Origin: a virus
Length of the DNA stretch: 16,114 bases
Reading direction: 5' to 3' (one strand)
Virus record (IMG/VR): IMGVR_UViG_3300046783_000031
Made by a program: the position numbers and the translations under genes
In this document: positions 1-16,114 of the stretch, piece after piece
How positions within the stretch are numbered: the stretch's first letter is position 1
Layout: each line of letters starts with the position of its first letter
The notes under the pieces: generated by a model
What the model was told of the DNA's origin: nothing
Databases searched by the model: none
Seen by the model: the letters and a program-made list of their open reading frames with translations, nothing else

Positions 1-127
1 GGCGCTCGGTGCGGCCGGTGGTCGTGCTGATCCGGGTGGTGTCGCCGTGGGTGAGGTCGGTGCCGGCCACGGTGAAGTACATGTCCAGGCTCAGCGGGTC
101 GGAGTGGCGCAGCATGAACACCTCGCC
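1..127. repeat. Terminal overlap, copy 1 (identical to 15988-16114)
   Basis: Direct comparison of ggcgctcggtgcggccggtgg...atgaacacctcgcc at both ends. 127 nt equals a k-mer size commonly used as the largest k by de Bruijn assemblers, which fits a circular contig. Confidence 0.9.
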
Positions 128-661
128 GTGGGCCAGGACGGCGACCAGGTCCTGGGCGGCGTCCAGGCTGGGGCACGAGAACTCCATCGTGCCGCTGGCG
201 AAGTTCAGGCCGCGCAGCACCGGGATCGGGTCCGGCCGGCCCACGACACGGTGCATCGATGTGCCGGTCTCGCGGCGCTCGGTGTGCGTCGTGACGTAGG
301 TCTGCTCGGCGGTGAGGCCGCCGGCCAGGATCAAGCTCAGGGACGGGTGCAGCGGGCACGTCAGGTACAGCCGGGCGGCCTGGGTGATGGCCGGGGTGAC
401 CGTGACGGTGGCCACGATCGCGGTGCCCGCGTACACGGCGTACGTGATCGGGGTCGTGTCGGCGATGAACGAGTACTCGTAGTCGAAGACGTCGAAGGAG
501 ACCGCGGCGTTGGGGAACTTGCCGTTCTCGACCCGCACGGCGGCGGTGCCGTTGATGTCGGTGCGGATGACGCCGGTGATCGTGGCGGACGGGGCGGGGT
601 TGTCGATGTGCAGCCGGATCCGCTGCAGGGTCCTGGAGCCGATGGTTGCGGTGACGGCCAT
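1..661 (-). CDS. Minor tail protein, distal-tail-protein (Dit)-like; N-terminal 220 codons, continuing at 15987..15830 on the circle (272 aa in total)
   Basis: Hand translation from ATG 661-659 (MAVTATIGSRTLQRIRLHIDNPAPSATITG...) shows no stop down to base 1. The frame matches ORF 15830-16108 through the overlap. The ATG lies 1 nt after the tape-measure stop. Function is assigned from its position directly after the tape measure. The ORF is absent from the track because it runs off the window edge. Confidence 0.7.
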   Translation of the reverse strand, partial: MAVTATIGSRTLQRIRLHIDNPAPSATITGVIRTDINGTAAVRVENGKFPNAAVSFDVFDYEYSFIADTTPITYAVYAGTAIVATVTVTPAITQAARLYLTCPLHPSLSLILAGGLTAEQTYVTTHTERRETGTSMHRVVGRPDPIPVLRGLNFASGTMEFSCPSLDAAQDLVAVLAHGEVFMLRHSDPLSLDMYFTVAGTDLTHGDTTRISTTTGRTER

Positions 662-662
662 G

Positions 663-2261
663 TCAGTCCCTGCTCTCGCCGCGGCGGACGCCGGAGTGTT
701 CGCCCGGGGTGTCCACGACGGCCTTCACCCTGACCGTGCGGGACTGGGACAGCCAGTCGCTCATCTGCTGGTTGGCGAGGGCGAAGTCCGGGTCCACGGT
801 GACCGTGGTGGATCGGTCCTTGGCTGCGGCGTCGACCCGATCGCTGGTCCGCTTCGCGGTGCCCTTGTCGTCCACGGTGACCTTGGTGTCCTTGGCCGGG
901 GGGATCCCGCCCAGGGTCTTGATGTAGTGGCGGGCCTTGGTCTCGGTGATCCCGAACGCCTTCGCGACCTGCTTGACGAGGACGTTTTCCTGGGTGCGCA
1001 TCTTGCGGGTCGCGACGTCAGAGTCGGTGCCGGTGTCGACCAGGGCGTCGCCGTAGTCCTGAATGCCCTTCATCGCGTTCTGGACGGCGCGCAGGTTGTC
1101 CCGCCCGGCCGCGGTGCTCTTGGAGAGGGAGTCGCCGTTCTTGTCCTGGGCCTCGCTGACGGCGTCCAGGGCGTCGCGCATGTCGAGCTCGTTGCCGACG
1201 GCGCCGGCCTTCAGGCCGGCCGCGATCCGCTGCTGCTCGTTGTTGCCGATCAGCGCGGCGGTGTTGCCCTCGACGGCGCCGGTGTTGTCGTCGGTCGCCT
1301 CGGACGTCTCGGGCATCAGCTGGTTGAGCAGGTCCTGCTTGGCGCGGGCGTCGCTGTAGGCGTTGCCCTGCTCGGACAGCGCCGCGCGCAGGGTGTCGAT
1401 GGCGATGATCTGGTTGCGGATGTGGCCCTGCTGGGCCAGTGACGCGGTCGGGTCCTGCAGCGCTGATCCGAGGAAGCCGAGCTGCTGGGTGAGCAGGATC
1501 TGCGCCTGGGTCAGTTCGCCGGCGTCGCCGGTCAGACCGGCGAAGTACGTCTGCAGCTGGCCGACGGTCAGCCCGGTCTGGTCCAGCATCTGCTGGAAGT
1601 CCTCGACGTTGTCGACGTCGAAGGCCTCTTTCAGCTGCTCGGCATCGCTGATGATCCCGGCCAGGGTGTCCATCTTGAACTCGGGGGAGATCGTGCCGCC
1701 GCTCTCGCGCAGCTCCTCGAAGATCGACAGGACCCGCTCTCGGAAGGCCTCTGCGGCTTCCTGCGACTTGGAGAACATGTTGCGGGCGAGGCCGATCCCA
1801 ACACCGATGACGGCGGCGCCGATCATCCCGGCCGGGCCGAGCGCGGTGACCAGGCCTCCGACGGTGCCCTGCACGGCATCGACCCCGGAGGAGACCGACC
1901 CGTCGAACGAGGCGAGGGTCTCGCCGACGTTCTGCTTGGCCTCGCTGGAGAACTCGCGCAGGGTCGCGGATCCCTTGTCGCCGACGTCGTCGACCTCGGC
2001 GCGGACCTTCCGGCTGCTGGTGCGCCCGGCGGCCTCGACCTCCCGGAACGCCGTCTTGAAGCTCTTGGAAATCTTCTCGGCTGAGGCGTCGGCGGTCTTC
2101 GCGGCGTCCTTCAGGTCGCCGCCGACCTTGGCGTCTACGTCGGAGCCGGCGGTGCTGATGTCGTCGAGGGCGTCGGCGACGTCGTCGAGGGACTCCTCGA
2201 GGTCGCGGGTGCCGCGCAGGAAGCCGTCGACGTCCGCGATGAACGGGATCTTGATGGCCAC
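663..2261 (-). CDS. Tape measure protein (532 aa, GTG start)
   Basis: It is the longest tail-region ORF. The sequence is Ala/Asp/Glu/Lys-rich and helical-looking, with an internal hydrophobic segment (GGLVTALGPAGMIGAAVIGVGIGLA). It lies between the major tail gene and the distal tail genes. Confidence 0.85.
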   Translation of the reverse strand: MAIKIPFIADVDGFLRGTRDLEESLDDVADALDDISTAGSDVDAKVGGDLKDAAKTADASAEKISKSFKTAFREVEAAGRTSSRKVRAEVDDVGDKGSATLREFSSEAKQNVGETLASFDGSVSSGVDAVQGTVGGLVTALGPAGMIGAAVIGVGIGLARNMFSKSQEAAEAFRERVLSIFEELRESGGTISPEFKMDTLAGIISDAEQLKEAFDVDNVEDFQQMLDQTGLTVGQLQTYFAGLTGDAGELTQAQILLTQQLGFLGSALQDPTASLAQQGHIRNQIIAIDTLRAALSEQGNAYSDARAKQDLLNQLMPETSEATDDNTGAVEGNTAALIGNNEQQRIAAGLKAGAVGNELDMRDALDAVSEAQDKNGDSLSKSTAAGRDNLRAVQNAMKGIQDYGDALVDTGTDSDVATRKMRTQENVLVKQVAKAFGITETKARHYIKTLGGIPPAKDTKVTVDDKGTAKRTSDRVDAAAKDRSTTVTVDPDFALANQQMSDWLSQSRTVRVKAVVDTPGEHSGVRRGESRD

Positions 2262-2267
2262 CCCGGG

Positions 2268-2729
2268 TCACCGGCTCTCGTCGGCGGCGTCGCAGTAGGT
2301 CTTGACGATCAGCTGCGCCCAGAGCCTGGGCACCCGGTGCTGCATGTCGGCGAGGGTGTTGAACACCGGGCCGCGCCGGCGGCGGGCCGGCAGTTGGTGG
2401 GTGGTGTGCCGCTTGCCCTTCATCCGGTTCTGGTCGGCGCCCAGCTCGACCGCGGCCCAGGTGGTGTCGGGGACCAGGCCGCCGCGCAGCGCCCGCGTGC
2501 TGGAAGCGGCGATGAACTCGGGCGGGTTGCCGGCCTTGATGCGGGCGCCGGGGACCAGGACGCGGCGCTCGAGCGGGGTCCGGACCCGCCCGGCGATCCC
2601 GGAGCGCCAGGGCTGGTTGAACGTGGTGCGGGTCGCGGCGTTGATGTCCTTGCGCAGGCCTCGGTCGGCCGCCTTGAACGCGAGCACGGCGGCCTGCAGC
2701 GCCCGGTCGTCGCCGACCTTCACGACCAT
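2268..2729 (-). CDS. Hypothetical basic structural protein in the tail-assembly-chaperone slot; weak HK97 gp10-like resemblance
   Basis: High-GC3 ORF between the major tail gene and the tape measure. It starts 6 nt after the major-tail stop and ends 6 nt before the tape-measure start. It is Arg/Lys-rich (..HQLPARRRRGP..), unlike typical acidic chaperones. Confidence 0.45.
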   Translation of the reverse strand: MVVKVGDDRALQAAVLAFKAADRGLRKDINAATRTTFNQPWRSGIAGRVRTPLERRVLVPGARIKAGNPPEFIAASSTRALRGGLVPDTTWAAVELGADQNRMKGKRHTTHQLPARRRRGPVFNTLADMQHRVPRLWAQLIVKTYCDAADESR

Positions 2730-2735
2730 GACGTG

Positions 2736-3194
2736 TCAGGCCTTGGCAGCCTTGGCGCCCTTGGCGTCGGCGGCCGCCAGCACGGGGTACGTGGGGACCG
2801 GGCGGCCCTGCACGCCGAGCGTCACCGACCCGACGCTGAAGGCGTCCACGGTCCCGCCGATCGACCCCGAGGACATGATCAGGTCCGCGGCCCATTCCGC
2901 CTGGGGGCTGTTCACGTCGGGCTTGAACGTCGCCGACTTGACCTGACCTTCGTTGGCGAACAGGTAGCTGGACAGGGTGTTGATGGTCGACCAGTCCTGG
3001 GCGTAGGCCAGAGTGCAGGCCCAGGTCGGCGCGGACTGGTCGGTGAACACGGCGTTCGGGGACAGGCCCCTCCAGGTCTGCAGCTGCGTAGTCGGCACGA
3101 ACTCGACCTGCGAGACGTGCATCTCGAAGTTGTCGGTGCCGATGAGTAGCGTCACGTCCTTGAGCACGAACGGCTTCACGGGTACGACGGTCAT
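2736..3194 (-). CDS. Major tail protein (152 aa)
   Basis: The internal ATG at 3194 overlaps the upstream stop as ATGA. It is preceded by AAGGAG with a 7-nt spacer, the strongest RBS in the operon. It sits between the head-tail genes and the tape measure. The upstream 124 codons of track ORF 2736-3566 are a shadow overlapping 3191-3556. Confidence 0.7.
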   Translation of the reverse strand: MTVVPVKPFVLKDVTLLIGTDNFEMHVSQVEFVPTTQLQTWRGLSPNAVFTDQSAPTWACTLAYAQDWSTINTLSSYLFANEGQVKSATFKPDVNSPQAEWAADLIMSSGSIGGTVDAFSVGSVTLGVQGRPVPTYPVLAAADAKGAKAAKA

Positions 3195-3556
3195 GGCTGA
3201 GCTCCTTCTGGCTTCTGCATGGTGATGACCACGGCGATGCGGTGGGCGTTGAACTTCTCGTCGAGCACGACCCGCTCCGACGTCGTCCAGCGCAGGGGCT
3301 GCGCGGCGTCGACCGCGTCGAGGACGTCGTCGACGGCGTCCTCCAGGGCGAGGTCGGCCGCGCCGGGGTCCTGCAGCGGCGACAGCACGAACACGTCGAG
3401 GGTCCAGTCCCGGCACTGCGGCGGCAGCGCCGCGTTGTGCTCGACCCGGGCGACGGTCACGGCGAGGGTGACGTCGGTGACGTTGTCCGGTAGCCGGCCC
3501 AGGACCGGCCAGCCCAGCGGCGTCAGGACGGCGCCGACCTCGGTGAGCGCGGACAC
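3191..3556 (-). CDS. Head-tail joining / tail-terminator-like protein (121 aa, GTG start)
   Basis: Assigned by position between the connector and the major tail protein, and by size and composition typical of gpU/DUF3168-like proteins. This is synteny only. Confidence 0.5.
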   Translation of the reverse strand: MSALTEVGAVLTPLGWPVLGRLPDNVTDVTLAVTVARVEHNAALPPQCRDWTLDVFVLSPLQDPGAADLALEDAVDDVLDAVDAAQPLRWTTSERVVLDEKFNAHRIAVVITMQKPEGAQP

Positions 3557-3562
3557 CCGGGC

Positions 3563-3892
3563 TCACCCGACCCGGGGTACGGCCGGGCGGGGCCGCAGCA
3601 GTTGCTTCACCTGGGTCGACAACGGCCGTACGCGGATCGCGTAGTCGCCGTTGAAGCCGATGACCTCGCCGTCCCCCGACCTGGTCGCGGCGTAGTTGTC
3701 GCGGGCCTGGGCCAGCTGGCCCTGCCGGTACCGCTCAGGTACGACCGCTGCGTCTGGCAATGCGGGCGCGTACACGACCACCTGCTCGTAGGCGGACTGC
3801 AGAAACGCCGCGACGTCCTCGGGCGACAGCGTCACGGAGTCCGGCCACAGTCCCTCGATGCCTTCGGTGTCGACCCATCCGACCAGCGTCAC
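3563..3892 (-). CDS. Head-tail connector (gp6-like adaptor) protein (109 aa, GTG start)
   Basis: It lies immediately after the capsid gene, with a GGAGG RBS upstream. The sequence pattern (..FLQSAYEQVVVYAP..VPERYRQGQLAQARDNY..VKQLLRPR) is typical of phage head-tail connector proteins. Confidence 0.65.
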   Translation of the reverse strand: MTLVGWVDTEGIEGLWPDSVTLSPEDVAAFLQSAYEQVVVYAPALPDAAVVPERYRQGQLAQARDNYAATRSGDGEVIGFNGDYAIRVRPLSTQVKQLLRPRPAVPRVG

Positions 3893-3923
3893 CGCTCCAC
3901 CTCCGCCCTGTCATGTCGGCCTG

Positions 3924-3954
3924 CCGTGTCACCTGACGTGTCAGTGACACGTCA
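3924..3954. repeat. Dyad repeat family, copy A (spans the capsid stop codon and the capsid-connector intergenic region)
   Basis: CCGTGTCACCTGACGTGTCAGTGACACGTCA contains the 19-bp palindrome GACGTGTCA-G-TGACACGTC and the inverted 7-mers GTGTCAC/GTGACAC. Confidence 0.9.
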
Positions 3955-5580
3955 CCCCTTCTTGCGGCCCTCGTCGGCGTCGGCCTGGTCGTCCTGGGCG
4001 AAGGGGATGACCGGCGCGGTGGTGACCAGGGCCAGGCCGCGGGCGTCGTGGACGATCGTGCCGTCGTAGCCGAAGACGGCCTCGTCGACGGAGCCCACGG
4101 CGATGGCCTGGGCGTTGACACGGAGCGGGGAGCCGGGCAGTTCGTAGTGGGTGGACGCGGCCTTGATCCCGGCCATGAGCTGGCCGGCCGGGATGTTGGG
4201 GTGGGGCACGATCCGGAACCCGGCGAAGGCGCCTTCGGTCAGGCCCAGCGACTGGGTCAGGAAGGACAGGGCGTCGTCCTGGGTGGTGAAGGCCATGTCC
4301 CGCCACAGGTCCTTCGCGACCACGGCGAAGGACGGCGTGCCGTAGTCGACCAGCGCGAGGGCGGCGTCGACCAGCGCCGCCCACCCGGGGGCCTGCCCGG
4401 AGGGGACGCCGCCGGGGGTGACCGGGGCGGCCTCGGCGAGCAGCACGGCAAGGCAGTCCTCATCCGTCTCCTGGGCGTAGGACAGGTTCAGCATCCGCAG
4501 GTACGACGCGAGAACGCCGGCGTCGGGGAAGTCGAAGATGGCCCGGTCGAGCCGGTTGCCGCCGGCCCAGCGCTGCGCGGCCTCGTTCACGGGCGCCAGT
4601 GAAACCGGCGTGGAGTTGATCTCGGCGATCGCGCCGGGGTACTTGGCCACGGTGGGCTTCTCGACCCACCGGAAGCCCTCCAGCCGCAGCGACGTGAGTG
4701 GGGCGCTGGTGATCAGGGGAATGATCCGGCGGGTGTACTCGGCGGGGGACCACACCTCGCCCAGCCACTGGGGCTGGCTGGCGGCATCGACGTCGGCCGA
4801 GGTGACCGAGGTGGTCGCGTCACCGAACGCGGCGAACAACGTGTTCGCGGACTCCAGGCGGGCGAGGTCGGAGTGGTCGCCAGCCTTCAGCCGCACGATC
4901 GCGTGCATCGCCTGCATGAAGGTCAGCGGCTTGTCCGGCTGGCGCTTGCGGCTGGCTGCCAGCCGGGGAGCCGTCGCGACCGGCGCGGCGGTCTGGCCCT
5001 GGTCGTCGGGCTCCATGTCTTCCTCCGGTGTGTCAGTGGTGTCGGGGTCGTCTTCGTCGTCGTCGCTGGTCAGTGGGGGTGACACGGCGGGCGTGTCACC
5101 TGACGTGTCAGGCTGGTTGTCGGGTGATGTCGTGCCGTCGTCGGGTGCGTCCGGAAGCTCGGACGCGACCAGCCGCGCGGATGCGAACGCGGGGTCGACG
5201 ACGGCGCCGCCGCCGGAGACGCGGCCTCCGACCAGGCGCCCGGCCCGCACCACGGGGCCGTCGACCTCGACGGAGACGCCGGTGCGAACGCCTTCGGCGG
5301 CCTCCACCAACAGGTCGTCACCGGCGGTCGTAGCCAGAATGCGAACGGCGACATCCAGGCCGGCGGGTGACTCGGCGAGCTCGACCCCGATGCCCAGCGG
5401 CCGGTGCTTCTCGTGCTGGAGGTTCAGCACGAAGTCCTCGGCGGCGCACAGCTGCAGGCAGCCGGGGCCGGCGGTGACCTTCCCGACGTTGGTGTAGCCG
5501 GGCTCCCCGAACGGCAGCAGCCGGTACCGCAGGATCCTCGAGGCCTGGTCGGCGGCGAGCAGGGTGCCGTGGAGTCTCAT
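3952..5580 (-). CDS. Fused prohead protease - major capsid protein (542 aa)
   Basis: Start is ATG 5580 with a GAGGA RBS, 2 nt after the portal stop. The N-terminal ~150 aa has HK97-type prohead protease motifs (LNLQHEKHRPLG, GVRTGVSVEV). An acidic, Pro/Thr/Asp-rich linker follows (..SDDDEDDPDTTDTPEEDMEPDD..). The C-terminal ~330 aa resembles an HK97-fold capsid protein. No stop separates the domains. Confidence 0.8.
   Translation of the reverse strand: MRLHGTLLAADQASRILRYRLLPFGEPGYTNVGKVTAGPGCLQLCAAEDFVLNLQHEKHRPLGIGVELAESPAGLDVAVRILATTAGDDLLVEAAEGVRTGVSVEVDGPVVRAGRLVGGRVSGGGAVVDPAFASARLVASELPDAPDDGTTSPDNQPDTSGDTPAVSPPLTSDDDEDDPDTTDTPEEDMEPDDQGQTAAPVATAPRLAASRKRQPDKPLTFMQAMHAIVRLKAGDHSDLARLESANTLFAAFGDATTSVTSADVDAASQPQWLGEVWSPAEYTRRIIPLITSAPLTSLRLEGFRWVEKPTVAKYPGAIAEINSTPVSLAPVNEAAQRWAGGNRLDRAIFDFPDAGVLASYLRMLNLSYAQETDEDCLAVLLAEAAPVTPGGVPSGQAPGWAALVDAALALVDYGTPSFAVVAKDLWRDMAFTTQDDALSFLTQSLGLTEGAFAGFRIVPHPNIPAGQLMAGIKAASTHYELPGSPLRVNAQAIAVGSVDEAVFGYDGTIVHDARGLALVTTAPVIPFAQDDQADADEGRKKG
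5078..5111. repeat. Dyad repeat family, copy B (rearranged), inside the protease-capsid linker
   Basis: GGTGACAC ggcgggc GTGTCACC TGACGTGTCAG. Positions 5092-5111 are identical to 3925-3944. Confidence 0.85.
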
Positions 5581-5582
5581 GG

Positions 5583-6635
5583 TCAGTCCTCGGTCTGAGA
5601 GCCGGTGGCCGCGGCGAAGCGGCTGGTGTCGAACGCGATGCGGGTGGTCGTCGGGGTGATGTCGTCCTCGGACAGCCGGGCCGTGACCGCGGTGTGCCAC
5701 GGGATCAGCGCCTCGGACAGGGCGGTGGTCTCGGTGGCCTGGGTCTTGTACGTGAGCGTGGACGTCGCAAGCGAGGCGTTCGTGGTCGAGACCGGTAGGC
5801 CCATGTGTGAGGCGATGTCGACGGCCAGCTGGTTGCGGGCGGCGATCATCAGGTCGGACATCGACTGGCCGTGGATGATCGCCGTGACGTTGGACGGGGT
5901 GAACGCCACGGCGCCGTGCTTCGCGCGCCGCGCTATCGACCAGTTGTCGAGCAGTTCGTCGATCTCGGACTGCTCGAGGGTGTCGTCGGTGGTCTGGTGC
6001 AGCTCGACCAGCGGGGCGGGGGAGGCGACCCGCCCGGCCCACGTGGACTCCAGGTCGATCCCGGCGATGATCGTGCGGCGGCCGCGGGTCAGGACCCCGC
6101 CGGGGATCGGGCCGCTGAACAGGCAGACCTGATTGGCGGGCTCGACGGTGTCGGCGTTGACGAGGATCTGTCCGTCCGGGTCGATCTCCCACTCGTCGCG
6201 CTCGACGTAGCGGGCATCCAGGATCGCGTCGCGGGCGCCGCGGTAGATCCACCACAGCGCCCCGCCGTCGAAGATCAGGTCATCGAGAGTGGCTTGCATC
6301 CGCAGCCACGGCGATCCGAACGCGGATCGGTTCAGCCAGGCCGGCTGCGGCTCGATGCGGTCCTCGCCGCGGAAGGCCTCCAGGGCGAGGGTCGCGATCG
6401 CCTGGATCGCGTCGCGGCCCTTGGCCACCGGCGGCAGGGACAGGGCCTCGTCGCGGCCGCAGAGCGGGATGCCGCCGGGGAACAGCGCCGAGACCGAGAG
6501 GGTCTGCGTCGGCATGAACGGGCCGATGGGTGAGGCGACCTGGGGGTAGCGGGTCGGGTCGTGCGGGGTGACGTTCGAGGCCTCCAGCACGGCGGCCGCC
6601 GCCATGGCGTCACGAGCTCGGGTGAAGATCCCCAC
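5583..6635 (-). CDS. Portal protein (350 aa, GTG start; N-terminus uncertain)
   Basis: Position between the large terminase and the protease-capsid gene, plus size. An in-frame TAG upstream makes GTG 6635 the first possible start. No clear RBS is visible. Confidence 0.7.
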   Translation of the reverse strand: MGIFTRARDAMAAAAVLEASNVTPHDPTRYPQVASPIGPFMPTQTLSVSALFPGGIPLCGRDEALSLPPVAKGRDAIQAIATLALEAFRGEDRIEPQPAWLNRSAFGSPWLRMQATLDDLIFDGGALWWIYRGARDAILDARYVERDEWEIDPDGQILVNADTVEPANQVCLFSGPIPGGVLTRGRRTIIAGIDLESTWAGRVASPAPLVELHQTTDDTLEQSEIDELLDNWSIARRAKHGAVAFTPSNVTAIIHGQSMSDLMIAARNQLAVDIASHMGLPVSTTNASLATSTLTYKTQATETTALSEALIPWHTAVTARLSEDDITPTTTRIAFDTSRFAAATGSQTED

Positions 6636-6703
6636 CCGCGCAGATTGCGCACACCCGAACGATCTTGGCTATAGCCGTGCTGAGCAGCGACGTTCCTCCC
6701 GGC

Positions 6704-8110
6704 CTACGTGCGGACCTGGATGCGGGTCTCGACCTTCGCCGGCAGCCGGTCGAACGCGGCCAGGGCCACGGTCCCGGCGATCAGCGGCGCGATCGCGGGG
6801 CCGCCGGCCTCGCGGTTCCAGACCCATCCGCCGTCGCGCATGTACCGCTTGGCGGCCGCGCCGATCGCGGTGGCCAGGTCGGGCTGGTCGACGTGCAGGA
6901 CGCGGCCGCCGTGCAGCTCGTCGAAGACCGGCGGGCAGGCGGCGATCATCTGCCGGGTGTTCAGCGGGTCCAGCCGCGGCCGCGGCCTGATCCGGGTCAG
7001 GGCCTCGGCAACCTGCAGGTTCTGCCCGATCGCGTCGTAGGAGATCGGCAGGTGCCGGCGGCGCGCGAGGTCACCGAGGAAGATCGGCAGCCACCCGGCG
7101 CCTGAGCGCAGGCCGAGCAGCTCCCACCAGGCGCGGCCGTCGCCGTCGCGCCAGGCGCCCATCACAGCCCCGTAGCTGCCGTCCAGGGCGACCTCGAAGG
7201 CCAGGCCGATCCGTTCTGGTCTGGACGGCGCCTCGGGGCGGCAGGCGGCCGCCCAGCCCCCGGCAGACAGCAGCCTGGTCGCGGCCGGGTCCTGCCACAG
7301 GCACAGGTACTCCTGCCCGAACAGCAGCCGGCCCAGCTTGCGCCGGCGCTCGCGCATCCGCTCGATGGTCGTCAGCGTGCCGATGCCGGGGTGCACCCGG
7401 TGCCAGACGGCCTCGTCGTCCGGGTCGTCGTCCTCGCGGGCGGCGTACTCGACGATGCCGATGTCGCCCTCGTGGCCGCGCTGCAGGGCGTCCCACAGCA
7501 TCCCGGCCTTCGCGCTCGGGGTGCCGGAGACGATCAGCTGCGGGTACGGGCTGGTGTCCAGGGTCGGGTCGATGCCGGCCTGGAGGTCCAGGACCACGGC
7601 CTCGTCCTCGAACTCCTGGGCCTCGTCGACCCACACACAATCAGCACCCTCCGAACGAAACTTGTCGCCCTTCGGCGCGACGACGTCCCACCGGGCACCG
7701 GTGGGTGCGTACTCCAGGCACTCACGCCCCGCCGCCTTCCACAGCGGCCACGTGTCCGGGTCCGCCTTGTGCAGCGGGATCGCCACGTCGAAGAACCGGG
7801 CTCGAGCCTTCAGGCCGGTCTGGGCGGTCGAGATGATTCCGTACCCCGGAATAGCCTTCATCCGCCCGACCAGCGTCGCCTGTATCGAGCTGGTCTTGCT
7901 GCAGCGGCGCGGCGCCACGATCACGACCTCGGCATAGTCGAGGATCCCGATTCCGTCACTCGCCGTAACCGAACTCGATCCGATGACGTCGGAGAACGCG
8001 AAGGCCTGGGGCAGCACTCTCTGATGCAGCGCCTCGACACCCGATATCAGCAGGTCACGGGCGGTATCGCGCCCCTCTACCGGACTGCTGTGGAGCGGCT
8101 CAGCACCCAT
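6704..8110 (-). CDS. terL: Terminase large subunit (468 aa)
   Basis: Walker A-like VVIVAPRRCSKTSS and Walker B-like ADCVWVDEAQEF motifs. The C-terminal half is nuclease-like. It lies upstream of the portal gene. Confidence 0.85.
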   Translation of the reverse strand: MGAEPLHSSPVEGRDTARDLLISGVEALHQRVLPQAFAFSDVIGSSSVTASDGIGILDYAEVVIVAPRRCSKTSSIQATLVGRMKAIPGYGIISTAQTGLKARARFFDVAIPLHKADPDTWPLWKAAGRECLEYAPTGARWDVVAPKGDKFRSEGADCVWVDEAQEFEDEAVVLDLQAGIDPTLDTSPYPQLIVSGTPSAKAGMLWDALQRGHEGDIGIVEYAAREDDDPDDEAVWHRVHPGIGTLTTIERMRERRRKLGRLLFGQEYLCLWQDPAATRLLSAGGWAAACRPEAPSRPERIGLAFEVALDGSYGAVMGAWRDGDGRAWWELLGLRSGAGWLPIFLGDLARRRHLPISYDAIGQNLQVAEALTRIRPRPRLDPLNTRQMIAACPPVFDELHGGRVLHVDQPDLATAIGAAAKRYMRDGGWVWNREAGGPAIAPLIAGTVALAAFDRLPAKVETRIQVRT

Positions 8111-8210
8111 CGATCACCGCCGGGGAGAAAAAGTGGGCTGTAGAGGCCGGTGTTCAGACGTTTCTCCTCAAAGAACGGCTTCACTCTACGTCACGAATGT
8201 CACGGAATGT
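8111..8210. promoter_or_regulatory. Low-GC intergenic region with short direct repeats; candidate cos/terminase recognition region and/or late promoter
   Basis: It is the largest non-coding gap in the minus-strand operon. TGTTCAGA occurs at 8151-8158 and 8208-8215. CACGAATGT / CACGGAATGT are in tandem at 8192-8210. It lies directly upstream of terL and downstream of the HNH gene. Confidence 0.35.
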
Positions 8211-8513
8211 TCAGAGTCCCGCGTCCGTGCCGTCGACCATCGGACCTGACGCGCTGGCCGGGCCGAGCGGCGGCGCCGGCGGATCCTGGATACCCGTGGT
8301 CGGCTGCTCGCCCCGCTCCTGGATGGTCATGTGCTGGACGATGTCGAGGCGGTCGGCCGGGTCGACGCCGGTGATCGGGTGCTCGTACTCCACGACCACG
8401 ACGTGCGGCTCGATGGTGATCCGCGCGACCTTGGCCGGGTCGTGGCCCAGCCGCTTGCACAACTCCATGATCTCGCTCTGGGTGATGGTCACCAGGGACG
8501 TCTTGCTCACCAC
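8211..8513 (-). CDS. Hypothetical protein (100 aa); positional candidate for the small terminase subunit
   Basis: High-GC3 ORF between the HNH gene and terL. The start may instead be GTG 8510, which gives a GTGA overlap with the HNH stop. No diagnostic motif was found. Confidence 0.3.
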   Translation of the reverse strand: MVSKTSLVTITQSEIMELCKRLGHDPAKVARITIEPHVVVVEYEHPITGVDPADRLDIVQHMTIQERGEQPTTGIQDPPAPPLGPASASGPMVDGTDAGL

Positions 8514-8800
8514 GGTCTGATCCCTCGCTCGGCGGCGGACTGGACGACGACGGCGGCCACGGACAGGGACTGGCCGTGCCGGCGGTTGCAGCTACGGTGC
8601 GAGACGGCCTGGTTGTCCAGGCCGAGCGCACCACCCTTGATCAGCGGTACCACGTGGTCCACGTCCCAGGCGCCCTCGAGCTGGACACCGGCACCGCACC
8701 GGCAGCACGGCAGCTCACCGGCGGCCGCCAGCTGCAGCGCCCAGTACCGCCGCGCCCTCGCCGCGACACCCGCGCTCCAGCCCCGTTCAGCGTGGCTCAC
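8507..8800 (-). CDS. HNH endonuclease (97 aa, GTG start)
   Basis: Motifs CCRCG...DVDHVVPLIKGGALGLDNQAVSHRSCNRRHG show the His-Asn-His signature with flanking Cys pairs. It is adjacent to the terminase genes, as in HK97-like cos phages. Confidence 0.85.
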   Translation of the reverse strand: MSHAERGWSAGVAARARRYWALQLAAAGELPCCRCGAGVQLEGAWDVDHVVPLIKGGALGLDNQAVSHRSCNRRHGQSLSVAAVVVQSAAERGIRPW

Positions 8801-9056
8801 TGAACTGTTTGCTTCGCTCGATCTGCTGCTCGAAGTGCCGGGCGAGGTCGAGCAGCTGCGCTCGGATCAGGCCCAGGGCCGCGGCGTACTGCTCAGGCGT
8901 CGCTGTGGCGTCGATGAGCAGCGGGTGGGCGACCATCAGCCCGCGCCCGTTCTCCAGGATCACGAGGCTGAGCAGGGGCGGCGGGTCGTCGATGAGGCGC
9001 TCGAGGTCGTGAAGGTGGGCCTCCACTCGCTTGCGGTCCATCGCTGGCGAGGTCAT
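8787..9056 (-). CDS. Hypothetical protein (89 aa)
   Basis: The ORF has high GC3 and overlaps the upstream gene as ATGA. No recognisable motif. Confidence 0.55.
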   Translation of the reverse strand: MTSPAMDRKRVEAHLHDLERLIDDPPPLLSLVILENGRGLMVAHPLLIDATATPEQYAAALGLIRAQLLDLARHFEQQIERSKQFSEPR

Positions 9057-9745
9057 GACCCGTCCCCTGATGCCCGCTTCCGGGTCTCGTACTCGGCCCT
9101 GAACGTGGGGGGTGGAACGGGCTGTTCAGCGGGCGTATCCCCAAGTTCTTTCCCGGGGTCTTGTGAGCGAAGCGAACTTAGACCTTTGGAAACCGAAGGT
9201 TTGTGCGGCGGCTGGCCGTGCATCGGTTCGCCGTGCATCGGTTCGCCGTGCATCGGTTCGCCGTGCATCGGTTCGCCGGGGCTCGGTAGGTCACGCACGG
9301 CGCCACCTGGACGTTTGGCCTCGCGGGTCGTCTCCTTGACGTATTTACGCAGGTCGCGCCGTGCGTGGAATTCCAACGCACGGTCATCGTCGAGGCTCTC
9401 GAGTTTCTGACGCAGCCAGGCCTGGGCGACGTCGTGCGGGATCGACTCCTCGGCCGTGATGGTGAAGGTCACCACGGCGCTCCGATCGCCCGGCAGGTTC
9501 TTGGTGATCTGATGCCTGTAGCCAGCCTCGCCAAGCTGTTTCAGGGCCTTGAGGACTGCCTGTTGGCCAAGCCCACGACCCAGGAACGCCCGGTAGCCCT
9601 GGGGTGCGGATTCTGGGCGCGCGAGTATGTCGGCGAGCAGGCCGAGCGCGGGATAGTCGAGGCGCTCGTCACGGATCGTCGCATTGGGCAGCTCAGTCGT
9701 ACCCCGCTTGTAGTGGAACGACGTCTGCGGCTTCCGCGCCGTCAT
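9053..9745 (-). CDS. Winged-helix DNA-binding protein, possible replication initiator (230 aa), with an internal GEPMH x4 repeat
   Basis: The N-terminal region (..LDYPALGLLADILARPES..QQAVLKALKQLGEAGYRHQ..) resembles DnaD/phage-replication-type winged-helix domains. It overlaps the upstream gene as ATGA. A repeat-bearing linker is followed by a basic C-terminus. Confidence 0.5.
   Translation of the reverse strand: MTARKPQTSFHYKRGTTELPNATIRDERLDYPALGLLADILARPESAPQGYRAFLGRGLGQQAVLKALKQLGEAGYRHQITKNLPGDRSAVVTFTITAEESIPHDVAQAWLRQKLESLDDDRALEFHARRDLRKYVKETTREAKRPGGAVRDLPSPGEPMHGEPMHGEPMHGEPMHGQPPHKPSVSKGLSSLRSQDPGKELGDTPAEQPVPPPTFRAEYETRKRASGDGS
9216..9275. repeat. Four perfect tandem copies of the 15-mer CCGTGCATCGGTTCG (iteron-like), in frame within CDS 9053-9745
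   Basis: Counted directly as 9216-9230, 9231-9245, 9246-9260 and 9261-9275. On the minus strand each copy encodes GEPMH. Confidence 0.95.
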
Positions 9746-9963
9746 GTCGCCGGCTCAGACAGCAGGGCAAGGACGTCAGTTCGGCGGTACCGGGGGTGAC
9801 GGCCAGGAGTGACGTAGCGGGTGATCCGCCCTTCCTGGCGCCACCGGTCGAAGGTACGTGGGGCGACGCGTAGGAGCGCCGCGGCCTCGCTGCGCGTGAT
9901 CCACTCGCCCTCAGACGTGACCGTTTGTGCAGGTGGTATCGCTTTGTGTGGGCTTGGGTCCAT
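9742..9963 (-). CDS. Excisionase/MerR-family HTH protein (73 aa), Cro- or Xis-like first gene of the leftward operon
   Basis: WITRSEAAALLRVAPRTFDRWRQEGRITRYVTPGRHPRYRRTDVLALL matches the excisionase-type helix-turn-helix pattern. It is divergent from the repressor. The ATG lies close to the predicted transcription start. Confidence 0.7.
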   Translation of the reverse strand: MDPSPHKAIPPAQTVTSEGEWITRSEAAALLRVAPRTFDRWRQEGRITRYVTPGRHPRYRRTDVLALLSEPAT

Positions 9964-9971
9964 GCTTGGCG

Positions 9972-10000
9972 AAGATATCCATGTATGGATATACGGTCAA
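9972..10000 (-). promoter_or_regulatory. Leftward promoter (-35 TTGACC, 17-bp spacer, -10 TATCTT) containing the 18-bp palindromic operator ATATCCAT-GT-ATGGATAT (9975-9992)
   Basis: Read on the minus strand, TTGACC is the complement of 9995-10000 and TATCTT the complement of 9972-9977. ATG 9963 lies about 8 nt downstream of the -10. The perfect 8+2+8 palindrome fills the spacer and overlaps the -10. Confidence 0.55.
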
Positions 10001-10032
10001 CTATGGCAGGCAGTAGTCATAGTTAGTCATGC

Positions 10033-10551
10033 GTGGCTAAGATGGACGGCATGCCAGCTGTCGCAAAGCAGGATCCAGTCGATGCCGAGATCGGCGAGCG
10101 CCTGCACACATGGATGTGGCGGAATCGGGTGCCTCAGACGGGCTTCGCCGATGTCCTGGGAATCAGTCAGCAGTCGCTGGGGCGCAAGCTGCGCGGCGAG
10201 TCTGCCTGGTCCGCCGGCGAGCTACGCCGGGCGGGCGTTGTGCTGCGGGTTTCGATCGGGTGGTTCTTCGGTGAGACCGAGGAAGAGCCTGTGCGCCCGA
10301 AGGGACTCGAACCCCTAACCTTCTGGATGGGAGTTTGGCGCTACCTTCGGGTCGCCCTCCCCGGACGGCGTCGACCTGGTGGACACAGGGCGCCCTGGGC
10401 TACCGGACAAGGCGGCGTCGTCCGCATCACGTGCCCTCGATGCGGTCGCACGAGCTACAACCCGAACGACGCGCGCGAGGGTTACTGCGGCAACTGCCAC
10501 GACTGGACCGGCGGCGCCGTCCGCACCAGTGACCTGGAGCTGGCGGCATGA
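10033..10551 (+). CDS. XRE/CI-type repressor, viral (unintegrated) form of 172 aa: N-terminal HTH, attP-encoded segment, zinc-ribbon tail ending -LELAA
   Basis: The HTH motif is QTGFADVLGISQQSLGRKLRGE. The frame is open from GTG 10033 (alternative ATGs at 10042 and 10051). CPRCG..CGNC forms a Cys4 motif. The stop overlaps the next ORF as ATGA. Confidence 0.7.
   Translation: MAKMDGMPAVAKQDPVDAEIGERLHTWMWRNRVPQTGFADVLGISQQSLGRKLRGESAWSAGELRRAGVVLRVSIGWFFGETEEEPVRPKGLEPLTFWMGVWRYLRVALPGRRRPGGHRAPWATGQGGVVRITCPRCGRTSYNPNDAREGYCGNCHDWTGGAVRTSDLELAA
10292..10333 (-). other. Candidate attP core: 3' portion of a tRNA (anticodon loop region to discriminator), no 5' half
   Basis: The reverse complement reads CTCCCAT CCAGA AGGTT AGGGG TTCGAGT CCCTT CGGGCGC A. 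These are the loop, 3' anticodon stem, variable loop, T-arm with the canonical TTCGAGT loop, 3' acceptor strand and discriminator. The upstream bases cannot pair as the 5' anticodon stem. A tyrosine integrase lies 620 bp away. The tRNA identity is unresolved: the acceptor and discriminator look Arg-like, while the loop would read CCC if it belongs to the tRNA. Confidence 0.65.
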
Positions 10552-10946
10552 GCCGCGACCCGGGCACGCGACGGGTGGCCGCGGTGCTCGCCGAGCTGCT
10601 CGTGAAGGGCCTCATCCGGGATGAGGACGACCTCATCATCAACGTGCAGACCTACGAGCTGGCCATCGTAAGCAGCTCGGCGCCGACAGCACTGCGCGTC
10701 GCGCGGGACGTGATCCCCGAGCGCACCTACGACAAGCACGACAGCCCCGACAGAACGCACCACACCTGGGCCGGGAAGCGGGACGACGTGACGATACGGG
10801 TCACAGCCGTGCGGCCGCTGGGTGAGCCAGACCTGGTCGACCCGCTCGGCGCGGCGGATGAGGGCGACTACCTTCAACGGCTCATCGCGCTGGGCGTGGG
10901 TTGGGGGCCGTCCTCGACGGATCTGGCCGAGCTCGACGAACGCTGA
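10548..10946 (+). CDS. Hypothetical protein (132 aa) between repressor and integrase
   Basis: High-GC3 ORF, translationally coupled (ATGA) to the repressor ORF. It ends 7 nt before the int start. No motif recognised. Confidence 0.6.
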   Translation: MSRDPGTRRVAAVLAELLVKGLIRDEDDLIINVQTYELAIVSSSAPTALRVARDVIPERTYDKHDSPDRTHHTWAGKRDDVTIRVTAVRPLGEPDLVDPLGAADEGDYLQRLIALGVGWGPSSTDLAELDER

Positions 10947-10953
10947 TCAGGGC

Positions 10954-11868
10954 ATGAAGACGATGCGGGAGCCCACCCCTACGTGGGCGCGAGAGATCGA
11001 CGGTTACCTGACGGCGTTGAAGGGCGCGGGCCGAAGCCCTGAGACCGTGAAGGCGCGGCGGCAGCAGCTGCGGATGCTGGCCCGGTGGGCCGGACGGCGC
11101 AGCCCTTGGAACCTGAGTACCGATGACCTGCTGGAGTGGATGGCCTCGAGGGACTGGGCACAGGAGCGCCGGCGCTCGGTGCGCTCGACGTTGCAGGGCT
11201 TCTACCGGTGGGGCGTCGGCTCGGGCCGCACCGAGCATGACCCGGCGCAGTCGCTGCCGATCATCCGGGCGGCGGTGCCGCGGCCGCGGCCGTGCGACGA
11301 CGACGTGCTGCGTTCGGCGGTCAAGGCCGCGCCGGAACGTGACGTGCTGATGGTGCGCCTGGCGGCCGAGTGTGGGCTGCGCCGTGCGGAGGTGTCCCAG
11401 ATCCACACCCGGGACGTGATCGCGGGCTCGAAGCGGGGCCAGTACTCGCTGGTGGTCCACGGCAAGGGCAACAAGGAGCGGGTGGTGCCGTTGCCGCCGA
11501 TCCTGGCGAAGGAGCTGCTGCGCCGGCCGCGGGGCTTCGTGTTCCCGGGCCGCATCGACGGGCACCTCTCGGCGCGGTGGGTCGGGAAGGTCGTGGGCGG
11601 GTGGCTCGACCAGGGGTACACGATGCACTCGCTTCGACACTGGTTCTCCACGGTCACCTACGAGGAGACCAACGACCTGCTGGGCCTGGGCGAGATCCTG
11701 GGGCACGCGAGCCCGGAGACGACGCGGCGGTACGTCAGGCTCAGTGATGTCCGGGGGCGAGGCCTAGTCGCGACAGCGTCGTCGCGGCTGCTCGCCCTCC
11801 AGGTCGAGCCCGACCAGGCACCTGCCATGTCACCGACACGTCGGGGTGACATCGCCGCGACGGCCTAG
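10954..11868 (+). CDS. int: Tyrosine integrase (304 aa)
   Basis: Catalytic motifs are present: ECGLRRAE (Arg I), HGKGNKERVVPLP (Lys), HSLRHWFST (His-x-x-Arg) and LGHASPETTRRYVRL (His, Tyr). The N-terminus has a SAM-like core-binding pattern (WAREIDGYLTALKGAGRSPETVKARRQQL). The 44 codons upstream in the track ORF overlap the previous gene and are not counted. Confidence 0.9.
   Translation: MKTMREPTPTWAREIDGYLTALKGAGRSPETVKARRQQLRMLARWAGRRSPWNLSTDDLLEWMASRDWAQERRRSVRSTLQGFYRWGVGSGRTEHDPAQSLPIIRAAVPRPRPCDDDVLRSAVKAAPERDVLMVRLAAECGLRRAEVSQIHTRDVIAGSKRGQYSLVVHGKGNKERVVPLPPILAKELLRRPRGFVFPGRIDGHLSARWVGKVVGGWLDQGYTMHSLRHWFSTVTYEETNDLLGLGEILGHASPETTRRYVRLSDVRGRGLVATASSRLLALQVEPDQAPAMSPTRRGDIAATA
11827..11852. 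repeat. Dyad repeat family, diverged copy D (ATGTCACC-N10-GGTGACAT) inside the int 3' end
   Basis: ATGTCACCGACACGTCGGGGTGACAT matches 23 of 28 positions, in the same reading frame, with 12189-12216 of copy C. Confidence 0.7.
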
Positions 11869-11945
11869 GTCAGGGGCCCAATTCGGGCGTTAGGCCACAG
11901 ATCGTGAGATTAGGAGTTTGTCCGCCTGTATGACGACATGAGGAA

Positions 11946-11983
11946 GGCCAGGGCCTTGCCCTCCGCTGGGGCAAGGCCCTGGC
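11946..11983. terminator. Perfect 16-bp stem / 6-nt loop hairpin, candidate bidirectional terminator between int and the tandem-HTH gene
   Basis: GGCCAGGGCCTTGCCC tccgct GGGCAAGGCCCTGGCC. It lies in the 155-bp lower-GC intergenic region. There is no U-tract, which is common in high-GC actinobacteria. Confidence 0.6.
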
Positions 11984-12023
11984 CCAGGGCCGAACCGATG
12001 CGAGTTCCATTCTGGAGGATCCC

Positions 12024-12431
12024 TTGAACGCTGCTCAGTACGCCGACCACGTCGGCGCGTCCGAGCGCACGGTGCTGCGCTGGTTGAAGGCCGGCGAGCT
12101 GCCGGCGGCGACGAAGACCCCGGACGGCCGGTGGTTCATCCCGGCCGACGCCGTCCGGCAGGTCCGCTCCTCACCCGTGTCACCTGACATGTCAGTGACA
12201 CGTCAGGGTGACGTGGTGCGGGCGAACGGTGCGGCTGCGCAGCCGGCCAGCCTGGGCGAGGCCCTCGACAGGCGCACGGCGCTGCTGTCGCTGGAGGACG
12301 CCTCGACGCTGCTGGGGATCCCGGAGAGCGCGATCCGGCGGCACGCCGAGCAGCTCGGGGCGTTGCCCTGGGGGCCACGAGGCACGCTGGTGGTCCCGGC
12401 GCGCACGGTACGGAACCTCGCCGGGCTCTAG
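12024..12431 (+). CDS. Tandem excisionase-type HTH protein (135 aa, TTG start), candidate Xis/recombination directionality factor or regulator
   Basis: A GGAGGA RBS lies 4 nt upstream of the TTG. There are two HTH_17-like modules (ASERTVLRWLKAGELPAATKTPDGRWFIPADAV and ASTLLGIPESAIRRHAEQLGALPWGPRGTLVVPARTV). Their linker is encoded by dyad repeat copy C. Confidence 0.6.
   Translation: MNAAQYADHVGASERTVLRWLKAGELPAATKTPDGRWFIPADAVRQVRSSPVSPDMSVTRQGDVVRANGAAAQPASLGEALDRRTALLSLEDASTLLGIPESAIRRHAEQLGALPWGPRGTLVVPARTVRNLAGL
12175..12205. repeat. Dyad repeat family, copy C
   Basis: CCGTGTCACCTGACATGTCAGTGACACGTCA is identical to copy A at 30 of 31 positions. Confidence 0.9.
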
Positions 12432-12556
12432 GAACGGCGCCTGCCGAACATCCAGCCGAGCAGCAGCCCGAAGATCCCGATCAGCACCCCGACGGTCATC
12501 GTCAGGCCGAGCACGAGCGTGACGGCGGCCGCGGCGGTCAGCTCCTCAGCGGACAT
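12428..12556 (-). CDS. Holin-like small membrane protein (42 aa)
   Basis: MSAEELTAAAAVTLVLGLTMTVGVLIGIFGLLLGWMFGRRRS has one long hydrophobic helix and a basic C-terminus. Its ATG shares one base with the endolysin stop (TGATG). The rest of track ORF 12428-12895 is a shadow of the endolysin gene. Confidence 0.55.
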   Translation of the reverse strand: MSAEELTAAAAVTLVLGLTMTVGVLIGIFGLLLGWMFGRRRS

Positions 12557-13512
12557 CAGTAGATCGTGACGCTGGCGCGGACCTCGGTGACCGAGACGGG
12601 CGCGGCGGGGTTGATCTGCAGGCGTAGCCATTCGCCGTCGGCCAGGGCGCCCTGGGCGCCGATCGTGAAGTGCTCGGTGCCGTCGTCCTCGACGGCGCCG
12701 CGCATGTCGATGTCGCGGCCGGTGTGGACGTCGTCGAGCTCGTGCCCGGTCTCCACGGCGCGCAGCATCACCGCGGCGCCGACCGGCGCGCGGACCAGGG
12801 TCACGGCGGCGTTGACGATGTAGCTGCAGGGGCCGGCCACGATCCCCCGCAGGGCGCCCTGGCCGGAGTCGTTGCGGACCCGCAGGACCGTCCACTCGTC
12901 GGCGGTGATCTCCTCAGCGACCGTGCACTTGCACTCGATGCGGTCCATGAAGCCCTCCTCGAGGACGCCGGCGAGCACCACGGCTCGTAGGTCGTCCATG
13001 TTCAGCGGGTCGGGGTCGACCTTCCGGCCGAATGCGTACTCCTTGTGGGCGCATAGCCAGTCGGCCAGCACGGTCGCGTCGCGGCGGATCCCCAGGGCGT
13101 CGGCCAGGGCGACCAGGCCGCGCAGCCCGTGCTGGCGTTGCCCGGTGGTCCACTGCTCGTTGGTGGTGTGGTCGGTCTCGATGCCGATGAAGTACCGGTT
13201 GCCGTCGTCCGGCGGGGTCTGACCCCACTGGCCCTCGCCCGCGTGGTTGGCGCGGCCGGCGGCGCAGATGTGCCAGGCGCCGTCGTAGTCGAGCCACAGC
13301 TGCGACAGGGGGCCGGGCAGCCCGGGCCGGCCGTTGATGATGACGTCGGCGCCGTGGCTGGTCTCGCCCTTCGGGGAGGCGTCGTGGTGCAGCATCAGCC
13401 CGCCGGGGGTGAAGGTCCCGTCCCGGCCGCGGCTCTGCCAGCCGGGCTCCTCGACGACGGGGACACCGGCGGCGCGTAGGACGTCGGCCAGGCCGAGCAG
13501 CATCAGGCTCAC
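12556..13512 (-). CDS. Endolysin, N-acetylmuramoyl-L-alanine amidase (Amidase_2/PGRP-type) with an uncharacterised C-terminal domain (318 aa, GTG start)
   Basis: Motifs LMLHHDAS, RANHAGEG, FIGIETDH and CAHKEYAFGRKVDP are typical of zinc amidase endolysins. It follows the tail genes with a GTGA overlap. Confidence 0.8.
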   Translation of the reverse strand: MSLMLLGLADVLRAAGVPVVEEPGWQSRGRDGTFTPGGLMLHHDASPKGETSHGADVIINGRPGLPGPLSQLWLDYDGAWHICAAGRANHAGEGQWGQTPPDDGNRYFIGIETDHTTNEQWTTGQRQHGLRGLVALADALGIRRDATVLADWLCAHKEYAFGRKVDPDPLNMDDLRAVVLAGVLEEGFMDRIECKCTVAEEITADEWTVLRVRNDSGQGALRGIVAGPCSYIVNAAVTLVRAPVGAAVMLRAVETGHELDDVHTGRDIDMRGAVEDDGTEHFTIGAQGALADGEWLRLQINPAAPVSVTEVRASVTIY

Positions 13513-14084
13513 GGGATCACCTTCACGATCCGCTGTACGCGCATGTAGGACAGGTTGCTACGGACGATGGAGTTGACCGGGGATTCGGGTGGTGAGATGT
13601 GGTCGCCCCACACCAGGGTCAGCCGGCCCGGCGTGGTGACGCTCAGGACCAGGTCCTCCCGGCACCGGTTGTTGAAGCTCGGGTGCACGCCGTAGCTCTG
13701 CAGCAGGATCAGCTGCGCGACGGGCCGGTGCACCATCCGCTGTGAGCTGACGTCGGTCATGGCCAGCTCGGGACCGGACACGAACCGGGACTGCAACGTG
13801 ATGCCGCCGGTGACGGCCCAGGCCTGGTCGACGTCCCGGTTCGGATCGGACGCCGTCGTGTACGCGGTGATGCACCGGACCCGCCAGTCACCGGTCGGTA
13901 GGTCGATGAACATCTGGGGATCCTCGAGCGGAGGCTGGCCCAGGCCGTGGCCGTAGTCGGCGGTGGGCCGCACGTACAGGGGCAGGCCCTTGTCGAGGTG
14001 GTCGGCCATCGTCTGCAGTGAGCTCGGGATGATCGTGGCGTCGCCGGCGTTGGGGTACGGGATCCCGTACGTGGTGGTGGGCAT
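13509..14084 (-). CDS. Minor tail / tail-tip protein, paralog 2 (191 aa)
   Basis: It shares MPTT..G..YP, YVRPTA, DPQM.I.LP, DV.Q.W...G.TLQSRF..GPE and MV.RP.A with the upstream gene. It is the last structural gene before the lysis genes. Confidence 0.6.
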   Translation of the reverse strand: MPTTTYGIPYPNAGDATIIPSSLQTMADHLDKGLPLYVRPTADYGHGLGQPPLEDPQMFIDLPTGDWRVRCITAYTTASDPNRDVDQAWAVTGGITLQSRFVSGPELAMTDVSSQRMVHRPVAQLILLQSYGVHPSFNNRCREDLVLSVTTPGRLTLVWGDHISPPESPVNSIVRSNLSYMRVQRIVKVIP

Positions 14085-14085
14085 G

Positions 14086-14640
14086 TCAGGCCGCCAGGAT
14101 TTTCTGGATGATCAGGTGCGACAGGGCCGAGCGGGTCACGTCGACCCCGGCGGTGTTCGTGTTCTGCGCGTACCGCAGCTTGAGCGTGCCGCTGCCGGTG
14201 GTCGAGACCATCAGCTCCTCGCGCACGTACGTCGTGCCGGAGGAGAAGATCCCGAACCCCTGGCTGCTGGTGAACGACGCGATGGGCCGGTTCACCATCA
14301 GCGTCGAGGCGGTGTTCGCGGTCGCGGTCTCGGGGCCGGCGGCGAAGCGGGACTGCAGCGTGACCCCGGTGGCGTCCCAGGTCTGCGCGACGTCGACCGC
14401 GGCGTTGGGGCACGAGTACCCGGTGGTGCACTCCACCGAGTAGACCCCGGCGGCCGGCAGGACGATCTGCATCTGGGGGTCGATGTGCGGGGTGCTGGTG
14501 TTGTGGGTGTCCGCCGCGGTCGGGCGGACGTAGACGGCGATGAAGGCGTCGAGCTGTTCGGCCAGGCGTTGCAGGTCGGCGGGGACGTCGGGGACGTCGA
14601 ACGGCGCCGGGTACACCAGGCCGTGCAGGGTGGTCGGCAT
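14086..14640 (-). CDS. Minor tail / tail-tip protein, paralog 1 (184 aa)
   Basis: Start is ATG 14640, 2 nt after the upstream stop. It is paralogous to 13509-14084. The upstream 115 codons of track ORF 14086-14985 overlap the preceding gene and are rejected. Confidence 0.6.
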   Translation of the reverse strand: MPTTLHGLVYPAPFDVPDVPADLQRLAEQLDAFIAVYVRPTAADTHNTSTPHIDPQMQIVLPAAGVYSVECTTGYSCPNAAVDVAQTWDATGVTLQSRFAAGPETATANTASTLMVNRPIASFTSSQGFGIFSSGTTYVREELMVSTTGSGTLKLRYAQNTNTAGVDVTRSALSHLIIQKILAA

Positions 14641-14642
14641 GG

Positions 14643-15833
14643 TCAGCCTCCGATCGTGATGCCGGCGACGTTCTCCGGTAGGCGGGTCGTGATGGTCATG
14701 GAGCCGGCGTCGAGGTCGTACGTCACGGCGCTCACGAGCAGCCGTTCCTGGTCGCCGAGCGGGAGCTGGACGGTGACGGTGTCGGTCGGGCGCAGCCAGT
14801 ACGCCGAGACCGCGGACAGGCTCAGGGACCGGCCCAACGTGAGCCGCTTCGCGAGCAGGTCGCGCGCCATCCGGTTCAGCGCGGACTGCGGCGCGTAGGT
14901 CCGGATCCGGCGCTCGAGCTTCGCGACCACGGCGCCGACGTTGCCGACCGAGTACGGCCCGGAGCTCAGCCACGCCCTGCCCCACAGCGGGTCCTGGTCC
15001 TCCCAGGCGCCGGCGATCTTCTTGGCCCAGGCGACCTCGACGAGGACGGCGTTGGCCCAGTCCTCGCCCCGCTCCAGGGTCGTCGAGCTAGTAATAACCG
15101 TGCCGTTCTCGCCGACCTTCAGCTGGTGCGCGGCCTGCCCGGCGGCGGTGACGGGCTTCGTCGGCATGTGCCAGACCCCGTTGCCGTCGGCGTACAGCCA
15201 GGCTCCGACCAGGGCGGCGATGTCGGCGGCGACCTCCAGCGGCCGCGCGCCCTGCACGGGCAGCTGCGCGCCGTAGGCGTCGGCGCCGTCCCCGGACCAG
15301 CCGGCCTCGGGTGAGGCGTTGACGTAGTCCCAGCCGCCCGCATCAGGCACGGCGCCGACGGCCTTCAGGCATTCGTTCACCGCGGCGCGGGCCTCGGTCG
15401 CGGAGTTCCACGCCGTCTTGGTGGCGATGGTGACCAGCCCGGTCAGCTCGTACGAGCGCCCGGCTAGGTACTCCTCGCCCTCGATGTCGAGGTCGAGGGT
15501 GTCGTCGGGGCGCACGGTCGAGCGGGACACGAGCCAGCAGCGGGCCAGCAGGTGCACGTCGGTGGTGCCGTCCGGCAGCCGGTACCCGGCGTGGATCTCC
15601 ACGCGGACCTTCGCCCGGGGGTCGAGCCGGTCCAGGGTGGTCTGGTCGTCGGCGACCCGGGCGGTCAGGGTGCCCTGGACGTGCGGCCACCAGGACTCGT
15701 CGAACGTGATGGTGCAACGTTCCACCGTCAGCGGGATCGGCGCGGCCGCGGCGTCGTAGGCCAGCACGGCGTACTGCTGCGGCAGGGGGCCGCGGATCAG
15801 GGTCTCGATCAGCGGCGAGTACGCGCCGGTCAC
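14643..15833 (-). CDS. Minor tail protein, probable baseplate hub / Tal-like (396 aa, GTG start)
   Basis: It is the second gene after the tape measure. It overlaps the Dit-like gene as GTGA. Its size is typical of Tal N-terminal hub domains. This is a synteny-based call. Confidence 0.5.
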   Translation of the reverse strand: MTGAYSPLIETLIRGPLPQQYAVLAYDAAAAPIPLTVERCTITFDESWWPHVQGTLTARVADDQTTLDRLDPRAKVRVEIHAGYRLPDGTTDVHLLARCWLVSRSTVRPDDTLDLDIEGEEYLAGRSYELTGLVTIATKTAWNSATEARAAVNECLKAVGAVPDAGGWDYVNASPEAGWSGDGADAYGAQLPVQGARPLEVAADIAALVGAWLYADGNGVWHMPTKPVTAAGQAAHQLKVGENGTVITSSTTLERGEDWANAVLVEVAWAKKIAGAWEDQDPLWGRAWLSSGPYSVGNVGAVVAKLERRIRTYAPQSALNRMARDLLAKRLTLGRSLSLSAVSAYWLRPTDTVTVQLPLGDQERLLVSAVTYDLDAGSMTITTRLPENVAGITIGG

Positions 15834-16114
15834 GGTCCCACGACCAGGTCGCCGTAGGTCGGGAACGGCCCTTGCAGCGCGGCGTACGTGCCGTACGGGA
15901 CGAGGTCCTCGTACGTCCAGCCGGCGGTCGGGGCGAGGTTCCCGCTCGGGCGGGCGACCCGGTCGAACTGGACGGCCACGGTCCAGCGGCGCTCGGTGCG
16001 GCCGGTGGTCGTGCTGATCCGGGTGGTGTCGCCGTGGGTGAGGTCGGTGCCGGCCACGGTGAAGTACATGTCCAGGCTCAGCGGGTCGGAGTGGCGCAGC
16101 ATGAACACCTCGCC
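15830..16114 (-). CDS. C-terminal part of the Dit-like minor tail protein (same gene as 1-661; 15988-16114 duplicates 1-127)
   Basis: The frame runs to the window edge. The GTG shown as the start in the track (16108) is an internal Val codon of the junction-spanning ORF. Confidence 0.7.
   Translation of the reverse strand, partial: GEVFMLRHSDPLSLDMYFTVAGTDLTHGDTTRISTTTGRTERRWTVAVQFDRVARPSGNLAPTAGWTYEDLVPYGTYAALQGPFPTYGDLVVGP
15988..16114. repeat. Terminal overlap, copy 2 (identical to 1-127)
   Basis: Same comparison as copy 1. Confidence 0.9.

Follow-up and report, generated by a model that had tools for sequence, protein, structure and literature searches.

The window analysed here, the whole 16,114-nucleotide stretch of IMG/VR virus record IMGVR_UViG_3300046783_000031, is a small temperate actinophage that carries four phased arrays of a short, mostly palindromic decamer, TGACRYGTCA. 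On balance, we consider these arrays to be DNA-level binding sites whose likeliest reader is the phage's own HTH-HTH protein; this protein would load cooperatively and serve both autoregulation and control of the late operon. The motif and the gene for this protein occur together, the array positions are conserved among relatives, and where arrays fall inside genes they are written in rare codons.

A first-pass annotation had described the feature as a ~30-bp dyad-rich repeat that includes the 7-mer GTGTCAC. All four copies lie where it had placed them, copy A (3924-3954) matches copy C (12175-12205) at 30 of 31 positions (97% identity), and copies A and B have the 20-mer CGTGTCACCTGACGTGTCAG in common, but the repeat unit is the decamer TGACRYGTCA rather than either the ~30-bp stretch or the 7-mer. 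Counted as the annotation had suggested, GTGTCAC/GTGACAC occurs 6 times against 3.46 expected, and as at least 6 occurrences appear in 30 of 200 shuffles, the 7-mer is not enriched. The decamer is present in 6 copies in the window where 0.12-0.14 are expected, and none of 200 shuffles reaches 6; the 29-mer common to copies A and C occurs twice, with 0 occurrences expected (200 shuffles). The octamer GACRYGTC by itself shows no significant excess in the window family (7 vs 3.95 expected). When the window and its relatives were scanned for arrays phased at 11-13 bp, 2-4 per genome passed the scan filter, compared with 0.03 in shuffled genomes, and the unit-to-unit spacing was 11-13 bp in 30 of 37 cases, which would align successive copies along roughly one side of the double helix. 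Per array, the window has 2-4 units, and one relative, L094, reaches five. The motif did not emerge from an unbiased k-mer screen under a maximal-order Markov model, because sub-word counts absorb its signal.

Array A (3909-3954) comprises the units TGTCATGTCG at 3909, TGCCGTGTCA at 3922, TGACGTGTCA at 3934 and TGACACGTCA at 3945, with spacings of 13, 12 and 11 bp, and falls within the non-coding interval that separates the capsid stop from the start of the head-to-tail adaptor gene (3892). Its palindrome measures 21 bp (TGACGTGTCA-G-TGACACGTCA, 3934-3954), not the 19 bp first reported. On the minus strand, the last decamer of the array opens with the capsid TGA stop (3954-3952) as its first triplet; the site is non-coding in six genomes, and in all six the capsid stop lies inside a decamer. 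Read-through of this stop into the array was considered and rejected, as an in-frame extension is not kept across the six genomes.

The gene that ends in array A is a minus-strand protease-scaffold-capsid fusion of ~544 aa at 3952-5586, identified by a match to phrog_2263 (E = 2.5e-56), PF25209, a GC3 frame plot and the gene calls of relatives; the nearest cultured relative is BlueFeather (44%). For the protease-capsid gene of the first-pass annotation the extent is corrected to 3952-~5586: the upstream part of the 767-aa ORF overlaps the portal gene (5583-6635), which is in a different frame. Array B (5080-5110; units TGACACGGCG at 5080, GGGCGTGTCA at 5089 and TGACGTGTCA at 5101) lies inside this fusion gene, in an acidic low-complexity linker after the N-terminal domain, where its minus-strand reading is PDTSGDT. 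L080, L081, L005, L094 and L096 have orthologous half-site clusters; those of L080 and L081 are 9-bp repeats, CCTGACAC, that encode PDT repeats, and L094 has two copies of TGTCGTGTCA 12 bp apart. A single decamer, TGACGTGTCA, spans the junction from the stop of the major tail protein gene (2738-2736) to the start of the next gene (2729), as had been noticed before. Its presence at 2729-2738 is clear, but its significance is doubtful, as only the 98% identical L001 has it; it is lacking in L002 and L005 and so may be due to chance. No array in this region passed the scan filter in other relatives, and in Scamander the neighbouring tail-terminator/major-tail junction carries a site (6114).

The HTH-HTH gene (12024-12431, plus strand) encodes a 135-aa protein with a Pfam PF12728 match (E = 1.1e-11). 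The AF2 model predicts an HTH_17 (Xis/BldC-like) winged helix, a disordered linker with pLDDT below 50 and a second winged helix, with a pTM of 0.33 for the protein as a whole. The best Foldseek matches are BldC-DNA, Pukovnik Xis, RacA-DNA and RdfS, at weak E-values (~0.08), as is usual for domains of 50 residues, and among solved structures RacA matches best by sequence (E = 0.022). Array C (12173-12218; units ACCCGTGTCA at 12173, TGACATGTCA at 12185, TGACACGTCA at 12196 and TGACGTGGTG at 12209; spacings of 12, 11 and 13 bp) encodes the disordered inter-domain linker (…VSPDMSVTRQGDV…). In its core, 18 of 23 columns are invariant over seven genomes, compared with 39% for the whole gene, making it the best-conserved DNA of the gene within the most variable, indel-rich segment. 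Metagenomic members of the family number 19; a 17-member alignment shows that the linker peptide SPDxSVTRQ is kept, and the number of units differs by whole units among relatives (VTRQ vs VTRQVTRQ). The C-terminal domain is of two types that do not track N-terminal similarity, indicating a mosaic joint at or near the linker.

Array D, the degenerate copy previously recognised at the int 3' end, extends over 11823-11856 (units TGCCATGTCA at 11823, CGACACGTCG at 11834 and TGACATCGCC at 11847), ~170 bp upstream of the HTH-HTH gene start. It supplies the last ~15 codons of the tyrosine integrase gene (10963-11868, plus strand; PF00589, a 301-aa gene call on the near-identical contig L099, and alignment of the tails), encoding a tail that ends in …AMSPTRRGDIAATA, and it is kept at the int 3' end in L002, L080, L081, L005, L094 and L096. 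The interval from D to C varies among relatives, containing a hairpin, an extra ORF or ~280 bp. Part of the HTH-HTH gene leader is a conserved stretch, CACAGATC..GAGATTAGGAG, which L097 has too.

Arrays carry TGA in two of three frames on both strands, as the first reading of the sequence had it, so an array inside a gene can be read solely as CCT-GAC-RYG-TCA (P-D-x-S). This single open frame explains the similar peptides of the capsid linker, the integrase tail and the HTH linker, all of which were reported earlier in the correct frames. The codons involved are rare: CCT makes up 6% of Pro codons, TCA 9% of Ser codons and ACA 2% of Thr codons.

The four sites recur at orthologous positions in the window and its full-length metagenomic relatives L080, L081, L005, L094/L085 and L096, with a counterpart of array A also in L001, and no half-site cluster was found outside the four sites in the ~16-kb genomes of the window, L080, L081, L005, L094/L085 and L096. 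Flanking DNA of the relatives is 65-85% identical to that of the window. The motif is kept in coding, non-coding and opposite-strand settings, its core is the best-conserved part of a variable linker, and it is written in rare codons, all of which uphold the earlier suggestion of a function at the nucleic-acid level. Back-translation searches of viral contigs with single proteins added no further relatives, whereas TerL alignment reached L085 and the distant phages L088-L093 (44% GC), and zero decamers were found in L088-L093.

Beyond these relatives, full-length homologues of the HTH-HTH protein, at 29-33% identity, are encoded in 139 phage records, 138 of which are Microbacterium cluster EE-type. 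In Scamander, the homologue (gene 21, 33% identity) has the motif core in its linker, and GACRYGTC occurs 10 times against 3.3 expected, with none of 300 simulations reaching 10. The Scamander arrays, of the form GACATGTC and including those at 2540-2600, 7430-7465 and 15530-15600, mark late-gene junctions; the gene 21 linker carries the core in the same frame as in the window, and a dense array precedes the probable gene 21 start. Junction and upstream arrays are also present in BonaeVitae and phiExGM16, and the dense array directly upstream of the homologous gene in Scamander and BonaeVitae is the positional counterpart of array D. A different element, L097, encodes an HTH-HTH homologue with a four-unit variant of the array in the linker of that gene. 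No arrays were found in BlueFeather, Whytu and Decurro, structurally closer or similar small phages without an HTH-HTH protein. The motif core and its position relative to the HTH-HTH gene persist down to 33% protein identity, in a protein-motif link that is correlative and spans two phage lineages plus the odd contig L097.

The first-pass annotation had proposed that the array-bearing linkers are former intergenic regions that are now read through. The comparison supports this for neither gene. The protease-scaffold-capsid fusion is general in small actinophages, motif-less ones included (PMC7302621), and the HTH-HTH fusion, with the motif in its linker, already exists in the Scamander homologue at 33% identity. 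A search for relatives in which the fused genes are split returned no split HTH-HTH version; gp15 and gp16 of Whytu are adjacent and MerR-like, but their order is wrong for a split version and their similarity is weak.

So, how might the arrays be read? The earlier idea that they are binding sites for an HTH protein, comparable in concept to stoperators, is the best-supported reading, and the candidate can now be narrowed to the HTH-HTH protein. The binding mode of BldC, Xis and RacA involves a variable number of units at about one helical turn and a winged-helix protein to occupy them, and the element has both the arrays and a PF12728 winged-helix protein of its own. On phased direct repeats, whose number varies, BldC assembles head-to-tail (PMC5859096), and D29 Gp36 is a repressor of the phage genes that follow its repeats (PMC12266134). 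BldC, Xis, RdfS and Gp36 belong with the best structural matches of the N-terminal domain and with Pfam PF12728 (PMC5859096, PMC12266134, PMC11963761). They bind repeats of variable number and ~11 bp period in a cooperative, filament-like manner; the window has such repeats, and comparable binding is predicted. However, these are single-domain proteins on direct repeats, whereas the window protein has two winged helices and mostly palindromic units, and the recognition sequences (AATT-N4-C for BldC, AGGCGGC for Gp36) differ from that of the window.

The palindromic units make a RacA-like mode a better fit than the head-to-tail direct repeats of BldC and Xis, with the caveat that, in an otherwise mostly palindromic or inverted set, sites A and B of L094 are direct repeats. 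RacA of Bacillus subtilis recognises RacA-ram, TGACGCCGGCGTCA, in clustered TGAC...GTCA inverted repeats bound via their TG/CA ends (PMC4914108). Like the window protein it has a MerR-like winged helix, and its inverted repeat likewise starts with TGAC and ends with GTCA; its sites are clustered, which enhances binding, and the TG/CA ends are its specificity determinants. Arg19 contacts the TG/CA steps in RacA, and the arginines of the conserved RTVxRWL helix are candidate counterparts in the window protein. RacA differs in being a chromosome-anchoring protein with a coiled-coil oligomerisation domain and no role in phage regulation, and in a site centre of 6 bp of GC compared with 2 bp (RY) in the window.

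By analogy with BldC, Xis, RacA and D29 Gp36, the HTH-HTH protein would load cooperatively along each array. We infer its identity as the binder from the co-occurrence of gene and motif, and the effect of binding could be either repression or activation. Arrays D (upstream) and C (in the linker) might together mediate autoregulation of the HTH-HTH gene, possibly by a D-C loop, while arrays A and B and the cluster EE junction sites may modulate transcription of the late structural operon, for example by acting as a roadblock, or architecturally, where genes or domains meet.

It is possible, but unlikely, that the binder is another protein: the immunity repressor, the small HTH_17/Xis-like protein (9742-9963), the O-like protein (9053-9745) or a host factor. 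The immunity design of the window phage is that of BPs, with predicted integration-dependent immunity and attP within the repressor gene, and BPs sets a precedent for dispersed operators, since its gp33 binds the 12-bp palindrome CGACATATGTCG at five dispersed loci, O6, O27, OR, O55 and O61, each a palindrome with a degenerate partner (PMC4557955). Both phages have attP in a repressor gene with an ssrA-like tag and a handful of sites genome-wide, some of them at gene boundaries of the structural operon; a full site in both is a good palindrome with degenerate neighbours, and the BPs arm CGACAT resembles the window arm (T/C)GACA (PMC4557955). On the other hand, the BPs unit is 12 bp instead of 10 and its centre spacing is 17-20 instead of 11-13 bp; unlike BPs, the window has up to four units per array, three of four arrays inside ORFs, and none at rep/P_R.

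The behaviour of the motif among relatives also argues against the repressor. Repressors of motif-sharing relatives are 37-55% identical to that of the window (55% in L080, L081 and L005; 37%, with a different HTH family, in L095), whereas the motif is constant, and its core is present in lytic cluster EE phages, which have neither repressor nor integrase (PMC7302621). A motif that is invariant as the repressor diverges, and that occurs in repressor-less lytic phages, is probably not bound by the immunity repressor. Nor is there an array at the early lytic promoter beside the repressor: the P_R region (9964-10032) has another palindrome (9975-9992) over the sole sigma70-like promoter and zero decamers, and this divergent promoter region differs between relatives, which also lack decamer arrays there. 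The small HTH_17 protein is of a type that, as with Xis and Gp36, binds phased repeats (PMC12266134), and it has a weak homologue in Scamander (gp24, 28% identity). However, it is 42% identical or undetectable among relatives, and its recognition helix is not conserved (APRTFDRWRQEG vs DRSWVLKLVREG in L095) while the motif stays constant. A host factor would have to be common to different hosts and yet go unused by BlueFeather, Whytu and Decurro.

The 35-bp attP core (10291-10325) lies inside the ssrA-tagged repressor gene, whose full-length product ends in …ELAA, and corresponds to a tRNA 3' end in reverse complement. Arrays C and D were considered as integrase arm or RDF sites and rejected, as this tRNA-like core is inside the repressor gene and not in the int-to-HTH-HTH interval. 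Array D is 1.5 kb from it, array C 1.9 kb, and arrays A and B more than 5 kb, compared with the ~200 bp within which arm or RDF sites would be looked for, which rules out C and D as integrase arm sites. Neither the placement of attP in the repressor gene nor the cluster EE connection figured in the first-pass annotation.

Cluster A stoperators, to which the arrays were first likened, are 13-bp asymmetric single sites that are bound by the immunity repressor and number about 20-30 per genome. The window, unlike stoperator genomes, has few sites, each of them a phased multi-unit array, and several are within ORFs. Stoperators share with the window, as do the cluster EC 18-mer, the EG/O inverted repeats and the cluster K SAS, the use of short lineage-conserved motifs at gene boundaries, and such dispersed actinophage motifs are presumed or shown to control transcription (PMC7302621). 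The EC 18-mer, EG/O repeats and K SAS lie at a fixed distance upstream of start codons, whereas in the window the distances vary.

Less probable still is that the arrays act as RNA, with units folding into hairpins in polycistronic mRNAs that would terminate transcription without a factor, attenuate it, mark sites for RNase processing or stabilise 3' ends, for example so as to raise capsid mRNA relative to downstream genes. Sites do fall at gene ends or junctions, and at site A the mRNA strand can form a 9-11-bp hairpin right after the capsid stop in the window, L080 and L005 (z = -2.2 in the window and -2.8 in L080); a 6-bp hairpin is left in L094 and L096, and the Scamander TAC/TMP site (GACATGTCctaGACATGTC) could make an 8-bp stem. 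An RNA role may therefore exist at site A. The hairpin option is nevertheless weakened overall: against the strong stems of three of five genomes stand z-scores that are non-significant in three of five, and shifts in stem length and register, with 6 bp in two genomes. Sites A and B of L094 are direct repeats of the non-palindromic TGACACGACAC, from which no long stem forms, and on the mRNA strand of site C the window has an A·C mismatch. Of 17 pairs of adjacent units, 8 have complementary centres, with no covariation. The stem is thus not conserved and shows no compensatory change; a terminator scan found nothing at the sites and no U-tracts, and there was no Rfam match. A hairpin has no need of three or four units at helical-repeat spacing, and this reading has difficulty accounting for sites within ORFs, ahead of the regulator gene and in its linker.

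We give little credence to the arrays being a selfish or recombinogenic micro-repeat that slippage or gene conversion has carried into tolerant locations, among them gaps between genes and disordered linkers, and that is either neutral or a hotspot of module exchange, with no dedicated binder. Copy number does vary by whole units, as in VTRQ vs VTRQVTRQ and in the PDT repeats of L080 and L081, D-C content is variable, the mosaic joint is at or near the HTH-HTH linker, and all coding sites are in segments that tolerate any sequence. Yet four positions are held at 65-85% DNA identity with no new insertions elsewhere, the core is more conserved than the functional coding DNA around it, and both the core and its position by the HTH-HTH gene are held to 33% protein identity. 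A scan for the two-decamer core over 596 Gb of genome contigs returned 72 scattered matches in many phyla, none of them window-related by tblastx, indicating that the motif is not a spreading host repeat; the same scan found neither a prophage of the window phage nor its host. Selection at the protein level, in which a peptide (SPDxS / PDTS / TRQGD linker) or a rare-codon pause is conserved and the likeness in DNA is a by-product, is scarcely credible: although SPDxSVTRQ is kept in the family alignment, the integrase ends in a similar peptide and rare codons at domain boundaries could slow translation, this reading is largely refuted by the non-coding copies (site A and all Scamander junction sites), and site B is translated from the other strand, the model predicts a disordered linker, and CCT and TCA are retained where synonymous drift to the preferred CCG/CCC and TCC/TCG/AGC is allowed.

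Taking the HTH-HTH protein as the reader of the arrays, a wider picture can be tentatively drawn, and as a joint claim it is more speculative than the binding itself. The HTH-HTH protein and phased GACRYGTC arrays may be an undescribed module that lytic cluster EE phages have in common with temperate, metagenome-only ~16-kb actinophages. Its ancestral form might have been an autoregulatory pair, with one array ahead of the regulator gene and the other embedded in the inter-domain linker that this gene encodes, a linker whose peptide would be dictated by the cis-element. In the temperate lineage, arrays would then have spread to the capsid linker and the integrase tail, and the two domains might bridge D-C (~350 bp) and B-A (~1.15 kb) loops that gate the regulator and capsid genes.

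Few tailed phages are as simple as the small actinophages (15-17 kb), and to our knowledge the timing of their gene expression is essentially undescribed. No description of the motif for cluster EE was found in the literature searched. The arrays offer these phages one conserved candidate regulator together with its probable sites, and both can be tested in cultured cluster EE phages such as Scamander, grown on Microbacterium foliorum. They also present a case of overlapping codes, in which disordered segments tolerate a predicted DNA-binding array that has one open frame and that fixes both their amino acids and their rare codons; conserved linker peptides of this kind should not be taken as protein-level features. 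If the two-domain protein does bridge arrays, the binding repertoire of BldC, Xis and RacA would extend to a tandem-domain architecture.

The dyad-rich repeat that the first-pass annotation reported in four copies was found at all four places, with copies A and C 97% identical and a 29-mer occurring twice against none expected. The word proposed there for testing enrichment, GTGTCAC, is not enriched (6 versus 3.46 expected); the near-palindromic decamer TGACRYGTCA is, with 6 copies versus 0.14 expected and none of 200 shuffles reaching 6. When up to two mismatches to this decamer are allowed, the copies resolve into arrays of units: array A after the capsid stop (3909, 3922, 3934 and 3945), array B in the capsid linker (5080, 5089 and 5101), array D at the integrase 3' end (11823, 11834 and 11847), and array C in the linker of a gene for a protein with two HTH domains (12173, 12185, 12196 and 12209). 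Units are spaced 11-13 bp apart in 30 of 37 cases across six genomes, and genomes contain 2-4 arrays, compared with 0.03 in shuffled genomes. A lone decamer at 2729 lacks a conserved counterpart in the related metagenomic contigs L002 and L005, and may be due to chance. The 21-bp double decamer is also repeated several times within single Thermoanaerobaculia and Myxococcota genomes (e.g., MFD10043.bin.2.76, Archangium and Vitiosangium; genome-contig loci L008-L079), with two copies side by side in L036, and may be an unrelated repeat or a regulator site of those taxa.

Positions 1-127 of the window are identical to 15988-16114. This exact 127-bp terminal direct repeat marks the assembly as circular or terminally redundant, so we take the element to be circularly assembled, with a true length of ~ 15,987 bp. 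The G+C content of the window is 70%. The minus strand carries a compact set of siphovirus-type genes, comprising the large terminase (6704-8110), portal (5583-6635), a protease-scaffold-capsid fusion (3952 to ~ 5586), adaptor, tail terminator, major tail protein and tape measure protein (663-2261), and we list with it an amidase endolysin (12556-13512). The plus-strand lysogeny block encodes a repressor-like HTH protein (10033-10551), a tyrosine integrase (10963-11868) and the 135-aa HTH-HTH protein (12024-12431). Among cultured phages, the closest are actinophages of 15-17 kb that have capsid-protease fusions, namely Arthrobacter phage BlueFeather (capsid 44% identical) and Whytu (40%); small actinophages are known to share this fusion as a general trait (PMC7302621). 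Five tandem 15-bp units (GTGCATCGGTTCGCC) at 9203-9287 lie within ORF 9053-9745 (minus strand; phrog_1456 DNA-binding protein), whose syntenic counterpart in phage Decurro is the ‘replication initiation O-like’ gene. By analogy with lambda O, the repeats may be origin iterons inside an initiator gene.

To gather relatives, IMG/VR was scanned for the motif and metagenomes with a TerL profile, and exact proteins were looked up. They include a near-twin (L001, 98%) and contigs with segment identities of ~ 65-85% (L002, L080, L081, L005, L085/L094/L095 and L096). The motif sits at orthologous positions: in genomes covering those regions, half-site clusters occur at the same four places and nowhere else. 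In six of six genomes, the capsid stop, TGA, forms the opening triplet of a decamer, and in-frame read-through of this stop into array A is not conserved among them; array A is therefore truly non-coding. The linkers with arrays B and C had been suggested as possible former intergenic regions now read through; in all of the relatives, each of the two fused genes stays a single ORF across its array.

When gene 12024-12431 is aligned at the DNA level across seven genomes, no 23-column stretch is better conserved than the motif core (18 of 23 columns invariant versus 39% overall). It sits in the most indel-rich segment of the gene, which encodes the disordered inter-domain linker (AlphaFold model; pLDDT < 50, residues 55-74). 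What is constrained is the DNA rather than the peptide. Without exception, the reading frame of the arrays is CCT-GAC-RYG-TCA, and CCT, TCA and ACA are rare in the window (6%, 9% and 2% of their codon families), with a noticeable share of their occurrences inside arrays. TGA occurs in two frames per strand of an array, and because only one frame is open, common peptides appear in the integrase tail (…SVTRQGDIAASA), the HTH linker (…SPDMSVTRQGDV) and, from the other strand, the capsid linker (PDTSGDT).

We consider it reasonably probable that the arrays are DNA-binding sites of the HTH-HTH protein, whose RTVxRWL helix is invariant over a 17-member alignment. Among 50,697 phage records searched by tblastn, full-length homologues (29-33% identical) are confined to 139 records from cluster EE-type phages of ~ 17 kb, 138 of them Microbacterium phages and the other phiExGM16. 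In one of these phages, Scamander, the core GACRYGTC occurs 10 times versus 3.3 expected, and none of 300 simulations reaches 10. The sites fall at the gp2/TerL, TerL/portal, tail terminator/major tail, TAC/TMP (two copies, 11 bp apart) and gp15/gp16 junctions, in the gene 21 linker in the same GAC-ACG-TCA frame, and in a dense array immediately upstream of the probable gene 21 start. In the region 15505-15600, the annotated start of that gene (15571) places the dense GACATGTC/TGACA array within the ORF; an AGGAAGG…ATG at 15507, together with how far homology extends, points to a product shorter than annotated, with the array as its promoter or operator region. Junction and upstream arrays also occur in BonaeVitae, from a different genus, and in phiExGM16. 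BlueFeather, Whytu and Decurro lack the HTH-HTH protein, and arrays were not found in them. An unrelated element, L097, encodes a 58% homologue with a four-unit array (CGACATGTCG, 12-bp period) in its linker and none elsewhere in 9.3 kb. From this distribution, the motif tracks the HTH-HTH gene rather than the structural module or the immunity system. The L097 contig also carries two different integrases. Just 3' of its HTH-HTH homologue, GGTTGTGAGTTGCACAA stands in two direct copies (4338-4385) that precede an RHH-domain gene and are probably an operator of the RHH protein.

Binding by some other protein seems unlikely. Such binding has a precedent in BPs: at each of five dispersed loci, the repressor-bound CGACATATGTCG is paired with a degenerate partner (PMC4557955). 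Three findings speak against the repressor in the window. In L080, L081 and L005 the repressor shares 55% identity, and in L095 it shares 37% and belongs to a different HTH family; the motif is unchanged. With the small HTH_17 protein (9742-9963), identity drops to 42% or tblastn detects nothing, and the recognition helix likewise lacks conservation. The rep/HTH_17 divergent promoter region has a different palindrome, and this region varies between relatives and is devoid of decamer arrays. In this region (9972-10000), an 18-bp palindrome, ATATCCAT-GT-ATGGATAT (9975-9992), overlaps the only sigma70-like promoter of the window (TTGACC-17-TATCTT, minus strand); together they are probably P_R/O_R of the immunity repressor.

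A primarily RNA function of the arrays is more doubtful still. Site A folds into a 9-11-bp hairpin on the mRNA strand in the window, L080 and L005, but L094 and L096 have only 6-bp stems in a different register, and hairpin z-scores are unremarkable in three of five genomes. In L094, sites A and B repeat TGACACGACAC directly, with a 12-bp period; of 17 pairs of neighbouring perfect units, just 8 have complementary central RY dinucleotides; and searches of the sites for a U-tract terminator or an Rfam family found none. One-turn phasing, variable unit number and indifference to orientation fit a protein along one DNA face better than an RNA structure, with an additional RNA role possible at site A. 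Selfish or recombinogenic and protein-level readings are, even together, very improbable.

Within the repressor gene, positions 10291-10325 correspond, in reverse complement, to the 3' end of a tRNA (T-arm and acceptor stem). Over 35 bp they are identical to the ‘immunity repressor’ gene of Mycobacterium phage Cracklewink, a phage in which repressor and integrase are laid out in the same way. Two independent assemblies (L099 and L100) start within this segment, the attP core. At its C-terminus, the full-length repressor has the ssrA-like tag …DLELAA. The window thus shares the integration-dependent immunity design of BPs-type mycobacteriophages (PMC4557955), here in a ~ 16-kb metagenomic actinophage. 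The integrase C-terminus (11823-11868) ends in …GDIAATA*, or …GDIAASA* or …AATASA* in relatives, which may be a degradation tag like that described for Int in such systems; array D encodes the residues directly preceding it. Arrays C and D were rejected as integrase arm or RDF sites because they are 1.5-1.9 kb from attP. The DNA separating int from the HTH-HTH gene includes a perfect stem of 16 bp with a 6-nt loop (11946-11984; GGCCAGGGCCTTGCCC tccgct GGGCAAGGCCCTGGCC), part of a ~ 95-bp segment that is missing from L080 and L081 and has related sequence in L005; L094 and L096 have an additional 100-105-aa ORF there.

The N-terminal domain of the HTH-HTH protein is PF12728, and the best structural neighbours are BldC-DNA complexes, mycobacteriophage Pukovnik Xis, RacA-DNA and RdfS, with RacA the best sequence match among solved structures. 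The C-terminal winged helix (12300-12431) is of two sequence types, …LGALPWGPR-GTLVVPAR… and …FAVEELGRAISTWRVPGR… (P0009 and P0015; protein alignment), that do not track N-terminal similarity, implying recombination at or near the linker array. BldC forms head-to-tail multimers on variable numbers of phased direct repeats (PMC5859096), RacA binds clustered TGACGCCGGCGTCA sites via their TG/CA ends (PMC4914108), and the Xis homologue Gp36 of D29 represses phage genes downstream of its repeats (PMC12266134). We use these as working analogies for the putative binding.

Actinophages commonly carry dispersed regulatory motifs (stoperators, BPs operators, and cluster EC, EG, O and K motifs), and array binding of the Xis/BldC type is established. 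The motif itself, its pairing with a tandem winged-helix protein, its occurrence in both a lytic and a temperate lineage and its location inside ORFs seem not to have been described: PMC7302621 mentions no repeat where it treats cluster EE, and the further cluster EE literature that we found consists of genome announcements. The HTH-HTH protein may load cooperatively onto phased decamers. The late-operon arrays are lineage-specific (A and B here, junction sites in cluster EE) and would modulate transcription, by repression or activation, across gene and domain boundaries. Both lineages keep one array upstream of the regulator gene, represented here by D, and one in the linker of that gene, represented here by C. 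Their retention suggests that the core function is autoregulation through arrays D and C, possibly with looping by the two-domain protein.

Follow-up and report, generated by a model that had tools for sequence, protein, structure and literature searches.

A putative integration-dependent immunity switch with accessory modules in the genome of a ~16-kb temperate actinobacteriophage

Why should a phage repressor gene carry the end of a tRNA gene, read backwards, in the middle of its reading frame? The question is raised by four genes that lie within 2.13 kb (9742-11868) of the IMG/VR virus record IMGVR_UViG_3300046783_000031, whose entire stretch of 16,114 nucleotides is here called the window. 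We read these genes as a lysis/lysogeny switch of the BPs type, in which immunity depends on integration, in a ~16-kb temperate actinobacteriophage, with a probability of roughly 0.85. The hallmarks of such switches are an attP core inside the repressor gene (rep), the gene order rep-int, a divergent cro-like gene, an ssrA-like end on the repressor's viral form and an integrase (Int) that lacks an arm-binding domain (PMC3694055). A first-pass annotation had proposed this type of switch, and the proposal is borne out by the position of the core in rep, the gene order, the ssrA-like end, the presence of both repressor states in relatives and the resemblance of Int to the Cluster G integrase.

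The window has a 127-bp terminal repeat and represents a circular genome, which measures ~15,987 bp when the overlap is subtracted. Judging from its sequence, it is the complete ~16-kb genome of a temperate small-genome actinophage. Its large terminase is 27-36% identical to terminases of 15-17-kb phages of Arthrobacter, Gordonia and Microbacterium. Its size, a gene content that is mostly structural and the related terminase place it among the small-genome actinobacteriophages of the RRH1, Cluster AN and Cluster CW type, siphophages of ~14-18 kb. Free ~16-kb genomes of the family turn up repeatedly, in many samples, and one sibling (L002) is 98-99% identical to the window in the flanks and structural genes. 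The switch occupies about one eighth of the genome. It leaves the known principle of integration-dependent immunity unchanged and would extend it to an uncultured ~16-kb phage family, among the smallest temperate tailed phages.

The viral-form repressor ORF (10033-10551, plus strand) encodes 172 aa if translated from GTG 10033. A start at ATG 10051 (166 aa) or ATG 10042 (169 aa) is probably the likelier one, because homologues mostly begin with MPAVAKQ, the residues encoded from ATG 10051, and because 10038-10043 reads TAAGAT, which resembles a -10 element; this would make the real viral form 166-169 aa long. The ORF opens with an XRE/Cro-C1-type helix-turn-helix (HTH) domain of five helices (10075-10266, aa 15-78), close to the aa 20-80 or so previously assigned to it, and three approaches agree on this: Pfam matches BetR over aa 20-89 (1.2e-5), PHROG 2328, 'transcriptional repressor', covers aa 11-103 (9.4e-14), and an AlphaFold model, built on an alignment of 24 sequences, has a pLDDT above 85 over aa 12-80. 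In the predicted structure the domain is complete before the attP core begins. In 22 close protein homologues VRPKGLEPLTFW is kept across the core, and nearly all of them end in DDLALAA.

The tRNA 3' fragment had been placed at 10292-10333 inside the repressor ORF. The fragment is there, but its end was set too far: exact identity stops at 10325 and the last 8 nt are diverged. The attP common core (10292-10325, minus strand) is identical at 34 of 34 nt to the 3' end of tRNA-Arg(ACG), which answers the earlier question of which host tRNA matches the fragment. Alignment to complete tRNA-Arg genes at prophage junctions shows that the anticodon stem's 3' strand forms one end of it and the discriminator A the other. 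It lies wholly within the repressor coding sequence, where it is read antisense as VRPKGLEPLTF. A complete tRNA gene, with cloverleaf and anticodon, was ruled out: ARAGORN found no tRNA genes in the window and the Rfam tRNA model scored 14.2 bits against a cutoff of 29. Both outcomes are expected for a fragment without a 5' half, since only the 3' 34 nt are present. The core is shared widely. An identical 35-mer is found within the annotated immunity repressor of Mycobacterium phage Cracklewink, and the same tRNA-Arg(ACG) core is common to very different actinobacteriophages, this 77-kb mycobacteriophage included.

The core runs into the codon TGG for Trp98 (10324-10326, plus strand) and stops one base short of its end; at that last base, 10326, the phage has G where the host tRNA has A. 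The host A turns TGG into TGA, and therefore the prophage repressor would stop at Phe97 (..EPLTF). This is consistent with the earlier view that integration would cut the repressor just after the intact HTH domain, but not with the short host-encoded tail that was also proposed, as the first host base already completes a stop codon. A single base, G in the phage or A in the host tRNA-Arg, would decide between Trp98 followed by a degradable tail and a stop after the DNA-binding domain.

Relatives show both states of such repressors. Seventy-four viral contig stretches contain the identical core, and these were classified by state together with the earlier loci that carry the core. Integrated relatives gave 15 distinct junctions of the form rep5'-core-TGA-tRNA, with a truncated repressor abutting a full tRNA-Arg, and the codon was TGA in 15 of 15. 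Free relatives gave 21 distinct extended forms, mostly ending in -AA, and all 21 have TGG or TGY at this codon. Six host-core-tail junctions were also found among the classified loci. Some repressors are present in both states (L027/L019, L049/L026 and L023/L015), and one prophage contig carries both junctions, a host-core-tail-Int end (L056) and a rep5'-core end set in a full tRNA-Arg that is followed by a tRNA-Ser (L084). By analogy, the repressor of the window would be truncated in the same manner. Metagenome assembly copes poorly with prophage-host junctions, and this phage may have a host that has yet to be sampled.

The repressor gene is preceded by a short control region. On the minus strand, the divergent first lytic gene (9742-9963) encodes a 73-aa HTH_17 protein of the MerR/excisionase type (Pfam HTH_17, 1.6e-8; PHROG 66 'excisionase and transcriptional regulator', 3.8e-9), the positional equivalent of BPs/Angel gp34 (Cro/RDF). 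The intergenic region measures 69 bp to GTG 10033, or 87 bp to ATG 10051; the divergent Cro/Xis-like gene and the 69-bp operator-bearing region described previously are both recovered. This region contains a perfect 8+2+8 palindrome, ATATCCATGTATGGATAT (9975-9992), a candidate operator for which 200 shuffles gave a chance expectation of 0.00. The palindrome lies between the -35 and -10 elements of a candidate early lytic promoter of sigma-70 type directed leftward (9972-10000, minus strand; -35 TTGACC at 10000-9995, 17-nt spacer, -10 TATCTT at 9977-9972), and the repressor would be expected to bind there. Relatives have different palindromes, such as CTATGCATACATGCATAG, at the same position, so the place is conserved and the sequence varies, while the GTCAA block of the -35 element is kept across the family. 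By consensus match this is the only promoter-like site in 9700-12100, and none was detected between rep and int. A tentative rep promoter, P_rep (10014-10043, plus strand), would consist of a -35-like TAGTCA at 10014-10019 and the -10 TAAGAT at 10038-10043; its confidence is low because the promoter scanner did not flag it. TAAGAT ends 7 nt before ATG 10051, and a NANNAT hexamer occurs 6-7 nt before the ATG in family members, an arrangement that might yield a leaderless rep mRNA. Rep stands upstream of int on one strand, with a divergent cro-like gene across a region whose promoter and operator assignments are pattern matches.

The tyrosine integrase expected downstream is present (10954-11868, plus strand; 304 aa; Pfam Phage_integrase, 7.6e-17). 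Its translation shows the catalytic residues R, K, HxxR, H and Y, and its GC3 is 0.89. In integration-dependent immunity systems, Int has no N-terminal arm-binding domain and attP no arm-type sites (PMC3694055, PMC9635641). The window agrees on both points. With a SAM-like core-binding domain that begins at aa 15, Int lacks an arm-binding domain, and around the core no repeated arm-type motif was found besides the repeat that flanks the zinc ribbon described below, the absence of sites being weak evidence. Int is 44.7% identical to Int of Curtobacterium phage Barebow and 42% to that of Cluster G (BPs type). In the systems described so far Int also bears a C-terminal degradation tag, immunity depends on the catalytic activity of Int, and more lysogeny follows when the viral form is stabilised (Broussard et al. 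2013). The window Int ends in ..GDIAATA, which is only weakly tag-like; relatives end in ..DIAASA and others in ..PTKH or ..RAIA. The 34-bp attP and the 304-aa Int are compact parts for actinobacterial integration vectors.

The part of the repressor that only the viral form would carry has three sections. The first is a linker of low GC3 (10327-10410), predicted to be mostly disordered (pLDDT below 50 for aa 111-128) and bearing the family-conserved motif LGRRRP. Read in the ORF frame, GC3 stays at ~0.8 as far as 10300, falls to 0.60 across ~10300-10420, in keeping with the low-GC3 stretch already reported, and recovers to 0.8-0.93 over the ribbon. The second is a 33-codon stretch (10411-10509) with a Cys4 zinc ribbon (Cys134, 137, 152 and 155, at 10432-10497), whose pLDDT is ~75. 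A 19-nt direct repeat brackets it, with the first copy (10411-10429) opening the stretch and the second (10510-10528) directly after it, and the whole stretch is missing from the sibling L002. The third is an ssrA-like C-terminal degron, DLELAA and stop (10531-10551), within the last 14 residues, which are predicted to be disordered. Its role in proteolysis would follow from its resemblance to the tag and from BPs (PMC4557955). The Cys4 ribbon, the ..SDLELAA end and the ATGA overlap with the next ORF are all as originally read. Among 31 distinct family tails, 23 end in LAA and four in LTA, and L003 retains such a motif although its next gene shows no overlap.

One may ask whether the full-length 172-aa protein is simply the working immunity repressor, with an attP that happens to lie inside its gene without regulatory consequence. 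The ORF is long and open, GC3 is high over the ribbon, and the 22 close protein homologues include no truncated forms. Integration at the core must nevertheless split the gene, whose HTH domain would then be followed at once by a stop codon that the host base completes. In addition, viral-only tails range from 8 to 76 aa and vary greatly in content, the terminal ssrA-like motif excepted; truncated forms do occur in prophages among relatives that use the same core; and Int is homologous to the Cluster G integrase, that is, to relatives of the experimentally characterised BPs. We regard a conventional repressor as barely credible.

A second question is whether the family still integrates. The search for integrated copies that had been recommended succeeded for relatives with the identical core, but gave none for this phage or its close family. 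A pattern specific for attL of the window's ~16-kb family had no matches in viral, metagenome and genome collections, although its free-form version matches nine family loci, and scans specific for the P' arm returned free genomes only. The family might be effectively lytic or extrachromosomal, with core, tail and int as leftovers on the way to the int-less state of Arthrobacter Cluster AN. Integrated members number zero in the three collections even though free ~16-kb genomes recur, and in Cluster AN phages a rep-like HTH gene persists at the syntenic position without int and core. Against a relic stand a core that matches the tRNA throughout, an Int with intact catalytic residues and high GC3, and a degron conserved across the 31 distinct tails; the difficulty of assembling junctions, and perhaps an unsampled host, also weaken the negative result. 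Loss of integration is thus an unlikely account, and we return to a functional integration-dependent switch.

This switch is not the self-contained three-gene unit of ~2 kb (int, rep and cro), as a fourth gene, ORF132 (10548-10946, plus strand; GC3 0.87), lies between rep and int. Its start overlaps the stop of the viral-form repressor (ATGA), an arrangement that suggests translational coupling. Identical copies are present in eight contigs. Three relatives with 43-46% identity all occupy the slot just after rep, where each shares a 4-nt overlap with the end of a gene for an XRE-type HTH protein. At the two loci that are readable, the HTH gene has an antisense segment of a different tRNA and an alanine-rich C-terminus. 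The relatives lie upstream of a tyrosine integrase, which is unconfirmed for the truncated P0051 contig. Pfam, PHROG and fold comparison gave no significant matches for ORF132. The sibling L002 has neither the ribbon nor ORF132 and carries an unrelated 92-aa ORF instead; tblastn against deposited phages found no match for either ORF. In every relative of this phage, rep and int are separated by one or two small ORFs. This slot is prone to recombination, and the ribbon and ORF132 are accessory modules of it, dispensable for the basic switch. The first-pass annotation took neither to be part of the described cassettes. Literature searches brought up no zinc ribbon in a repressor tail of this kind, but an additional gene in the rep-int interval has been published before, gene 18 of GMA5 (Gordonia Cluster CW; PMC5559632).

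It is possible, though we think it the less probable view, that the basic switch operates as described while its additions are functional. The ribbon would then tune unfolding or degradation of the viral repressor or bind a host factor or RNA polymerase, and ORF132 would be a pre-integration factor that acts on Int or on the lysis/lysogeny decision; the tail would be more than a degron, and the slot from rep to int an expression module switched off by integration. Several observations fit this. A Cys4 ribbon occurs in 11 of the 31 distinct tails, in five sequence types, which suggests repeated acquisition or retention. The type 1 ribbon recurs, with 80-93% identity, at the N or C termini of at least 25 small proteins that are otherwise unrelated, and the three whose genomic context was checked all lie in small-gene arrays of phage-like contigs. 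The ribbon is predicted to fold immediately before the disordered tag. All three ORF132 relatives share the 4-nt overlap with a repressor-like gene, with an antisense segment of a different tRNA at each of the two readable loci. The authors of the BPs work also raised activation of P_rep as a possible role for the 33 additional residues of the viral form (PMC4557955). Against these stand the nearly identical sibling that does without both additions and has an unrelated ORF in their place, the 20 of 31 tails that are ribbon-free, some of only 8-15 aa, and the lack of any family, domain or significant fold match for ORF132. Tentatively, the viral-only tail could be a functional module in which the ribbon, directly in front of the tag, controls how fast ClpXP unfolds the repressor or attracts a host partner and thereby adjusts lysogeny frequency, and the slot genes, with the ORF132 family found only there, could be expressed only while the phage is unintegrated. 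If true, site-specific recombination would switch off a small establishment-phase regulon besides truncating the repressor. The near-identical siblings with and without ribbon and ORF132 are a natural experiment on a disposable tail and lysogeny frequency.

For the basic integration-dependent switch we propose the following course of events. After infection, the rightward promoter would drive the viral form of rep, ORF132 and int as one transcription unit. The viral repressor, composed of the HTH domain, disordered linker, Cys4 ribbon and ..DLELAA, would be removed through its ssrA-like end by host AAA+ proteases such as ClpXP, leaving the leftward lytic operon on. Int that accumulates would recombine the 34-bp core with the 3' end of the host tRNA-Arg(ACG) gene. 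At the rep-side junction the tRNA would be rebuilt, 10326 would change from G to A and the Trp98 codon TGG would become the stop TGA. The prophage would then make a tag-less repressor of 91-97 aa ending in ..EPLTF, which would bind the palindrome at 9975-9992, overlapping the leftward promoter, and confer immunity. The tail, ORF132 and int would shift to the far prophage end, cut off from P_rep. We infer proteolysis, operator binding, promoter activity and integration for this particular phage.

The closest parallels are found in BPs and other Cluster G phages such as Angel. There, too, attP lies inside rep and the same frame runs across the tRNA-derived core (..VRPEGFEPPTFC.. in Angel gp33, ..VRPKGLEPLTFW.. 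in the window), a longer viral form is tagged for degradation and a prophage form stops soon after the HTH domain (Broussard et al. 2013; PMC3694055, PMC4557955), which in the window is a prediction. Rep is upstream of int, and a divergent HTH_17-type cro gene (Angel gp34) and a palindromic operator in a short control region are also shared. However, the annotated Angel Int is ~95 aa longer, the window has the additional 132-aa gene, and its tail is 75 aa with a Cys4 ribbon compared with 33 aa in BPs. The end ..LELAA is nearer the true ssrA tag than ..LDKAS of Angel. The genome is 16 kb, against 41 kb for the BPs type.

Small-genome temperate phages with integration-dependent immunity have been published before, and one of them has an additional ORF in the rep-int interval. 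These are the Gordonia Cluster CW phages GMA5, GRU3, Jeanie and McGonagall, with siphophage genomes of 14-18 kb and an integration-dependent immunity cassette; the extra ORF is that of GMA5 (Pope et al. 2017, PMC5559632). The window terminase is ~28% identical to that of another Gordonia small-genome phage, Schiebs. Cluster CW attP corresponds to tRNA-Lys, whereas that of the window corresponds to tRNA-Arg, and no zinc ribbon is reported in CW (PMC5559632). Cracklewink (MK977701) resembles the window in its 35-bp core within the annotated immunity repressor, its divergent 'excise' gene and its tail ending in ..CDAA, and its rep overlaps int. It differs in its 77-kb genome, in a Cys codon instead of Trp after the core, in a 30-aa tail free of a ribbon, in the absence of genes between rep and int and in a repressor N-terminal domain of a different subfamily. 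Barebow (PQ868957, 18.3 kb) has the closest Int among isolated phages and a small genome as well. Its gp19, directly upstream of Int, spans a tRNA-Arg-like core with the reading ..GVRSKGLEPPTFC...RRAS, but is annotated only as a helix-turn-helix DNA-binding protein, and both the extra ORF and the ribbon are absent.

The Arthrobacter Cluster AN phages Toulouse, Maggie and Decurro (PMC5513430) share with the window their genome size and the order of HNH, HTH protein, MerR-like HTH, divergent rep-like HTH gene and lysis genes. Their rep-like protein is 35% identical to the window repressor over aa 11-108. Unlike the window, they have no integrase, tRNA core or tail and are described as lytic (PMC5513430). 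With lambda CI/Cro the window shares divergent repressor and cro-like genes around an operator-bearing region. In contrast to lambda, it has no CI C-terminal dimerisation/autocleavage domain, no cII or cIII and no arm-binding domain in Int, and its immunity is predicted to depend on recombination itself.

The genome in this window is an uncultured, very small new member of a well-described class, the phages with integration-dependent immunity. The defining features of such systems are a three-gene unit, an attP within the repressor gene rep, tagged Rep and Int proteins, the lack of xis and an operator that overlaps the lytic promoter (PMC3694055, PMC4557955). The first-pass annotation had proposed this interpretation, and our results support it, with corrections concerning the repressor tail, the precedent for the extra gene and the start of rep. 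An identical 127-bp direct repeat at both ends of the window (1-127 and 15988-16114) marks the assembly as circular and the genome, of about 15,987 bp, as complete. Its minus strand carries portal, capsid, tail, amidase, HNH and terminase genes. Small-genome actinobacteriophages of Arthrobacter, Gordonia and Microbacterium (15-17 kb) have terminases that share 27-36% identity with this one, and DNA-level comparison with deposited phages gave no match except one 35-bp stretch. Close relatives of about 16 kb occur in several metagenomes (L002, L003, L005, L007-L011 and L117). In the early leftward operon, the minus-strand ORF 9053-9745 encodes a 230-aa DNA-binding protein (PHROG 1456) and contains 4.3 perfect tandem copies of a 15-nt unit (9215-9278), translated as (GEPMH)n.

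The repressor ORF (10033-10551) is real. At the N terminus its product resembles XRE-type repressors (Pfam BetR, 1.2e-5; PHROG 2328 'transcriptional repressor', 9.4e-14 over aa 11-103). AlphaFold with a 24-sequence alignment gave a confident five-helix HTH at aa 15-78, a small domain of moderate confidence spanning the four cysteines, and predicted disorder at aa 84-93, 111-128 and 159-172. Homologues begin at MPAVAKQ and a NANNAT hexamer is found 6-7 nt ahead of that ATG throughout the family, which makes 10051 the probable start; the rep mRNA is possibly leaderless. From this start the full-length and truncated repressors would have 166 and 91 aa, against 172 and 97 aa from GTG 10033. GC3 in the rep frame is about 0.8 up to 10300, 0.60 over approximately 10300-10420 and 0.8-0.93 over the Cys4 zinc ribbon of the tail. 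A divergent gene encoding an HTH_17 protein (9742-9963) and an integrase with intact catalytic residues (10954-11868; Pfam 7.6e-17) are also present. The control region has only one sigma-70-like site, which points leftward, and the space between its -35 and -10 holds a perfect 8+2+8 palindrome (9975-9992; chance expectation 0.00). Relatives have different palindromes in the same place, beside a conserved -35, which is consistent with operators that co-vary with the specificity of the repressor. Between rep and int, no promoter-like site was found. By analogy with phage BPs, the repressor would bind this putative operator and the cassette would use its promoter in the same manner.

No tRNA was detected in the window by ARAGORN, and the Rfam tRNA match was below threshold. 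A search of IMG/VR with the repressor alignment recovered prophages whose related rep continues into a full-length, oppositely oriented tRNA-Arg(ACG) gene. Alignment to this tRNA showed that 10292-10325, the candidate attP core, is identical to its last 34 nt, which extend from the anticodon stem (3' strand) as far as the discriminator base. The tRNA fragment noted in the first-pass annotation is thus genuine, although it had been drawn 8 nt too long. The base right after the core differs, being G in the window but A in the tRNA, and the repressor-frame codon that it completes is TGG (Trp98) in the phage versus TGA in the tRNA. A host-encoded tail had been expected on the prophage repressor, but this next tRNA base gives TGA and the protein would end ..EPLTF. 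For this phage, attL is predicted to read rep5'-core-TGATCCGTAGTCAGATGC... and attR host-core-GATGGGAGTTTGGCGC....

The 35-nt core is present in 74 IMG/VR stretches, and junctions were classified in these together with the core-bearing loci found earlier. In 15 distinct forms, rep5'-core is followed by TGA and runs on into the rest of tRNA-Arg, and in 11 more rep5'-core reaches the contig edge with A as the next base. Free forms, with TGG or TGY after the core and a tail of 8-75 aa, number 21, most ending in -AA, and six distinct forms are host-core-tail junctions. Several repressors were each seen both integrated and free (L027/L019, L049/L026 and L023/L015). One prophage contig has host-core-35-aa tail-integrase at one end (L056) and, at the other (L084), rep5'-core in a complete tRNA-Arg followed by tRNA-Ser. 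The predicted integration geometry is observed, at the identical core, in a relative of the window phage.

A pattern specific for attL of the window family (rep ..W[FL][FY]GE.. with core and TGA) matched none of the viral, metagenome or genome contigs; its free-form control does match, at 9 family loci. Patterns from the P' arm returned nothing but free genomes already known. Among the 600 matches listed for the repressor alignment in genome contigs, where every tRNA-Arg gene matches, there was no integrated family member; they include a Microbacterium MAG contig in which a distant rep-like gene carries the core, and a contig from Micromonospora that has tRNA-Arg fragments at three places. In Micromonospora sp. 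LOL_024 (NZ_JBHMIS010000074), the tRNA-Arg 3' fragment occurs at 5460, 6647 and 7204, within 1.8 kb, and one copy adjoins the C-terminus of an integrase. Successive integrations probably left these copies behind as stacked att remnants. Two independent Logan contigs of the window phage (L118 and L119) begin inside the core, exactly 30 nt before its end. We rejected these starts as evidence of integration, since the overlap is exactly k-1 (k=31). They represent an assembly-graph branch between phage TGG and host tRNA TGA, and show only that host tRNA-Arg was in the sample.

The repressor has 22 protein homologues, all metagenomic, in which VRPKGLEPLTFW is kept and almost all sequences end ..DDLALAA. 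Pooled with the loci, they provide 31 distinct tails of 8-76 aa, with LAA at the end of 23 and LTA at the end of four. In actinobacteria, ssrA tags have the endings ..YALAA or ..FALAA. The motif might be kept merely through the overlapping ATGA start and ribosome-binding site of the next gene, but in L003 it persists while the next gene starts 50 nt later, so ..LAA is not a simple by-product of the overlap. As in BPs, the viral form would be a target of proteolysis. In L011 (1111-1964), the repressor tail is just WSVLEAAA, and the ORF overlapping rep begins with a CxxC..CxxC ribbon and then reads ..DQDLAAM, as though a frameshift had joined what was once a viral tail to the gene downstream.

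The zinc ribbon (..ITCPRCGRTSYNPNDxREGYCGNCHDWTG..) is absent from the closest sibling genome, L002, whose flanks are 98-99% identical to the window. L002 is identical up to 10380; then 31 nt differ, the next 99 nt are missing and the sequence resumes with the same GGAVRTSDLELAA end. One copy of a 19-nt imperfect direct repeat opens this 99-nt stretch (10411-10429) and the other directly follows it (10510-10528). The ribbon is 80-93% identical to N- or C-terminal ribbons of at least 25 unrelated small proteins, and the three checked for context all lie in arrays of small genes on phage-like contigs. No Pfam family cutoff was reached, with weak resemblance to the L37e and S27a ribbons. Cys4 ribbons of five sequence types are present in 11 of the 31 family tails. 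A full-text literature search found nothing relevant joining integration-dependent immunity and zinc. A 12-nt inverted repeat (CGGACGGCGTCG / CGGCGCCGTCCG; 10362-10373 and 10512-10523) flanks the ribbon segment and may serve as an Int-binding site, form an RNA structure or simply encode the conserved LGRRRP motif; CGGACGGCG(T/C)CGA is kept in the P' arms of relatives.

The 132-aa ORF between rep and int (ORF132, 10548-10946) has a GC3 of 0.87 in its own frame and no Pfam, PHROG or phage tblastn match. Its single-sequence AlphaFold model (pLDDT 69.6) has an alpha/beta fold, for which Foldseek gave no PDB match below 1e-3. Weak nucleotidyltransferase-fold look-alikes (TM about 0.3) were set aside, as conserved catalytic motifs give them no support. 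A word-indexed search retrieved only ORF132 itself, in 8 contigs, while exhaustive phmmer against 1.84 billion representatives found three relatives (43-46% identity). All three overlap an XRE-type HTH gene at its stop by 4 nt and lie ahead of an integrase, the latter unconfirmed on the truncated contig P0051. The two readable cassettes are built on a different tRNA (..RDSNPEPAD..), with tails ..DDLAQTA and ..FGVAA. Other family members have unrelated ORFs of about 90 and 103 aa in this slot; in L002 the unrelated ORF has 92 aa and likewise no phage match. An extra gene at this place has precedent: in Gordonia Cluster CW, which combines tiny genomes with integration-dependent immunity, GMA5 adds an ORF between int and rep (PMC5559632). 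The L002 ORF cannot be equated with GMA5 gp18. Ribbon and ORF132 family are real accessories that recur and are so far uncharacterised; neither occurs in the nearest sibling. Between the repressor tail and a point shortly beyond int (10553-11939), the window is mosaic relative to L002, the genomes being 96-99% identical elsewhere; the integrases are 86% identical, and L002 has an additional gene of about 105 aa after int. Downstream of int, a second HTH_17 gene (12024-12431, 135 aa) is kept in every family member. Its product (PHROG 22141, weakly similar to the small-terminase PHROG 57) may be an excisionase, a small terminase or a regulator.

The integrase shares 42% identity, over 88% of its length, with the gene 32 products of Cluster G mycobacteriophages (Angel and Liefie among them) and 44.7% with Int of the Curtobacterium phage Barebow (18.3 kb). 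Angel gp33 (..EEVRPEGFEPPTFCLGAT...LDKAS) and Barebow gp19 (..GVRSKGLEPPTFC...RRAS) cross a similar core of tRNA origin in the same frame, and both have a sense codon at the place of the tRNA's TGA. Angel gp34 and the divergent gene of the window have the same HTH type, and Cracklewink contains the identical 35-bp core within its annotated immunity repressor. A rep-like HTH gene is retained in the lytic Cluster AN phages, which have no integrase and no tRNA core and look like int-less derivatives of this phage type. In one of them, Arthrobacter phage Toulouse (KU160670), the gene (1781-2053) has the same synteny, and its product is 35% identical to the window repressor and ends ..AVRPNVARV* near the place of the attP core.
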